A stretch of DNA of 64,000 nt from the IMG/VR virus record IMGVR_UViG_3300024239_000015, positions 169,378 through 233,377 of that record. One strand, given 5' to 3'. A program made the position numbers and the translations under genes. The notes under the pieces are model-generated. The model did no database searches and was not told where the DNA came from. It saw only the letters and a list, made by a program, of their open reading frames with translations. How positions within the stretch are numbered: the stretch's first letter is position 1; the number at the start of each line of letters is the position of its first letter. Positions 1 to 64,000 of the stretch are shown in pieces.

Positions 1-494
1 CCAATCAGGTTTTCGTTGTCGATCAGTTCAAACAGTAACCCACATGGATTTTGTTTGACGGGTGCGTCGTCTAGACTTTCTCGACACTCTTGTAGTACAG
101 AGTGAGGGTGGATAGGCCAGTCGTCGTCCCTTGTTTTTCCAGTACGGTCTACGAACACGACATCTAAGTCCGTTGAGTAGATAAACCCGCCGGCGTCTTT
201 GATATCCTCGTAGTGATGGTAACTGGTTTTTACGTATCCACGGCCTTTGGTGTTTAAGCGCCATTTCGGGATACGGTCGATTTCTTCTTTGCTGAGTAGA
301 TGTAGCTGTGGGTTGTCTTCTAACTCGATCAGGTCAGGACGCATGGTGTGGTCGATAATTTGTTCGACCATCAACCGTCCTTCTAACGTGGGATCTCTAG
401 AGGTCCCTGAGGATGGAATCTTTACTGCGCTTCCGTCGCGCAGGACCATCCATAAGTCTTTTCCTGTAAAGTTGTAATAACGCACGTCACTCAT
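1..494 (-). CDS. Conserved phage protein, 3'-truncated by the window edge (phiKZ gp122-like position); missing from the ORF track
   Basis: Manual translation gives MSDVRYYNFTGKDLWMVLRDGSAVKIP...GGFIYSTDLDVVFVD...PIHPHS...FELIDNENLI, open to position 1. The frame stays open upstream to ~675, so GTG at ~612 is an alternative start. Confidence 0.75.
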   Translation of the reverse strand, partial: MSDVRYYNFTGKDLWMVLRDGSAVKIPSSGTSRDPTLEGRLMVEQIIDHTMRPDLIELEDNPQLHLLSKEEIDRIPKWRLNTKGRGYVKTSYHHYEDIKDAGGFIYSTDLDVVFVDRTGKTRDDDWPIHPHSVLQECRESLDDAPVKQNPCGLLFELIDNENLI

Positions 495-800
495 GATCGC
501 GTTACGCGTACCTAAGTCCGTACAGTCTCGCTCTACGACGCGAGCTTTTACAGGACGCGCGTTTGGAACACGCGCTAGATATTGTCCTAATAAATTCGCT
601 GGGTTATTCACGATACCACTGAATCCTTTTACAGTCTCTTTTGAAAAGAACGAAGCTAATGGGAAAACGCTGTACTAAGCGACCTTAGTTGGACGCTACC
701 TAAAAGCTCGGGTCACCCCGCGTGACCAATTCAACCAAGCGACTTCTAAACGTTCCACGGTTTAGGGAGTTGCGAGGCTGAATGATCGTAGATTACTCAA
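495..800. promoter_or_regulatory. Structured leader / candidate ncRNA between the promoter motif at 805-835 and the upstream-truncated CDS
   Basis: Long-range stem CGAGCTTTTA (541-550)/TAAAAGCTCG (701-710); hairpins GCGCGT..ACGCGC, ACTAAG..CTTAGT, GGTCAC..GTGACC, GCGACTTCTAAAC..GTTTAGGGAGTTGC. Confidence 0.45.
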
Positions 801-804
801 AAAA

Positions 805-835
805 ATAATATATATCTGTAATGGATTCGACACGG
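805..835 (-). promoter_or_regulatory. Putative early (virion RNAP) promoter, copy 1
   Basis: Minus strand CCGTGTCGAATCCATTACAGATATATATTAT, matching a 7-copy motif; its 3' end resembles the phiKZ early promoter core TATATTAC. Confidence 0.65.
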
Positions 836-837
836 CA

Positions 838-866
838 TAGAAGGAGAGCACGAAGCTCTCCTTCTA
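838..866. terminator. Intrinsic terminator hairpin downstream of the major capsid gene
   Basis: TAGAAGGAGAGC-ACGAA-GCTCTCCTTCTA. Confidence 0.75.
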
Positions 867-887
867 AAGGGTATTCCACAATGGCGC

Positions 888-3032
888 TTATGGCGTTACT
901 GGGTTGTTGATGAACTCGACTGCACCAGAGGTGATCAGTTCCAGTTCTTCTACGTCGATCTCGATCTGCACTGGGCAGTTCAGGATGTGACGGTTACGAC
1001 GTTGTACGCCTACTTCCATCGCTAATGAACCATCGCGGATCATCTGGATTTCACCGACTAACTCAGGAATCCAAATGTGGTTACCGTAGTTCAGTGGGTG
1101 GTACTCAGCACCATCAGTTAAACGCAGGGCGATCATGATCTTACCGCGCATTAAACGGTTGTTGGTAGAAACCACTTCTGGTTTCAGCAGAGGACCTACA
1201 GTACGGTCATCACCTTGTACCATCAGGTATTGTGGTAATGTAGTATCTGTACCCATTACGACGGTTGGTTTCTGTTCTACACCGCCAGTCATTGCTGACA
1301 CGGCTGCCCAGTAACCAGACACAGTCATTGCTTCAGCAACAGCCTGACCGATCAACGTGGTGAAATAACCTTGGATGTCAGCCAGCTTGTCCTGAGAACG
1401 AACGCTGTTTAACACTTCAGACATTTTCACGTTGATGTAACGGTAGTAAGGCTTCACTAACTCACGACCTAAACCTTCCACTTTTGGAACGATACCAGTG
1501 TCCTGGTACGCTTCATACGCAGAACGAATCAGAGACGCGTTGTCCAGCAGTTGCTGTACAGCAGCGTTGTTCGTTTGTACGCGAGTGGTGTTGATCAGTG
1601 ACTCCGTGTTCACAGAAGCATCGTAAGACGCGTCGGCGTTTACTGGCTTGGTGTAGTGCACTGGAGCGTGTACTGGGATGGTGTAACCTTCACGACGGAT
1701 GTTTTGTTCCACCAGGATACCACGGCTGCGGTAGTTGCTGTTGGTACGACGAGCTGACAACTCAAAGCTATCTAATTCGAACGTTACACCAGTCACGTCA
1801 GCTGCGCCAGTACCGATGTTGTTACCGTTAGCGTCGAATACGCGAACGATTTCCACCTGACCTGACATGTACAGGTTACCTGACTGAACGTTCAGATCAC
1901 CTTTGAAGCGCAGACGCACTTGTACTTTACCAGTGAATGCAGCAAACGCAGGAACCACAGCACCAGCGATGTCTTTGGTTGCAGAACTGAACGTTACTGT
2001 GTCGACGTTCATGTTCAGTAACATCTCTCTCCAATCGCCTTCTGGCGTTTTGAAGAACTGAGTGCCTGGAGCATTACGTAGATCAACGAACACGTAGCTT
2101 TCGTCAGTGGCTTTGGTCACTTTCAACCAAGCACCTACTACTTTCGCAGCTGGGTCAATGGCATCTTGCTCAGTGAACACGTTGTTGCTCAGCAGCGTTG
2201 GGTGAGCAGACAGACCTAACAGACCGATTGACTTATCAAACACCAGCGGAGCAGTAGGAACGTTGACAGAACCCACGGCACGAGTAGAGGCTAAACCAGC
2301 TACTGCAGAGAAATAAGCGTTCTGACTGTTGTCTGGGTTTTTGTACGGCACCAGGTCAGTGATGTTGTTTTTCAGGATGTCAGGGTTTACCACTGCATCT
2401 AACAGAGACTTACGGTTGAAGTCAGCTTCAGCACCACCGTTCACGTGTTTGTAGCCTGGGTACACTAACGTACGGTCTACTTGCACCATGAAGATCGATT
2501 GGTCAGGAGTAGCAACGATCGTTGGGAAAAACGCTTCAGCGAAATCGTCCTGACGGGCAGACAGTACGTTCCACGTGATGGTCTGCTCAATGTAGTTTTG
2601 AGCGTTGGTACGGTCGAAAGCTTCCTGAGAGAAATTCGGTTGGAATAACATCTCACCGTTCTGAGCGTTTGGAGTCCACTGTACAGAAGGAACACCCGCT
2701 TTCGAACCCCAGCTGTTTAAGTTGTTACGTGCTAACGCAACGACTGTAGCGGCTTCTAAACCTAAGCTTAAACGCTCTAACGCAGCTTTGTTGCCAGTCA
2801 GATCGATTTTACTGTTTTCGAAAGCAGTTTTCAACGCACCTTCCAGTTCGTTATTCACAGAACTGAACGTACCTTTTAATGCTTGGGTATCCTGGAAGCT
2901 CAGAGACTCTGCGGACAGAATCTTTTGGCCTACGGCAGAATCTGCAGCTTGGCGAGCCAGTGCTGCTTTTACTTGTGTTTGCAGATTACCTACAAACGTA
3001 CCGGCCGATTGGCCTAATGCGAACTTTGACAT
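888..3032 (-). CDS. Major capsid protein (phiKZ gp120-like)
   Basis: 714 aa; 'ARQDDFAEAFFPTIV', 'ARRTNSNYRSRG', 'RNRHILNCPV' fit phiKZ-type capsid proteins; N-terminal S/A-x-E processing sites (LSAE, FSQE); adjacent to DnaB as in phiKZ. Confidence 0.9.
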   Translation of the reverse strand: MSKFALGQSAGTFVGNLQTQVKAALARQAADSAVGQKILSAESLSFQDTQALKGTFSSVNNELEGALKTAFENSKIDLTGNKAALERLSLGLEAATVVALARNNLNSWGSKAGVPSVQWTPNAQNGEMLFQPNFSQEAFDRTNAQNYIEQTITWNVLSARQDDFAEAFFPTIVATPDQSIFMVQVDRTLVYPGYKHVNGGAEADFNRKSLLDAVVNPDILKNNITDLVPYKNPDNSQNAYFSAVAGLASTRAVGSVNVPTAPLVFDKSIGLLGLSAHPTLLSNNVFTEQDAIDPAAKVVGAWLKVTKATDESYVFVDLRNAPGTQFFKTPEGDWREMLLNMNVDTVTFSSATKDIAGAVVPAFAAFTGKVQVRLRFKGDLNVQSGNLYMSGQVEIVRVFDANGNNIGTGAADVTGVTFELDSFELSARRTNSNYRSRGILVEQNIRREGYTIPVHAPVHYTKPVNADASYDASVNTESLINTTRVQTNNAAVQQLLDNASLIRSAYEAYQDTGIVPKVEGLGRELVKPYYRYINVKMSEVLNSVRSQDKLADIQGYFTTLIGQAVAEAMTVSGYWAAVSAMTGGVEQKPTVVMGTDTTLPQYLMVQGDDRTVGPLLKPEVVSTNNRLMRGKIMIALRLTDGAEYHPLNYGNHIWIPELVGEIQMIRDGSLAMEVGVQRRNRHILNCPVQIEIDVEELELITSGAVEFINNPVTP

Positions 3033-3110
3033 AGTCGATGCCTTCCTTTACTCTTAACGTTAAGATTCATACTACCGACGACACCGGGGCCGCCAGAAGC
3101 ACTCAAATGA

Positions 3111-3656
3111 TTAATGCGTTTGTTCCAGCGCACAGAAAAGTTTGAACATTTCTGACTGTTCCAGCTCCCGGTGCGTCATCATTTTATTCAGCTCAATCAA
3201 GGTTTGTTCTAAGAACGCACTTTGTTCAAACTGAATCCAACTCCCCACGCCCATAAAGGCGATGGTTTCGTCAGAGACGCAGCACGGTACATAGGATGTT
3301 CTACGTACTGTAACGGGGACTGAGATCTCACTCAGCTCCACCCCACTCCGTTCTGCTACAGCCACTGCTGTATCGAACTCTGCTTCTGCAGCTTGTAGCT
3401 TGCTGCGATGTTTGGTTAACCACGCATCGTTTTGTGGGTGGTCGGTAAAACTTTTAAAAGCGCCCGTTAGCCCTTTCAAATACCGTTCACGGCGATTGTG
3501 GTATGCGACGTAAAAACATACGTCCTGTACAGATAATTTGTCCTCCAGTAACGAGAGGTTCGTAAAGTCACTGACTGGTATTTGTCTAGACGTCGCTAGT
3601 TCTTTAAACCACTCTGGGATTAAAGCGACGTAACGAGTCACGGGATTTTGCATCAT
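3111..3656 (-). CDS. Conserved hypothetical / virion protein (phiKZ gp119-like position)
   Basis: 181-aa ORF between capsid and DnaB; synteny only. Confidence 0.6.
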   Translation of the reverse strand: MMQNPVTRYVALIPEWFKELATSRQIPVSDFTNLSLLEDKLSVQDVCFYVAYHNRRERYLKGLTGAFKSFTDHPQNDAWLTKHRSKLQAAEAEFDTAVAVAERSGVELSEISVPVTVRRTSYVPCCVSDETIAFMGVGSWIQFEQSAFLEQTLIELNKMMTHRELEQSEMFKLFCALEQTH

Positions 3657-3707
3657 AGTGAAATCCGCTTTTAAAAGGTTTATGGTTAATTAACAACAGG
3701 AGTTACG

Positions 3708-5635
3708 ATGGACGCTACCATGATTCTGGTGCAGGCTTTATCTCTAGCCTACTGGGAAAGCCGTTTACAACACACGTCCGGCGGGTCCATACAATTGCTT
3801 AGCAACGTGTTAGAAGAAGTCCCTATCCCAGATCAGAACATCGATGGGGATCGTACACGAGAGATCGTCGTGGGGTTACGTGGTTTAGTGCTGCAGTATA
3901 TCAACAAACCCGACCAAGGTGCGATGAACCTTGGTACACTCCTGCAACGAGTAAGGATTATCTGTCGTGATCAAAATTCGATCTACGACGCATTTGCTAA
4001 TGGTTTAGCAGATGGCTTAGAAGGCATTGAGATTCAAAAACGTTGCTTTTTATACGCACAGGAACTTTCTGACTTTGTGAACTTACGGAAGTTTCAAAAA
4101 CAAGTCAAAGGGTTCTACGCCAAACACGCGTACTCAGGCGAGCAGATCGACATCGCTTCAGCCGCAGCAGAAATGATCGAACAGTTAGAGCACTACGTGT
4201 ATCACCGCGAGGGAGCTTTAATAGACGGAATTTCAGGGATTGTCGACTATGTCGATATTTCTGACGAAGAGAAAATGCAGGACTTGTTTAAGAAAGCTCA
4301 GGAGGAGTCGTCTTCTGAGGGTATTCTGAAAGTAGGCTGGCAGGGGCTGACTCGGATGTTCGGTTGGCACGGCGGTCTGAGGCGAGGCGACTTTTACTTA
4401 ATCGGTGCGCTGCAACACAACTACAAATCAGGGATGGTTCTGAACCTCACTAAACAAGTTGCTTTGTATAACACACCGTACATGATCGACCCGAAGAAGA
4501 AGCCACTGATACTTGTTGTAGCCGCTGAAAACGCTACGACAGACAACATGACGTTTTTGTACTCTTCTTTAGTAGAGAATGAAACACAGCAACCAGCGGA
4601 CTTGACTAGGGTCTCCTACGAGGAGATGACGTCCTATGTGAAGCGACGTTTAGGCGTGAACGGATACCACTTCCACCACGTACGTGTAAACCCCTCTGAC
4701 TTTGGTTACCCAGAACTCTTTACGTTGATTCTGAAACTAGAAGCAGAAGGATACGAGATACACCTACTGACGATTGACTACCTGAACATGTTCAGTAAAA
4801 AAGGTTGTACGGCTGGTGCCCAAGGGCAAGACGTGCGTGACCTATTTAGACGTGTAAGAAACTTTTGTGCTCCTTAATTACAGGGCGTTAAAGCCGTAAG
4901 GTTTTAATGAAACCTCTCTGAACTGCTGGAAACCCCTAAAGCTGTTTCACCACTGCGAGGCGAAAGCCAAAGCCACGGTTTGAAAACGAAACGGATGTAC
5001 AATGGGCAACCGTGAGACCTAAGGTCTCCTGTAGCAGCCAAGTCCCCTCCCGTCCTTGAGACGCGGGGAAAGGTTCAACGACTATCCCGTAGCTGGGAGT
5101 AGGACTCAAGTGAGTCCCAAGTGGAGAGCTCCTCCTATTCTACTAAGAGTAGAGGATGAAATGATATAGTCTGTTCTGTAGGGAAAGCCTACAGCTGCGT
5201 ACCCACGCTGTGAAGCGTAAGACGCGGGAGAGGTCTCACGAACCTCTCCGAACATAAAAGAGAAGAATAGCGGTCATGACACCGGCTCAGATCAGCACAG
5301 AGGCGAAGTACTTGTTGAGGAATGGTGTAGATGACTTCGTGAAAGAAATCGCCAACAAAGGCTACTGGGACTCCTGTAAAACGATCGACCAAGAAGTCGA
5401 TATGGAAATGTTGATCCATATCGTGAAACTCGATGGTCGGAGTTACTTAACGGTACAACGTGGGAAACACCGTGGCTTAGGCACCCGCATGACACCTGAG
5501 ACAGATCTGTATACCGTACTTCCGTTTGAGCCTGTAGGTGGTATACGAGATGACATCCATGGTCGTGATACCAGTATGTCTCGTCCAGGGGGCGCTAACC
5601 TACACGGGGATGGCGGTGAGTGGTTTGCAGCATGA
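3708..5635 (+). CDS. dnaB: DnaB-like replicative helicase, two exons join(3708..4874,5261..5635), 513 aa spliced
   Basis: GGLRRGDFYLIGALQHNYKS (phiKZ-type variant Walker A), LLTIDYL (Walker B), QRGKHRG. Splicing gives RVRNFCAP|RRIAVMTPAQIS in frame. Confidence 0.88.
4875..5260 (+). mobile_element. Group I intron (IA-like, no homing endonuclease ORF), 386 nt
   Basis: P AACTGCTGGAAA (4921), Q AGCAGCC (5033), R GTTCAACGACTA (5073), S ATGATATAGTCT (5161). The 5' exon ends in U paired to G in P1 (GCTCCT/AGGGCG); terminal G at 5260; removal restores the frame. Confidence 0.9.
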
Positions 5636-6024
5636 TCGACTACTATCTGTGGGGGATACTCCTTAAAAGTATCCTCGTGCTTATCTATTACTGGAATAAA
5701 CACGAGCATCGAATTGCGTCAAGACAACTCAACGTCACAGGACACCTTACAGCGATTTGGTCAGCGTGTATCTTAGCGTATACGCTCTGTCGTCAAACCC
5801 CTGTGCTTTTAGAGCAGTGGTTATACGCCGTCGCTACTGTTGCGTTATTGGAGTTTATACTCTGGGTCCTTGAAGTACATTTCAAGCGAGTCTCTGTACT
5901 TAGAGGAAAACTTCTGTATAAAGAACACATGGACATCACCAAGGTCTTGCAAGGATTTGTACGCAGTAAAGCAATCTGGCTGTATTTACCCTACTGGAGT
6001 TTTTTACTCTGGTACAGCGCGTAA
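5632..6024 (+). CDS. Hypothetical membrane protein
   Basis: ATG overlaps the DnaB stop (ATGA); several hydrophobic segments. Confidence 0.6.
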   Translation: MIDYYLWGILLKSILVLIYYWNKHEHRIASRQLNVTGHLTAIWSACILAYTLCRQTPVLLEQWLYAVATVALLEFILWVLEVHFKRVSVLRGKLLYKEHMDITKVLQGFVRSKAIWLYLPYWSFLLWYSA

Positions 6025-6053
6025 TACAAAAAAAGAAATGAAGCAAAAAAAGT

Positions 6054-6085
6054 GCATAGAGGAGGCCCGAAGGCCTCCTCTATGC
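6054..6085. terminator. Hairpin terminator
   Basis: GCATAGAGGAGGCC-CGAA-GGCCTCCTCTATGC. Confidence 0.75.
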
Positions 6086-6089
6086 TAAG

Positions 6090-6690
6090 TAAGGTATGAA
6101 AGGTTAACACGGGTCTACGGACGAACATGGGTGAGTATTTCTACGATCATTCGTTAGCGTAGGTTTAGGTGTTGTGTGACTTTTAGTCATGCCGCCGTCG
6201 CGGTGTCTTGGAAGACGACTAGAAGTCAGTGACAAGGCAGGTTGGAAGGCTGCGCTCACCTTTATTACGCCGACTGTTCGTGTGGCACGCAAACGAGACG
6301 CGTGTGGAGGACTTTTCGGGACTCTTACATGACGCAGTAATCTTGGGGACTGCGTGGGCCGGAAACCACCGGTTGGCCGCTGCGCGGACAAGCAGTATTC
6401 CTTGTTTACCAAAGCCGGAGAGCTCTTGCTGTCTCCTGTAAAGGAGAGTAGCCAAATTGCCGCATCTTTCATACCTTAAACTCCCTTCGGATGTTCGAGC
6501 ACGAACGCTCGTGTAGATACACTCGTCAGAGTGCAGCTACGCAAACGAGGTGGTTAGCGAGGTTTGGTATTAATCGCGTACACTGTGAAAACGTACGTTT
6601 TACCATTGATCGCTAACTGAACAGTTTGGGGTTCTTGCATGGTGGATGTGTCCTAAAAGTTGAGTGGGGGAATGGGGGAATGTTCTACAG
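6090..6690 (+). ncRNA. Candidate large structured non-coding RNA of unknown family
   Basis: 13-bp closing stem AAGGTATGAAAGG (6091)/TCTTTCATACCTT (6465); many helices whose non-Watson-Crick pairs are G-U only on the + strand; GNRA loops (GGAA, GTAA); no credible ORF. Confidence 0.6.
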
Positions 6691-6708
6691 CGGCATAAAA
6701 GTGGGAGC

Positions 6709-6951
6709 TCACGCTCCCACGTAGACACGTTGTGCCTGTGGAAAGTTGCGGGCTAGTAATTCAACATTCAGAGCAGTTTGGATGTCACGGATAAATTGCG
6801 CATCTAACTCTTCTGGAACGTCACCTACTAACTCGTATGCAACTTTTACGGTTTGTTCGCCGGATTTTACTACGACGAAACCGTCTGGGATACCGACTTC
6901 ACCTAATTGTTTCAGGTGGACTTCTACGTTGGGTCTTACTAAGGTTGCCAT
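6709..6951 (-). CDS. Small hypothetical early protein
   Basis: 80 aa, AGGAG RBS, promoter motif upstream. Confidence 0.7.
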   Translation of the reverse strand: MATLVRPNVEVHLKQLGEVGIPDGFVVVKSGEQTVKVAYELVGDVPEELDAQFIRDIQTALNVELLARNFPQAQRVYVGA

Positions 6952-7018
6952 GGTGTTTGCTCCTGTTGGCTGGGTGGAAAATTCCTAGGGATCTGACGTC
7001 AAGCGTCATATCAACTTT

Positions 7019-7047
7019 ATATTAAATATCTATAAAAGATTCGAGTC
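7019..7047 (-). promoter_or_regulatory. Putative early promoter, copy 2
   Basis: GACTCGAATCTTTTATAGATATTTAATAT. Confidence 0.65.
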
Positions 7048-7049
7048 AG

Positions 7050-7080
7050 GCTACTCTAGGGCACTGCGCCCTAGAGTAGC
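7050..7080. terminator. Hairpin terminator after the structural operon
   Basis: GCTACTCTAGGGC-ACTGC-GCCCTAGAGTAGC. Confidence 0.7.
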
Positions 7081-7090
7081 TTTATGTCGG

Positions 7091-8431
7091 TTAAGTTTTT
7101 GGGATAAAATACACCATGACCGAAGCCGTGGTTTGGTACGTCTCTGTGGTAAACCCAGGACGTTCTAACGCGGTATATGCCTCTACCCCAAGGACTGTGC
7201 CGTAGCCTTCTACTAAGCCTTGTGGGCCTTGATAGAAAATACGCATGGGCATACCGGGGACTAACAACTCAGGGTCTGCATCATTCCATACGAAATGTGC
7301 CAGTTGACCTTTACGCGCTGAGAGTTTAGAAAGCTCTCGTGCGATGTTGTCCGTCACACGACGCTGAAGCATCGGAGCGTTGTTGAGTTTAGACTCACGC
7401 TCCTGGACTTGTACTGTCGCTGCGGTTTTATCGGGCTGTAAAACACCCACTCCGTTCTCGACTTTCACAAACTCATTAAACTGTTTGGTGGCAACGCTAA
7501 ACATTGCACCATTGCCTTCTGAGGTTTGTTTTTGGTCACTAAAGTCAAAATGCTTTACTGCCCCAGTAATTACAACAGTCACTCGATCGTTCTTTACGTC
7601 GTAGGTTCGTTCGGTGATCACCTGGTTGCGTGGGATGATATAAAAGTCCACGGCATATTTACTTTTGTTGTATCGCGTCGTGTCATACAACGGATATACA
7701 TACAATAACTGTCGGTGTGAAAAAATACCGATGTCGTTGTTGTAGATCCCTCCCCCATGTTTCTGTAGATACCCTGGTAGGTTATAAAGCTCTACACCGT
7801 GTTGGATGTTGATCTGTTTCCTGACGGTTTTGTTATCAGGCGTCACAAACTCCAACCCCTTTAATCGCTCGTTCTCTAACCCTTTGGTTTGGCTGATCGC
7901 TTGGGTGAGTAAACACTTGAGTAAATCTCCTGGTGTGGAGTTGACGTAAGGTCCACCAAAACGAACGTATTGCAGTTTATCAAACTCTATTGGAATCAAC
8001 TGAAACTTTACGTTGACAAAGGTCTGAGTCCCGCTGACTTGTGCAAGACCTGACATACTGTTCTGTCCTAAGAGTCCAGGGTCTGTGTTCTCTAAAAGGA
8101 CAGCACGGTAAGTACGCAGCGTAGGTGGGAGGGACTTGATGATCCCTCCCTGTAGTTCACCGACGACAATCCGTTTCAAATCTACCTTTAAGTCGTTTCT
8201 GTGTGGGTACACGTATTGACGGTATTGTTCTAACACCATTAAGACTTCCAGAAAGCTTGTTTCCATAAACCCTTTGACAAAGTCTTTCTCTTGGTCAAAG
8301 TTTACTACCTTCCATGGAGAGAACTTTCCTTTGGGGACTCGAAACTCAGCCGTCAGTTGTACAAACACAGGCCGAGGGGCACGTTGGATTTGCCGTACTG
8401 CCTCGGTGTAAAACATCGGTTTTAACGCCAT
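7091..8431 (-). CDS. Virion structural protein, probable baseplate hub (phiKZ gp101-like)
   Basis: 446 aa; 'LPGYLQKHGGGIY', 'YVYPLYDTTR', 'DPELLVPGMP'; synteny. Confidence 0.65.
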   Translation of the reverse strand: MALKPMFYTEAVRQIQRAPRPVFVQLTAEFRVPKGKFSPWKVVNFDQEKDFVKGFMETSFLEVLMVLEQYRQYVYPHRNDLKVDLKRIVVGELQGGIIKSLPPTLRTYRAVLLENTDPGLLGQNSMSGLAQVSGTQTFVNVKFQLIPIEFDKLQYVRFGGPYVNSTPGDLLKCLLTQAISQTKGLENERLKGLEFVTPDNKTVRKQINIQHGVELYNLPGYLQKHGGGIYNNDIGIFSHRQLLYVYPLYDTTRYNKSKYAVDFYIIPRNQVITERTYDVKNDRVTVVITGAVKHFDFSDQKQTSEGNGAMFSVATKQFNEFVKVENGVGVLQPDKTAATVQVQERESKLNNAPMLQRRVTDNIARELSKLSARKGQLAHFVWNDADPELLVPGMPMRIFYQGPQGLVEGYGTVLGVEAYTALERPGFTTETYQTTASVMVYFIPKT

Positions 8432-9060
8432 GCGCGTACCCTCTCCCGACCTAAACCACTGAGTGCTGCGTTAAACACGTCAGGGGCTTCGTTGGTGTAG
8501 GTTTTCTGCTCACGTTCAAAGAGTGGGTTTGTGCCCACACCGTGTCTCCAATACTCCAACATCTGCAAGAAGTCAGAGGGAGGAGCCACAGGCTCAGGTC
8601 GCCATCGCTCTACCACAGGGTGGAGTGCGTTGATAAACTCTTGTAAGTCACTCGCGTCTTGTAAGACACGTTGTTTCTCAGGAGACGCTTGAATGGCACG
8701 TTGGCTGAAAAACATCGACTCACTAAAGTACTCCGCGAGGACTTGGACGTGTTCGACCAGTAAGTCGTACAACTTTGCGATTTCTTGGGGTTTCTCGAAC
8801 TGCACTGGAACGCCATCCAAGATCAACTCTAGAATCGATTTGATCTGTGGAGTTTGTTCTGGGTCTCGTACCGCAGGGAGCTGACACAACACCATTTGCT
8901 TTAAAGCTGCTTCGTCGTGTTTTAAGTCCCCACTGGTGGGAGTTCCGTACAACTGGATGTGGTGATCAGTCAGTAAGTGGACTTGTGGAGCTTGTACCCA
9001 CCAGAAGTAGTTAAACAACTTCCAGATAGGGGTAGCCTCCAAAGAAGGATACGTACGCAT
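8422..9060 (-). CDS. Conserved hypothetical (phiKZ gp100-like)
   Basis: Translationally coupled in the structural operon; 'YGTPTSGD'. Confidence 0.6.
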   Translation of the reverse strand: MRTYPSLEATPIWKLFNYFWWVQAPQVHLLTDHHIQLYGTPTSGDLKHDEAALKQMVLCQLPAVRDPEQTPQIKSILELILDGVPVQFEKPQEIAKLYDLLVEHVQVLAEYFSESMFFSQRAIQASPEKQRVLQDASDLQEFINALHPVVERWRPEPVAPPSDFLQMLEYWRHGVGTNPLFEREQKTYTNEAPDVFNAALSGLGRERVRAWR

Positions 9061-10382
9061 TAGTTAATCGCTCCTAAAGCATACACGCTTAAAAACAACA
9101 CTAAAGGAGTAAAGTAAAACCGCTGTACTTCACTGAGGTTGTCAAGATCGCGTGCTAAGGTTAATACCCTGGCGAGCTGAGGGGTTTGATTGTCTAACAC
9201 CGCTTTGAGTTCTTGCTCTAGTACACACGTAGCAACGTAGTCCCTGTAGAACGCCTCAGAAACGACGTAGGCGGGCTCTAGAGGCCATAGGGGTACAGAC
9301 ACACTACTTTGTGTGTGTAAGAGCCCTGAAAGCTCTGTGGTGCTGATTTGAGCACTGAACGATTGGATCGTAGGTGGGGTACCTATCCAGTTAATCGGAC
9401 GTGTGGCGTTGGGGTGGTCTTGAGCAGACTTCACCACAAGGTCAATCCCACTGTAGCGAATGGTTCTGTACAAAGGAGGTTGGAATACCGTCTTTGTAGG
9501 CAGTAACGCAAAATCACGACGACACCGCACCAGCTGCTTCGTGTCTCCTTTGAGTAGAACGTCAAATAGTGTCGTGACTGTTGCTGAGTTCACGTCATCG
9601 CACACCAGCTGTTCCGCTTTCTGGTAGAACCGATAGCGGTCTTTCGGAACCAGGTGGGAGATAAAGTCTACGACGTAAGGATCGTACGTGGTAGTGTCTT
9701 GGTCAGGAACCAAGAACGCTTCAAACTCATGCACGTAGTTTTGTTCAAAGTACTGGTTGATCAACGTCTGCTGTAGAGTCAGTAACGTCTGGTACTGTGC
9801 GTACTCCGACTCGACTAACATTGGGTTTCTACCCACACGTAAGAAATCACGAACGTAGATCACGTCCTTAGTGACTTTCTTTTCAAGATCTCGTGACGTG
9901 ACGTCGTCCAGTAAGGAACGTAACTCGTAACGGATTTCATACGCAGGTTGCTGGAAGATCGACTTCGGCTCAGCTGACGTTAGCGTAAAGAACCCAAGCT
10001 GTCCCGGACGGACTGGGGCGATAAACATATCCCCTACGTTGGGTACCACGTGCGGAAATACAAACGCGGTCCCTTCGACTTTGAACTCAGCGTTTTCAGT
10101 TAAGGACTGAGGCTCAATAGGTGTCGTGACTTTAAACTCAAACTCACGGATTCGCACGTACTGCTGGAGTGCAGGAGGGATACTGGGTGAGTACGCTGTA
10201 GGCTCACTGTCTACCCCTAACACCTGACTGTAGTACGTAACTACCCACTTGGAGCCTTTGACGTGTGTGAGTAAATCGGTCGTTGGGATTAACCGCGTGT
10301 CGTTGGTAATCCCTCGGTAGGGTTGAGTCACTAAGTCCACAGGGGTTTGTGGAGGTGTGGTGTCATCGGTAAAGAAACTCAT
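9060..10382 (-). CDS. Virion structural protein, probable neck/head-completion (phiKZ gp99-like)
   Basis: 440 aa; 'GSKWVVTYYSQ', 'VPNVGDMFIA', 'YDPYVVDF'; synteny. Confidence 0.65.
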   Translation of the reverse strand: MSFFTDDTTPPQTPVDLVTQPYRGITNDTRLIPTTDLLTHVKGSKWVVTYYSQVLGVDSEPTAYSPSIPPALQQYVRIREFEFKVTTPIEPQSLTENAEFKVEGTAFVFPHVVPNVGDMFIAPVRPGQLGFFTLTSAEPKSIFQQPAYEIRYELRSLLDDVTSRDLEKKVTKDVIYVRDFLRVGRNPMLVESEYAQYQTLLTLQQTLINQYFEQNYVHEFEAFLVPDQDTTTYDPYVVDFISHLVPKDRYRFYQKAEQLVCDDVNSATVTTLFDVLLKGDTKQLVRCRRDFALLPTKTVFQPPLYRTIRYSGIDLVVKSAQDHPNATRPINWIGTPPTIQSFSAQISTTELSGLLHTQSSVSVPLWPLEPAYVVSEAFYRDYVATCVLEQELKAVLDNQTPQLARVLTLARDLDNLSEVQRFYFTPLVLFLSVYALGAIN

Positions 10383-11914
10383 GCTAAACGTCCTCTGCGG
10401 GTTTTAATTAGTAACTCATTGAACATCCACCACCGGACTTCAAAACTGGTTGCACGTTGTTGACCTATTTTGCGTAGTCGTCCTACGACCTTGTCGTACC
10501 CTTCTTTCTCTACTAAGCGATTAGCGATCACCCGAGGAGTAAGTCCTTGGGGTTGCATAGGCGGATACACCCAGCGTAAGACCTTTAAACACACCTGAGG
10601 GTTTTGACGAAACCGTAGTTCGGTCTGTGTGTCTAGCAGGTCTAAGCCCCACAGGACGTTAAACCGAAACCGGTACTCTAACCGTGGGTCTAAGTCACGA
10701 CTGCAAGTGATCACGAAGTTCTCGTCCATACTTAAGTAGGTGTAGTCAATGGGCACACCCCCTTCGTAGATCTCAATCTGTACTGGACAGTTATTCGCAC
10801 CAAACAAAAATGCACGTTCTTGTTTTAGATACTCTAAAAGCTCAGGAACGATTTCGTACTCACCCAACTGAGTTAACGTCAGTACCGTACGAGGGGTGTC
10901 TGGGTTAATCAACAGCAACGAGGTGACGATGTTCAAGTAGTTGGCGTTTGGATACTTCGGTAACCAATCGTCGTAATGAGGGATAGTAATCCCTACCGTG
11001 TAGTCTTTCGTCAACCACGAGAAACTCCGTGGTGTGTCAAGGATTTCGTCAATAAATCCTTTATCCGCTAAAGCTTCTGGTTTATAACTCGGTAGACGGT
11101 CATACAGTTTCGCTGGTACGGGCTGTTGATGCACCAATACAGGAATCTTCCCAATAATCGAAATCGGACGTTGGTACTGGAACACAAAGTCAAACGTCGC
11201 TTCGTACGTTGCACCGGTGGTTTTACTGGGTTCACTAGGTAGGGTATCACGGAACCACCCTTGTACGTTGATCTGGTCTTCCTGCACGTACGGTTCCATT
11301 TCCGAACCATCCAGTTTGGTAATAAACGTAAACTTTTCTAGTGCAGCGTGGTTCTTCCAGTACACACCGAAGTCTTCTGCGTAGCCTTGTTTGGTTTCCC
11401 GTAAACGATGTAACTCTAAAAGGGTAGCAAACGCTGCAGGTGGGAATGGATACTGGTAACTGACTTTGTGGAGCTGATGTGCTTTGTTATTCCGTAGCTG
11501 CCTTACGAAGTTGTCTCTCCAACGTACCGCGTCTTGTTTGTCTTCAGAGCGGAACGTGAAGGACAACGTCACTTCCATCGTGGTCGTAACGGGACGGTAA
11601 GCGATCCCTAAGTCGGTGTCTAAGAACAAATACTTCTGATCTTTCGTGGTAGAGTTCTGCGCGATCAACGTCGGTTCGTACTCGAGCTCTTGGTGTTTCA
11701 CAAACACCGCTTGACGTTGGTCAAACTGAGGCCCTACTCCTTCTTCTAACCATCCTGAATTTGTTAAACGCAGGACTTGTTGGTCTCCAAAGAACCCCAC
11801 GAAGGTTTGGTCGTGTATACCACTATTGGCTAACACCTGTTTTAAAATAGATACTGCCACAGGACGGGTGATGCTCTGGTACGTCTCTGGTAGCATGTAG
11901 TTGATCAAAGGCAT
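10379..11914 (-). CDS. Virion structural protein, probable neck/tail terminator (phiKZ gp98-like)
   Basis: ~511 aa from ATG MPLINY; 'SITRPV', 'IPVLVHQQ', 'IPHYDDW'; synteny. Confidence 0.65.
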   Translation of the reverse strand: MPLINYMLPETYQSITRPVAVSILKQVLANSGIHDQTFVGFFGDQQVLRLTNSGWLEEGVGPQFDQRQAVFVKHQELEYEPTLIAQNSTTKDQKYLFLDTDLGIAYRPVTTTMEVTLSFTFRSEDKQDAVRWRDNFVRQLRNNKAHQLHKVSYQYPFPPAAFATLLELHRLRETKQGYAEDFGVYWKNHAALEKFTFITKLDGSEMEPYVQEDQINVQGWFRDTLPSEPSKTTGATYEATFDFVFQYQRPISIIGKIPVLVHQQPVPAKLYDRLPSYKPEALADKGFIDEILDTPRSFSWLTKDYTVGITIPHYDDWLPKYPNANYLNIVTSLLLINPDTPRTVLTLTQLGEYEIVPELLEYLKQERAFLFGANNCPVQIEIYEGGVPIDYTYLSMDENFVITCSRDLDPRLEYRFRFNVLWGLDLLDTQTELRFRQNPQVCLKVLRWVYPPMQPQGLTPRVIANRLVEKEGYDKVVGRLRKIGQQRATSFEVRWWMFNELLIKTRRGRLA

Positions 11915-11996
11915 GGGGATGTCTCCCTGAGACAAAAAAAAAGAAATAGGTTCAAAACTATACGATTACGGGGCTTTTCAGCCCCGTAACACGTTT

Positions 11997-12500
11997 TTAG
12001 CTTACATGCTTTAACCGTTTAGAAGTCCAGAGTTCGGCATAGAACTCAAGAATCCAAAACGACTTCTTCGCGTCCACGACAACAAATTGTTCACCGCCAC
12101 CAAAGGTGTAATAGTGCGTCAAAGGGAGTGTGTTAGCTAGAAACAGTTTTGTAAGATCAGGGTGTTGTTGGAAACGTAACAGAATCGCACGCTTGAACTC
12201 CTCCTGAAAGTTCTCGAGTGGAATTTGCCGGTAGTTCTTTCCTACCCGTTTTGCATCGTATCCCGAGAGTTCACGTAACGAGTCCCATTGTTTCCCCGTC
12301 CCTAACCAGTACCAGAACGCTTCTAATGACTTAAACTCTCCGTACTCTGGGTGCGTAAACCCCAGAGGAGAGAAATTCGTCAGTAACCGCCCTAGCTCAG
12401 TTCTTGCTTTGGAATAGATGTTGACATGCGTCACACCGTCCTCGCTCAGTTGGGTGAGTTCTAACTCACCCTCTGTGCTCCCTACTTTGAAGGTTTTCAT
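11997..12500 (-). CDS. NADAR-superfamily protein (T4 gp30.3-like), putative ADP-ribosylhydrolase
   Basis: 'NIYSKARTELGRLLTNFSPLGF...FKSLEAFWYWL...LRFQQHPDL...PLTHYY' resembles phage NADAR proteins. Confidence 0.6.
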   Translation of the reverse strand: MKTFKVGSTEGELELTQLSEDGVTHVNIYSKARTELGRLLTNFSPLGFTHPEYGEFKSLEAFWYWLGTGKQWDSLRELSGYDAKRVGKNYRQIPLENFQEEFKRAILLRFQQHPDLTKLFLANTLPLTHYYTFGGGEQFVVVDAKKSFWILEFYAELWTSKRLKHVS

Positions 12501-12509
12501 CCATACCCC

Positions 12510-13472
12510 TTAGTGCAGGTGTTTGTGCTCTGCTGAAATGGAGTTCGTAGGTTCTCCAGTATCGTGACTGTGGTTCACTAAACCGAGCATCGCCATGAAA
12601 TGTTCAATACGACGACTCACCTGAGCAGTGATCTTCACACCGTTTTCAAACTGAGGGATCACACTTACTACACGACGGTTCTGTACACGCACTTCCCAGC
12701 TATAGCCCGTAGCCACGACTTTGTTAGACACAGGACGGTTCAGTAACTCCACTGAGAACACACCCTCGTTGAGTTTCTGTGGGTACGACAAGAACGTAAA
12801 CCCTACAAACTCAACGACCTCTAACCCATGGGGGTTTAGGTGTGTGTTTAAGTAGTACTGTAGTTCTTGGTCTGTCAAACGAGTCGCTAACGCACTGGCT
12901 TGCATTTCGGCTAAGTACAGCTGCTCGTTGAGACGCACTACACAGGTTCGTGTACCTGTTTGTATTTTAGCGACGTCCTCCACTTTGAGGTCACACAGAG
13001 GAGTCGTTACTTCAAACTCATCCATAGTCTCCCCATACTCAACGCGGGGTGCGTCACCGTAACTACCTAGGAGCAACGTGTCTATCCCAGAGACCTCAAC
13101 GTCTCCTACGTGTTTGATTGGGGTGTATAAGTCTAAGTACTCACACCAGCCAAACTGAATACCTGCTAACTCCAGAACTTCAGGTAGCTGTCCGCCGTAG
13201 GTGGTGTTGGCTGCAGCGCCATACCGTACGTTCTGTAATTGCATCACAGGACGTTCCGTCACACCGAAGCACTCAGTGTCTTTCTCCAATACGCTGAAGA
13301 ACTTGGTGGCGTAATTACGACCACCTAACTTCACTTCCTCTACAAGGTCGTATGGGGTCTCTAAGTTTAAAGCGATTTTCTGTACACAGGCTGGGAAAGG
13401 GCTCACCCCACCAGATTTTAAGTCGATAATCACAAATTGTTTACGTACGTCAAAAGTCTCTTTAATAAACAT
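12510..13472 (-). CDS. Hypothetical protein
   Basis: Long ORF; start at MFIKET after an AGAGGA RBS. Confidence 0.7.
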   Translation of the reverse strand: MFIKETFDVRKQFVIIDLKSGGVSPFPACVQKIALNLETPYDLVEEVKLGGRNYATKFFSVLEKDTECFGVTERPVMQLQNVRYGAAANTTYGGQLPEVLELAGIQFGWCEYLDLYTPIKHVGDVEVSGIDTLLLGSYGDAPRVEYGETMDEFEVTTPLCDLKVEDVAKIQTGTRTCVVRLNEQLYLAEMQASALATRLTDQELQYYLNTHLNPHGLEVVEFVGFTFLSYPQKLNEGVFSVELLNRPVSNKVVATGYSWEVRVQNRRVVSVIPQFENGVKITAQVSRRIEHFMAMLGLVNHSHDTGEPTNSISAEHKHLH

Positions 13473-13485
13473 AATGGTCGTCCTC

Positions 13486-13809
13486 TTAAGCTGCGATTGT
13501 GATACGGTTACGGTAGTCAGCACGTACGTGGTCTGGAAGCTGTTTTAGTACTTCTGCCCGTAACGTGTTGGCAAGTACACCAGACGGTAAACGTAAGCTA
13601 CGTGTACCTGTGAAGTAAAAGGCATTCATTCCGTCTAAACAGATCGACGGGTTGGTTTGGGTTTCGTCCCAGTTTCCTGCATGTACAGGGACCAGTGACA
13701 AATGAAATTTTTCTGCTGCTCTTTCAGCAGCACGACGTAACGCAACGTCTTCCTGAGTACGGGCTGCTGTATTGAATGCGGCAAACAGTTTTTTGATGGT
13801 TGTGAACAT
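13486..13809 (-). CDS. Hypothetical protein
   Basis: 107 aa with AAGGA RBS. Confidence 0.65.
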   Translation of the reverse strand: MFTTIKKLFAAFNTAARTQEDVALRRAAERAAEKFHLSLVPVHAGNWDETQTNPSICLDGMNAFYFTGTRSLRLPSGVLANTLRAEVLKQLPDHVRADYRNRITIAA

Positions 13810-13867
13810 AGTCTAGCTTCCTTTTTTTGAGAGTGGGGTGAGGCTGTGCGGTGGCACAGCCTTTGTA

Positions 13868-14188
13868 TCATAAACGAGCGATTTCTTCTTGGCTTAAAAA
13901 CCAGAACCACTCGGTAGGTTTCAGTACCGTTTCCTTTCCAGAGTCGTCAAAGATGACGTAGTTAGACTCCACGAACTTCCCTTGGAGGTTTTCATGTCCG
14001 TAGGTTTGTCGTAAGTAACGAATGGTCTCTGGAGTAGGGACAGCGCGAGTCAGTAAGTCTTTCGGCGTCTCACGCATGCGGCGCAGGATGGCTTTGGTTA
14101 AAGCTCTGCGAGAACGGATACTGCCGTAACCGATTAAGTCTTCACAGTGTGGTGGGATGCCTTGATAAGGGGCGATTCCTTCCAGCAC
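13868..14188 (-). CDS. Hypothetical protein (start uncertain)
   Basis: 106-aa ORF within a co-oriented run. Confidence 0.55.
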   Translation of the reverse strand: MLEGIAPYQGIPPHCEDLIGYGSIRSRRALTKAILRRMRETPKDLLTRAVPTPETIRYLRQTYGHENLQGKFVESNYVIFDDSGKETVLKPTEWFWFLSQEEIARL

Positions 14189-14267
14189 GTATGATCCATC
14201 GGTTGGGTCTTTCTTTACTATCGCAAAACAGCTGTGGAAGGCTGTCCTACGAATAATCAGCCGGTTA

Positions 14268-14906
14268 TCAGGCTTCTGCTTCAGTGGGGGCAGCAGCCAG
14301 CTGGGGTGCCTCCTTAGGCAGTTTTAATACCGCCAAGAACTGGTTGTAGTACTCGACCAGTAACGGTGAGTACAGATCCAGCTCTTTCTGAGTCGCTTTC
14401 GCGTCTTTAGCCACTAAAGGTTTTGGGAGTGTAAACTCACGACCCTTTAAGTCATCTTCGCTAAAGAGGGATAACCAGTTTTTCTCGTTGTACGTACCGC
14501 AGTGTGTGCGTAAGGTGTATAACACGTCACCGACTTTACGGATTAACTCACGTCGTGTGGTCTCACGCATGAAGTACCACTTTAAACTGTACTTCGTTGC
14601 AAACTGAGTGAAGAGCTCACTAGCGAGTTCCAGCTGTGCTAATGCGAAGCATGCTGCTAACACACGTGGGTTCTTACGCCATTCCAGGACCTGTTCTAAG
14701 GTTTGTTGAATGGCGTACTCGACATGCACGTTCATGTGTGGGTCGGGTAACGTATCCGCGATGGCGGTGGATAAACCCAACACGGATAGACGCACTTCGC
14801 GTACGACCTCTGGCGTAAGCTCAGTTTGCTTTAAGAGCTCTGCTTTGGTTTCCGCGAACAGTCGAATTTGACGTTCTTTATACTCATTTAAATCTAAAGC
14901 TGACAT
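14268..14906 (-). CDS. Hypothetical early protein
   Basis: 212 aa, TAAGGAG RBS, promoter motif upstream. Confidence 0.75.
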   Translation of the reverse strand: MSALDLNEYKERQIRLFAETKAELLKQTELTPEVVREVRLSVLGLSTAIADTLPDPHMNVHVEYAIQQTLEQVLEWRKNPRVLAACFALAQLELASELFTQFATKYSLKWYFMRETTRRELIRKVGDVLYTLRTHCGTYNEKNWLSLFSEDDLKGREFTLPKPLVAKDAKATQKELDLYSPLLVEYYNQFLAVLKLPKEAPQLAAAPTEAEA

Positions 14907-14940
14907 AGTTAAGTCTCCTTATATGGCTATTGTCCCAACC

Positions 14941-14971
14941 ATATTAAATACCTATAAAAGTTTCGAAACGG
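14941..14971 (-). promoter_or_regulatory. Putative early promoter, copy 3
   Basis: CCGTTTCGAAACTTTTATAGGTATTTAATAT, directly after the hairpin AAGGAGTACC-CGAA-GGTACTCCTT (14977-15000). Confidence 0.7.
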
Positions 14972-15010
14972 CATAAAAGGAGTACCCGAAGGTACTCCTT
15001 GTTTTATGGC

Positions 15011-16423
15011 TTACTCTTTGTCTACCGGGTAGGCAGCAATATGAGTAGCGATCATCGCCTGTGCGGCTTTCACCACACGCAACGACAACTCACACGCACG
15101 GCCCATAGGCTGGGTAGCCCACGTAGCGAATGCCGTTTGGTAACGCAGTAAGTCCTGGTAGTTTTCTTTCTGACCAGGAGTAGCTTCCGCTTTACCGAAG
15201 GTTTCAGAACAACGTTTAGACGACTGTTTCAGTTTGTCAGAAGCGTCTTTCAGTTTCTTCGATTTACCGTTACGATAGTCTGCCACTAAACGCAATACGG
15301 CAGCGCACTTACCGACCAATTTCTTCAGATCGGCTGGTGTCAGCACGTCAATATCGCCCGCTTTGTACGTTTCAAATTTTGGATTATCAACAATCGCAAA
15401 ATTCGCTGATCGTACTTTAGCGGAGGTAGCGTCATCGGTCGGAAGGTGAGCCACTAAGAACTTACCGCCTGGCAGAGGCGCGGACATCTTCACTTCAATA
15501 CCGTCTTCGGTTTTCTTGTAGCGATCGTCAGAACTACCTGGCTTAGGCAGGATACCCATTACACTGCTGTTACGCAGTGCGGCGCGGGCTTTACCAGCCG
15601 CTTCAGCCAATGCTTTCTCAGACTCTTCGGTTTTAAACCCAGTGAACACTTTGTCTAAATCGTCAGCTAAACCTAAGATTTCAGAAGAGTGTTTGTCCAA
15701 TAAAGAAGACAGTAACCGCTCTACTTCATTCAACGCGTCGTTCGCGTCAGCGAACTTGTTCGGTGCTTTACCGTTGCTGGTTAAGTACTTACCGGCAGTG
15801 CCCGTAGAGACTTTGTCTTTCGTGGGCTGTTTACCTTCGATTTTACCGATGCGGGCAATCAACTCTTTGTTCTTCGCGTTTTCACGACCTAACGTCGAGA
15901 ACACCGCTTCCACAAAGCGCATGAATGCTTCCCAGGCTTGAGACACTAAACCAGAGACAAAGTTCCAGAAACGACGAGCCATCTCACGGAAACCTTCAGC
16001 TTCCTGTGACAACTTACGTTTCGTGTAACCCATGGATTCTAACGCAGCATTTAAGCTGGTAGCGTCTTCCGGGATCTCTTGGTCGTGACCTAATTCCACT
16101 GCAGCATCGATTGGGGTGTCAGCAGCAGCTAAGTCACCTAAAGCTTCGGTTAATAAAACCTCACCTGGGGTAGACTCTTCTACAGTTTGATCCAATATTT
16201 CAGCAGCAGACTCCATCGCTACAGCACGGTTAGCCATATCGTTGGCGCGCTCTAAGTCAATTTCTGACTCAGCTAATGCGCTAGAAGCATCTACGGCCGC
16301 TTGTTCAGCGTCCATATCTTCCAGTGGTTCTGGTAAGTCAGGAATATCCACTAACGCTTCTGCTTCTGCAACTTCGGCGTTTTGTTCCATTTCTTCCAGT
16401 GCTAAAAAACGTTTTAAAACCAT
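15011..16423 (-). CDS. Internal head/ejection protein paralog (phiKZ gp93-97 family-like)
   Basis: Acidic propeptide with A-x-E/S-x-E sites (RFLALEE, AMES, ALES, SQE), then a basic helical domain. Confidence 0.75.
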   Translation of the reverse strand: MVLKRFLALEEMEQNAEVAEAEALVDIPDLPEPLEDMDAEQAAVDASSALAESEIDLERANDMANRAVAMESAAEILDQTVEESTPGEVLLTEALGDLAAADTPIDAAVELGHDQEIPEDATSLNAALESMGYTKRKLSQEAEGFREMARRFWNFVSGLVSQAWEAFMRFVEAVFSTLGRENAKNKELIARIGKIEGKQPTKDKVSTGTAGKYLTSNGKAPNKFADANDALNEVERLLSSLLDKHSSEILGLADDLDKVFTGFKTEESEKALAEAAGKARAALRNSSVMGILPKPGSSDDRYKKTEDGIEVKMSAPLPGGKFLVAHLPTDDATSAKVRSANFAIVDNPKFETYKAGDIDVLTPADLKKLVGKCAAVLRLVADYRNGKSKKLKDASDKLKQSSKRCSETFGKAEATPGQKENYQDLLRYQTAFATWATQPMGRACELSLRVVKAAQAMIATHIAAYPVDKE

Positions 16424-16494
16424 CTTTAAATTCCTTTACTCAAAAGGTTCTGTGAGAGGGGGAGTTTAGACTCCCCCTACGGAACGTAAACGAC

Positions 16495-17940
16495 TTACTC
16501 AGAAGCGTACTGAGCTAAGGACTTCTCAGCGTAGCTTAACGCCGCAACGCCAGTAGACGTAGCGTAAGAAATACCAGACTTAGCGAAGTTCAGGCTACCG
16601 CGAGCAACGTGCTGTACGATTTTCAGTACAGACTTAATTGCTGTCTTAGAACCTTCGTCTGCACCTTCGCCAGCTTCTGCGTTCTTAGCGAACTGATCGC
16701 CTGCTTCACGCAGTTGTTTGATCGCTTGTTGTACCTGATCGTTTTTGGTTTTGTAACCAACGATCATCTGGCCGATTTCTTCCACAGTCTTCGCGATAGC
16801 TTTGCAGTCTTCGATAGAAGCTACTGGAACTTCTTCGTAGTCGGCTTCTATGTCTTTCTTAAACATACCGAATGCTGAGGTCTTTACACATTTCAGTACA
16901 ACAGTACCTACCGTACCCTGAGCAGCAGCCCAACGTGTCAGCCACTGAACGACTTTGTTAGAGTCTTTGTACGCTTTGTCATCTTTGAAATCGTCGCGTA
17001 CGGTCACTGTTGCAACAGCGTAACCACCAGGTAATACAGGACCAGCAACAGCATGGTAGATCGATTCGTCTTGTTTGAAGGCACTACCAGCTTCTTTGAT
17101 GTAGTCGTCGGTAGTAGAAACAGCTTCAACGACATCGTTAGCTAACGTTGTGTAGATGTCCATGTTGTTCGTGAATTTGAAACTACGTAAAACATCGGCC
17201 ATCGCTTTAGCGCGTTCAGCACCTTTAGTAGCGGCTTCACCACACGCGTGGTTGATCATCGTTTTAACATCATCTAAACCACCAGTCACGTTTTCAAACT
17301 TGCCGTCTTTGTTACACAGTTTGGTCGCGGCACCGGCTTTCATCGTCTGGGCTTTCTTCTCGCCTTTGGCTTTACTTGCTTTTTCGAACACGCCCTGAGC
17401 GGATTTCACCATACGACCAGCTGAGCTGATGTGAGTTTGAATGAATTCGTTCACCTTCGCTAAGAACTCGGTGACCATCTTCACAATCATCGCCCACACT
17501 TCTTTGATCTTCGTACCGACAGATTCCTGAGACAGCGTAGTGGCACGCAGTTTAGACTGTGACACACCAAACGCTTCGCAGCTTGGAGCTGTGTTCTTTA
17601 AACCCACGCGGTTTAATTCACGGTTCAGTGCGAATTGGAAATACGTGGCAGATTCCTGAGACAAACCACCGGCAGTAGCGTCACGACCTAACATCGCATG
17701 CAGTGACTCCAGGGCTTCCTGTACATCTTCTGCTTCTTCGATGCCTTCTTCCATCTCATCCAGCTCAGCCGCGTCTTCTGCGATTTCAGCCAGCTCTTGT
17801 TGTAAAGGCAGAGTCGTAGACACTTCTACGTCTACGTCAGTAGTGGTGGTCACGGACTGTTGGCCTTCAGTACCGTCTTCGTTCTGGGCTACGATAGCTT
17901 CGCTTTCCAGCGCCAGGAAACGATTTAATTTCTTTGCCAT
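16495..17940 (-). CDS. Internal head protein paralog
   Basis: KLNRFLALESE, ALESL, LSQES-VGTKIKEVW. Confidence 0.75.
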   Translation of the reverse strand: MAKKLNRFLALESEAIVAQNEDGTEGQQSVTTTTDVDVEVSTTLPLQQELAEIAEDAAELDEMEEGIEEAEDVQEALESLHAMLGRDATAGGLSQESATYFQFALNRELNRVGLKNTAPSCEAFGVSQSKLRATTLSQESVGTKIKEVWAMIVKMVTEFLAKVNEFIQTHISSAGRMVKSAQGVFEKASKAKGEKKAQTMKAGAATKLCNKDGKFENVTGGLDDVKTMINHACGEAATKGAERAKAMADVLRSFKFTNNMDIYTTLANDVVEAVSTTDDYIKEAGSAFKQDESIYHAVAGPVLPGGYAVATVTVRDDFKDDKAYKDSNKVVQWLTRWAAAQGTVGTVVLKCVKTSAFGMFKKDIEADYEEVPVASIEDCKAIAKTVEEIGQMIVGYKTKNDQVQQAIKQLREAGDQFAKNAEAGEGADEGSKTAIKSVLKIVQHVARGSLNFAKSGISYATSTGVAALSYAEKSLAQYASE

Positions 17941-18088
17941 GGTTAAAACTCCAATTGGATTAAAATTTGTTTTTTTAGAACACGTGTTCTACGCACCTAC
18001 AAGCACGTGCACTTGGAAGTGCTTAGGTCACCGGACATACTCTGTAGTCCTGAGCAGCGGTCGGTACATAGCATTAAAGGAAAGACAG

Positions 18089-18119
18089 CATACAGGGAGG
18101 GTTCTACCCTCCCTGTATG
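18089..18119. terminator. Hairpin terminator
   Basis: CATACAGGGAGGGT-TCT-ACCCTCCCTGTATG. Confidence 0.7.
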
Positions 18120-18125
18120 GACGTA

Positions 18126-19448
18126 CTATTTCTGGATACTACGTTCAGCGTAATCTAAACAATGACCGATGTTTGGAATCGCCCACTTCACCACAGAGGT
18201 CATAAACGCCTGACTACCACGGATCACGTGTTGTGAAATACGAAGCATCGCAGCAGCGGCAGCTTTCTCTTTCTCTCCCAAACCAGCCGCTTTGTCGGAG
18301 TTATCCGAAAAGTGGTCTGCTGCAGATTTGAGTGTTTCGATTGCACGTTTTACTTTATCACCACGTGTGCGGTAGGACAGAATTTTCTCAGCGGCTTTTT
18401 GTACGTTATCAACCACGTCGATCGCTACTTCTTTTGTCAGAGCGGGGACTTCTTTGAACTTAGGCTCCACGGGTCTGAATCTGAAACGTTCTGTTACCAA
18501 CGAGTACGACGCGAGCATGGTGGGTACTTGTTGGAAGAACTTAGCGTTCCAGTTGATGATGTCTTTTTGTTGAGAATCTTTGTTGGTGTAATCCGGGCTG
18601 TTCTGATAGTCCGGTTTGATCATAACAGTCATCACTGAACGATCGCCAAATAACACAGGGCCTATTTTCGAAATCTCGATGCCGTCTTTGTGGGTAACAC
18701 GAGCACCTTCTTTCGTGATGTAATCATCGCTAGTAGCCAGGATCTCACGGATGACGGAATCGCGAATCGAGCCGTAGAACGACTCACTGTCGTCGTACTT
18801 GACACCCTTCAACAATTCTGCCATTTTCTCCATACGCGCGATACCCGCATCAGCACCATCTGAAACCGAGTGGTCTACCGCACGTAAAAGACGAGCACTA
18901 CCGATAACAGGGTCCAGTAACTCACCCTGGTTGTCGTACAATGCTTTCAGGCCATTTGCTGGCATGTTTCCTGTTTTGAAATTAGCGGTCTTTAATTTCT
19001 CGGTTAATGACTTTGCACGCTTGACGTAGTAACCAGCACGAGTCAAATGAGTTTGAATGAAGTCGTTGATTTTCGCTAAGAACTCAGAAACCACTTTGAC
19101 GATCATGTTCCATAGGTCTTTCAGCCGTTGGCCGATCCCTTCTTGCGAGTAACTGGATTCAAATCCAGTACCTAACTGTTCCAACCCCACTTTCTTTAAG
19201 TGCCGTTTCGCTAACGCGTTTGCGTAGCCCAGCGCTTCTTCGGATAACACGCCTGCTTCAGAGTCCGCTTGAACTTGATCCGCTAACGTAGACAGCTCTT
19301 GGTGTACGTCCAGTGACGTGTCCAGCGCTTCTTCTACTTCGCCTAACTCTTCAGCGGCAGCTTCGGCCGGAGCTGCGGTCTCTTCCAGACGTTCTTCTAC
19401 AATGGCTTCGTTTTCCATTGCTAAAAAGCGGTTTAATTTCTTAGACAT
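18126..19448 (-). CDS. Internal head protein paralog
   Basis: KLNRFLAMENE, YSQE-GIGQRLKDLW. Confidence 0.75.
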   Translation of the reverse strand: MSKKLNRFLAMENEAIVEERLEETAAPAEAAAEELGEVEEALDTSLDVHQELSTLADQVQADSEAGVLSEEALGYANALAKRHLKKVGLEQLGTGFESSYSQEGIGQRLKDLWNMIVKVVSEFLAKINDFIQTHLTRAGYYVKRAKSLTEKLKTANFKTGNMPANGLKALYDNQGELLDPVIGSARLLRAVDHSVSDGADAGIARMEKMAELLKGVKYDDSESFYGSIRDSVIREILATSDDYITKEGARVTHKDGIEISKIGPVLFGDRSVMTVMIKPDYQNSPDYTNKDSQQKDIINWNAKFFQQVPTMLASYSLVTERFRFRPVEPKFKEVPALTKEVAIDVVDNVQKAAEKILSYRTRGDKVKRAIETLKSAADHFSDNSDKAAGLGEKEKAAAAAMLRISQHVIRGSQAFMTSVVKWAIPNIGHCLDYAERSIQK

Positions 19449-19519
19449 CGTTTAGGGTTCCTTACCAAAAAAACGGTAGAAAAGAGAGGGCGTAAACCCT
19501 CTCTTTCACACAGACCGAC

Positions 19520-21007
19520 TTACGCGTATTGAGCCACAGACGCAGTAGCGTAACTCAGAGACTCTTGGGCTGACATCTTACACAGCTTCATCGACATCCG
19601 AGAGAACTTACCGCTTGCGCTAACGGTATTACGTACTAAAGACAGCACACCTGACAGCTGTTTAGAGACATCAGCCGGAACGTCTTTCAAACCACCTGCG
19701 CGGCTAGACAGAGAATCGCCAGCTTTCTTCAGTTCCTGCATTGTACGAGCCATCTCACCGTTCTTTTTGTCGTACGCTAACGCAGTGTCGATCAGAGCCA
19801 TCGTTTCAGCAACGATATTCTTACACGTTTTCACATCGGCTGTAGGTACGGTCTCAGGAATCGCTTTTTTCTCACCGCCTTCTTTAGAGACTAAGCTCTT
19901 CAGACTAGCTAGTAAAGCGTCCAGATACACTTTCACGATTTCGTAACCTTTCATCGTCTTTGGTTCTGAGTCGTAGACGCGATAAGAAATCACGTAGTCG
20001 CCGAAAAATGGCTTAGTTTCGTACTCGGTGTACTCACGACCGTTTTCGTCTTTCCCTTTGGACTCACTGCCGTGCTTGCCTTCCAGGAAGTTCATGTTGG
20101 TACTTTTGAGATTACCGACGTCGACCGCTTCCAGCCCTGACTTCAGAGAGTCTACTGAGGATGCGTTGATCCCTTCGATCATCGCTGTGGCGAACTGCAG
20201 TAAGGCTAAGTCTGGACCTTCACCAGTGAAGGCGGTTTTGGCTAAGTCCTGCGTCTGACCTAAGATTTGCAGCACGTCAGGGAACTTACCGTCGATCAAC
20301 ATGGACTTAAACTGCTTGCCAGGCAGAGTCTCACTCTTCGCTTTCGCAGAATCACCCAAACCATCCAGTTTCGCTTTCAACGCTTCAGCTTTCTTCTTCG
20401 CTTGGCCTAAAATAGTGAAGTTCTGTTTGAAGAACGTAGCGACTTTTTCGATGAAGGTTTTGATCATGTTCGCGACCATTTTCCAGATTTCAACGATACG
20501 TTCTTTGAAGCCTTCTACCGATAACGTCACAGACTCGTTAGAGACTTGCTCTACGGGTAAACCGACTTCTTCTACCAGCTCATTACCGTATGCATTGGCG
20601 TAGCCTAAGGCAGCATCATTTAACTTACCTGCTTCGTGGTCAGTTTCCATCTGCTCGACTAAAGACTCCAACGCTTCAGCGACTTCAGTAGCGGTATCGA
20701 TACCGTCTTCCACTTCTTCCAGGTCGTCTTCAGTTTCTGCTAACGCTTCTGCTTCTGGTGTGGTATCCAGATCGCTATCCACGTCAATGACGATTTCTGT
20801 AGTCGCTGCGTCAGACGCACCGCTGTCTGTAGTTACTTCAGTGGTCGTAGTGGCAGCCACAGAAGCATCTGTAGTTTGTGTGTCTTCACCGGTTGTCGTT
20901 GCCACACCAGTATCTTCACCTTGACCTTCAGCACCTTCGACTACAGAGGCTGTTGATGTAGCGTCTTCTTGTGACAGTTTTGAAAGTTTATGTAACAATA
21001 AAGCCAT
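19520..21007 (-). CDS. Internal head protein paralog
   Basis: Thr/Glu-rich propeptide, LSQE, ALES, LSVE-GFKERIVEIW. Confidence 0.75.
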   Translation of the reverse strand: MALLLHKLSKLSQEDATSTASVVEGAEGQGEDTGVATTTGEDTQTTDASVAATTTTEVTTDSGASDAATTEIVIDVDSDLDTTPEAEALAETEDDLEEVEDGIDTATEVAEALESLVEQMETDHEAGKLNDAALGYANAYGNELVEEVGLPVEQVSNESVTLSVEGFKERIVEIWKMVANMIKTFIEKVATFFKQNFTILGQAKKKAEALKAKLDGLGDSAKAKSETLPGKQFKSMLIDGKFPDVLQILGQTQDLAKTAFTGEGPDLALLQFATAMIEGINASSVDSLKSGLEAVDVGNLKSTNMNFLEGKHGSESKGKDENGREYTEYETKPFFGDYVISYRVYDSEPKTMKGYEIVKVYLDALLASLKSLVSKEGGEKKAIPETVPTADVKTCKNIVAETMALIDTALAYDKKNGEMARTMQELKKAGDSLSSRAGGLKDVPADVSKQLSGVLSLVRNTVSASGKFSRMSMKLCKMSAQESLSYATASVAQYA

Positions 21008-21056
21008 TGCTGACTCCTTTACTTAGTTTTTAAGAAAGTAAAGCGAGGGGACTCCC

Positions 21057-21566
21057 TCACTCGACGGTGCTACCAAACAGCACGTTTAACGTACAGATCA
21101 GATCAGCCATCCCATTGGGTTGGTTCACCCATTGGTACAGGTACGGCGCACTGACGTTAAACTTTTCAGACAGTTTGGTGGTGCGTTGAGGGCCCTCTGG
21201 GCTTTCAAAACGCTGTGCTCTGAACTCTTCTGCAAGCAGTAACTGATTGCTCGATAAGTTCAGTTGACGATGGCCAGTTTGGACAAACCGACACGTTTCT
21301 TCTAACAAAACAAATCCAGAGCGTGTAAGCTTTGGATTGCGGTCTTGCGCGTCTAAAAAAGTACGGAAGTCAGTACCGAGTAAACGCTTGGCGTGTTTGA
21401 GCACCGCAATCCGGAAGGACATCGAAGCGATGTTGTTTCGGCCGTTACGGATGGTCTCGTACAACGCCACCCACGCGTGGTCTACGTCAGTGTCGTGTCT
21501 GGCTTGTTCTGGAGCGAGTGGAGTACGAAACCCCAGTGGGTAGTATTGATAGTTGAGTAAGTCCAT
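21057..21566 (-). CDS. Virion/head protein (phiKZ gp91-like position)
   Basis: 169 aa, synteny. Confidence 0.55.
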   Translation of the reverse strand: MDLLNYQYYPLGFRTPLAPEQARHDTDVDHAWVALYETIRNGRNNIASMSFRIAVLKHAKRLLGTDFRTFLDAQDRNPKLTRSGFVLLEETCRFVQTGHRQLNLSSNQLLLAEEFRAQRFESPEGPQRTTKLSEKFNVSAPYLYQWVNQPNGMADLICTLNVLFGSTVE

Positions 21567-21569
21567 ACC

Positions 21570-22511
21570 TTACTCCCGCATACCAGCGTCACGTTCCATT
21601 TCGATGATCTCGTTAGTGATCAGCAACATCCGCTTTTCCTGCACATCAATCATCTTTTCCAATGCAGCGTCTTGCTGACCACTGCGTTGTTTCTTTAAGT
21701 GCATTAAACGTAGCTCTAACGACTTCTGCTCTTCCACTGCTTCGTGGTACTTCGCTGTTTGCCATTCGGCAATCGCTAAACGGACGTGGTAGATGGGGTT
21801 GTACCGATGGTTGATAAACCCAAAACGCATTGGATCGACGATGTCACGGCCATGGACCTGTACTGCAGCATCGATGTTCTTCAGATCCAGAGTGATCTCT
21901 GGCGCAGACTCAATCGCCGATACAAACTCTTCTGTCGTGTGTAAGAAGATCTGTAAGTAACGAGCAAACATCGTCAGGCCGTCGTTCAGTTTCTTTTGTT
22001 CCACGGCATTCAGTGGAGCGGGGATGTCACCCCCACCATTCGCGATTAACTCTTGATGGTACGTCCACAGCAGTAACTTACGTGCGTAGCTCACAGTAAA
22101 CGACATACCTTCTAACGCACGGATCACCGACGTGGAACGGTACGTCAAACCAAACTTAGAGATCTCATTGCTGTCTTCTGCAGCAACGTTCTGCTCCAAC
22201 CATTCCAGTTTCGCAGGTAAGGTTTGTAACGCACGGTACACGATCTCGATGTAGTTACCGCGTTGTCCACGTAACTGACCCATTAAGTACGTGTTGGTGT
22301 CTTTACACCACGCAGACTTCAAGGTTTGAAACACACGTTCATCCACCGCACTTTTGTATGGAGGTAATGTGTGGTTCTTCAGGATGTCTAACGTCGCTTT
22401 GGCGTCGTTTAGTACATCATTTCGTTTGAAAGAAGGCAGTAAACCTTTCAGGTAATCTTTGATACCAGACAGATCTACGTAGGCTTCTTCGGTGTAATTC
22501 ACATGGCTCAT
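21570..22511 (-). CDS. Internal head protein (phiKZ gp90-like)
   Basis: 'NPIYHVRLAIAEWQ' plus C-terminal coiled coil; synteny. Confidence 0.65.
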   Translation of the reverse strand: MSHVNYTEEAYVDLSGIKDYLKGLLPSFKRNDVLNDAKATLDILKNHTLPPYKSAVDERVFQTLKSAWCKDTNTYLMGQLRGQRGNYIEIVYRALQTLPAKLEWLEQNVAAEDSNEISKFGLTYRSTSVIRALEGMSFTVSYARKLLLWTYHQELIANGGGDIPAPLNAVEQKKLNDGLTMFARYLQIFLHTTEEFVSAIESAPEITLDLKNIDAAVQVHGRDIVDPMRFGFINHRYNPIYHVRLAIAEWQTAKYHEAVEEQKSLELRLMHLKKQRSGQQDAALEKMIDVQEKRMLLITNEIIEMERDAGMRE

Positions 22512-22523
22512 GGAGAGGCTCCG

Positions 22524-23603
22524 TTAGAAACTAGGCGCAGTGGCTGCGCGGTAGGCTTTTAAAATACTTTCGATGTCAGGACCTGTCCCTTTGTTGGCAG
22601 ACTTTAAGTCACGCAACAACAGTTTAGTCGGCAATGCCACACCACGATGGTAGATCTTGATCTCACCGAGTTCACGGTCGATCACACACAGTAACATCAA
22701 AGCGGACTTCACAAACAGACGCTGACGGGACGTAGGGTCTTTAAACGTCATCAGAAGCTCACGTTCGATTTGCAACTGTGTATCCGTAGGGATCACCAGC
22801 ATCGCGGAGGCACTGGCTACAGACAAATTACCAGAGGCTAAACCGGCTAATTTACTACCGCGTTCGTTGCCTAATAAAGCAGCATAAATGCCGTCTTTGT
22901 CGCGCATCATACCGCGCTTGTCCATCTGGATAATGTCTTCTGCTAACACGATGTCCCGGATAAAACGAATTGCACCTGCTTTCCATTGATACTTCCGCTC
23001 TTTCGCCGTGTATTCACTCCCAGCACTACGTAAGTTGTCCAGTAAGACGTCTTGACGTATAGCGATCGGCTGCAACTGGACGGTCACCGGCACGACGATC
23101 TTGTTCTTCCCGTCAGAGAACTCAACGTCTAACACTTTACCGACAGCTAGGTTATCTGCTTCGCGTAAACCTTGCACACCACCACGGCCTGCACCTGCAG
23201 TAATTGCACCTGGACCGGAATCATGTGCTTCTTGGGCTAAGCGACGATAATTCGGAAGACTCTTACGGAAGTCTTCTTGGCTTAGTCCGGTTAACACACT
23301 GCCGAGCGCACTACGGTTTGGGTTGAATTTATCCAACCGTGCAGAGATCGACATATCACCCAATTTATTGGAGATCGCCACTGCTTGTAAGTAGTAAGCA
23401 GAGAACATTGACGTCAAGGTTTGTAACACGTCAGAAATGAAAGGTTCGTGTTCGATACTGGAGTCAATCAGTACGATGGGTTGTACCCGACTGGCCTGTG
23501 TGTATTCCACCAGACTGTCGGCTCCTTCTTGACGCATTTGTCCAAGAAGCTTCGCGACACTCGACGCGGCTTCTAAAACGGTAACTGTAGCTGGTGTATA
23601 CAT
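22524..23603 (-). CDS. Internal head protein (phiKZ gp89-like)
   Basis: 'DSLVEYT..RVQPIVLID', 'YYLQAV', SQE/AQE sites, 'NLAVGK'. Confidence 0.65.
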   Translation of the reverse strand: MYTPATVTVLEAASSVAKLLGQMRQEGADSLVEYTQASRVQPIVLIDSSIEHEPFISDVLQTLTSMFSAYYLQAVAISNKLGDMSISARLDKFNPNRSALGSVLTGLSQEDFRKSLPNYRRLAQEAHDSGPGAITAGAGRGGVQGLREADNLAVGKVLDVEFSDGKNKIVVPVTVQLQPIAIRQDVLLDNLRSAGSEYTAKERKYQWKAGAIRFIRDIVLAEDIIQMDKRGMMRDKDGIYAALLGNERGSKLAGLASGNLSVASASAMLVIPTDTQLQIERELLMTFKDPTSRQRLFVKSALMLLCVIDRELGEIKIYHRGVALPTKLLLRDLKSANKGTGPDIESILKAYRAATAPSF

Positions 23604-23638
23604 ACATCCTCACTCTTAAGAAAAAAAAGGTTTAACAC

Positions 23639-24730
23639 ATGGCTAATAAAGAAGAGTTAATCCGCCAGGCGATTGATACCATCGCCCGTACGACAGGCGG
23701 GGGTGACTTCTCGACAGCGTACGCAAATATGCTGTTTGGGATTAACCACAGGGGGTTAGGCTCGCCCTTAAAACTCCACCATGATAATGGAGGGATCACG
23801 TTCTTCACGCGGCCAGACCTAAATCTAACATACGATAACCTCTCAGGGGTGAGGCCGCTATCGCCACTTTTAACCCAAGACGAATACACGATCCAACGCG
23901 CAGTACGAAGTTTGTTAGATCCGAGGAACAGTCGGGGGATGACGTACAAGTACGATCGTCTTTTTAATTCAGGAACCATGCCTCCTGGGAAGATCACTTC
24001 TCCGCTGATTGACGACCACTTACCGTTCATTACGTTACTGACCAACAACTTGATTTCTCTCACGGGCTGGCCAGATCAGGTGGCACAGTTTTATGAGTCT
24101 CGTGCTGGTGTGCGTAAAGAGGTGTATGGTCACATCGACTCACACGTGAGGATCACCACACCGTTTGACTTAACGGCAACGTTTCGTAACGTAGACGGTG
24201 ATCCGATTTCGTTATTACTGGCGGTGTGGTTACTGTACGCAAGCTCTGTGTACGTGGGGGACATGGTTCCTTACAACGATCACATCGTTCGTCGGAGTAT
24301 TGACTACAATACACGAATCTACCACTTTGACTTAGACCCTTCGCGTCGTTGGGTGACTAAAACCTTTGCGATCGGTGCTGGATTTCCTTACACGAATCCC
24401 ACTGGTGTTGCAGCGAATTTTAACCGTGACCGCACGTTTGTGGAAGGGAGCGATCAGATCACCGCACAGTTCCGATGCTACGGGATGGACTACAACGATC
24501 CGATTACGATTGAAGAGTTCAATCGGTTAGTGAGCTGGTATAACCCCGCAATGACGATTCTACAAGTCCGTGAGTCTACAGTCGTGCTCAAAGGACAAAA
24601 CATGATTCAGTTACGTGAACGTGACCTTGTGTATGGAAACTTCCGTGGGTATCCGTTGATACACCCACTGACCAACGAGCTGATGTGGTTTGTTACACGA
24701 GATCAATACAACTCCATTAAAGTAGGGTAA
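23639..24730 (+). CDS. Virion structural/baseplate protein (phiKZ gp88-like)
   Basis: 'GITFFTRPDLNLTYDN', 'IDYNTRIY'; divergent from the gp89-like gene. Confidence 0.65.
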   Translation: MANKEELIRQAIDTIARTTGGGDFSTAYANMLFGINHRGLGSPLKLHHDNGGITFFTRPDLNLTYDNLSGVRPLSPLLTQDEYTIQRAVRSLLDPRNSRGMTYKYDRLFNSGTMPPGKITSPLIDDHLPFITLLTNNLISLTGWPDQVAQFYESRAGVRKEVYGHIDSHVRITTPFDLTATFRNVDGDPISLLLAVWLLYASSVYVGDMVPYNDHIVRRSIDYNTRIYHFDLDPSRRWVTKTFAIGAGFPYTNPTGVAANFNRDRTFVEGSDQITAQFRCYGMDYNDPITIEEFNRLVSWYNPAMTILQVRESTVVLKGQNMIQLRERDLVYGNFRGYPLIHPLTNELMWFVTRDQYNSIKVG

Positions 24731-24737
24731 TTCAGAT

Positions 24738-27644
24738 ATGTCTTCTGTGACTCAATTAAACGACCAGCTGGATCTGGTTAGAAACAACCCCATGTTGATT
24801 CAAGAGTTGCAACTAGCAACCTTGGAAGAAGCATTAAACGGAGCTTTCGACGTTGTGGATGCGACGTCTCCTTTTGTGCACTTGATGGAGTCTGCTGCTG
24901 TGACCACAGCTAGTCTACACCGTCACTTAGAAACGATCGACCGTCGTCGTGCACCACAGCGTGCTCTTACAAGAGAAGACTTGTACTTACACATGTCGGA
25001 TGACGATTACCTTGGTGTGTTTGGTCAGTACAGTACTGCACCTTTTCGGATGTTTATCTCTGAAGCGGAAATCCGTCAACGCGCAGTGGTTACGGCTGAC
25101 GGCGTAACACGTAAGTTAGTGATTCCAAGAGGAACGGTGATTCGTCCGAATGACATACCGTTTACGTTACAGTACCCGTTGGAGATTCGAGTACTGGCGT
25201 CAGGTGGAATACAAGTTCTGTACGACACAGACGTGGTGTCTCCTTTACAGCAGATTGAAAGTAACATCGTCAACTGGTACTTAAACGACATCTCGGGTGT
25301 ACGCCACATTGAGTTTGAGTTTACTGTTCCCCAGTTAGAAGTTACCACGTTTATCGACACCCCGAATGTTTCTGTGGGGTATAAACAGTTGATCAACTTC
25401 CCTGATCAGTTTTACTACTGTCGGGTGTATGGCGCAAACGAAGACGGAAGTTTCACCGAATACAAAACCACGCACGATGCGATCACCTACGACCCTACAG
25501 AGGTCACCGCTGTACTGAAGGTATTAGACAATCAGTTACAGGTACAGATTCCTCTGGTGTATCTAACCGCCGGGTTGGTATCGAATCAATTACGGATTGA
25601 TATCTACACGACCCGTGGGGATTTCACACAAGACTTACGAGACTACAACGTCAACGCATTTCCAGCAGAGTGGGGTACAGAGTACACTGCAGATCAAAGC
25701 GTATTTAGCGCACCACTGAGCTTGATTGCCAGTAAAGGTATTTACTCTGCAGGGATTTGTCAAGGCGGCAGAAACGCACTGACGACAGAAGAGCTACGTG
25801 CTCGTGTGATGGCGGGGATCTCTCCTCGTCAAACGCCTATCACTCCACTGGAGCTAGAAGCTAAACTGACGTCATTAGGGTACAGTGTCATTAAGTCCGT
25901 AGACCGTTTGACGACGCGTAAATACTTAGCGTCTCGTGGGTTACCGACAATCGCTGGGTATAAGTTCAACTCTGGTGCTGCGTGTACTATCGATACCTTA
26001 CAAACGTCGTACAGTCAGTTGGAGTTACTGGCAACTGTCCGTAGAAACGGTGAGCGGTTAACTGTGCTCTCTAACACGTTATTGCAATACAAAGACGGTA
26101 CGTTGCAGCTAGTCCCCACGACAGAGATCCCTAATCCCACCGTACAAGGGAACGACACCGTAGCAAACATTCTAAACAATGGGACCTACGTGTATACTCC
26201 GTTTCATTACGTGCTGGATGCGACTGATAACCAGTTTAATGTGCGCGCGTTTTACTTAGACGCTCCTACGTTAAAGTCTCGTCGCTTCTTAACCGAGAAT
26301 GAGACCACTGGACTTTTTGTCACGACGGATGGATTCTTAATCCAGAAAACGGCAGAAGGGTATTTAGTCACTGTGAAAACCCGTTCTAGTGAGGTGTACA
26401 AAGCGTTAGCCCCAGAGCAGTTGCACGCACAGCTGTACTTTGTCCCTCCTGGAGAGTCGTCTGGTGCGTACGTCAACGGGACGGTGCGAGGAGTCGATCC
26501 TGACAGTAACGAGTATTACTGGGACTTTAGGGTCGTCACAAACTACGACGTGAGTGACACGAACGCGTTACTGCTGACTAACTTTACGATGTTTGATACC
26601 ACCCCGCAAGTGTTAGCAGCTCCACTGAACCACGAGTGGAGAATCGTTTATGGGGTCAGTGAGTACAACGTGGATGGGTTCCAGCGCACGAGTATCGACG
26701 ATCACTTAGGAATGCACTTACTCCCAGATGACACGCTAGGGTTAACGGAAGAGTTGCTGGTGCTGGAGTTAGGAGTGTATTTAGAGAGACTGTGGAGTAA
26801 TGGTCGTAGTGTAGCCAGTACGGTCACGTACGAACGACATCCTACGGACGTCTACCTCACGTACAAGTCTCCTGTGTACCGGACTGACCCAGTGACAGGA
26901 GCCGTGGTGTTAGAGCGTTTACCGGATGACACCTTTAAACGGACGGTGTTACACAACGTAGGGGACATCGTTTACGAAGACGGAGAACCCGTAGTGTTAT
27001 TCCCGGCAGGTTCAGTGGTGATTGACCCTGTTACGGAATTGCCAGTGATTGCAAACGGACGTACGGTATTACGTCAGGTGGACTTACTGCTGGTGGATGC
27101 AATCTACTTGTACGCTACCGTAGAGTCTGACATCGCCTACCGAGACAGTATCGCACAGACGTTAGTGGGGTACATCAACACGGAGATTGCGGCACTGAAC
27201 GCACAGCTGTACGATCGTACAGAGTTGTACTACTACCCCAATAAAAACATCGGGTTTATCAACGTCATCGCCGATGACCAAAGACGCTTGCAGATTCCAT
27301 CGAGTCTGTCGTTTGTGGTACGGTGTTACCTGTCGGAGACGAAGTACTTGGACGACAAAGTACGGGAAGTGATTCGTACTGCAGTGAAAGCGACGATTGC
27401 TTCTGCACTAACACGCACGACGGTATCGTTGGATAGTTTGATCGTTCAGTTACGTACGGCACTTGGGGATGACGTGATTTCTATAGACTTAGAGAAACTC
27501 GGTCCTTCTAAAGACATCTCTACGTTTACTGTAGCGGACAGCGCAGACCGTGCTTCTGTGAAACGGGTTTTGGAGTTACTACCGAACAACCGTTTAAACG
27601 TCATAGAAGACGTGCTGGTGGATTTTAAACGACATACGGCATAA
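24738..27644 (+). CDS. Baseplate wedge-like structural protein (phiKZ gp87-like)
   Basis: 968 aa; 'TSPFVHLMES', 'DLYLHMSDDDY', 'GGRNALTTEELR'. Confidence 0.7.
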   Translation: MSSVTQLNDQLDLVRNNPMLIQELQLATLEEALNGAFDVVDATSPFVHLMESAAVTTASLHRHLETIDRRRAPQRALTREDLYLHMSDDDYLGVFGQYSTAPFRMFISEAEIRQRAVVTADGVTRKLVIPRGTVIRPNDIPFTLQYPLEIRVLASGGIQVLYDTDVVSPLQQIESNIVNWYLNDISGVRHIEFEFTVPQLEVTTFIDTPNVSVGYKQLINFPDQFYYCRVYGANEDGSFTEYKTTHDAITYDPTEVTAVLKVLDNQLQVQIPLVYLTAGLVSNQLRIDIYTTRGDFTQDLRDYNVNAFPAEWGTEYTADQSVFSAPLSLIASKGIYSAGICQGGRNALTTEELRARVMAGISPRQTPITPLELEAKLTSLGYSVIKSVDRLTTRKYLASRGLPTIAGYKFNSGAACTIDTLQTSYSQLELLATVRRNGERLTVLSNTLLQYKDGTLQLVPTTEIPNPTVQGNDTVANILNNGTYVYTPFHYVLDATDNQFNVRAFYLDAPTLKSRRFLTENETTGLFVTTDGFLIQKTAEGYLVTVKTRSSEVYKALAPEQLHAQLYFVPPGESSGAYVNGTVRGVDPDSNEYYWDFRVVTNYDVSDTNALLLTNFTMFDTTPQVLAAPLNHEWRIVYGVSEYNVDGFQRTSIDDHLGMHLLPDDTLGLTEELLVLELGVYLERLWSNGRSVASTVTYERHPTDVYLTYKSPVYRTDPVTGAVVLERLPDDTFKRTVLHNVGDIVYEDGEPVVLFPAGSVVIDPVTELPVIANGRTVLRQVDLLLVDAIYLYATVESDIAYRDSIAQTLVGYINTEIAALNAQLYDRTELYYYPNKNIGFINVIADDQRRLQIPSSLSFVVRCYLSETKYLDDKVREVIRTAVKATIASALTRTTVSLDSLIVQLRTALGDDVISIDLEKLGPSKDISTFTVADSADRASVKRVLELLPNNRLNVIEDVLVDFKRHTA

Positions 27645-27647
27645 AGC

Positions 27648-27682
27648 AGCATACAGGGAGGCTTCGCGCCTCCCTGTATGCT
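27648..27682. terminator. Bidirectional terminator between convergent genes
   Basis: AGCATACAGGGAGGC-TTCGC-GCCTCCCTGTATGCT. Confidence 0.8.
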
Positions 27683-27691
27683 TGGTGTGAC

Positions 27692-29059
27692 TTAAGATTT
27701 AAGTTCTTTGTTCAGCCCGTGGGCAACATAAGCACCCACTGTGGTGATCTCTTTAAGGTTAGCTCGTGCGTATGCCATGGTAGCGTCTAACATTTCGTTA
27801 GAGTACTTAGCTGCCACAGTACTGAACTGTGAACTTGCGCGAATCATCGCTTTCACAACACTAACAGCGTGGCTTGAAGTCGCTCTTACACTATCGTCAG
27901 CACCTTTAGCATCTGCGTGACCCGCTAACACTCCTGCTGATTTTAAAACACGATCCATCTCGTCCGACAAAGACTTTTCAACGGTAGCGTATTTTAAAAG
28001 ATCAGCGCTAATCTTTTTCACCTTTTCCAGAAGAAGTGTCAGTTCCTTGGCGTTTAGTCCAGGTACTTCCGTAAATTTAACGTCTTGTAACGTAGAGTTG
28101 TCCATATAAACTGAATGTTTCTCATACTGCTGTGCGACGTGTGCCCAATAGTCAGAACTTCCTTTACCGGAGTCTTCGTTCTGAACGACATTACCTTTCC
28201 AGATCCAAATTAAACGGCGATCGCCTAGCAGGATGTCGCTGGTTAGGGTTTTGTACTCCTTACTGCGGCGACTTTCCGGTGCGGCGTGAGTCTCGCGTAA
28301 GAACGTGTTGGCTGTGTCGTAACCCAATCTGACGTTTCGGTATTTATCCAACACCGCAGTAAACGCGTTTGAATCGTCAACCACTTTCACCATCTCATCG
28401 AGTTGTTCTCGAACTAACTTTAAATGATCGACGTATTTGGTAGATACTTCATCAAACGCATACGCCATGACTTGCTCTACGCAAAACAATCCGTCTAGGG
28501 GTTGCCAAAATTCGCCTTTAGCATCCGTTAGTTTCTTCATTTCTAAAGTCGCTGGTATTGGTGGAGGTGCGGTATGCTCAGACACCTTCTTAAGGCGCGA
28601 GATCATCTGCTCGCATTCTTTCACGCGACGACCGGAAGCGCTAAAGAAAGACTGGAAGAAGAGATTCAATTTACGTAGGAATTCGGTTACGAACTTCTTC
28701 ACCATCTCCCACACTTCTTTGATGCGAGAGCCTACAGACTCAGCAGAGTACGACGACTCTAGGCCAGTTCGTAACCCACCTAAACCCACACGACTTAAGT
28801 GTACTTTGGCTAACGCGTTGGCGTAGCCTAAAGCTTCTGCGGATAACTTACCGTTGTCTGCGTCAGTCTGTACTTGGTTCGCTAAAGCCGACAGTTCGCC
28901 ATGGACGTCTAACGATTCGTCTAACGCCTCTTCGACTTCACCTAATTCTGCGGCTGCAGCCTCTACGCCGACCGTAGGCTCTTCCGAACCTTCTAAACGT
29001 TGTTCGATGATCGTCTCACTCTCTAAAGCAAGAAAGCGATTCAGTTTGTTCTTCGCCAT
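27692..29059 (-). CDS. Internal head protein paralog
   Basis: Start at MAKNKLNRFLALESE; N-terminal ~120 aa closely similar to 18126..19448. Confidence 0.75.
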   Translation of the reverse strand: MAKNKLNRFLALESETIIEQRLEGSEEPTVGVEAAAAELGEVEEALDESLDVHGELSALANQVQTDADNGKLSAEALGYANALAKVHLSRVGLGGLRTGLESSYSAESVGSRIKEVWEMVKKFVTEFLRKLNLFFQSFFSASGRRVKECEQMISRLKKVSEHTAPPPIPATLEMKKLTDAKGEFWQPLDGLFCVEQVMAYAFDEVSTKYVDHLKLVREQLDEMVKVVDDSNAFTAVLDKYRNVRLGYDTANTFLRETHAAPESRRSKEYKTLTSDILLGDRRLIWIWKGNVVQNEDSGKGSSDYWAHVAQQYEKHSVYMDNSTLQDVKFTEVPGLNAKELTLLLEKVKKISADLLKYATVEKSLSDEMDRVLKSAGVLAGHADAKGADDSVRATSSHAVSVVKAMIRASSQFSTVAAKYSNEMLDATMAYARANLKEITTVGAYVAHGLNKELKS

Positions 29060-29126
29060 AATTAAAAACTCTCTTCGAAATTTAACCGAAAAAAAGCGAG
29101 GGCAAACACCCTCGCTGCTCATAAAA

Positions 29127-30638
29127 TTAACGACCCAGAGGTTTTAAGAAGTCCTGAAGTTTCTCGTTTAATCGATTAAACTCCGCTTCATCCAACCGAC
29201 TGCCCGCATCTTTACCACGTTCGATTAACTTCAAGTACCGCTCTTTCGTACGTTTGAGTTCATCGTCTTGTTTCGCTAACGCTTCCCGGTAGAACGCCTT
29301 GACTTCTTTTAAGAAGTTTTCGTACTCTTCCGGATTGGATTCATCCACAGGGTCACTGAAGATACGATCGCGAATGTCACTTCTAAGTTTCCTTGCAGTT
29401 TCAAACGTTTTAAACACGCGACGCACAAGCTCGTAGTTAAACCGTTCGAAGTGAGCAAATGCACCCAATGACTGCTGAAGCTCTCTGACAATTTGTCGGA
29501 TCAACTCTGGTGTGGAAACCACTCCGTCTTTGGTGATCGGGTAGTTGTAAGCGTTATGCCGTCCCGTCTTTACTTGTTGTCCGCCCACCCCACCGTTTAA
29601 GTACCCTAAAAGCTCATTGACTTTTAAGCTCTCTAAGTAGGTAGGTCCACCAGCAACAATCGCAGCAGTGTGCTCAAATGCTTTTGTTGCTTCTGCAAAG
29701 AGCGTAGTGGCCGTTTGTGAGGTTAGCGCAACCGTTTCTTTACTGAACTGAGCCAGTGGGTTATGGTCAGGTAAGAACGCAGCGAAGATATCGATCAGCC
29801 CCACGTGTCCTTTGACGTACCCTTTGTACGCACCCCCACTAAACCAGATCGCTTGTTTACCGATCTGTTGCTGGAGCTGCTCTTGCTCAGCAAGAAAAGC
29901 TGTACAGTTGGCGCGTAAAGTATCTTCATCGCTGAGTTCTAGCTTGCCAGTTTCTGTACTGTCTGCTTTTTTCACAAACACAGCAAGCTCTAACGCTTGT
30001 GCAGCCACCCCTTGTAGGAGTTTACGCATTTCAATATGGAGGTTATCTAAACGGTTAGAGATCTGAGGGTCAGTCACAAACCGCAAAGCGAATTCACTGA
30101 CGTGGTGTTTCTGCTCTTTGATCACAGACTCTTCCACAGTTCTGACACGAGACTCAAAGAACTGTCGTAAGTTAGACGGTGCTTTCTTTGCGTGTTCTTC
30201 TGTAGCTTCATCTGCGTCAGTTTCGTTGAGTGCAGCAGCAATGTCTTCTGCTGCTTTTTCTACGGCTTCTACGCCTTCTTGGGTTTTGTTTTTGATCCAC
30301 TTGTACAGCTTGACAATCAACACACCTACAGCCACTAACGCAGCAGCGATCACAGCTAATGCGATTGTGAGGATACCTTCACAGGCTAAAGTTTTCTGCG
30401 TTAAGCTAGGGGCAGTCGTGTACCGAGAGGTTTGTTCGAACAGTCCCGTAGGGAGTAAAGACTCTAACGCCACAGCGTTTTGTTTAGACATCCCACGAGC
30501 GTCAATCTGTACGTACTGAGCGCTCAGCGTCTCAAACGCTTGCTCTAAGTCTTGTAGTACAGTTTGTTCACTCTCAAAGAGGTCTTTTAACTCCCCACGA
30601 CTCCCCGCAAGGTATGCGTCGTCTTCGGTGAGGTACAT
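29127..30638 (-). CDS. Internal head protein with a hydrophobic segment after the propeptide
   Basis: ALES, 'YTTAPSLTQKTLACE' followed by 'ILTIALAVIAAALVAVGVLIV'. Confidence 0.65.
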   Translation of the reverse strand: MYLTEDDAYLAGSRGELKDLFESEQTVLQDLEQAFETLSAQYVQIDARGMSKQNAVALESLLPTGLFEQTSRYTTAPSLTQKTLACEGILTIALAVIAAALVAVGVLIVKLYKWIKNKTQEGVEAVEKAAEDIAAALNETDADEATEEHAKKAPSNLRQFFESRVRTVEESVIKEQKHHVSEFALRFVTDPQISNRLDNLHIEMRKLLQGVAAQALELAVFVKKADSTETGKLELSDEDTLRANCTAFLAEQEQLQQQIGKQAIWFSGGAYKGYVKGHVGLIDIFAAFLPDHNPLAQFSKETVALTSQTATTLFAEATKAFEHTAAIVAGGPTYLESLKVNELLGYLNGGVGGQQVKTGRHNAYNYPITKDGVVSTPELIRQIVRELQQSLGAFAHFERFNYELVRRVFKTFETARKLRSDIRDRIFSDPVDESNPEEYENFLKEVKAFYREALAKQDDELKRTKERYLKLIERGKDAGSRLDEAEFNRLNEKLQDFLKPLGR

Positions 30639-30651
30639 AACACGCTCCTAT

Positions 30652-31359
30652 TTACGCTTGTAATTGACGATGGGTGACGAGTGTGAGTGTACTCACGGCA
30701 CCTAGTAACGAAACGCGCTCTAAAAGCGCTGTAAGGCCCTCTACCACCGCTGGGATGTACGGGTCATCCAAAGGGACTTGTACAGACAACCGATCCGCTA
30801 CAGTGTCTTGGAGTAACGACACCAGCGTGTGAGGTTTGAGTAACGCATGTTTAGGTAACACACGTACACTTTGTTTACATAAAGGTTTCCACTCGTGTAT
30901 CCGATCCCGTAACACCGCCACGGTATCAAACGGAGTCCGTGTCGTTATCCCTAACCACGACAACCACGCGTCTCGTTCTGTGAGGGCGTGGAAGTGGTCT
31001 AAAACGTCTAATGCATCCTCTAGTAAAGGTGTACTTAGCACTGTTTTTAAAACGTCTACGGTGTCTCTGGTGTCGGTATACAAGGCAGAGAGAGGCTGCT
31101 GTAATTGGGTATGTGCGCGTGCGCACTGAAGCCACCTGTGGTCGTTCCGAAGGTCTAACGAGTGAGGGTCGATCGCGTACTCTGAAAGCTCAGAGAGAAC
31201 TTTCGCTAAGTACTGGCAACCGATTCCGAACGTCTGTTGGAATTCGTGTAAGAACGTGTTTAAGTGCGCTTCTGTGCAAACGACACGAGGGGTCTCTAGA
31301 AAGACCCCTACTTCGGCAGGTAACGCGTCTATGACGTGACTGTATTGCCCTGTGACCAT
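30652..31359 (-). CDS. Hypothetical virion-associated protein
   Basis: Start at MVTGQY minimises overlap with the upstream gene. Confidence 0.55.
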   Translation of the reverse strand: MVTGQYSHVIDALPAEVGVFLETPRVVCTEAHLNTFLHEFQQTFGIGCQYLAKVLSELSEYAIDPHSLDLRNDHRWLQCARAHTQLQQPLSALYTDTRDTVDVLKTVLSTPLLEDALDVLDHFHALTERDAWLSWLGITTRTPFDTVAVLRDRIHEWKPLCKQSVRVLPKHALLKPHTLVSLLQDTVADRLSVQVPLDDPYIPAVVEGLTALLERVSLLGAVSTLTLVTHRQLQA

Positions 31360-31742
31360 GCTGACATTCCCTGTGCTACGTAATCGGCTTCTATGGCGTC
31401 TACTAACTGCTTGTAAGCGCCTACGTGGTTTGGATCGATCTTCGGAATGATCTGGTCTAACTGACAACCTAAGCTGTAAGCGCACAGTAACCGAGCATCG
31501 TAAAACTCACGTACCTTTTGGATCACGTAAGGAACTTTCAGGATCACCGACTCGTTGATGTCAGACACCGAGTCACGAATATACCCCTGGCAATGTTTCG
31601 CGTAGAAACCTAACGCGTCATCTTTGTTGTTTACCGGCAAAGGCATTGCCCATGCCAATGCGGCAGCGACATGTAAGTCGATGTCTGGGACGTTGAGTTC
31701 TTTCAGGGTCTTAGCAACCTGAAGTGCGGTCGTATGGTTCAT
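31329..31742 (-). CDS. Conserved hypothetical protein
   Basis: 137 aa with AAGGAG RBS. Confidence 0.65.
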   Translation of the reverse strand: MNHTTALQVAKTLKELNVPDIDLHVAAALAWAMPLPVNNKDDALGFYAKHCQGYIRDSVSDINESVILKVPYVIQKVREFYDARLLCAYSLGCQLDQIIPKIDPNHVGAYKQLVDAIEADYVAQGMSAWSQGNTVTS

Positions 31743-31760
31743 TCACCACTCCTTATTGTT

Positions 31761-33065
31761 TTAGCTTTGTAATTGACGGAATTCAGCAGCGCGAGCGTAC
31801 AGGTTATTTGCAGCAAGCTTTTCAAGCTCGATCTGCATTTTGTACGTACGGCGTTGTTTACGGGTACCTGGAACGATTACCAGCCAGATCTTCTGCCACA
31901 GGGACTCACGGTCGGTTAATTTCTTAACCAGTAACTCGATGGCGTCAAGATCTTCTAAGACCTTTTTCTCGACAGCTGGTTGTAAGTCCTTATCTTTCAG
32001 CATCGTCTGTAAATCACGACGTATGCGCTCTAGGCGTAATTCAGGTTGGTCGTAGTCGTCGTAGAACGGGTTATTAAACAGAATCGACAGTATGATCGTG
32101 ATAGATGTGGGTTCACCTTTTGATGCTGCTATGACAAAACCAATGAACCCTAAGATTTTTATGATTTCTGTTATTAAAAATAAAATCGTGCCGCGTGCCG
32201 ACCGAGCTCCAATTCCAAAGAACGCGCCGTGGTACAGTTTTGACAGAGCCGAAGCTAACGCCAAAGACGCACCGTGGCGAGACGAAAACTGATCACTCAG
32301 GTGCTCGTAGCTACGGACGTCAAATAAAGGAACACCGAACTCAGAACGCGTCTCTTCGATTTTGTCTTTTAAGATCAACGTTTGGAAGACGTCAGCGTCG
32401 CTCGTTTCAGCAACGTGCTCTTTGTCTTCTATTTTGATCTCCATGACGTTCTCTAAGTCTTCTAAGAACTCGATACGTTGTTTGGCGTTCTCGATACCCA
32501 TGAACTCACGCGTCGCTTGCGTCAAGACGTAGTTGGTCGTTAGGGTCTCCGCCAAACACTCGTAGTAGGAGAAGACATGACCCAGCTCATGTAGAATCAC
32601 TGCTGCAATTTCGTCTGGTGTGAAATCGCTTGTGAACATTCCTTTAGTCACAGCGGCGTCGAGTGTGAGTTTCGAGAACGCACCTGTGACTTTTGACTTC
32701 TCGCGATCTACCACACCGACCGCTTTCTTGTAGTCGTTACAACGCACCAACGCTTTCCCTTGTTCGTTCGAGCCCCAACTAGAACGTCTAAACATGGAAA
32801 TCAACGGATGGTTGACATCGATCGTCGGTGGCATCACGTACGCATTTGGGCTAGGTGAGAAATCGACAATAAACAACGTGTCTATCCCTAAGCGATCAAA
32901 GATCACTTTACGTAAACGTGTGCGCTTAAACGCGTCTTTGTCGTATTTCCCTTCGGCTTTCACTTCAGAGATAATCAGAGAGATCTCATTAAAAAGTGCG
33001 GGGTCTTGGTGCGCGATTGCTTCAGCGGCGTACCGCTTTAAAATGGGTTTCATAAACCTCTCCAA
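31761..33065 (-). CDS. Virion protein with HExxH zinc-metallopeptidase motif (phiKZ gp84-like)
   Basis: 'EIAAVILHELGH', downstream 'EHLSDQFSSRHG..LASALSKL' (M48-like layout), hydrophobic segment. Confidence 0.65.
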   Translation of the reverse strand: MERFMKPILKRYAAEAIAHQDPALFNEISLIISEVKAEGKYDKDAFKRTRLRKVIFDRLGIDTLFIVDFSPSPNAYVMPPTIDVNHPLISMFRRSSWGSNEQGKALVRCNDYKKAVGVVDREKSKVTGAFSKLTLDAAVTKGMFTSDFTPDEIAAVILHELGHVFSYYECLAETLTTNYVLTQATREFMGIENAKQRIEFLEDLENVMEIKIEDKEHVAETSDADVFQTLILKDKIEETRSEFGVPLFDVRSYEHLSDQFSSRHGASLALASALSKLYHGAFFGIGARSARGTILFLITEIIKILGFIGFVIAASKGEPTSITIILSILFNNPFYDDYDQPELRLERIRRDLQTMLKDKDLQPAVEKKVLEDLDAIELLVKKLTDRESLWQKIWLVIVPGTRKQRRTYKMQIELEKLAANNLYARAAEFRQLQS

Positions 33066-33138
33066 TGGTCCAACGGATTAAATAGTTACACACGATTGAC
33101 ATACTGTAGGATAACTTTACACGTAAGTAAGGATCAAG

Positions 33139-35283
33139 ATGTCTGAACAACCAAAAAAAGAGATCAAAGGGATTGAATGCAAGCATGTCATTTACATGCC
33201 TTCGAACCGAGCGATGTCTTCTGATGATGCGGTGTTTATCAAAGAACGTATCCATTTTCAAGACGGAACACAAACCACCAACTTCCGTCAAGTGAATAAC
33301 CCACCGATGGATTTCTACGTGGTAAAACCTGCACTGCGCACCTACCGTGAGAAAAAGATCGCAGAACCTTTGAGTCGTTTACAGAAGTACACGACGACTC
33401 AACGCAAACTCCCTGAGAAGCTTTCTCAAGCGTTAGGGTTACGAGGCGGTAAAGACTTACCATTGCGACGTTTAGCGCGCTCTCCGTACGTGTATGGTGC
33501 CGATGCTACTGTTGCGACACGGATTAAAAAGAAATACCAAGAACGCTGGCCTGACGTATCCTCCAAGTCCACTTTAGCTGTACTCGACATAGAAACCGAC
33601 GTTGTGGACTCGGATGAATTTGGGGATATCATCGCAATCTCACTGACGTGTGGGAAACACGCCGTGTTAGTTGCTACAGAAAAGTTCTTAGAAGGAACTG
33701 TAGACGTTGAGCGTCGACTCTTTGCAGCGATTGATAAACACATCGGTGAAGACATCCGTCAGCGTGAGATCACCGTCGACTTTAAGGTCGTTGACTCTCC
33801 TGCGGCAGCAGTGAAATACGTCATGCAACGAGCGCATGAACTCGAACCTGACTTTATGGCGTGTTGGAACATCAACTTCGACTTACCTAAACTCATTGCT
33901 ACTGTACAGGAAGAAGGACTGGACGTTGGTCAGGTGTTCTGTGACCCTCGTGTTCCTTACGAATTCAGAAACCCACGGTATATCGAAGGGACTGAAAACA
34001 AAGTCACAAGCTCTGGGAAACAACAACCGTTGAGTCCCCATGAACGCTGGCACACTTTTGACGTCCCGTCTACGTTTTACTGGGTAGACGCCATGATCGT
34101 TTACGCGATGATTCGTAAAGCTGCAGGGATGGAATCCAGTTACAAACTCGATGACGTACTGGATAAAAACATCAAACGTCAGAAACTGAAATTCGATGGA
34201 GCGAAAGGGAAGTCTGGGAGAGAATGGCACTACGTCATGCAGACTCAATACAAAATTGAGTACTTGGTATATAACTTATTCGACTCCATCGGTGTAGAGC
34301 TTCTGGATGAGAAAACGATGGACTTGCAATTGACGTTACCTGAATTGGTAGGGTTTGGTGAGATCCACACGTTTAAGTCTACGCCTAAACAGTTAGCGGA
34401 TGACTTACACTTCTTCTGTTTAGAAAACCAGATGGTACTCTGTAGTATCTCTGACCAAATGCTAGACCCGTTAGACGAGTACGTGATCTCCCGTGAAGGG
34501 TGGATTATCACGCTTCCTTCACACCTAGTGGAGGAGAATGGGATTTTCGTATGCTCAGACTTTCCTGAGCTTCGGTCTCAAGCACGATGTTGGGTAAGCG
34601 ATTCTAGGTGTGTTACGACACACCGAGTCCCCTATTCTCGAAAGAGAGTGGGTGTAGGTTCTTTAATTGCTGGAATACACTAAAGCTCAAAACGCTACAA
34701 CGCAGTCCGTGAGGACAGACGTGAATGCCATCGAAAGATAGAAAAAAGTTTTGAGATAACCTAAGCTGAAATAAAAGCTTTGTTAGACGCAAGGTGCTAA
34801 GGGTTGTAAACAATGGTTAACCAGCAGCTGGGGTGGTTCTAAACCACCAGAGTTCAACGACTATCCCGTAGCGGGGAGTAGGGACGCAAGCGGAGTATAC
34901 ACTCAAGGCGTTTCGAAATAAGAACCCACCTAAACGCGTTTCTAACGCGCACGGTGAAGATATAGTCTGGGCGTGCAGGGAAAACCTGCAGCAGTGTGGG
35001 CAACCACGCGGAGAGTAAGTCGCGTTTACTCTTGAACAAACCGTTAGACGTAAAATCCTCTTATCCGTACACAGAGATCTTCTTAAACGTCTGTAAGTCA
35101 ACGACGTTGGTAGAAGTGTGTGAGATTGTAGGGGTGTCCGACCAAGACCGTCGGATATGTGGGATTAACATGACAGGTGGGATGACCAACGCGGTAGACT
35201 GGTGTTGTACGATGTATCAATTACCAAGGTTTGACGATGCATTAGAAGCGTACTTAGCTGAGCAAGAAAAGGAGGTCGCATGA
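33139..35283 (+). CDS. Split family-B DNA polymerase, exonuclease/motif-A subunit (phiKZ gp82-like), join(33139..34602,35044..35283), 567 aa spliced
   Basis: ExoI DIETD, ExoII WNINFDLP, ExoIII YNLFD; splicing restores PolB motif A WVSD|LDVKSSYP. Confidence 0.85.
34603..35043 (+). mobile_element. Group I intron (IA-like, no homing endonuclease ORF), 441 nt
   Basis: P AATTGCTGGAA (34665), Q AACCAGCAGC (34819), R GTTCAACGACTA (34852), S AAGATATAGTCT (34957). P1 GAU|UC pairs with GAGUC (U-G at the splice site); P10 UCUAG/UUAGA; terminal G at 35043. Confidence 0.92.
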
Positions 35284-35702
35284 GGCTGTCTGTGTTACTG
35301 ATCGCTCACCGTACGGTGACTGAGCCTAAACCTAAGCCGTTTCTTTATGGAACGGTGGAGGTGATATTCGACTCCATCGACCAGAAAGCGTACGAGTGGG
35401 TGTTACTAGAGCGTTTTGAGCACGGGTTTGCTGAGCTACGCATGCAGCTTGGGTTACTGGACTTACCACGCAAACACCAAGCGTTATTCGATAGCGTAAT
35501 AGACGATCTCACCAGTGCTAAACTCATCGCACTGGAAACCTTTCAACAAGCTCCTTCACTCACACGGCAAGTCCCTCATAAAGGACAACACGATCGTTTA
35601 CGGGAAGGAGTCGAAAGTCACGTGGAGTTTGAACCCATACGTCACACGTGGGGAGACCCCTCACACTTTGCAGTGACGTTGTTGGTGTTACCTAAAGACT
35701 AG
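35280..35702 (+). CDS. Hypothetical protein
   Basis: ATGA overlap with the polymerase stop; AGGAGG RBS. Confidence 0.65.
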   Translation: MRLSVLLIAHRTVTEPKPKPFLYGTVEVIFDSIDQKAYEWVLLERFEHGFAELRMQLGLLDLPRKHQALFDSVIDDLTSAKLIALETFQQAPSLTRQVPHKGQHDRLREGVESHVEFEPIRHTWGDPSHFAVTLLVLPKD

Positions 35703-35705
35703 ACC

Positions 35706-35739
35706 GCATACAGAGAGAGCTCAGGCTCTCTCTGTATGC
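35706..35739. terminator. Bidirectional terminator
   Basis: GCATACAGAGAGAGC-TCAG-GCTCTCTCTGTATGC between convergent genes. Confidence 0.8.
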
Positions 35740-35751
35740 ACGTACAGTGTA

Positions 35752-36534
35752 TTAAATCGCACAGAACTGTTTGTACCACGCCATGAAGCGTTGACGGTAC
35801 GTTTCGTTCTTAATGCAACGGAACGCTAATTGCAGGTTGTAACGGCTGGAGACTAAAGCGCGCTCACCTGGGTTTGACGTAGACACAGAAACCAATACCG
35901 TGAAGAAGTCTTTAAACTCTTCGATCTGTGGTTTAGTCATACGGATGTCACGTGCGTCTAAGAAACGGAACAGGTGACGAGGACCGAAAGCGCTTTGTGT
36001 ACCTAACGCTTCTGTTAACGCTTTCATGCAGTGGCCGAAGTGTTGACCGTTACTGTATTCGATGGCTTGCATCACACCACGGAATAAAGCCGATTGGTGA
36101 TTTGCACCAGTACGAATTTCTACAGCAACGTTCGCTGCCATTTCTTTCACGTAGGCGTCGATGGTTCGTTTGAATACAGCGACTTCAGGCGCGTCTGCCG
36201 GAGTAGCGGCTGGTTCTTCCCAACGACTGGCTGGCTCTGCTGGGGCAGGGGTTGGAGTTTCTACAGCAGCTGGCTCTTCCACTACAGGCGCTTCTTCAGC
36301 TGTGGCTTCTGGCTCCGTTGACACGTCAGTAGCAGCCATTTCAGCTTCTGTAGTGACGTCGTCGTTTTCTGGAGTCTCTGCAGTTTCAGAAGCTGGTTCA
36401 TCCACACCAATTGATTCTTCTGCGCTGTCTAATTGGCCAATTTCTGTTTCCAGTTCGGTCGTTTCTACCGCAGGTGCTTCAGTCGGCGCTGTTGCTGCGG
36501 TGGTGTTGTTTCTTTTCTTGGACATTGTAAACAT
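35752..36534 (-). CDS. Conserved hypothetical protein with acidic disordered N-terminus (phiKZ gp81-like position)
   Basis: E/T/A/P-rich first ~115 aa, then a helical domain. Confidence 0.65.
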   Translation of the reverse strand: MFTMSKKRNNTTAATAPTEAPAVETTELETEIGQLDSAEESIGVDEPASETAETPENDDVTTEAEMAATDVSTEPEATAEEAPVVEEPAAVETPTPAPAEPASRWEEPAATPADAPEVAVFKRTIDAYVKEMAANVAVEIRTGANHQSALFRGVMQAIEYSNGQHFGHCMKALTEALGTQSAFGPRHLFRFLDARDIRMTKPQIEEFKDFFTVLVSVSTSNPGERALVSSRYNLQLAFRCIKNETYRQRFMAWYKQFCAI

Positions 36535-36647
36535 TCCTTAAGCTTAGGGAAATTAAAGGACGCCGGCCGACGCCCAAAGGATTCGTCACACAAATGATTA
36601 TTTTACAGCAAAAAAGAAAGAAACCGAAGCTTCTTTCTTTGTGTACG

Positions 36648-37091
36648 CTAAACCCGATGGTGCAGCACCGCTTGGCCCACGGCTTGCTTTACCGACTGCT
36701 CGGTCACCACGCCAAACATTCCAGCTAAGTGTTCGTACACCTGCGCACAGACTTCATCAAAGATCAACCGCATAGCTGGGTTGCTCAGATTTTGGTAAGC
36801 GTCAATTAACACACTCAGACGTTTGGGCGTGTTGTCTGCCTCCGATTCAAATAACACCTTACAAGTGGGAGTACGGTCATGTACGTCGTGTAAATGTACC
36901 GTAATTCCAAGGTCGTGGTTAGGGACTAAAGTATTTACGGTGTAGTCACACACCACACCAGCAACAGCCAGTGCTTCTCTGAGTTGTGTCAGCAACGGAC
37001 CCTGTAAGTCTGTGTAACGACTACCTTTGAAATGAAAGTCTAACAACGTTTTCACTTTAAACGTTGGTTTTTCAAATAACACTAAACTCAT
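36648..37091 (-). CDS. Hypothetical protein
   Basis: Coupled minus-strand operon. Confidence 0.6.
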   Translation of the reverse strand: MSLVLFEKPTFKVKTLLDFHFKGSRYTDLQGPLLTQLREALAVAGVVCDYTVNTLVPNHDLGITVHLHDVHDRTPTCKVLFESEADNTPKRLSVLIDAYQNLSNPAMRLIFDEVCAQVYEHLAGMFGVVTEQSVKQAVGQAVLHHRV

Positions 37092-37624
37092 CTTTCTCTC
37101 CTTTCAAGAAATTCTAACAATTGATCCCAATCTAAGTCACGTTGGTACGTACCGTGTTCGGCCCACCAACACACTTGAGACTTCCCGCGCATGAGTTTGT
37201 TATTCGGTACGGAATACACCGCAAAACGAAAGCCCAATTCTTTCATTTCTTCCCAGGTGTCTTTGAAGGGTACCCAGACGTAGTGGTTAGGGCATTCGCT
37301 ATCAAATCCACAGAGGACAGACGTTCCGGACAACTCCATGGGAATACCGTCTTCACGCGGTTCTGGCGGATACCCACGCAACTCACGTTTGTACCGCCAA
37401 CAGATCGATTCTAGTGACGTGTCGTAACAGGGAGCAGACCAAGGACCGACGTACTCTCGTGTGTCGCCGATTTTCACTTGGACTTCTAACCGGACTACTT
37501 CTACCAGTGTGGTATCCGCGCCTACCGGAAGCGGTGTTACTTTCTTGTGGGTTTCATCACGGTAAGAAACCACAGGAGGTCGATTACGATCCCTTACTCT
37601 TCTTTCAAACGCAGTTGTCGCCAT
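37088..37624 (-). CDS. Hypothetical protein
   Basis: GGGAGG RBS; coupled operon. Confidence 0.65.
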   Translation of the reverse strand: MATTAFERRVRDRNRPPVVSYRDETHKKVTPLPVGADTTLVEVVRLEVQVKIGDTREYVGPWSAPCYDTSLESICWRYKRELRGYPPEPREDGIPMELSGTSVLCGFDSECPNHYVWVPFKDTWEEMKELGFRFAVYSVPNNKLMRGKSQVCWWAEHGTYQRDLDWDQLLEFLERRER

Positions 37625-38052
37625 AACTGCATCCTCCCTACTTCGGTTTGTAGTTTCCCTTCTTGAGCCGCTTTCTGTAGAACTACAGCGCGCCGATTCA
37701 ACTCACCCCACGCCTCTTCGTCCTCAAAGGTCGAGACACAACTCATCCAGATGTCCACCCAGATCACCGCCGCGACGGATCGCAAATTGTCTAGATCGCA
37801 CCCGCGGAAATCGCCGGAGACAGTCACGCCAGCAAAGTCGGAAGTGGGGCTTTCGATGGTATAGATTTCGATATCGCCTTTCCAGCCGTCGAGTTGGTCG
37901 ACGTCAACAAAACAGGTATGTTCGACCAGTTGACTTGGGATATATAGGCCGAGAATCAACCCGACTTCTTTTAAAGCTTCGACTAACGTGTGTTCAAAAC
38001 CGCGGTGTGTCGTGACTGGTTGAAAGTTTAAAGCGAGTTTGGTTAGTTGCAT
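37594..38052 (-). CDS. Hypothetical protein
   Basis: Coupled operon. Confidence 0.6.
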   Translation of the reverse strand: MQLTKLALNFQPVTTHRGFEHTLVEALKEVGLILGLYIPSQLVEHTCFVDVDQLDGWKGDIEIYTIESPTSDFAGVTVSGDFRGCDLDNLRSVAAVIWVDIWMSCVSTFEDEEAWGELNRRAVVLQKAAQEGKLQTEVGRMQLWRQLRLKEE

Positions 38053-38513
38053 GGGGTGGTTTCCTTTTCAGTTCGTTTGTTTACCAAAGCTTTCTCAAGC
38101 TCTCTGTGGATGTACTGTAAGTCGTTCAGTTCGTTTCCCAAACCGGAGTAAAAGTACGCTTTGATAACGTCGCCGTCTACTGTCAGCCAGAGGGTTATAT
38201 CGGCCGCTTCAACCAATACGGCATAGTGGCGTTTATACATAAACAAAGCCTGTTTGACTGGCCCATTTCTGTATATTTCCACTGTACTTAGTTCATGAGT
38301 GGTCATCACCGGTTTATTAACGTCCAGTTTCATCGAAGGTGTACACAACGCATCTAAGCGGATTAAGATCTCTTGCAGTAATTGTTGTTTTTGATGTCGC
38401 TTCAGATCTTCTTCGCGTAGTTTCGTTAAACGACGTGTAGTTAGTGTGTTGGCTATAAACGCACCGATAAATGCGCTGACTACGAGTAGAAACACGATCA
38501 TTTTATCGCTCAT
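38043..38513 (-). CDS. Hypothetical protein with N-terminal membrane anchor
   Basis: MIVFLLVVSAFIGAFIA. Confidence 0.65.
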   Translation of the reverse strand: MSDKMIVFLLVVSAFIGAFIANTLTTRRLTKLREEDLKRHQKQQLLQEILIRLDALCTPSMKLDVNKPVMTTHELSTVEIYRNGPVKQALFMYKRHYAVLVEAADITLWLTVDGDVIKAYFYSGLGNELNDLQYIHRELEKALVNKRTEKETTPCN

Positions 38514-39076
38514 GGTGTTTGTCCTTTTAGTTCAATGTGGGTTAGGTGTTCCAGAAGAGAACCCGTACGGCCTTCTTCTACCATTTCTTTAATGACTGTT
38601 TCCAGGTCGTGTGTAGCAAACACAGCAGGCGCGTTGCGGTTCGATTGTTTGTACACTTCGAGCGCACACTCAGCGGTCTCAGAGATCATCGCAGCTGTGT
38701 ACACTGAATTGTCGTGATCTCCATCGAAGTGTGATGCCATGACTGCATCATCGCTCAAGGTTAATACAGCATTAACGAAACGTACGCCGGAATACAGCAT
38801 GTACAAGTTTTTACGGACATCGAGAAGGTAACCTAAACATACCGTCATTTCATCGTCCTGCAGGAGCGCACGTAGCGCTGCTTGACGTTGCGTGCGCGTC
38901 ATGTTAAAGAGTTCAGGGAGAGTTGCTGTAATCCTTTCTCCGCCCCAATACAAATTCCCAAAGGGGAGTTTGATTAAGTTCTGCGGAAAGACAATCCCGG
39001 CACGACGCATGACTTCTCCTGAGAACGTCACAAACTTTCCTTTCTTATACAGAAACATCAGACTCCTCCTCGTCAA
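38510..39076 (-). CDS. Hypothetical protein, possibly a degenerate Ntn-fold paralog of its neighbour
   Basis: Similar layout to 39045..39587; probable start MFLYKK. Confidence 0.5.
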   Translation of the reverse strand: MTRRSLMFLYKKGKFVTFSGEVMRRAGIVFPQNLIKLPFGNLYWGGERITATLPELFNMTRTQRQAALRALLQDDEMTVCLGYLLDVRKNLYMLYSGVRFVNAVLTLSDDAVMASHFDGDHDNSVYTAAMISETAECALEVYKQSNRNAPAVFATHDLETVIKEMVEEGRTGSLLEHLTHIELKGQTP

Positions 39077-39587
39077 ATACTTGACTGATCATCGGCTTTA
39101 GCTTTTTACTACTGATACTACAGACAGGACCAGAGACCGTCGGGTTATGTTGGAACACCCACTCCAAAGCTTCCAGTGGTTTAACACCCGCGTTTAACAA
39201 CACACGCATTTCCATAAACACACTTCCGCAGATGTTGTAGTTTACAGGAGAAACCACCAAACAACCTAACTCCATCACGTACGCCTGTTTTGCAGAAATA
39301 ACCAGCAAGCCAACAACTTCAAAGTACTTTTTCAGTCCTTCTGGAATGGACTCTGCCTCGACTTTCCCTAACTCGATATTTCTCACCGCAGCAATCAAGA
39401 ACTCTTGTAGTGCAAGGTGTGTGTCTTTGGAAAGACTCTTTCCCACTACGCCGTACGCTAACCGTTTACACTCCGTGGTGAATAGTTTCTGTGCCTTAAA
39501 AAGTACAGGCTCAGCACCACGCTCCTCAATGTACTCGCCTTGAGAGTCTGAATACAAAACTCCATCGGCCGTAAAAATAATCGACAT
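39045..39587 (-). CDS. Ntn-hydrolase (HslV/proteasome beta-like) family protein, possibly degenerate
   Basis: MSIIFTADGVLYSDSQ resembles the 'MTTI...DG.L.ADSQ' pattern; C-terminal 'GS...LEALE....P.VSGPV'. Confidence 0.45.
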   Translation of the reverse strand: MSIIFTADGVLYSDSQGEYIEERGAEPVLFKAQKLFTTECKRLAYGVVGKSLSKDTHLALQEFLIAAVRNIELGKVEAESIPEGLKKYFEVVGLLVISAKQAYVMELGCLVVSPVNYNICGSVFMEMRVLLNAGVKPLEALEWVFQHNPTVSGPVCSISSKKLKPMISQVFDEEESDVSV

Positions 39588-39651
39588 TCCCTCACTCCTA
39601 AATCAAACCGACAAAAAGGAGAGAGCCGAAGCTCTCTCTGTATGTTGTACG

Positions 39652-39942
39652 TTAAGCGAAGCGGTTGGCTTCCCGTTCCGCTTTAGATGGATACGGACTA
39701 CGGCCTGCTGCAGTCCCTGTAGGACGTAACGGTTCTGCGGTAGTCGCTGATGCAAATTTAAACTCGCTGTCAAACGACACCACCTGACGATGTTTTGCAC
39801 CTTCCGGTAACTGACTTTTGTTTAGTTTTAAGAAAATACCGTCGGAGAATTCCAACATCCAACCGTCTTTGCTTTTGACTAAAGTGGCTTTGGAGTCCAC
39901 TAAGAACGGACGTACTTTTTCTGGTAATACGAATTGACTCAT
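39652..39942 (-). CDS. Hypothetical protein
   Basis: AAGGA RBS, terminator downstream. Confidence 0.65.
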   Translation of the reverse strand: MSQFVLPEKVRPFLVDSKATLVKSKDGWMLEFSDGIFLKLNKSQLPEGAKHRQVVSFDSEFKFASATTAEPLRPTGTAAGRSPYPSKAEREANRFA

Positions 39943-39971
39943 GGGAGTTTCCTTTTCGGTTATGGGTTAAA

Positions 39972-40394
39972 TTAATTGTGTTTATCCAAATGGTTCAGAA
40001 CGGTTTGGATGGCCTGTTTTACTTCTTCAGGTGCGTTCTCCAAGGCCTCCTCGTAAGTAGAGACCAGCACCGCTAAAGATCTGGTACGATCTAACCTGCC
40101 GTCTAAGTCCAGAGCAATCAAGTTCTGAGCTTCTGCGATCAACTGTGGATACTGGCCGAAGTTTGACGCATGTAGCAAACGCTGTAACGTCAGAAAAGTT
40201 AGCTTACGCGAACTATCCATAGGAAGCGCGCTCGCACTCTGCACGATCAGACCAGCGGGCACCACCGTTGGCATGGGTTGACGATACATCGAACTTGCTA
40301 ACGCGACTGCAAACTCACGCTGGGCTTCGTTCTCCAGTTTGAACTCAATCGTACAGACTCCATTACGGAACCAGGTATCTAACACGTTACTCAT
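39972..40394 (-). CDS. Hypothetical protein
   Basis: Coupled to the upstream gene. Confidence 0.65.
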   Translation of the reverse strand: MSNVLDTWFRNGVCTIEFKLENEAQREFAVALASSMYRQPMPTVVPAGLIVQSASALPMDSSRKLTFLTLQRLLHASNFGQYPQLIAEAQNLIALDLDGRLDRTRSLAVLVSTYEEALENAPEEVKQAIQTVLNHLDKHN

Positions 40395-41050
40395 TTCTCT
40401 AACTCCAGTGTAATAGGCTCAAACAAAGGCTTAACTAAGTCAGGGCTAAAGATCCCTATCTCGTCGGATGCGATAATGTTTAACGCTTCGTTTTCAGTTG
40501 GAACCACGATTCGTAAGTCCTTTGACCAGATTTCAGCCATGTTGATCTGAAGCACCGAAACGAAAGAAATCTGGCTATACAGAAAGTATAAACGTGGTAA
40601 ACTGACGTGGCGGAGCAGACCTAGTTTGTTCTTAGCCGCATAGGCTAGGAGTCGCTCGTCGTGGATCTCGTCTCGAATCGGACTACGGTTCAGCTCTTTC
40701 AATAAAAGGGTATAACGACGCAATACGCTCACTGCGTCAGGGTCAACTCGATGGTCTCCAAACAACCCACAATACCGCAACCACAATTCCGCGACTGTAT
40801 ACGCGGGCATGTCGCGATATCGTCCAGAAATAGTGAGACAAACACCCTTCACACCCATGCGAGTAACCAGAACACCAATGTTAGTGTTTATCGAGGTGTC
40901 GTTGAAGGTTACAGAGACTACGAAATTTTCTGCGTGCTCTGACTGTACCTGGATTCCTAAGAGTTTTCCCAGTTCGTTCATCGATCTTGCGTAACTGGAG
41001 TCCGTAGAGTACTCGTCACTGTTTGCTGGTACGAAGTTTACTAAAAACAT
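40391..41050 (-). CDS. Hypothetical protein
   Basis: AAGGAG RBS. Confidence 0.65.
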   Translation of the reverse strand: MFLVNFVPANSDEYSTDSSYARSMNELGKLLGIQVQSEHAENFVVSVTFNDTSINTNIGVLVTRMGVKGVCLTISGRYRDMPAYTVAELWLRYCGLFGDHRVDPDAVSVLRRYTLLLKELNRSPIRDEIHDERLLAYAAKNKLGLLRHVSLPRLYFLYSQISFVSVLQINMAEIWSKDLRIVVPTENEALNIIASDEIGIFSPDLVKPLFEPITLELEK

Positions 41051-41135
41051 AACTACTCCTTTTTTAATGCGTCTAGAATCGATTTTAAGAGACTTTCTTC
41101 TTCGGTGGTATGAATACTCGTCTCTGGTGTTTTTA

Positions 41136-42479
41136 TTAAAGCTTAGGCTCTCTGAGAATACCTAACTCGGGTGTGTGGTAGAATGGGTTGTCAATACACT
41201 CTACGTCCGGCTCAGCAATCCCTAGGTAGGTCAACTTCCCGTCGTGTAACGCATACACACTGAAGTCTTTCGATAGCAGTAACTTGATTTTCGGTTCGTA
41301 TTCCCGACCTATTTCTAAGGCGCGCTTAGTGAACTTTGTGGTACGGCAGATGTTTGTGTTTTCGATGTTAACCACAACCTCCACTGGAGGGTACAGATAC
41401 TGCATTATCTTTCTGCCATATTCGAGCACAGTGGGAGAGAAACTACGACAGGAGGATTCTTGTTGTTCGTGGTACCACAACAGAAAATCGCCCACCGTTG
41501 GAACTTTCCCCTGTTCGATGAACACCTTATGCCCAATTACCTCTTCCAGCAACGTGTGGAACTTTTTAGATTCCACACCCGAATAACGAGTCGCTAAGAA
41601 GACGTACTGTTCTTCGCTCAACGCAGTGACGTTTTTACCCACTGAAACCTTTACGTAGGTTTCCGCTGGTTTAACCACCGCAGCAGGTACACGGGACAAC
41701 TTAGCATGTTCGCGCTGTTCCGCTTTACGCAGTTGTTCTACGGCAAATTCATGTCGTTCTAAACGACGTTTCTCGGCTATATCGTGACAGTAAGGTAGGA
41801 TGAAATTAAATCCATTTTCTGTACAGACTTGTAGCTCTAAGAACTCGGCGATTTTGACGTACACTTCAGCATTTACGTCTAAGAAAGACTGAGTGACGTT
41901 AGTCGGTTTACACATCACGTCGAACCAAATCAACCACCGTCCGATGGACGTTCTGATAATTTCTCTACCTTGCCCCCAGAGCGACAATTCCAGTTGTGTA
42001 GCAAACTTTCGTATGTCCACTAAAGGGTACTGTTTTTTCAGATAAGAAAACGCGTGTTCGTCAAGTGGTTCGTCTCTCAGTTCGTCTAAGGAGTAGATCA
42101 GTTCTGGTAAAGACGGATGTACATCGACTCGCAACACTAAGTTAGATTCCGCTTGCTCTTTCCAGCTCCCTTCTTCCTTTTCGTTGATTAGATCGGCTAT
42201 AGTTACCTCAGAAGGAATTCCCAAAGTCGTAAGTTTGTGAGCAGGCTGTACATACCGAACTGCTGCAGCCAACACCACGTCTGAAATGTACAAGTCTACC
42301 TCTGCAGACCTCCAGCCTGCGGTAAGGTAATCTTCAATCGTGGTTGCGTCAGCACACCCCACGTTAGACAGAAGTAACATACGGTCTATTTGGATCAGTG
42401 TGATTTTTAAGAAGTGGGCTACTTGTTCAGTAGACCAACCCAATGTTCTCAATAACTCTATCTTTTCTATTCTGGTCAT
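41136..42479 (-). CDS. Hypothetical protein with two internal repeats (alpha-CTD-like family) and possible N-terminal HTH
   Basis: Repeats YLKKQYP..TSIGRWL / FLATRYS..TVGDFL; C-terminus shared with 46400..47530. Confidence 0.65.
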   Translation of the reverse strand: MTRIEKIELLRTLGWSTEQVAHFLKITLIQIDRMLLLSNVGCADATTIEDYLTAGWRSAEVDLYISDVVLAAAVRYVQPAHKLTTLGIPSEVTIADLINEKEEGSWKEQAESNLVLRVDVHPSLPELIYSLDELRDEPLDEHAFSYLKKQYPLVDIRKFATQLELSLWGQGREIIRTSIGRWLIWFDVMCKPTNVTQSFLDVNAEVYVKIAEFLELQVCTENGFNFILPYCHDIAEKRRLERHEFAVEQLRKAEQREHAKLSRVPAAVVKPAETYVKVSVGKNVTALSEEQYVFLATRYSGVESKKFHTLLEEVIGHKVFIEQGKVPTVGDFLLWYHEQQESSCRSFSPTVLEYGRKIMQYLYPPVEVVVNIENTNICRTTKFTKRALEIGREYEPKIKLLLSKDFSVYALHDGKLTYLGIAEPDVECIDNPFYHTPELGILREPKL

Positions 42480-42494
42480 CTTTATACTCCTTAA

Positions 42495-43310
42495 TTAATT
42501 CACATCTTTAAATGGATGTTCCACCGAACCGATAGAGGTAGGTCTTGTGCGCTCATAACGACCTAACAACGTACCTTCTTGTGGGGTGATGTCTTTCTCA
42601 AACTTACGTGCTAAACCCATTCCAGGTTCCTGACAAAACACGTACTCAACGTTAGTGTGGTGAAACTTCTTCACTAACGACTCTAATGCAGTTTGAACTT
42701 CTTCGCTCTCTGGTGTTAAAGCTAACAACACGTTGTCTCTTTTCTTTAGGGACTCACCGTACACTTTTAAATACAGCGGAGGATATACCGCATACCCAGT
42801 CTCACTATGGAACTTCTCACGTAGATGTTTTAGAGACTCTATCACTTGAACTTCCGCTGACATCTCTGGATTGTGTTTACGGCGATACTGGATAGCACGA
42901 CGAATCATCTCCACAACGTCCTGAGGATCTCCACGATCCGCTGTGGCGATTAATTCACTCAGTAGACTACTATATCCGCCTTTCCAACTCGCGCGATGCT
43001 CCAGTGCGGCTAACCCCATTAACTCACGTTCTTCCTGGGTGTAGTTGTTCACTAACCAACTTGCAGGTTCAAACGTAAAGAAGCTATGAGCGAGATAGTG
43101 ATGGTTACTCCGACTCCATGTAAATAGGTCATGTAGCAACGCAGGAGGAACAATCAACCTTTCCTCTATCCCTAAATCAAATTTCTGATTTAACTCCAAT
43201 GCTGTTTTGCATACCTGCAACGTATGTTCAAATTGATGCGCTTTATCACAGATCGAGTACGCGTATTCGTATTTACGCATTAACATCTCAATGAGTTCTT
43301 GTGTGTTCAT
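42495..43310 (-). CDS. HD-domain phosphohydrolase
   Basis: 'AHQFEH', 'ALLHD', 'NHH', 'EHRAS', 'ATADR'; start at MNTQEL. Confidence 0.8.
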   Translation of the reverse strand: MNTQELIEMLMRKYEYAYSICDKAHQFEHTLQVCKTALELNQKFDLGIEERLIVPPALLHDLFTWSRSNHHYLAHSFFTFEPASWLVNNYTQEERELMGLAALEHRASWKGGYSSLLSELIATADRGDPQDVVEMIRRAIQYRRKHNPEMSAEVQVIESLKHLREKFHSETGYAVYPPLYLKVYGESLKKRDNVLLALTPESEEVQTALESLVKKFHHTNVEYVFCQEPGMGLARKFEKDITPQEGTLLGRYERTRPTSIGSVEHPFKDVN

Positions 43311-43414
43311 TCCTGAATCCTTCTGGGTTAAAGGTGGTTTCTCTTGAAGATAATGTATGCCTGTAATTCTTTCCAGACCGCAAAAAAGAGGAGACTTCGG
43401 TCTCCTCTTTGTAA

Positions 43415-43774
43415 TTATACCTGCGGCACTTGCGGAATCAGCTGTCTTAGCATGTACCCAGTGAATTCGCACCGCACCCCGTCTCCCATACCCCCAATCG
43501 GCTTACAGACGTCACCTAGGTTCGTGTAAAGAATCTCATACGCATCGTGAATGATTAACTCATCCAACTCGTTCATATAAACCCCAAATCCCAAATCGTA
43601 GACGAGGTACTCTACGGCAGGGAGCATTTTGTACGCGGTGTTGTTCTCTAACGCTTCTATATACTTCAGAAGCAGCGCGCCATAGGTTTTACGACGTTCT
43701 ACCGCCGTTGACACCACCGGTTCTTTTAACATCGCGGCTGACGCTTCAATCATCGTTCGTATAGCTGTTGTCAT
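43415..43774 (-). CDS. Hypothetical protein
   Basis: AGGAG RBS. Confidence 0.6.
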   Translation of the reverse strand: MTTAIRTMIEASAAMLKEPVVSTAVERRKTYGALLLKYIEALENNTAYKMLPAVEYLVYDLGFGVYMNELDELIIHDAYEILYTNLGDVCKPIGGMGDGVRCEFTGYMLRQLIPQVPQV

Positions 43775-43798
43775 TTTTTCTTACTCCTGAATGTACTG

Positions 43799-44674
43799 TC
43801 AAAACGTAGACAGTGGTCTTTTTGTTCCCGGAGGAACGATTGTTTTTAGTGTTAAGTTCAACGCAGGCACTTGTACTGTCTCTTCTAAAGGTAGACTGAG
43901 ACCTTTAGGAAACAGCGTCGCATACTGCCCTACCATTCCCGCAAAAGCGTCTGTTCCATTCCACACGTACACTTGTTCCATTTTCTCGTCTGTATACACC
44001 CCACACCCAGCATCTACAACTAACGAAAATAAAGAGTTCCAGAATGGCTCGTATAAGAAGATCTCATCCGCCAATACGCTAAACTTCGGAGAAATTAAAC
44101 TTTCTCCTTTCTCCGTCAGTCCGCAATGCAAGAAGCAGGCTTTCAGTAAGGTTTGGTGTTTAAACTCAGTGAAGTTAGCTCCTAAGCCTTTCGGGGTCTT
44201 TTTGTGCGCTGCGTGGGTTTCTTGTAAGTAGTCTCCTACCGTCACTAACCTCGCTTCACTTAACGCTTTACTGTACACCGGTTTAAACGTACGTAATACT
44301 GTCAGTGGGTCTTTGGTTCTCCGTACAACGATTCCAGGATACAGAGTCTGCAGTAACTCGTCCTGAGGGAGTCCTGTGAGGTCTAAACTCTCTACTGGAA
44401 GCTTACCGCAGTTGTCGTGAAGGTCTAGGTGGACACCACAGCGATCTAAACACCGGATTCGAAACTCTTCCAGTGTGCGTTTTCTAAATCCAGAGAGTAC
44501 GACTTTAGGTTGTAGGACGTATGTGAGGAAATCTCCTATCGTTTCGATCCTTAAACGTTGTAATTCACGTATCTGTCGTTCTCTTAGACTTTGTAGTCTA
44601 GTTAGCCTAACCTCGCAGGCTTCTAAGTTTATCGTGGGGTAGGTTTTCTTTAAATGGTCGTATCTGGACATCAT
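43799..44674 (-). CDS. Protein with tandem RNAP alpha-CTD-like (helix-hairpin-helix) repeats
   Basis: 'LQRLRIETIGDFL...LSGFRKRTLEEF' and 'ALSEARLVTVGDYL...KGLG'. Confidence 0.5.
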   Translation of the reverse strand: MMSRYDHLKKTYPTINLEACEVRLTRLQSLRERQIRELQRLRIETIGDFLTYVLQPKVVLSGFRKRTLEEFRIRCLDRCGVHLDLHDNCGKLPVESLDLTGLPQDELLQTLYPGIVVRRTKDPLTVLRTFKPVYSKALSEARLVTVGDYLQETHAAHKKTPKGLGANFTEFKHQTLLKACFLHCGLTEKGESLISPKFSVLADEIFLYEPFWNSLFSLVVDAGCGVYTDEKMEQVYVWNGTDAFAGMVGQYATLFPKGLSLPLEETVQVPALNLTLKTIVPPGTKRPLSTF

Positions 44675-44709
44675 TACTCTCTCTCGAGTGATTTAGTATT
44701 CTCGTAGGG

Positions 44710-44740
44710 ATAATGTAGATCTCAAATGGATTCCAGACAG
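44710..44740 (-). promoter_or_regulatory. Putative early promoter, copy 4
   Basis: CTGTCTGGAATCCATTTGAGATCTACATTAT. Confidence 0.6.
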
Positions 44741-44769
44741 CATAAACGGAAACCTCTTAGGGTTTCCTT

Positions 44770-45280
44770 ATTATTGTTTATTTTTTAAAGGGGTTACCCC
44801 CCTATAGGTTCTCATCCCCCAGACCCCCTAGCTCTCCTAGACCCCCCTCCCCAAAGACCTCGTTCGCTTCATCACTACGTTCAGGCTCACTCCGGTGAGG
44901 CTGTCGTTCGTACCTTTCGTCTTCGGCTACTACTCGCTCATTCTTCCTTTCAGTCAGAATCCCGCTCGCTGTATCCTCAACTCAAGTTACTCACTCCGCT
45001 CTTTATAGCGAAATTTCTTTCGCCTATAGAATAAGAAGTTAGTATGTAAATTTTTACATTAGTAAAAGTATATTATGTAATGTTTAATAATAGAAAATAG
45101 TTTAAAGACTATTTTCTATAGATTTTTATATATTTTATTTAATAAGAAAATTTTTTTAATAAGAAAAAGAGTTTTTTAGATAAGAGAGCTATCGCTCTTT
45201 AATTTACATATAGCGGCGGACCCAAAATCGGGAAAGTGGGAATCTGGCATGTCCGTCGTGGTCCGATCGCGTGGTGAGGC
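44770..45280. other. Non-coding origin-like region: C/G tracts, short repeats, AT-rich palindromic block
   Basis: Five C4-6 tracts at 44797-44852; YTCRYTC-like repeats at 44859-45001; strongly AT-rich 45028-45210 with palindromes. Confidence 0.5.
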
Positions 45281-45320
45281 AAAAAAAGAAGAGGGACGGA
45301 AGGTCCCTCTCTATGCCTGT

Positions 45321-45773
45321 TTAATCGCCTACGATCACTAACGTCCCGTAGTTGTTGTCTGACTCTGGTAACTCACGGACTTCTACTGCTACGGTATCGA
45401 GTTCAGCTTTTTGTTTCTCTAAAGCAAACAGAGCTGATGACAACACCATTACGATCTTTTTTACGTCATTGTTGTCGAAGACCACGAAGAGTTCTTCAGG
45501 ATCGTACATACCCCAACGGTATACTGTATTCGCATCCATAGCTACAGATTCACCCGAGTCTAGTTTCAGGTTAGCGTTGAAATCGTCTTCGAAGTCATCG
45601 GTACCCTCAAACTGTCCGTGTACAGGTAAATAATAGAAATCGTTCTCGCCACCGCTACGTTCGCAGAGTATGAATAACTGTGGGTTGAAACACGGCATTG
45701 AGTCTTTAGCGTGAGTGCTAAACACCGTGCCGATCGGAAGCTTACACAGCTCTGACATTTTTACTTTACGCAT
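45321..45773 (-). CDS. Hypothetical protein
   Basis: AGGAG RBS. Confidence 0.7.
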   Translation of the reverse strand: MRKVKMSELCKLPIGTVFSTHAKDSMPCFNPQLFILCERSGGENDFYYLPVHGQFEGTDDFEDDFNANLKLDSGESVAMDANTVYRWGMYDPEELFVVFDNNDVKKIVMVLSSALFALEKQKAELDTVAVEVRELPESDNNYGTLVIVGD

Positions 45774-45800
45774 CGAGTACTCCTAATGTAGTTAAAGGGT

Positions 45801-46220
45801 TTACTGCATCGGACGTAGACGTTGTTTCAATCGAGCGGTTAGGTTTTCTATCCCAGCCCAACTGAGTCGCGTCTGCAATTGAAAGTCTTTCACAGTCTCT
45901 ACTTTCCAACTGTCTATGTCTTCAGGGAACTCAGCACGGAAGAATAGTTTACCACACGAGTACGCACAGACCTCGGAGTCAGCCCAGACGAGTAAGTACT
46001 CACCGCGTTCTACCGCGTAGTGCGCGTATTTAAACGCACCTAGCTGAGTGTGGTGTGGATCGTACTCGTATAGCTCAGCCAAGCAGTCGCGGACTGTAGT
46101 GAGTAACTTAAGCGCACTTTCTTGTTGGGCTTTCCTGTTTCTTTGTTTTACAGTAATCCAGTACGCAAACACAAGAAAGACGCAAACGAAGAACAACGCC
46201 AAATACGTATAGTCTTGCAT
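45801..46220 (-). CDS. Hypothetical protein with N-terminal membrane anchor
   Basis: YLALFFVCVFLVFAYW. Confidence 0.7.
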   Translation of the reverse strand: MQDYTYLALFFVCVFLVFAYWITVKQRNRKAQQESALKLLTTVRDCLAELYEYDPHHTQLGAFKYAHYAVERGEYLLVWADSEVCAYSCGKLFFRAEFPEDIDSWKVETVKDFQLQTRLSWAGIENLTARLKQRLRPMQ

Positions 46221-46226
46221 AACACG

Positions 46227-46328
46227 TTACTCCTTAGAATCCACACGACGTGCGTCGCGGTGTGCTAAATAAGCCATAGTGAAAAAGAAAGTTAATACAG
46301 TACTTGCGATGATTATAAAGTCGATCAT
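46227..46328 (-). CDS. 33-aa single-pass membrane microprotein (below the ORF-track cutoff)
   Basis: AAGGAG RBS; MIDFIIIASTVLTFFFTMAYLAHRDARRVDSKE*. Confidence 0.65.
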   Translation of the reverse strand: MIDFIIIASTVLTFFFTMAYLAHRDARRVDSKE

Positions 46329-46399
46329 GGTTATACTCCTTCATTGAGAATGGGAGAACGATCAGAGGGAGTGTTTGCCCCCTCTCTTTTTTTGTGTGA

Positions 46400-47530
46400 T
46401 TAAAACTTAAGCTCTTTGACGATGCCTGTGGCGCCCGCATCAAAAGACCCTTCAGCGAAGGCTTCGACTTCAGGTTTAGATAAACCCAAATGCGTTAGCT
46501 TCCCGTTGAACAGACCCATGAACGTTCCGCTTGGAGCCAGATATAGTCGAATTCCGTACTTGTTTAAGTTACGACTTTTCAACTCTTCGGCACTGTACCG
46601 ATGACTACATTCAGGGTTTCTTCCTGAGACTGCATGTAGCGCCAGTTCCATTCCGGAGAGTACACGCCTGTCTGTAAAATACAGATGCACCAACACTTTC
46701 TGTAACTGCCAGACCACTAACGGCGTAGGCGTAGGACACTCCTCTGACTCCATCGCTTCTTTAAAACGCGACAAGAAGTCCCTTACGGTGTAAACTGGAG
46801 CACCCCACAATGTCGATACACCTTCAACCACCTGACTCAGAGGAGTGTCGAATCCTTCTGTTGCGGCATTGGGGAAAGCTTGTACTAGCTGTTCGTGAAC
46901 ACTCGAGGGTGTGAGGTCGTTGGACATGTTCTCACCGTCGTTGATTTCCTCCTGTTCTACAACCTGAGCCATTTCAGCTTGCAGTGCTTTTAAACCCGTT
47001 TTGAACGTTTCAAACAGAGGCAGGAAGTGTTGTGCTTTCTCTGCTTGGATCTTTACAACCTGACGTTTAAAATCTTCTGACAAACTAGCCCACACTGGAG
47101 TGTGCTTCAGCTTGTACAGATGACACAAATTTTCAATCGTGCCGTTCTGGTTGTAGTGGTACTCCTCAGACACGATCGTCTGTGCTGCCGTATCCATACC
47201 TGCTAAATAACCCCCTGTGCGGATTTCTAAGTCCGCTCCTTTAAAACCATCCAACATAGTCTGTACCATCGGGATATAGACCGCAAAACCCATACGGGTG
47301 AAGAAGTCTGCCAACAGCTCTGGTGTGGCACTGAAGGGTATCCAGGTCTCTAACACCGCTGGTAATGCAGCTTGACCAACATGTACGTTGGTTAACATCG
47401 TACCGTACGCGTGCATAAACGCGTCCTCTAACTCGTGAGGAATGTTGGTGTGATCGACTGCAGCACTAACGAATTGGTAGTTAGCGGAAGCAACTAAAGC
47501 ATTGAATTTTATTTGTTGTACTGTAATCAT
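46400..47530 (-). CDS. Hypothetical early protein; C-terminal domain paralogous to 41136..42479
   Basis: 'VYTVRDFL', 'FNGKLTHLGLSKPEVE' versus 'HDGKLTYLGIAEPDVE'. Confidence 0.7.
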   Translation of the reverse strand: MITVQQIKFNALVASANYQFVSAAVDHTNIPHELEDAFMHAYGTMLTNVHVGQAALPAVLETWIPFSATPELLADFFTRMGFAVYIPMVQTMLDGFKGADLEIRTGGYLAGMDTAAQTIVSEEYHYNQNGTIENLCHLYKLKHTPVWASLSEDFKRQVVKIQAEKAQHFLPLFETFKTGLKALQAEMAQVVEQEEINDGENMSNDLTPSSVHEQLVQAFPNAATEGFDTPLSQVVEGVSTLWGAPVYTVRDFLSRFKEAMESEECPTPTPLVVWQLQKVLVHLYFTDRRVLSGMELALHAVSGRNPECSHRYSAEELKSRNLNKYGIRLYLAPSGTFMGLFNGKLTHLGLSKPEVEAFAEGSFDAGATGIVKELKF

Positions 47531-47568
47531 GGCGTATTACCTTTTTAGCTAATGGGAAAATGGGATTC

Positions 47569-47595
47569 GTGAATGGGTAGTAGTACCTCATTCAC
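47569..47595 (-). promoter_or_regulatory. Conserved 5'-leader hairpin, copy 1
   Basis: GTGAATGAGGTACTACTACCCATTCAC, 4 nt downstream of the promoter motif. Confidence 0.65.
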
Positions 47596-47599
47596 CGTG

Positions 47600-47630
47600 A
47601 TATTAAGTATCTATAATTTATTCGAAACGG
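47600..47630 (-). promoter_or_regulatory. Putative early promoter, copy 5
   Basis: CCGTTTCGAATAAATTATAGATACTTAATAT. Confidence 0.7.
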
Positions 47631-47985
47631 TTTTCTTTTGTTGTTCAAAACACTCCGCTAACAAAGCAGCGTAGTTAGCGTCGATCCCACAAACAAGATA
47701 CGGACAATCACTATACCGTTCTCTCCCTACTGTCACAAACCCTACGTAATTTAACGCAGAAAGAAACAGGGGGTGGGCTGTCGCCACCCCCACTTCAAAA
47801 CGGTCTTCTGCGCGAGTAGAGGTTGTATCCTGCCACATGACGTCGATAAACGTCGTGGCTTGTTGGTAAAGATCTTCGAGAATCACAAGACCGGGACCTT
47901 CTCGTTTGAAGAGGTCAGCGATCATTTTCTCTACCTCCACGCCAAACATAAATACAGCCATTTCTTTCGACACGTGTATTGCCAT
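47611..47985 (-). CDS. Hypothetical protein
   Basis: AAGGAG RBS. Confidence 0.65.
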   Translation of the reverse strand: MAIHVSKEMAVFMFGVEVEKMIADLFKREGPGLVILEDLYQQATTFIDVMWQDTTSTRAEDRFEVGVATAHPLFLSALNYVGFVTVGRERYSDCPYLVCGIDANYAALLAECFEQQKKTVSNKL

Positions 47986-47986
47986 T

Positions 47987-48439
47987 TTAAAACTCCTTTA
48001 CTCTTTCGTAGAAATCGACCAACGCTTCAGTGTCGTTCACTGTGACGTCGTGTGCTGTGATGCCAACAGAACCGAGCTTAGTCGTTAAGTCAGCCCACAT
48101 CGCAACAAGCCTTTCATCTGACGTGCCTGGTGCGGCAGCGTGTAACTCGACTAACGTCCCACGAATCATGGTGGTTACACACAACGTATACTTATCTACA
48201 CGCAGCGTTTTTGAATGTGAGTAACGACTGATTTCTTCGTAGGTCAGTAAACCTTGCAGATTTTTGTGTTCTGCGTTACGAGAATCAAAACCCTGATGTC
48301 TGATCCACCACGCGGTGTTTTCAACCGCGTTTTCTAACGCCTTACGCGCAGCCCTTTCTTGTTTATACGAATTCCATTTTACTACAAGAGCTTGTAGAAA
48401 CGAGTGAACTCGTTTTGGAATATTTCTTAAATGAACCAT
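47987..48439 (-). CDS. Hypothetical protein
   Basis: AAGGAG RBS. Confidence 0.65.
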   Translation of the reverse strand: MVHLRNIPKRVHSFLQALVVKWNSYKQERAARKALENAVENTAWWIRHQGFDSRNAEHKNLQGLLTYEEISRYSHSKTLRVDKYTLCVTTMIRGTLVELHAAAPGTSDERLVAMWADLTTKLGSVGITAHDVTVNDTEALVDFYERVKEF

Positions 48440-48451
48440 TTTAAAACTCCT

Positions 48452-49294
48452 TTATTTTGTTGGTGTTAAATGGTGAGTAACCAACCACTCGTTGAGCGTG
48501 GATACAACACCCCGGTGGTTGTTCTTACTACGCCAGTTGGTCACAACCCCATTGTACAAACCAGACGCTTCTGTAATGAACCCAAAGAGTTCAGGTAAGT
48601 ACACGCCAGGTTGAACGACAATAACGATAGGTCGACCTTCAGGGAATGTTCGGATGAAATCCACCAGTTGGTGTAAATCGTCGCAATGCTCTAACAACTC
48701 ACGTGAAAGTACAGAATTCGCCCCTGAAGAATCCAGCTTACTTTTTAACTCTTCAGGCGTCACGTTACAGTCTTTATGAACACAAAGCAACGCCCACTTT
48801 GTTTTCCCTTGCATGAGTTTCGCATAACTGCTCAGCAGCTTAACGCGATTCATCGGCTGTTTGTACGTGAGCACATCCAACGTCGTTTCTTTCTCAACCA
48901 GTATAGGCTCAAACTCCCACCCGTGTTCTTCTAACCACTTCCATTGTTCAGCGTTGATCTCTAAGTCCAACGAGAAAGGGAAGCTCCAGAATGGATGGTT
49001 TTCCTTACGCATCCTTGTATGAAAACGGGGACGACCTTTATAACCGTTGTGTGAGAGTAACCGCTTCACCGCAGGCACCGCCAGACGGTACGAGAAAGTT
49101 TCTTTGAAACGAACCGACTGTTCTAGCAAGTACTCGTCTGGTTTTACGACACCTGCCGTGTAGTGAACCAGAATTAACTGACGAACCGTCTCTTTGTGTT
49201 CCCCTCCCTTACTTTTCAGTAGAGTGAGTTGTCTTTCTACTTCAGGGCGTATCAAGGCGCAGCGTAGAGAGTCGATTGGTTTTACTTGAGGCAT
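48452..49294 (-). CDS. Hypothetical protein
   Basis: GGGAG RBS, 280 aa. Confidence 0.65.
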   Translation of the reverse strand: MPQVKPIDSLRCALIRPEVERQLTLLKSKGGEHKETVRQLILVHYTAGVVKPDEYLLEQSVRFKETFSYRLAVPAVKRLLSHNGYKGRPRFHTRMRKENHPFWSFPFSLDLEINAEQWKWLEEHGWEFEPILVEKETTLDVLTYKQPMNRVKLLSSYAKLMQGKTKWALLCVHKDCNVTPEELKSKLDSSGANSVLSRELLEHCDDLHQLVDFIRTFPEGRPIVIVVQPGVYLPELFGFITEASGLYNGVVTNWRSKNNHRGVVSTLNEWLVTHHLTPTK

Positions 49295-49342
49295 GTTGTA
49301 ACTCCCATAACAAAAATAAAAGAAAGCGTAGGGAGAAAACCC

Positions 49343-49936
49343 CTACGCGTGACAGACCACAGGAGTCGGCTCGCTGTAAGCGCAGCGTAACTCCACCGAT
49401 AATTTCCCGTGAGTGACCCACTTGGATCTCTCCATGTACTCCACCGGCTGTCGGTTTGAGGCTTTCTGATAATACATCCCAACCTGATGTAAACAACGAC
49501 AAAGCTTTACGGTCGTTTCATGAATGTCGTAGTAATGTCGTGTTACTTTCTGGTGGTCTCTTAACGCACAGGTCACGGCGTGTTCGATGGTCGTACTGTT
49601 AAACGACGCCGTGCGTGAGTAAAACGTATAGAAGCAAGCACCAGCGTAATAGAACCTGAACTCGAAAAGTTCTGATCTCAAAGGGTGACCCAACCACTCG
49701 TGGGTGAGCGTTTTATCGCCCCACGGAACGACAATCTTCCGTTGGTCAGCTGAAACAACCAGTGACTGTGAGTTTTCTACAGCAGGGAGGTCCTTCGCTA
49801 GTTGTAGAAACCGCACCATCTGTTCCACTTCGTGCGGGAACTTACTGGTGCGTGTATAAATTTCACGCGTTTGTTTGTATAAGGTAGACGTTCCCACTAA
49901 GGTAAGCCTACTGTAGGTAAATTCTTTTGAGTACAT
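49343..49936 (-). CDS. Hypothetical protein
   Basis: AAGGA RBS. Confidence 0.6.
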   Translation of the reverse strand: MYSKEFTYSRLTLVGTSTLYKQTREIYTRTSKFPHEVEQMVRFLQLAKDLPAVENSQSLVVSADQRKIVVPWGDKTLTHEWLGHPLRSELFEFRFYYAGACFYTFYSRTASFNSTTIEHAVTCALRDHQKVTRHYYDIHETTVKLCRCLHQVGMYYQKASNRQPVEYMERSKWVTHGKLSVELRCAYSEPTPVVCHA

Positions 49937-50093
49937 TTTTAGAATCCTTCTAATTGATCAGATGTACGTTTAAACGTACGTAAACCCATTCCTGAGACGT
50001 TTTAAGGGTGGTGGGTATAAACCACTAAGGAATTGAAGAAAAACGTCCTATAACGCATTACAGAGCGTTTTGTGAGGGGTGGTAATTTACAGG

Positions 50094-50124
50094 CATAGAG
50101 GGAGCACGAAGCTCCCTCTCTATG
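50094..50124. terminator. Hairpin terminator
   Basis: CATAGAGGGAGC-ACGAA-GCTCCCTCTCTATG. Confidence 0.7.
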
Positions 50125-50129
50125 TCGTA

Positions 50130-50540
50130 TCAGTCAGGTAGTCTTTCTAACACCACGCTTACTGTAGATGCACCGCAATTGTTCACTAACACCACCGAAC
50201 TGTTAGGGTAGTCTTTGCGGATGTCTTCTTTAGCGCGACCCACGTAGATCTCGATGTGATATCTTTGTGTGTCGTACTTCAGACAGACTAATGACTTGTC
50301 GGTGGAATCTAACACCGAGGTGTCCATAGAACGCAACAACCCTTCCAGCTCCGATTCTGACACGCCCTGCACGCCCAGCTGCGCGGCTAAGGAGCGTTTG
50401 TTGGTCGACGTATCCCAGTGCTTGAGAATCGCTTCCATTTTCGCTGACGTCAGTTCCAGACCGTAATGAAACTCCATCGTACCGTAATACTGAACAGTTT
50501 CGTTCCACGGATGGTAAACCACGACTAATTTCTTATTCAT
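50130..50540 (-). CDS. Hypothetical protein
   Basis: AAGGAG RBS. Confidence 0.65.
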   Translation of the reverse strand: MNKKLVVVYHPWNETVQYYGTMEFHYGLELTSAKMEAILKHWDTSTNKRSLAAQLGVQGVSESELEGLLRSMDTSVLDSTDKSLVCLKYDTQRYHIEIYVGRAKEDIRKDYPNSSVVLVNNCGASTVSVVLERLPD

Positions 50541-50545
50541 TTACT

Positions 50546-51211
50546 TTACTCCTTAGTGTGATCGCGTTTAAACGAGTTCTCAGTCCAAGGTATAGGACGT
50601 AACGTCTGTAACATCACGTGAGAATCGTCTAAACTACGTAAGACGTTTTCGACGATTTGTAACATGGGTTTATCCATACGTACTTCCACAAGGGGTTCGG
50701 AAATTGGACACCGCTCCCCTTTATGCCGTAGTAGTTGAATGTAGTACTCCACAACGACACCGTTTGTGTTTAAATACAATTCCAAAGCTCGGAAGAACTT
50801 TTCGATGAAATCTGACGCATCACCTAAATACTCAGCACGGAAACTACAAACGTGTTGGTATGTTTGTAAGTGAGTTTCGAGCTTATCTGGAACAGTCGTA
50901 GGTGGTTTGTATTCACCGGCGGATTCGTTATTCACTTCCCAGTAGAAAACCTCCCAATACCCATTTAAAGAGTAGCCCATCTTCCTGTAAAGCTCGCGCC
51001 ATACTTCTGAGTTTTTATTCAATCCGTTTTTATAAAACTGATGTACAATTTCATTCAAACCGATAGCTTCGTATAACTCACAAATGAACGGATCGGCCTG
51101 CCAACGCAACACACCATCTACCAATACAATCGGGTGGTTGTGGTGTGTTTCCGTCTTTAACATTTCTTGGTAGTCTTGTGGGACTAAGTCCCGTTGTACT
51201 ATGGTGGTCAT
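50546..51211 (-). CDS. Hypothetical protein
   Basis: GGGAG RBS; 'ELYRKMGYSLNGYWEVF'. Confidence 0.65.
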   Translation of the reverse strand: MTTIVQRDLVPQDYQEMLKTETHHNHPIVLVDGVLRWQADPFICELYEAIGLNEIVHQFYKNGLNKNSEVWRELYRKMGYSLNGYWEVFYWEVNNESAGEYKPPTTVPDKLETHLQTYQHVCSFRAEYLGDASDFIEKFFRALELYLNTNGVVVEYYIQLLRHKGERCPISEPLVEVRMDKPMLQIVENVLRSLDDSHVMLQTLRPIPWTENSFKRDHTKE

Positions 51212-51216
51212 TTACT

Positions 51217-51924
51217 TTACTCCCAATCTTCGGGCGTTATAGCCCACATTTTGTTTTTAGGACGTTTCTGCGCCCACGTCGCATAACTGACTTTCAGCGT
51301 TACTGCTACAGGAGGGTTGTCTAAGTCAAGTGGTGTTTTTGCAATCACCGTAACGTCAGACATCCTTACTCCCGTGTCCGTTGCTATTTTCAGCATACGC
51401 GCAACACCGTTGATCAGCGTGTAGGGTTTGTGCCCTAACTCCTTTAACACATCCCCTAACGTACCACCTGCTGTCGATGGGTTACTCATAGCAGCTTGTA
51501 TACTGACGTCATCTAAACGTGCTAGGTAAATCCGATCGGACGTATGGTGTTCGTACTGAAACACCAAAGCGATGGTCGGTATTGGTGTTTCGAGATCTTC
51601 CATCAATACGTCTAAATAAGAAATGCACGAAGGAATATCTCCATGTACCACTTTCGACTCACCGATGTTCTCTACGGGGTCGATTAGAATGACTCGATCA
51701 CTTACAGCAATCAAGTCTTCTAACCCTTCCGTTGTATCCCGCCAACAGTAGCCCACTACCGCCTCCAGAGTTTCAGGAACAGGCTGAAGGTACTCTTGTT
51801 TGAACCGCGCGAGGACGTCTCCCGTCCTTGAGAACTGCAGTCGTTGTACCGGACGATTCTCTGTAGGGCGGAGTAAGTCTAAACGACCTACGAACCCTAC
51901 GTTTCCAACAATTAAAATTTTCAT
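51217..51924 (-). CDS. Hypothetical protein with Rossmann-like N-terminus
   Basis: MKILIVGNVGFVG. Confidence 0.6.
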   Translation of the reverse strand: MKILIVGNVGFVGRLDLLRPTENRPVQRLQFSRTGDVLARFKQEYLQPVPETLEAVVGYCWRDTTEGLEDLIAVSDRVILIDPVENIGESKVVHGDIPSCISYLDVLMEDLETPIPTIALVFQYEHHTSDRIYLARLDDVSIQAAMSNPSTAGGTLGDVLKELGHKPYTLINGVARMLKIATDTGVRMSDVTVIAKTPLDLDNPPVAVTLKVSYATWAQKRPKNKMWAITPEDWE

Positions 51925-52850
51925 CAGTAAATCTCCCCGTAGTGTTGTTTATCTACTACCGTACCAACGTCCAGTTGCTGTTTCGAAAGCAGAAAACCTA
52001 AACCGCTCGCGTGGTTTAATAGTTGTCCTTTTTCAGCAAACGACACCGTGGGGCGATTAGGATGTTTTGTGTTGCTGTACAACGCAGCTGCTAGATACCC
52101 TAATCGTTCTCCCACATCCATGACACATTCGGTGTGTTCTAATGTTGAGGGGTATTCAATCGCAGCCAGGATCGCTTCCCCATCTTTTTGTAAGAAAAGA
52201 GGGTTGTGCTTTAGTGTCAGTAACTCAGTAGGGTTGTTTAGATGAACAACATATCTCACCTGTAAATCCCGTAAAACGTGTACGTAAACCCCCTGGTCTT
52301 CTTCTGAATACCAAGGCGCTGCTTTCAAAGTGATTTCCAACTCCCGATCAAACGAGTACAACAATACATGTCCTTCGTTTAAACGCACTGCGGCTTCACT
52401 TAACCACTTCTGAAACGCATCGATGTTACCTAACTCACCGTCCGGTAGTTCCGACAGCCAACTCCCCACAGCTTCCGCGTCTAACTGATTTAGATCAACG
52501 TGACGGATGTCTAGCGGGTTTTTACCAAACCACGCAACGGAGAGTTCTACCCAAAAAGGTTGGGTGGTATCCACCACTGGTTTCTTTTCAGGTACGACCG
52601 TAGGCACTAACATCCGCCACTGAGTAGCCAATTCAGGAAACTCCACCAGCTCTTCAGCACCCATTTCGTATACAGTACCATCATAACTACTAAATATGAT
52701 TGTTTTGGTAGCCTCATCTACTACATCGACCCGCAGCAACGCATCTTCGTTTAAATCGAACGCAAAGAAGGTCTGGTTGTTTTTCAGAGTATCGGGTATT
52801 ACTAAACCGAACGACGCTTTAGCAAGCGCTAAGATTTCTTCAATAGCCAT
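51924..52850 (-). CDS. Hypothetical protein sharing a domain with 52870..53472
   Basis: 'PFWVELSVA..P.D...DLN......W....N...FQKW'. Confidence 0.65.
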   Translation of the reverse strand: MAIEEILALAKASFGLVIPDTLKNNQTFFAFDLNEDALLRVDVVDEATKTIIFSSYDGTVYEMGAEELVEFPELATQWRMLVPTVVPEKKPVVDTTQPFWVELSVAWFGKNPLDIRHVDLNQLDAEAVGSWLSELPDGELGNIDAFQKWLSEAAVRLNEGHVLLYSFDRELEITLKAAPWYSEEDQGVYVHVLRDLQVRYVVHLNNPTELLTLKHNPLFLQKDGEAILAAIEYPSTLEHTECVMDVGERLGYLAAALYSNTKHPNRPTVSFAEKGQLLNHASGLGFLLSKQQLDVGTVVDKQHYGEIY

Positions 52851-52869
52851 CTTTCATTAATCCTCTTTG

Positions 52870-53472
52870 TTAACTAACCGGATGGTTAATTGTACCAAAA
52901 CCGACAGGTCTGACTTGTATCTGCGGTTGAGCAGCACCAAAAGAATATACACACCCAGAGTTTTTCCCCATATCAGAACGCACCAGGTTAATCCATTTCT
53001 GGAACAATTCAGCATTGTAGTTCCTTTCTGGTAGATACTTCCGCAACCAAAGAACGAGTTCCGTCAAATCTGGAGCGTTTAAGTCGTAACTACACACATC
53101 GGTAGGCGACTCACCGGCTTGCGCTATCGAAAATGTCACCCATAAAGGTTTTTTGGCGTTAGTCAGATCGTATTTCAGGTCCATACGCGCCACGTAGTCC
53201 GCGGCTATGATACCGCACCAGAGACGTAAGTTACCCACCCTTTCACCAGACGGTATTTCAGCTTGGTTTATCACATACTCGATGTGTTCGTGAGCGAGTA
53301 CTGGCGTGATACCCGCAGGAAACGAAGGGTCGAGTGTCACACGTAGTGTGGCGGAATTACCGTAATCGACGATCACACGTCCGGTAGCGCATAACGCTTC
53401 CTCCATCATTGTTACGAGGTGTTGGTTTCGAATGTCTGCAATAACTCGATACATCGGTTTGTTGATCGGCAT
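52870..53472 (-). CDS. Hypothetical protein sharing a domain with 51924..52850
   Basis: 'PLWVTFSIA..SPTDV..YDLN...WL...NAELFQKW'. Confidence 0.65.
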   Translation of the reverse strand: MPINKPMYRVIADIRNQHLVTMMEEALCATGRVIVDYGNSATLRVTLDPSFPAGITPVLAHEHIEYVINQAEIPSGERVGNLRLWCGIIAADYVARMDLKYDLTNAKKPLWVTFSIAQAGESPTDVCSYDLNAPDLTELVLWLRKYLPERNYNAELFQKWINLVRSDMGKNSGCVYSFGAAQPQIQVRPVGFGTINHPVS

Positions 53473-53483
53473 TTTAAAACTCC

Positions 53484-54215
53484 TTATTTGATTCGATACG
53501 CTGGACCTAAGTCCGCTCTGGGGGTGTAATCGATTTGCGGTTGTCCCGCCGCAATTAGTTCCCCCGGCCGTGTTATATCCACTTCGTCGACGTTGACGTA
53601 CGTCTGCGCTAACACCCCGAAGATTTCATCGTTGGACAAATTACCGTAGTTGAAGAAATACAGCGACTCTTCGTCCGAGTCTACACTACGCTTGAACGCT
53701 AACTGCCGTCCTCTCAAAAACATCACGTAACCAGCACAGACCAGCTTACGGTATTCGCTTAACGATTCCGAGTCTGGTACGTGTCCACGTGTATTTAAAA
53801 ACTCGCAAATGTCATCAAACTGCTTTAAGCGTTGTTTGGTGTGTTCGCTAAAGTTTTCTTCGGAGATAACAGCGGTTTCAACCGTTGGCGTCGGCCTGAC
53901 GTAATACGGGTTGTATTGACAATCAAAGTAATCTTTCAACCACTGCAGTCCCTCACGGACTAAAGCTTCGTCGGGTTTTTCGTCTGGGTGTATAAAACAA
54001 ACACTTACGCATGTGGGTGTTGTGACGAGGGGTAAAATACAAACATCACCTTTACGTACCATAAACTTCACACGGAAAGGATCGGATAGCCCTTCCGTCC
54101 CTTCTGCGATAAAACGGTATTCCCAAAAGAGGTCTTTCGTAATTAGTAAGTCCGCTAAAACCTCTGGGACAGTAGCGATTATGGCGTAGGCCATTCCTTT
54201 CTTTAAATTTGACAT
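53484..54215 (-). CDS. Hypothetical protein
   Basis: GGAG RBS. Confidence 0.65.
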   Translation of the reverse strand: MSNLKKGMAYAIIATVPEVLADLLITKDLFWEYRFIAEGTEGLSDPFRVKFMVRKGDVCILPLVTTPTCVSVCFIHPDEKPDEALVREGLQWLKDYFDCQYNPYYVRPTPTVETAVISEENFSEHTKQRLKQFDDICEFLNTRGHVPDSESLSEYRKLVCAGYVMFLRGRQLAFKRSVDSDEESLYFFNYGNLSNDEIFGVLAQTYVNVDEVDITRPGELIAAGQPQIDYTPRADLGPAYRIK

Positions 54216-54221
54216 GGTGTA

Positions 54222-54536
54222 TTACTCCACGAAAAGTTCAGGACGTAGCTTTTTCAGCTCGTTTAATAAAGTAGTTACCACCACTGGGTTTACTGAGGCA
54301 ATGTATTCCGCATCTTCTAATCGAAGATCGTAAGCGACATCGACGGATTCATTATTGGTTAGATATACATTCCCGCTAAAAACGTCTGGCTCCCACGGCC
54401 CTTCAGTCGTTTCTGCTGACAAAGCGTTTTGTATTCTACGGATGTTTTGCCTTAACTCAGCGGTCTGTGTATCCGTTTCACGAAAATCTGACTGAGGTAC
54501 TTCAGTTGCAGTTTTAGCCATCGTTAATGACTCCAT
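54222..54536 (-). CDS. Ead/Ea22-like family protein
   Basis: 'TTEGPWE...DAEYIASVNPVVVTTLLNEL'. Confidence 0.6.
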   Translation of the reverse strand: MESLTMAKTATEVPQSDFRETDTQTAELRQNIRRIQNALSAETTEGPWEPDVFSGNVYLTNNESVDVAYDLRLEDAEYIASVNPVVVTTLLNELKKLRPELFVE

Positions 54537-54582
54537 TAAAAAGAAACAAAAAGAAAAGGGAGCCGAAGCTCCCTGTGTTTTC

Positions 54583-55056
54583 TTAAGCTTGGTAACCAGC
54601 GATGGATACGCACAGCGTGTAACCGTACTTCACCGCATCGTGTCCGACGTTTGGACGGTAACTAAAACCCGTGTAATCCGCGCCTTCTTCGATCAGCGTG
54701 ATTAACTGATCGATCCCCGTCGACAGATACGGTTGATACAGTTTCACCAACTGCTGTAAGCGATCAAACGAGCCAGGGATTAAACTGTTCGCTGTCTCAG
54801 TCAACTGAGCGTCTAAGTCACTAAACGCTTTGTTCAGCGTTTCCTGCGGGTTATGTAGGTACGCTTTCTGATCTACGTCCACAGTGAATTGTAAAGCGCT
54901 GTGGGTAGAAACCGGTTTTAACGTGAACAACAAGGAAATAGTGTTAGTCATAGTAGACTCCTGATTAAAAACTGAACGCTTGGAATGGGTTAAAGCTGCG
55001 ATGATCGGAAGTTCTCCGCGACGGAAACCTCCTACCGGAATAATAACGTCTTTCAT
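54583..55056 (-). CDS. Hypothetical protein
   Basis: Coupled start; internal RBS/ATG at MTNTIS. Confidence 0.6.
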   Translation of the reverse strand: MKDVIIPVGGFRRGELPIIAALTHSKRSVFNQESTMTNTISLLFTLKPVSTHSALQFTVDVDQKAYLHNPQETLNKAFSDLDAQLTETANSLIPGSFDRLQQLVKLYQPYLSTGIDQLITLIEEGADYTGFSYRPNVGHDAVKYGYTLCVSIAGYQA

Positions 55057-55394
55057 GCAACCACCTCGACTGTGTGACGTGCAACAAACTCCTTAGCCGT
55101 AAGGATCTCTCCTTTGCTAAGACCGACTGCGGTTTTCTCCATCGCGAAAACTAAAGCTCCAGAGAAACCCCCTACCGATACAGAGCAGTACGAGTCGGCT
55201 TCCATACGAGACATTGGTTTGATGTTCTCCGGTGTGTTGACGAGGATCACGTGCGTGCCGTATCCCTCAGACCACTTTAACTTTAAACCATCGTTAACTT
55301 GAGAGACCTTAAAACCAGCGTCCTCTAAAAGCTCACGTAATGCACTGTGTTGCGCTAACGTAAGGTCTGGGTGTGTAACTATCACTTTTAACAT
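55053..55394 (-). CDS. Hypothetical protein
   Basis: AAGGA RBS. Confidence 0.65.
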   Translation of the reverse strand: MLKVIVTHPDLTLAQHSALRELLEDAGFKVSQVNDGLKLKWSEGYGTHVILVNTPENIKPMSRMEADSYCSVSVGGFSGALVFAMEKTAVGLSKGEILTAKEFVARHTVEVVA

Positions 55395-55423
55395 TTCTAA
55401 TTTCCTTGCGATCGTGAGAACGT

Positions 55424-55825
55424 TTAAACGGGGGTGACAGGCCAGTACAGCGGAGTACCGTCGCCTGAGGTAAATACAAAACAGTACACCGACATACCGT
55501 CAAAATCAACGACGTCGGTCGTCCACTCACAGCGCTCTGCGTTTAATGCGTTTTCTAAGTACGGAGTACCTTTTAACGCATCGTCCGCTAACAACCATGC
55601 CATCTGTAATTGCTTCACAGTAACTACTGTTGTCTCCGTACCTTCCGGTGGGTTAGTAGGTAGTAAAACTAAGTAAACGTCGTCTGCTTGAGCGAACGTC
55701 GTTTCGCGAAGTACGTAACGCGAGCGTTTACGGAAACGCAGACCAGCGGTCGTGTGTTTCACGTAAACAGCCATTGTGTTCAGTAACTCCACTAGACGTA
55801 CGTATGAACCGTCTTTGGAATCCAT
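55424..55825 (-). CDS. Hypothetical early protein
   Basis: Start at MDSKDG after TAAGGAG. Confidence 0.65.
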   Translation of the reverse strand: MDSKDGSYVRLVELLNTMAVYVKHTTAGLRFRKRSRYVLRETTFAQADDVYLVLLPTNPPEGTETTVVTVKQLQMAWLLADDALKGTPYLENALNAERCEWTTDVVDFDGMSVYCFVFTSGDGTPLYWPVTPV

Positions 55826-55885
55826 GGATATACTCCTTAAGCTTTTAAAGCTTTCAAATCGTTTCGCAATTGTGATATTGGGTTC

Positions 55886-55912
55886 GTGAATAGGTAGTGG
55901 TACCTCATTCAC
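55886..55912 (-). promoter_or_regulatory. Conserved 5'-leader hairpin, copy 2
   Basis: GTGAATGAGGTACCACTACCTATTCAC. Confidence 0.65.
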
Positions 55913-55916
55913 TTCC

Positions 55917-55947
55917 ATATTAAAGACCTATAAAAGTTTCGAAACGG
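55917..55947 (-). promoter_or_regulatory. Putative early promoter, copy 6
   Basis: CCGTTTCGAAACTTTTATAGGTCTTTAATAT. Confidence 0.7.
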
Positions 55948-55959
55948 GTTTTTTTACAG

Positions 55960-55992
55960 CATAGAGGGAGGGTTTGTACCCTCCCTCGTATG
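55960..55992. terminator. Hairpin terminator after the RNAP subunit gene
   Basis: CATAGAGGGAGGGT-TTGT-ACCCTCCCTCGTATG. Confidence 0.7.
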
Positions 55993-55996
55993 ACGT

Positions 55997-57307
55997 TTAC
56001 GTAAGCTCTACACTTAAGTCAAACTCTACAGCGGACAGTGCTTTACCGTGCATCTTTTTCATCTGCAATAGCATCAGCTGGTTGCCGACTTGAGTTTCTG
56101 CAATGCTCACCGCAGTTTCTCTTCCCCGGATAAACTCACCCATGCAATAGATACAGTAGTCTGGAGCTTTGGCTTTGCATGTTTGTGTGCTACGCACCAT
56201 TGCTCGTTTTCCTACTAGCTCTCCTACCGAGACTTTATCCAAAAGACGAGACTTCCCACCAGAGACGATCAAGTACTTCCCAGCAAACTCATTCTTGTTC
56301 TCAGGAGTGAACACTACCCACTCTCCAAGCTGAGTCCCACAGTCTTCCAGTTTCACTTGTAAGTTACTGGTCATCCGTAAGGTGTCTTTCGCTACCGTAC
56401 CCCCCAATGCCGTCATCGCACCCCGAGAGTGTGACGCGTCCCGCATGGAGTTGATCATCGGTGGAAGCTTTTTGATGTCATACCCTTCACTTAACGACCG
56501 TGGAATGACTTGTATCCCACCGTCTCCGTTGAAGTTGTATTCCATCCCGTACATGTAGTACATCTTTGCACGGGTAACATCAAAGTCTTTTGCACTACGG
56601 ATAAACCCACCATCTGGGTCTTCTGCAATCCACTGACGGTCTAAGTCAGACAACTGTTTTGCGATGTTCGCTAACACCACAGGGTCATGTAACTCGTCCT
56701 TGTGTTTCTCCAGCAACTCATCCCGTAGTCTGCGACCATCAGGATGCGGTAGGAAACTACGACGCGTGCCACTGGGTGCAAAGAGTTGTGCAAACCCTTC
56801 CATGTGGAGCGAGCCTTCTAAGTACTTCTCCAGCATCCCCGTGTCGATCTGGTCGTCTGCTGGATTACTCTCCACGTACTTCGACACTAGGTACTGTTCC
56901 AATTTTGGAATGTCTACCCGACCTACCTGAAACGGTACCCTACCCCCAAACGCGTACAGTAACGCAAAGGCATTGTACAAGCCATTGCCATACGTCGTCA
57001 CAAGCTCAGTCGTGACGTTTGCGAAGTCCCCTGCAGAGAACACCACTTCCTCTAACCGTAAGTACAAAGGCTCATTCAGAGGAGGACCTACCAACAGCGT
57101 CTCCTCTCCTGTCTCTGGGTCCACGAAGTAACGCTCTTTTCCATCTTTGCTGTACAACTGATAGGGCCAGTGTTGCTCAGGGTGTAACGGGTCGTCCTGT
57201 GTAGGACTCTCACGCAGTTCAGGGATTCCAAACGCGTCAATCACCCAGTTCGTCCAGCGATACGCACCAGCGTTAATCGCTTTGATAAAATACGTACGTT
57301 TATCCAC
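55997..57307 (-). CDS. Virion RNA polymerase beta' subunit, C-terminal part (phiKZ gp80-like)
   Basis: 'SLSEG', bridge-helix-like 'SRGAMTALGG', 'EDCGT', 'VRSTQTC..YCIYCMG' zinc site, trigger-loop-like 'LQMKKMHG'. Confidence 0.85.
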   Translation of the reverse strand: MDKRTYFIKAINAGAYRWTNWVIDAFGIPELRESPTQDDPLHPEQHWPYQLYSKDGKERYFVDPETGEETLLVGPPLNEPLYLRLEEVVFSAGDFANVTTELVTTYGNGLYNAFALLYAFGGRVPFQVGRVDIPKLEQYLVSKYVESNPADDQIDTGMLEKYLEGSLHMEGFAQLFAPSGTRRSFLPHPDGRRLRDELLEKHKDELHDPVVLANIAKQLSDLDRQWIAEDPDGGFIRSAKDFDVTRAKMYYMYGMEYNFNGDGGIQVIPRSLSEGYDIKKLPPMINSMRDASHSRGAMTALGGTVAKDTLRMTSNLQVKLEDCGTQLGEWVVFTPENKNEFAGKYLIVSGGKSRLLDKVSVGELVGKRAMVRSTQTCKAKAPDYCIYCMGEFIRGRETAVSIAETQVGNQLMLLQMKKMHGKALSAVEFDLSVELT

Positions 57308-57310
57308 GAG

Positions 57311-58132
57311 TTACTCCTGTGCTTGACTGTAACGTACCACGGTACGATACACAAGGTTTAAACGGTTTGCATCCGTGTAGTAGTTTTGCAAGTACTGCTT
57401 CACCGTCAGAGGAATCTGCTCTTTCTCTAAACACGCTAACGCCCCTAAACCAAACCATAACGCCCCTTGCTCTTGTGGGCTACCCGTTTGTCCTAACAAC
57501 GACTCAAACGTCGTTAAATACGCTTGGAAAGGATACCCTATCACACCCCCTCTCTGTACGTAATGTCGCAGTGGGTGCTGTTCTGGAAGCTCTGCTAAGA
57601 ACGCTTTTGCAAACCCACTCAGCTCTGCTTGTACTGAAACTTCTTCTACAGACAGTAAACGCTCTTGTAGTCTAGACTCTAACGCATGGAAGTACGCAGG
57701 GTTCGTGTACGTGAACAACTCCAGTAAACGATCTTCTGTGCTGTAGTATGTTCCTGCAACCGCTAAGAGTTTATCCTCCACAGATTCTGCAGCACGTAAA
57801 CGATCCAGTAGCTCTCCAGGCATCGCGTGCTCTTCTATACGACTGATCGTGTCTACGAAGTCCCCTAGCACATTTAAGTCTTGTTTTTCAATGTCGTCCA
57901 CGACAATAAACTCGTACTGCTGTAGTGCGTACGCAATACAGTCTGCTAAGCCTTGCTCCAGTAAAAACAACAAGTGGTACGTAGGCTCTGCGTTGAGCTT
58001 ACTGGTGATGTTCTCCAGTACTCCCTCTATCCCTTTGGGTTGTACGGTCTGTAACGTCAAGATTAATTCGTAGGTCTTCCCGTAGCGTTCTGGTGATACA
58101 ACACTACTGAGCCACGTTTGAAATAAGTCCAT
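57311..58132 (-). CDS. Conserved/virion protein (phiKZ gp79-like position)
   Basis: 273 aa, synteny. Confidence 0.6.
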   Translation of the reverse strand: MDLFQTWLSSVVSPERYGKTYELILTLQTVQPKGIEGVLENITSKLNAEPTYHLLFLLEQGLADCIAYALQQYEFIVVDDIEKQDLNVLGDFVDTISRIEEHAMPGELLDRLRAAESVEDKLLAVAGTYYSTEDRLLELFTYTNPAYFHALESRLQERLLSVEEVSVQAELSGFAKAFLAELPEQHPLRHYVQRGGVIGYPFQAYLTTFESLLGQTGSPQEQGALWFGLGALACLEKEQIPLTVKQYLQNYYTDANRLNLVYRTVVRYSQAQE

Positions 58133-58236
58133 ACTCCACCCTTTTCTTGGTTTCTTTTTACTGAGGTTCTTTTTATATATGATGGTTGTGCAGACCTCCC
58201 TAAAGACTTCTCATTATTCTCCTAAAGGAATTAAAC

Positions 58237-58731
58237 ATGAATCGGCCTAAAAAAGACAAACCTTCAACGGCCACTGCCGTTTTAGATAAAATGTACGGCG
58301 ACCAAGCCGCCACTCGTCGTGCAACCCAGTACGGTAAGAAATCTATCGCTGACTTAAAAGCCTTGTCGTCTCAAGCAGCCCAGCTTTTAAATGTAGGTCC
58401 CTTTTTCGGTAAAGTGGGTTTAGACCACATTGAGATCATCAAGCGTGCTCCTGAAGAACGTCAACGTGAGATTGCTGAACTCTCCCGACGTGTGACTTCT
58501 GATATCGCGACCTTCCGTACCCGTTATGAAGCCTTGCGTGAAAGAGAACACGCGTACGAACAATCCGTCCTACAAGGCGCTCAGCGAACGGACCTCGTGG
58601 GTCCTGGTTTAGAGCTCGCGATGGAATACAACAACTGGTTAGGTGAATACACTGAAGTCGTTCAAAACAGCATTGCTTCGTTAAGTGATCTGATCCAACA
58701 AATCATCGAACAGTACCGCGATCACTCCTAA
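58237..58731 (+). CDS. Conserved hypothetical helical protein (phiKZ gp78-like position)
   Basis: AAAGGA RBS, synteny. Confidence 0.65.
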   Translation: MNRPKKDKPSTATAVLDKMYGDQAATRRATQYGKKSIADLKALSSQAAQLLNVGPFFGKVGLDHIEIIKRAPEERQREIAELSRRVTSDIATFRTRYEALREREHAYEQSVLQGAQRTDLVGPGLELAMEYNNWLGEYTEVVQNSIASLSDLIQQIIEQYRDHS

Positions 58732-58743
58732 GGGGACGTAGAG

Positions 58744-60489
58744 ATGCAAGAAGACCAAAACTTAGAAACCTTAGCTGACAAGCTCAATAAAGAGCTAGGT
58801 GAGCAGACTCCTCTGGAAGACCACGAGCACACTGCGAGTGTAGTAGCAGAAGAAACCACAGCAGTCGATGTAGGTGGGGGTATCGTCGTCGTTGATTCTA
58901 CTGCATTAGGTGGTATTGCCGTAGAGCTACCAGAAGGTGTGGAGTTTGAAGTCGCGAGTGACTCAAACTGGGAGTTGGTAGAAACCGACACACCCGCTGA
59001 AGAAGACGATCAGGAACCTGCAGCCCCAGAAATTCCTCTGATCAGAAACTCGGTCATTGACGCGTTCGAAGACCCGTCTCCGCGGACTACAGAAAACTCA
59101 GCGTCTGCAGTCAGCGCCAACTTCCCAAGCTGGTCAAATGACTACCCAGCCCTGTATGGCCTATATAGCAAACTCTCCAGCACCTTAGCAGCGTTAGAAG
59201 CTGCCACACTGAATTCACCTGGCACCGCAGAAGCTGCCGAGTGGGGCGCTACGTTACAAGGAGCATTAGCCGCGGGGTTCCATCCAACAGGCGGAGCGTT
59301 AGACTTACTGACTGAACGCCCCGCTCAGTGGACGAACACACCGTACTACGAAGGGAAGCGGTTAGTTCCTACCCGTGGTCGTCCTACCCCAGAAGGTGAC
59401 CAATACGTCGGTGACTCGATTGCCGCGCGTGTAGCGCAGTCTATCGGTGTCGGTCAAACGGTGACGTTCCCAATGTGGGCGTCTGGTTTTTACGTCACGA
59501 TCAAAGCACCCAACAACGCACGTTTACTGCAGTTGGAACGTCAGATTTCCATGAACAAAGATCACTTAGGGTATGCAACCTCTGGGATGATCTACGCAAA
59601 TGACGTCGCGTATTCACTGGAAACGTTAGTGGGTTACATTTTACAGGACATCGTGGACTGTAACGTACAGAACTGGAACCCAACGCTACTGAAAGAGTTA
59701 ATCCTCTCTCCTGACGTTCAGGTGTTAGCGTTAGCGTATGCGACTGCGATTTACACCAATGGCTTCCCGTTCTCTCAGCCGTGTACTGCACAGCTTGGGA
59801 AATGTTACCACACAGAAACTACGAAGCTTCACTTATTGAAGTGTTTACAAGTCGATGAGTCCAGACTGACGTTTGAACAACTCAAACACATGTCGAGCCG
59901 TGCTACCAAACATACGGTAGAACAAGTCCGTGCGTACCAAGAAAAACACACCGAAAGTCGTGTAGGTACAGCGCGCATTGCTAACGACATCACGGTGGTG
60001 TTCCGTGTCCCTACGTTGTCTGAATACTTCAGCTCTGCTGCGCGTTGGTTAGACGGAATTGAGACGTCGACCAAAGCCGCGTTCCGTGAAGCCTTAGCGG
60101 GCCAAGAACGCTTAGAGTACATGAAACAACAACTGCAAGCGTCATTGTGTCGTCAGTACGGACATTGGGTAAAAGAAGTCATCTTTGATGACCCAGCTCC
60201 TGATGGTGAATCAACGATCCAACGCTCGATTACCGTACCAGAATCGATTGACAAAGCTGTAGACTCTTTCAGTGCGTCAGACGACTACACCAACGTGTTT
60301 ATCGATGGGGTGTACCAGTATATCAACGATCGTACGATTGCACTTGCTGCGATTAACAACTACAAGTGTCCGTCGTGTGACAACTGGCACCACACCTCAC
60401 ACAGCAATCGGTTAGTCCTCCCAATCGATGCGGTGGGTACTTTTTTTACGCTCATGCAATTCAAGTTACTTCAGTACCTCCCGAACTGA
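58744..60489 (+). CDS. Conserved protein (phiKZ gp77-like), possible tail/baseplate assembly chaperone
   Basis: 'PMWASGFYVTIKAP', 'IYTNGFPFSQPC..C', C-terminal CxxC, ends near a T7 slippery site. Confidence 0.7.
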   Translation: MQEDQNLETLADKLNKELGEQTPLEDHEHTASVVAEETTAVDVGGGIVVVDSTALGGIAVELPEGVEFEVASDSNWELVETDTPAEEDDQEPAAPEIPLIRNSVIDAFEDPSPRTTENSASAVSANFPSWSNDYPALYGLYSKLSSTLAALEAATLNSPGTAEAAEWGATLQGALAAGFHPTGGALDLLTERPAQWTNTPYYEGKRLVPTRGRPTPEGDQYVGDSIAARVAQSIGVGQTVTFPMWASGFYVTIKAPNNARLLQLERQISMNKDHLGYATSGMIYANDVAYSLETLVGYILQDIVDCNVQNWNPTLLKELILSPDVQVLALAYATAIYTNGFPFSQPCTAQLGKCYHTETTKLHLLKCLQVDESRLTFEQLKHMSSRATKHTVEQVRAYQEKHTESRVGTARIANDITVVFRVPTLSEYFSSAARWLDGIETSTKAAFREALAGQERLEYMKQQLQASLCRQYGHWVKEVIFDDPAPDGESTIQRSITVPESIDKAVDSFSASDDYTNVFIDGVYQYINDRTIALAAINNYKCPSCDNWHHTSHSNRLVLPIDAVGTFFTLMQFKLLQYLPN

Positions 60490-60920
60490 AAGAACACCAG
60501 TACGTCGCTCATCCATCCTTTGGTTTAACCGTCAAAGGACGAGACTTTATCCAAGACGCACTCAACAAACTCCAAAGGAACCTCGATCCCTTTGAGTGTA
60601 GAATGCTACTGACCGAGTTGTATGAGCTTACGTACGGGATACGGCCTGACGTAGAGAACGAATCTCCTTTAGCGCCTGTGTCGTTTCATGAAGCGAATAA
60701 CACCCTGCGGTACTCTGGGTTGTTTTCCTACGTGGACCGATTTGAGCGTTTAAAAGTAGGAGAGACGTATCGACTCTCGCTGGTGGAGTTTTTAGAACTC
60801 CCTCGTGACATCGCCGATGAGTTGTTAGAGCGGGCGTTACTGCGCCTTCGGGAGAAAGGAAACAGTGTTGACTCTATAGAAGCAAAACTGTCAGAAGAGC
60901 TACGAAAACTAGGGGGGTAA
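60447..60920 (+). CDS. C-terminal extension ORF (tracked as 60603..60920), probably reached by a -1 frameshift
   Basis: The -1 frame is open from 60381 across T-TTT-TTT (60441-60447) to 60920; 'YRLSLVEFLELPRD' resembles tail-chaperone extensions. Confidence 0.55.
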   Translation, partial: YAHAIQVTSVPPELKEHQYVAHPSFGLTVKGRDFIQDALNKLQRNLDPFECRMLLTELYELTYGIRPDVENESPLAPVSFHEANNTLRYSGLFSYVDRFERLKVGETYRLSLVEFLELPRDIADELLERALLRLREKGNSVDSIEAKLSEELRKLGG

Positions 60921-60922
60921 AC

Positions 60923-61387
60923 ATGCCCATCGTCAGTGAAAACGAACACGATCTCTTAGAGTGCCCAGCGCAGACTATACTCTGCCCTGTCAACACGGTA
61001 GGGGTGATGGGGTCTGGTTTGGCTTACTACTTTCGTATGCTCTCTGAACCTTTCTTTTTAAAGTATAAAGAGTTGTGTTTGACTCGTAAGTTTACCATCC
61101 GTACGCTTTGGTTGTACAAACCTAAACCGGAAGAAAACATCCCGTATTGGTTCTTAGCCTTTCCTACGAAACAAAACTGGACGATGCCTTCAAAAGTCGA
61201 ATGGGTTGAAGACAACTTAAAACGATTGGTGGAAGCCATCCCTAAAAAGGGAATTACGTCCTTAGGTGTGCCTTACTTAGGGTGTGGGAAAGGAGGACTG
61301 GATTACCAAAAGGTAGTCCGTCCTCTTTTATACAAGTACTTAGACCCACTGGACATCCCTGTACATATCTGCGAGAGGAAGTTTTGA
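60923..61387 (+). CDS. Macrodomain (DarG/Appr-1-p-like) ADP-ribosylhydrolase
   Basis: 'PVNTVGVMGSGLA', 'FPTKQNW', 'VPYLGCGKGGL'. Confidence 0.85.
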   Translation: MPIVSENEHDLLECPAQTILCPVNTVGVMGSGLAYYFRMLSEPFFLKYKELCLTRKFTIRTLWLYKPKPEENIPYWFLAFPTKQNWTMPSKVEWVEDNLKRLVEAIPKKGITSLGVPYLGCGKGGLDYQKVVRPLLYKYLDPLDIPVHICERKF

Positions 61388-61890
61388 TGCCTGTATTTAA
61401 AATGATTGCTGCTGTCGCGTTTGGTAACTTAGCTGTCGGACAGCAAGGGAAGATCCCATGGAGAATCAAAGAGGACTTACAGCACTTTAAACGCATGACG
61501 TTACACACGTGTGTGGTGATGGGTCGTAAGACGTTTGAATCCTTAGGGTCTAAACCACTCCCAGAGCGTACCAACGTAGTACTGTCTACTCAACCACGCC
61601 CAGTGGATTTAAACCCAGCGGTGGTGTGGTTGAACTCGTATGACGCTGTACTTGAGTACACGAAAGACGAAGAGCTGGTGTGGGTCATTGGTGGTGGGGA
61701 AATTTACGAGTTGTTCTTACCCATCGCACAAGAGCTGGTGCTCACGTGGGTGTTACAGCACGTACCTGACGCAGACGCATTCTTCCCTGACGTCCCGTAC
61801 GAGCACTACACCCTGAAACGAGAAGAGCTCACCTCGACTCCGATTCAGTCATGGGTGATCACGTACACCAAAAAAGAAAGTACGGAATAA
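61387..61890 (+). CDS. folA: Dihydrofolate reductase
   Basis: 'IPWRIKEDLQHFK', 'VVMGRKTFESL', 'PLPERTNVVLS', 'VIGGGEIY', 'DAFFP'; TGATG coupling to the macrodomain gene. Confidence 0.95.
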   Translation: MPVFKMIAAVAFGNLAVGQQGKIPWRIKEDLQHFKRMTLHTCVVMGRKTFESLGSKPLPERTNVVLSTQPRPVDLNPAVVWLNSYDAVLEYTKDEELVWVIGGGEIYELFLPIAQELVLTWVLQHVPDADAFFPDVPYEHYTLKREELTSTPIQSWVITYTKKESTE

Positions 61891-61894
61891 AAGC

Positions 61895-61922
61895 TACAGG
61901 AGGAGCAAGTGCTCCTCCTGTA
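61895..61922. terminator. Bidirectional terminator
   Basis: TACAGGAGGAGC-AAGT-GCTCCTCCTGTA. Confidence 0.75.
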
Positions 61923-61928
61923 TGCCGC

Positions 61929-62519
61929 TTACACTTGTATGGCTGGAACTACATCGGGCCAAATGGCTTTAATAACAATCCACTTTGCTTGCTCTACTGG
62001 CATACCTTGACCGATCGCTTCCGCAGCTTCAATCAAAGAACAACGACGTGGAGTGATGTCCTGCCCCAAGCTAACCAGTTGTCTTGCGACGTGTTTATCC
62101 AAAACTTCCAGCTGATACTGCGTGGTGTGGAATTGCTCGTACGTGATGGTACCCTCAACCACTAAGTTCGCTGCGATGCAGCTGGCCACTTTGTAGTTTT
62201 GCCACTCCGCCGACACACGAACGGTACGGTGTTCTTCTTCGGTGGTAGGAACCACCAACCCCATCAACGCAGCACGACAATAAGGAACAGTCCCAGTATG
62301 CGCGTGAGAGATCGTGCCGTATAAGGCAAAAACTTTATCGATGGTGCGTCTGAGTGTCAGCGCGGCTTCTTCTTGGTTCCGGACCAACGTGGAATCGAAA
62401 GATACCCCGTGTTTAGCAGAGTACCAACACGATTTTAAATTAGGGCGCTTACCGCTACGAACAATAGCAGCAACATTCTTTACGAAACGGATAACGACAA
62501 CAAATAATTGCTTTAACAT
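61929..62519 (-). CDS. Hypothetical protein
   Basis: AAGGA RBS. Confidence 0.65.
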   Translation of the reverse strand: MLKQLFVVVIRFVKNVAAIVRSGKRPNLKSCWYSAKHGVSFDSTLVRNQEEAALTLRRTIDKVFALYGTISHAHTGTVPYCRAALMGLVVPTTEEEHRTVRVSAEWQNYKVASCIAANLVVEGTITYEQFHTTQYQLEVLDKHVARQLVSLGQDITPRRCSLIEAAEAIGQGMPVEQAKWIVIKAIWPDVVPAIQV

Positions 62520-62569
62520 AGTTTAGATTCCTTCTTTGAAAATGGGAGTGTGCGGTTATTTAAAAAAGC

Positions 62570-63217
62570 CTATTCCGCATCTAGCGGAATAGGGAATCTT
62601 GCCCCGTGGTACTGCAGGTAGAATACATCCGTCCGTATCCCACCCAGATTGCTGGTGCCTAGCAAACCAGTTCCAGATGACAAATACATGTTCTTATGGG
62701 TGTCCCACATCCCTTCGGTTCTGAGAGCTTTGATGTATTCGATGCATTCGACTTTCAGAGTTTTCCACTCTTCAAGAAAACTTTCCGGTAAAGAAACACA
62801 ATAAAGCTTGGGGCAACTTTGTGTTTTAGGGGTGTGTTCTCCGTAGATCAGACGGTTTTCGTAGTTGGACGTTACACGTCCCCAGTTGTTAACGATCACC
62901 GACAGTCTGCGATTAAAGTCTTCCAACTTCATCTCTAGTTGGTCCGACCTTAACTTCTTCTGGACTTGCCGGAACAACGCAACGACGTCGATTCCCGCCC
63001 AGTCTGGTTTCGTGCATTCCTCTGGGTCTTTACGAAAAACAAAACGCGAGTAGTCGCGGTACGAGGCTTTGTGCTCCGCGCTGTGTTCAGAAGCTTCCTT
63101 CAGTTCTTTTTCGCGCTCTGCTCCGTTACGATAGACGTTCCTGTCATCGGAGTACGTGTAGTACCAGTCGTGCGCCAGTAACGCTTTGCGGAAGGTTTGT
63201 AAATCTTTTAAGTCCAT
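62570..63217 (-). CDS. Hypothetical early protein
   Basis: Start at MDLKDL after TAGGAG; 'HDWYYTYSDD' motif. Confidence 0.7.
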   Translation of the reverse strand: MDLKDLQTFRKALLAHDWYYTYSDDRNVYRNGAEREKELKEASEHSAEHKASYRDYSRFVFRKDPEECTKPDWAGIDVVALFRQVQKKLRSDQLEMKLEDFNRRLSVIVNNWGRVTSNYENRLIYGEHTPKTQSCPKLYCVSLPESFLEEWKTLKVECIEYIKALRTEGMWDTHKNMYLSSGTGLLGTSNLGGIRTDVFYLQYHGARFPIPLDAE

Positions 63218-63251
63218 GGTCTTTCTCCTAAGGGCGATTGGGGTTACGTTT

Positions 63252-63278
63252 GTGAATGGGTTAGTGTGCCTCATTCAC
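63252..63278 (-). promoter_or_regulatory. Conserved 5'-leader hairpin, copy 3
   Basis: GTGAATGAGGCACACTAACCCATTCAC. Confidence 0.65.
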
Positions 63279-63282
63279 CGCA

Positions 63283-63313
63283 ATAATTTATATCTATAAT
63301 TTATTCGAAACGG
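63283..63313 (-). promoter_or_regulatory. Putative early promoter, copy 7
   Basis: CCGTTTCGAATAAATTATAGATATAAATTAT. Confidence 0.7.
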
Positions 63314-63350
63314 CAAAAAAGAAAGGACCGCAGTCCTTTCGTTCTAAAGA

Positions 63351-63761
63351 TCAACAAACGGTCCAGTACACGTCTTTTTGTATCGCCCCTGCTCCTGGTG
63401 TACCTTCGTACCAAAACACGCCAAAATGCGTACTAAGCGCTTTTGCGATACTTCCAGTAGGAATCGCTTTATCCGTTTGGATAAAGCGTAACCCCGCTTC
63501 TTTGATCTTAGCGATCACGCGTGAGTCATCCATATACGGACTGAGTTGTTGTAACAAATCGAGCATTACTTCCACGTACGGATTATTGTCTTTACTACCT
63601 ACGTAGTACAACCCATGCATCGGTACGGGATATTTGTGCATGTGCTGTAAAGAATACCCATAGGTGTCCACTAACTGCTTCACCGTGTGGATTAACCGTA
63701 CTGCTTTGCCGTATTCAAAATCTAAGACCAGCTTCAGTCCTGTACCATCGTCGTGTTTCAT
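63351..63761 (-). CDS. Hypothetical protein
   Basis: GGAG RBS. Confidence 0.65.
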   Translation of the reverse strand: MKHDDGTGLKLVLDFEYGKAVRLIHTVKQLVDTYGYSLQHMHKYPVPMHGLYYVGSKDNNPYVEVMLDLLQQLSPYMDDSRVIAKIKEAGLRFIQTDKAIPTGSIAKALSTHFGVFWYEGTPGAGAIQKDVYWTVC

Positions 63762-63764
63762 AGT

Positions 63765-64000
63765 TTACTTGCTCCACCGAAAGTGATCTATTACAAAAAT
63801 AAACGAATGTAACTCATTGTCGATTCGTACAAAGTCAGGAGGGATATCTACCCCGTCATTTGCAGACAGATACGTCATAAACCGTTGTAACCACGCATCG
63901 TCTTCTACAATACTGTTCGTGTGCTGTGACATCAATAACCGTAACGTCAGTAACGTCGACGGATAGTGTTCACGGTACACTTTCCTCGCTAACAGAAAGT
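63765..64000 (-). CDS. Hypothetical protein, 5'-truncated by the window edge
   Basis: Frame stays open to the window end. Confidence 0.55.
   Translation of the reverse strand, partial: FLLARKVYREHYPSTLLTLRLLMSQHTNSIVEDDAWLQRFMTYLSANDGVDIPPDFVRIDNELHSFIFVIDHFRWSK

Follow-up and report, generated by a model that had tools for sequence, protein, structure and literature searches.

A run of seven T residues near the 3' end of a core gene of phiKZ-like (nucleus-forming) jumbo phages most likely causes ribosomes to slip back one base, yielding a 581-aa and a 725-aa protein. The run sits in a 64,000-nucleotide stretch of DNA (hereafter, the window), in an ORF homologous to phiKZ gp77 (chimallivirus core gene cg18). 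A T run on the same Phe-Phe motif, followed by an open -1 frame, was found in 86 of the 88 loci that we examined, yet none of the 21 GenBank records that we inspected annotates a frameshift. We found no publication describing it, nor any proteomic report of the fusion.

The slippery site and the open -1 frame

The original prediction held that the ORF carries a heptamer in X-XXY-YYZ phase, followed by a -1 frame without stops and without an ATG until far downstream, and each of these sequence statements proved correct. The codons around the site are GGT ACT TTT TTT ACG. The -1 frame is closed by TGA at 60378-60380 and open from 60381 to the stop at 60918-60920, and contains no ATG, GTG or TTG before ATG 60603. 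This ATG has only a 'GAG' upstream, whereas the neighboring genes have AAGGA or AGGGG(G) 5-9 nt before their starts. The predicted fusion comprises 568 + 157 = 725 aa.

Features of the gp77 locus (positions in the window)
Feature	Position	Strand	Description
0-frame gene	58744-60489	+	Homologue of phiKZ gp77 (cg18); short product 581 aa; residues about 222-574 have a predicted T4 gp26/gp51-like (PF12322) fold
Slippery heptamer	60441-60447	+	T TTT TTT (codons ACT TTT TTT) on the conserved Phe-Phe of the motif P-[LIV]-D-x4-F-F
Start-less -1-frame segment	60447-60602	+	52 codons; contains the conserved motif Y-V-A-H-P-S-F-G (60501-60524), upstream of any ATG/GTG/TTG
Dual-coding overlap	60448-60489	+	0-frame C-terminal tail (13 codons plus TGA at 60487-60489) and start of the -1 extension; FFTLxxQ(R/K) conserved in the 0 frame and FFYPxRP in the -1 frame
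Small predicted hairpin	60465-60495	+	17-22 nt after the heptamer; not conserved in relatives and too far from the site to count as a demonstrated stimulator
Distal part of the -1 extension	60603-60920	+	Helical, with a long C-terminal helix; would be called as a 105-aa ORF from ATG 60603, which lacks a Shine-Dalgarno sequence; matches phrog_12109 only from profile position 44 onward

To assess how often such a pattern arises by chance, we counted in-phase XXXYYYZ heptamers in this genome. There are 308 in 320 ORFs, and 7 are followed by a -1 frame running at least 100 codons past the stop, so in this genome alone the arrangement is not statistically unusual. Of the other six, we checked five, and in these either a start codon lies 2-16 codons into the -1 frame or the -1 product has no homology, suggesting ordinary adjacent genes. 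The sixth (61246) is explained by the DHFR ORF, whose real start is further downstream. Only the gp77 site has no start codon for 54 codons. The weight of the evidence hence comes from comparison with relatives.

Because homopolymers are error-prone, we asked whether the T7 run could be an assembly error. Logan contigs of four runs (one study, 2018-2020, depth 13-257x) all carry T7 without indels, although these runs may include the source sample. A near-identity DNA search of GenBank phages found nothing, and the only IMG/VR twin is 100% identical and probably comes from the same source, so it is not independent. One GenBank record, RTH11, does differ by one T from its relative and has an out-of-frame C-terminus. 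However, the same frame arrangement holds in 86 of 88 loci sequenced by many groups, both the 0-frame tail and the -1 product are conserved, and no fused version was seen. These data make a miscounted homopolymer, a pseudogene or DNA-level phase variation of the run that fuses the ORFs in a subpopulation very improbable.

Conservation across jumbo phages

The absence of the slippery run from homologues, or stops between it and the downstream ORF, had been named in advance as grounds for rejecting the idea. We therefore examined 88 loci, representing about 50 lineages, from phages of Pseudomonas, Erwinia, Vibrio, Salmonella, E. coli, Ralstonia, Xanthomonas and Bacillus and from metagenomes. In 86 of them, a T5-T8 run lies on the same F-F motif, the 0 frame stops 11-25 codons later, and the -1 frame stays open for 151-186 codons, while the +1 frame usually closes early. 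None has a stop between the run and the downstream ORF. These loci include phiKZ, PhiPA3, Goslar, RAY, an SPN3US-like phage, Aphrodite1, pTD1, RSL2, RP12, Miami, CR5, JM-2012 and Bacillus phage AgentSmith. The interpretation of the site as a programmed -1 frameshift is thus supported.

The site is conserved beyond what the amino acid sequence requires. The first Phe codon is TTT in 37 of 37 lineages, although TTT makes up 35.5% of Phe codons in these genes and 0 of 12-18 in the GC-rich ones (P about 1e-21). One caveat here is that the lineages are related, and hence the P values quoted are nominal. The preceding codon ends in T in 32/37 lineages, and the heptamer is canonical in about 45 of 51 lineages. 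The wobble positions of the site carry 1.3 and 2.0 bits of information, compared to 0.14-0.86 for the wobble positions upstream.

We next asked whether the downstream ORF could be a separate gene with its own start. In 32 of 34 canonical-heptamer lineages, the first ATG/GTG/TTG lies downstream of the conserved HV..FG motif. There is none for 54 codons in the window, for 87 in phiKZ, and for more than 100 in several lineages (our labels L023, L032, L035 and L061-63). The N-termini called for 150 database relatives scatter over profile positions -25 to 59. Yet the start-less segment appears to be translated: the nominal P of having no stop there is about 1e-71, and differences between close relatives fall 184/103/357 on -1-frame codon positions 1/2/3, as in coding sequence.

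In favor of a separate gene, some relatives (Psa21, PA1C, LucasX, pTD1, RP12) do have an ATG or GTG shortly after the gp77 stop, and annotators call genes there. In the window, initiation might be imagined at CTG 60486, which overlaps the stop codon as cTGA, at ATT 60459, by termination-reinitiation, or only at ATG 60603. However, no Shine-Dalgarno sequence precedes any of these three codons, no start position or codon is conserved, and a product starting at 60603 would lack about 35 conserved residues. The conserved Val codon was considered as a hidden GTG start and rejected, as it is GTG in only a minority of lineages, GTC in the window, and ATT/ATC in phiKZ-type phages. Neither the invariant TTT nor the opening of the -1 frame exactly from the run is explained by this reading. 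That only an independently initiated 105-aa protein exists had also been stated beforehand as a refuting outcome; independent initiation cannot explain the conserved start-less segment, and we regard the absence of recoding as quite unlikely.

The phase of the run matters. Of six lineages with a degenerate heptamer (NNR TTT TTT, or ATA TTT TTC), five have a start codon upstream of the motif, versus 2 of 34 canonical ones (Fisher P = 1.8e-4). T6 runs in canonical phase (NNT TTT TTC) still lack early starts. Since run length varies from T5 to T8 and some lineages have an early start codon, the frameshift may be dispensable in those lineages. No in-frame fusion was seen in the 88 loci or among the 150 best database hits, which argues that both products are needed.

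Proposed mechanism of slippage

We consider a programmed -1 ribosomal frameshift, conserved across phiKZ-like (Chimalliviridae) and related jumbo phages, to be the likely explanation. In this view, most ribosomes would read to the TGA and make the 581-aa protein, while a fraction would slip back one base when two tRNA-Phe occupy TTT TTT (60442-60447), re-pair on T TTT TT, read TAC at 60447 and continue in the -1 frame. The last 13 residues would be replaced by a 157-aa helical domain. What our analysis establishes is the site, the open frame, the conservation of both, nucleotide-level selection on the run, and coding-type evolution of the start-less segment. That slippage occurs on the ribosome, its efficiency, and the role of the two forms are inferences; there is no direct protein or RNA evidence (no junction peptide, no ribosome profiling and no RNA reads), as the only reads examined were DNA contigs, and mRNA from phiKZ-infected cells was not examined. 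The predicted fold suggests a fixed-ratio pair of baseplate-hub or tail assembly chaperones, as with lambda G/GT.

To look for stimulatory elements, we folded the downstream sequences. Folding is only mildly better than in shuffled sequences (mean z -0.84; window z -1.47), with no common hairpin at 5-9 nt, and no conserved upstream Shine-Dalgarno-like sequence was seen that could pair with the anti-Shine-Dalgarno. The lack of a conserved stimulator counts against a programmed frameshift, although not all known sites have one.

A homopolymer without a detectable stimulator is also compatible with transcriptional slippage, in which the RNA polymerase (in these phages a phage-encoded multisubunit enzyme) would add one U to a fraction of the mRNAs. 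Chimallivirus polymerases are unusual and of unknown slippage behavior. Moreover, the RTH11 record has T7 where its close relative LucasX has T8 and, as deposited, needs +1 U for the normal C-terminus and +2 U for the fusion. On the other hand, the runs are short (mostly 7, never more than 8, and 6 in several lineages that lack a start codon), whereas known bacterial cases use about 9 or more. T6 in X-XXY-YYZ phase goes without a start codon, while T6 in phase 0 always comes with one. Furthermore, T7/A7 runs are not depleted in this genome (31 observed, compared to roughly 21 expected from base composition). We view transcriptional slippage as unlikely, though less so than the other alternatives.

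Predicted fold and genomic context

The original prediction likened the gene to tail chaperones of the G/GT type and the distal part to P2 E' or lambda T. The latter resemblance is not supported: Pfam gave no hit for either piece, and fold searches gave no match to the gpG/gpT or E/E' families. Nor does the gene lie between tail tube and tape-measure genes or next to tail genes; its neighbors are a virion RNA polymerase beta subunit, gp79-like and gp78-like genes, a macro-domain gene and DHFR. The two-product logic is nonetheless apt by analogy, not by homology, because the conserved part of gp77 has the predicted fold of the T4 gp26/gp51 baseplate-hub assembly chaperones. Residues 222-574 match a PF12322 cluster in the ESM Atlas with TM 0.62 by target over 240 residues, and Foldseek against BFVD matched 'baseplate hub' proteins of about 250 aa (E 3e-3 to 7e-2, probability 0.95-1.0, TM about 0.5 by target). 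Both sides of each comparison are predicted models. A role in hub or tail assembly was not assayed; we found no functional data, and gp81/gp82 are not mentioned in the text of the Goslar virion structure paper.

At the sequence level this relationship is weak. No member of the A2 set matches PF12322, even at E up to 1, and two of 35 members touch phrog_150, the corresponding phrog of T4 gp26/gp51, weakly. Profile-profile comparison with T4 gp26 gives probabilities of 7-26%, with a weak alignment joining the C-terminal CxxC and the F-F-x-L end; we treat this only as an aside to the fold match. PDB sequence searches, Foldseek against PDB and Swiss-Prot, and a wide VIA search gave no meaningful match for gp77 or the extension; proteasome and GPCR rows had TM below 0.15 or Z below 6 and were rejected. 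A predicted interaction between the extension and the gp77 core scored 0.55, against a best control of 0.22. This mark was reached by 58 of 80 solved complexes and 2 of 110 mismatched pairs, but passes at or below 0.60 are more often wrong than right, and we do not rely on this weak support.

Implications and related systems

gp77 is one of the roughly 70 core genes of Chimalliviridae and is listed as a 'hypothetical protein'. In all 21 GenBank records inspected, the downstream ORF is annotated as an unrelated short or overlapping gene (e.g. phiKZ 076.4 at 80 aa, AgentSmith_12, CR5_041 and RAY gp266). If the frameshift is real, the annotation of this locus in about 250 sequenced jumbo phages, including therapy candidates, needs correcting, a conserved domain becomes part of the core proteome, and a core gene of unknown function gains a testable role as a two-form baseplate-hub or tail assembly chaperone. 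It would also provide a natural U-rich frameshift site that works across very different hosts, from Pseudomonas to Bacillus, without an evident stimulator. The site matters for phage engineering as well, because synonymous recoding of this Phe-Phe could silently remove the long form.

A broader possibility, which we offer tentatively, is that every nucleus-forming jumbo phage and a wider set of relatives (more than 1,600 protein clusters carry the extension domain) depends on an unannotated, obligatory -1 frameshift in cg18 to make a fixed-ratio pair of gp26/gp51-type baseplate-hub assembly chaperones. This would be an independent reinvention, in an unrelated protein family, of the lambda G/GT logic. 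Together with T4 gp26/gp26', it would suggest that a short form plus an extended form is a general requirement of contractile-tail hub assembly.

T4 gene 26 also yields two products (26 and 26'), but by internal initiation, and it has no T run or open -1 frame; gp77 is also 2-3 times longer than its T4 counterparts. In E. coli dnaX, a homopolymer-type heptamer (A AAA AAG) sets the ratio of tau to gamma, but there the shift truncates the protein and depends on an upstream Shine-Dalgarno-like sequence and a downstream hairpin, neither of which is conserved here. In lambda G/GT and P2 E/E+E', the conserved -1 frameshifts of long-tailed phages (Levin 1993; Christie 2002; Xu 2004), a slip on a heptamer close to the 3' end of an assembly-factor gene likewise gives a minor, C-terminally extended form that shares the N-terminal body, and no strong stimulator is needed. 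The gp77 body is about five times larger, and its extension has no detectable similarity to gpT or E'. P2 uses a T-rich heptamer, T TTT TTG, which is also found at the gp77 site of pEa_SNUABM_54.

A slippery heptamer near the end of the gp77 homolog

The original prediction placed a run of seven T near the 3' end of a 581-codon ORF, in X-XXY-YYZ phase and followed by an open –1 frame without an early start codon, and the sequence bears out each of these statements. The codons across the site read GGT ACT TTT TTT ACG, and hence the heptamer is T TTT TTT, followed by 13 sense codons and TGA. Between the TGA that closes the –1 frame upstream and the stop that ends it, there is no ATG, GTG or TTG before the single ATG listed in the table, and a slip would give a product of 568 + 157 = 725 aa. 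This ATG has no Shine-Dalgarno sequence comparable to those of the neighboring genes, which carry AAGGA or AGGGG(G) 5–9 nt upstream. The run is not an assembly artifact, as contigs of four runs from one subsurface-metagenome study, at a depth of 13–257x, all carry T7 without an indel, although these may include the source sample. Sequencing run X4 holds a second strain, with 8 substitutions in one short stretch, 7 of which are at third codon positions of the 0 frame. No further variant contig appears in the stretch that holds the slip site and the extension.

On its own, the pattern is not rare. This 233-kb genome has 308 in-phase heptamers, 7 of which are followed by a long –1 ORF. In the others that we checked, a start codon follows within 2–16 codons, so they look like ordinary adjacent genes; only this site has no start for 54 codons. 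One of these seven in-phase heptamers, AAAGGGA, lies in the downstream macro-domain gene (PF01661). This gene is overlapped by a 202-aa GTG ORF whose DHFR homology starts only at residue 36. The real DHFR start is probably further downstream, in which case there is no real overlap and the heptamer is most likely coincidental.

Coordinates of the features described (window positions unless a locus of the comparative set, denoted L, is named)
Feature	Position	Strand
ORF homologous to phiKZ gp77, 581 aa	58744-60489	+
Codons GGT ACT TTT TTT ACG	60436-60450	+
T TTT TTT heptamer	60441-60447	+
TGA closing the –1 frame upstream	60378-60380	+
Stop of the –1 frame	60918-60920	+
First ATG of the –1 frame	60603	+
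Regions bearing on the second strain in run X4	60285-60411 and 58797-58926	
Substitutions of the second strain	60315-60381	
Stretch without further variant contigs	60382-61359	
Macro-domain gene (PF01661)	60923-61387	
202-aa GTG ORF with DHFR homology	61282-61890	
Probable real DHFR start	near 61385	
In-phase AAAGGGA heptamer	61246	
GC-rich hairpin with T tract	61895-61922	
ORF convergent with the DHFR gene	61929-62519	
Annotated ORF after gp77, L001 (phiKZ)	3985-4227	
Annotated ORF after gp77, L003	2711-2938	
Annotated ORF after gp77, L076	4329-4562	
Annotated ORF after gp77, L086	2724-2948	
Annotated ORF after gp77, L078	2424-2972	
T run, L002 (Xanthomonas phage RTH11, OQ790161.1)	about 2429-2435	
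T run, L004 (LucasX)	2428-2435	
T4 locus with gene 26, L091 (NC_000866)	3803-4429	minus

Identity of the gene and of the downstream frame

The 581-aa protein belongs to phrog_4585 and is 26–34% identical to PHIKZ077 and its homologs in about 250 jumbo phages. In the supplement of Prichard et al. 2023, this gene is listed as chimallivirus core gene cg18 (Goslar gp081, PhiKZ gp077, RAY gp267), 'hypothetical protein'. Synteny with phiKZ is kept, with a virion RNA polymerase beta-subunit gene and a gp79-like gene on the minus strand, and the gp78-like and gp77-like genes on the plus strand, followed here by the macro-domain gene and DHFR. Between the convergent DHFR gene and the next ORF lies a strong 12-bp GC-rich hairpin followed by a T tract (read on the minus strand), probably a bidirectional terminator that ends the gp78-gp77-macro-DHFR transcription unit. 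The 157 residues read from the slip site match phrog_12109 over profile positions 9–144 of 147, whereas the 105-aa ORF from the first ATG matches only positions 44–145. Homology therefore extends about 35 residues upstream of the only start codon.

Conservation of the run and of the open –1 frame

Whether homologs carry the slippery run, and whether the –1 frame between the run and the downstream ORF is free of stops, had been set beforehand as the test of a frameshift. To carry this out, we collected the window itself, six GenBank loci, 66 IMG/VR loci found with a gp77 alignment, and 15 further named phages. In 86 of these 88 loci, the motif P-[LIV]-D-x4-F-F carries a T5–T8 run, the 0 frame stops 11–25 codons later, and the –1 frame read from the run is open for 151–186 codons, while the +1 frame usually closes early. 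The two exceptions are locus L047, which is cut by its contig end, and RTH11, considered below. The set spans phages of Pseudomonas, Erwinia, Xanthomonas, Ralstonia, Burkholderia-type, Vibrio, Aeromonas, Salmonella, Klebsiella, Cronobacter, E. coli and Bacillus. The –1 products align along their whole length, with consensus FFYPxRP..., HVxxPxFG, Y..YGI, P-L..V....E and F(L)..P.

We then clustered the loci at 60% identity into 37 lineages. The first Phe codon is TTT in 37/37 lineages, although TTT makes up only 35.5% of the Phe codons in these genes, and 0 of 12–18 in the GC-rich ones. The preceding codon ends in T in 32/37 lineages. The run length is 7 in 18 lineages, 8 in 10, 6 in 8 and 5 in 1. 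Wobble positions –1 and +2 of the site carry 1.3 and 2.0 bits, compared to 0.14–0.86 bits at the wobble positions upstream of the site. Nominal probabilities are about 1e-21 for the TTT result and about 1e-71 for the absence of –1 stops between the run and the first start codon. One caveat here is that the lineages are related, and hence these values overstate independence, but the direction is unambiguous.

The extension lacks a start codon of its own in most lineages

In 32 of 34 canonical-heptamer lineages where the HV..FG motif could be located, the first ATG/GTG/TTG lies downstream of that motif. There is no start codon for more than 100 codons in loci L023, L032, L035 and L061–63, for 87 codons in phiKZ, 82 in locus L042, 70 in RAY, about 90 in AgentSmith, and 54 here. 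A profile of the extension finds 1,657 protein clusters in a library of 1.8 billion proteins. The best 150 are all 104–191 aa, and their called N-termini scatter over profile positions –25 to 59, which is the signature of gene callers taking whatever start codon happens to be present. None of these 150 is an in-frame fusion. Between close relatives, differences in the segment after the 0-frame stop and before any start codon fall 184/103/357 on –1-frame codon positions 1/2/3. That segment is therefore translated.

GenBank annotations of the ORF after gp77 are inconsistent with one another. The product is called as 80 aa in phiKZ (076.4), 75 aa in pEa_SNUABM_54_00304, 74 aa in CR5_041 and 77 aa in AgentSmith_12, while RAY gp266 is an ORF overlapping gp267 by 136 nt. 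These truncated or overlapping calls miss the conserved N-terminal 60–90 residues, and none of the inspected records carries a ribosomal_slippage feature.

Ribosomal versus transcriptional slippage

Three observations favor slippage by the ribosome, although direct data are lacking. First, phase matters. The six lineages whose heptamer is degenerate (NN[A/G] TTT TTT or ATA TTT TTC: Psa21-like, PhiPA3, PA1C and loci L040, L043 and L065) have a start codon upstream of the conserved motif in 5/6 cases, compared to 2/34 for canonical heptamers (Fisher p = 1.8e-4). T6 runs in canonical phase (NNT TTT TTC: loci L012, L022 and L055, Aphrodite1 and PS2) still lack early starts. Second, the runs are 7–8 and never longer, which is short for known bacterial transcriptional slippage. 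Third, T7/A7 runs are not avoided in this genome. Even the degenerate lineages keep the –1 frame open from the run to their start codon, so some slippage may persist there.

No conserved stimulator was found. The 80 nt after the site fold only slightly better than shuffled sequences (mean z –0.84; z for the window –1.47, with a hairpin 17–22 nt away), and there is no upstream enrichment of Shine-Dalgarno-like sequence. Lambda G/GT also lacks a defined stimulator.

The only hint toward polymerase slippage comes from RTH11, whose record has ATT TTT TTA CCC (T7) where LucasX, its relative of more than 60% identity, has ATT TTT TTT ATC (T8). As deposited, the 0 frame of RTH11 runs on for 70 unrelated codons, such that the annotated 627-aa protein WJJ54901.1 ends in about 70 out-of-frame residues, the –1 frame gives the normal C-terminus, and the extension lies in the +1/–2 frame. 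A homopolymer sequencing error is the simplest and probable reading, the alternative being a tolerated 1-nt deletion.

Taken together, the central inference of the original prediction, that one gene gives 581-aa and 725-aa products through a –1 slip, is strongly supported by the comparative evidence but has no experimental proof. We are highly confident that recoding at the run makes the fusion, and reasonably confident, to a lesser degree, that the recoding is ribosomal. The mechanism itself is of a known kind; what is new is the gene family, its universality in a whole phage family, and the link to T4-type hub chaperones. Full-text searches on frameshifting in phiKZ and the Chimalliviridae and on phiKZ gp77 gave no paper describing this frameshift or a function for gp77, which, given incomplete coverage of the literature, is absence of evidence only. 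No match of the extension to gpT or E' emerged to support the similarity that had been suggested for its distal part.

Predicted folds and possible roles of the two products

Structure prediction had been named in advance as a way to examine the proposed tail-chaperone logic, which holds by analogy and by predicted fold. The AlphaFold model built from 35 homologs is confident for residues about 200–580 (pLDDT 85–95) and has no match in the PDB or Swiss-Prot libraries. In BFVD, besides the jumbo-phage homologs, it matches proteins of about 250 aa named 'baseplate hub subunit' and 'baseplate hub assembly chaperone, T4-like' (E 3e-3 to 7e-2, probability 0.95–1.0, TM about 0.5 by target). In the ESM Atlas, residues 222–574 match a 440-member PF12322 (T4_baseplate) cluster with TM 0.62 by target over 240 residues. 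T4 gp26 and gp51 are paralogs that both fall in phrog_150 / PF12322, and NCBI names the family 'gp26 family baseplate hub assembly chaperone'. Sequence support is weak: two of 35 members touch phrog_150, and hhalign aligns only the C-terminal CxxC and the F-F-x-L end, with probability 7–26%. One GenBank record (AgentSmith_11) already carries the name 'putative baseplate hub assembly protein'.

The extension is predicted to be helical with a long C-terminal helix, and has no informative fold match. A complex prediction of the extension against the gp77 core gave weak support only, with a score of 0.55 against a best control of 0.22. This mark was reached by 58 of 80 solved complexes and 2 of 110 mismatched pairs, and passes at or below 0.60 are unreliable. 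The slip would occur inside the last predicted helix (residues 563–578), so the long form would lose the conserved FFTLxxQ(R/K) tail.

Our reading, which is inference, is a major short chaperone and a minor extended one acting in hub or tail assembly. This is the same logic as in lambda G/GT and P2 E/E+E', in an unrelated protein family and outside the tail gene cluster. T4 gene 26 also gives two products (26 and an annotated 26'), but by internal initiation. T4 gp26 ends in ...EFFELL, which the weak profile alignment places on the FFTL frameshift motif of gp77, yet T4 has no T run there (GAG TTC TTT GAG) and its –1 frame is closed. Gene 25 of T4 starts 1 nt before the end of gene 26, in the –1 frame, with its own ATG.
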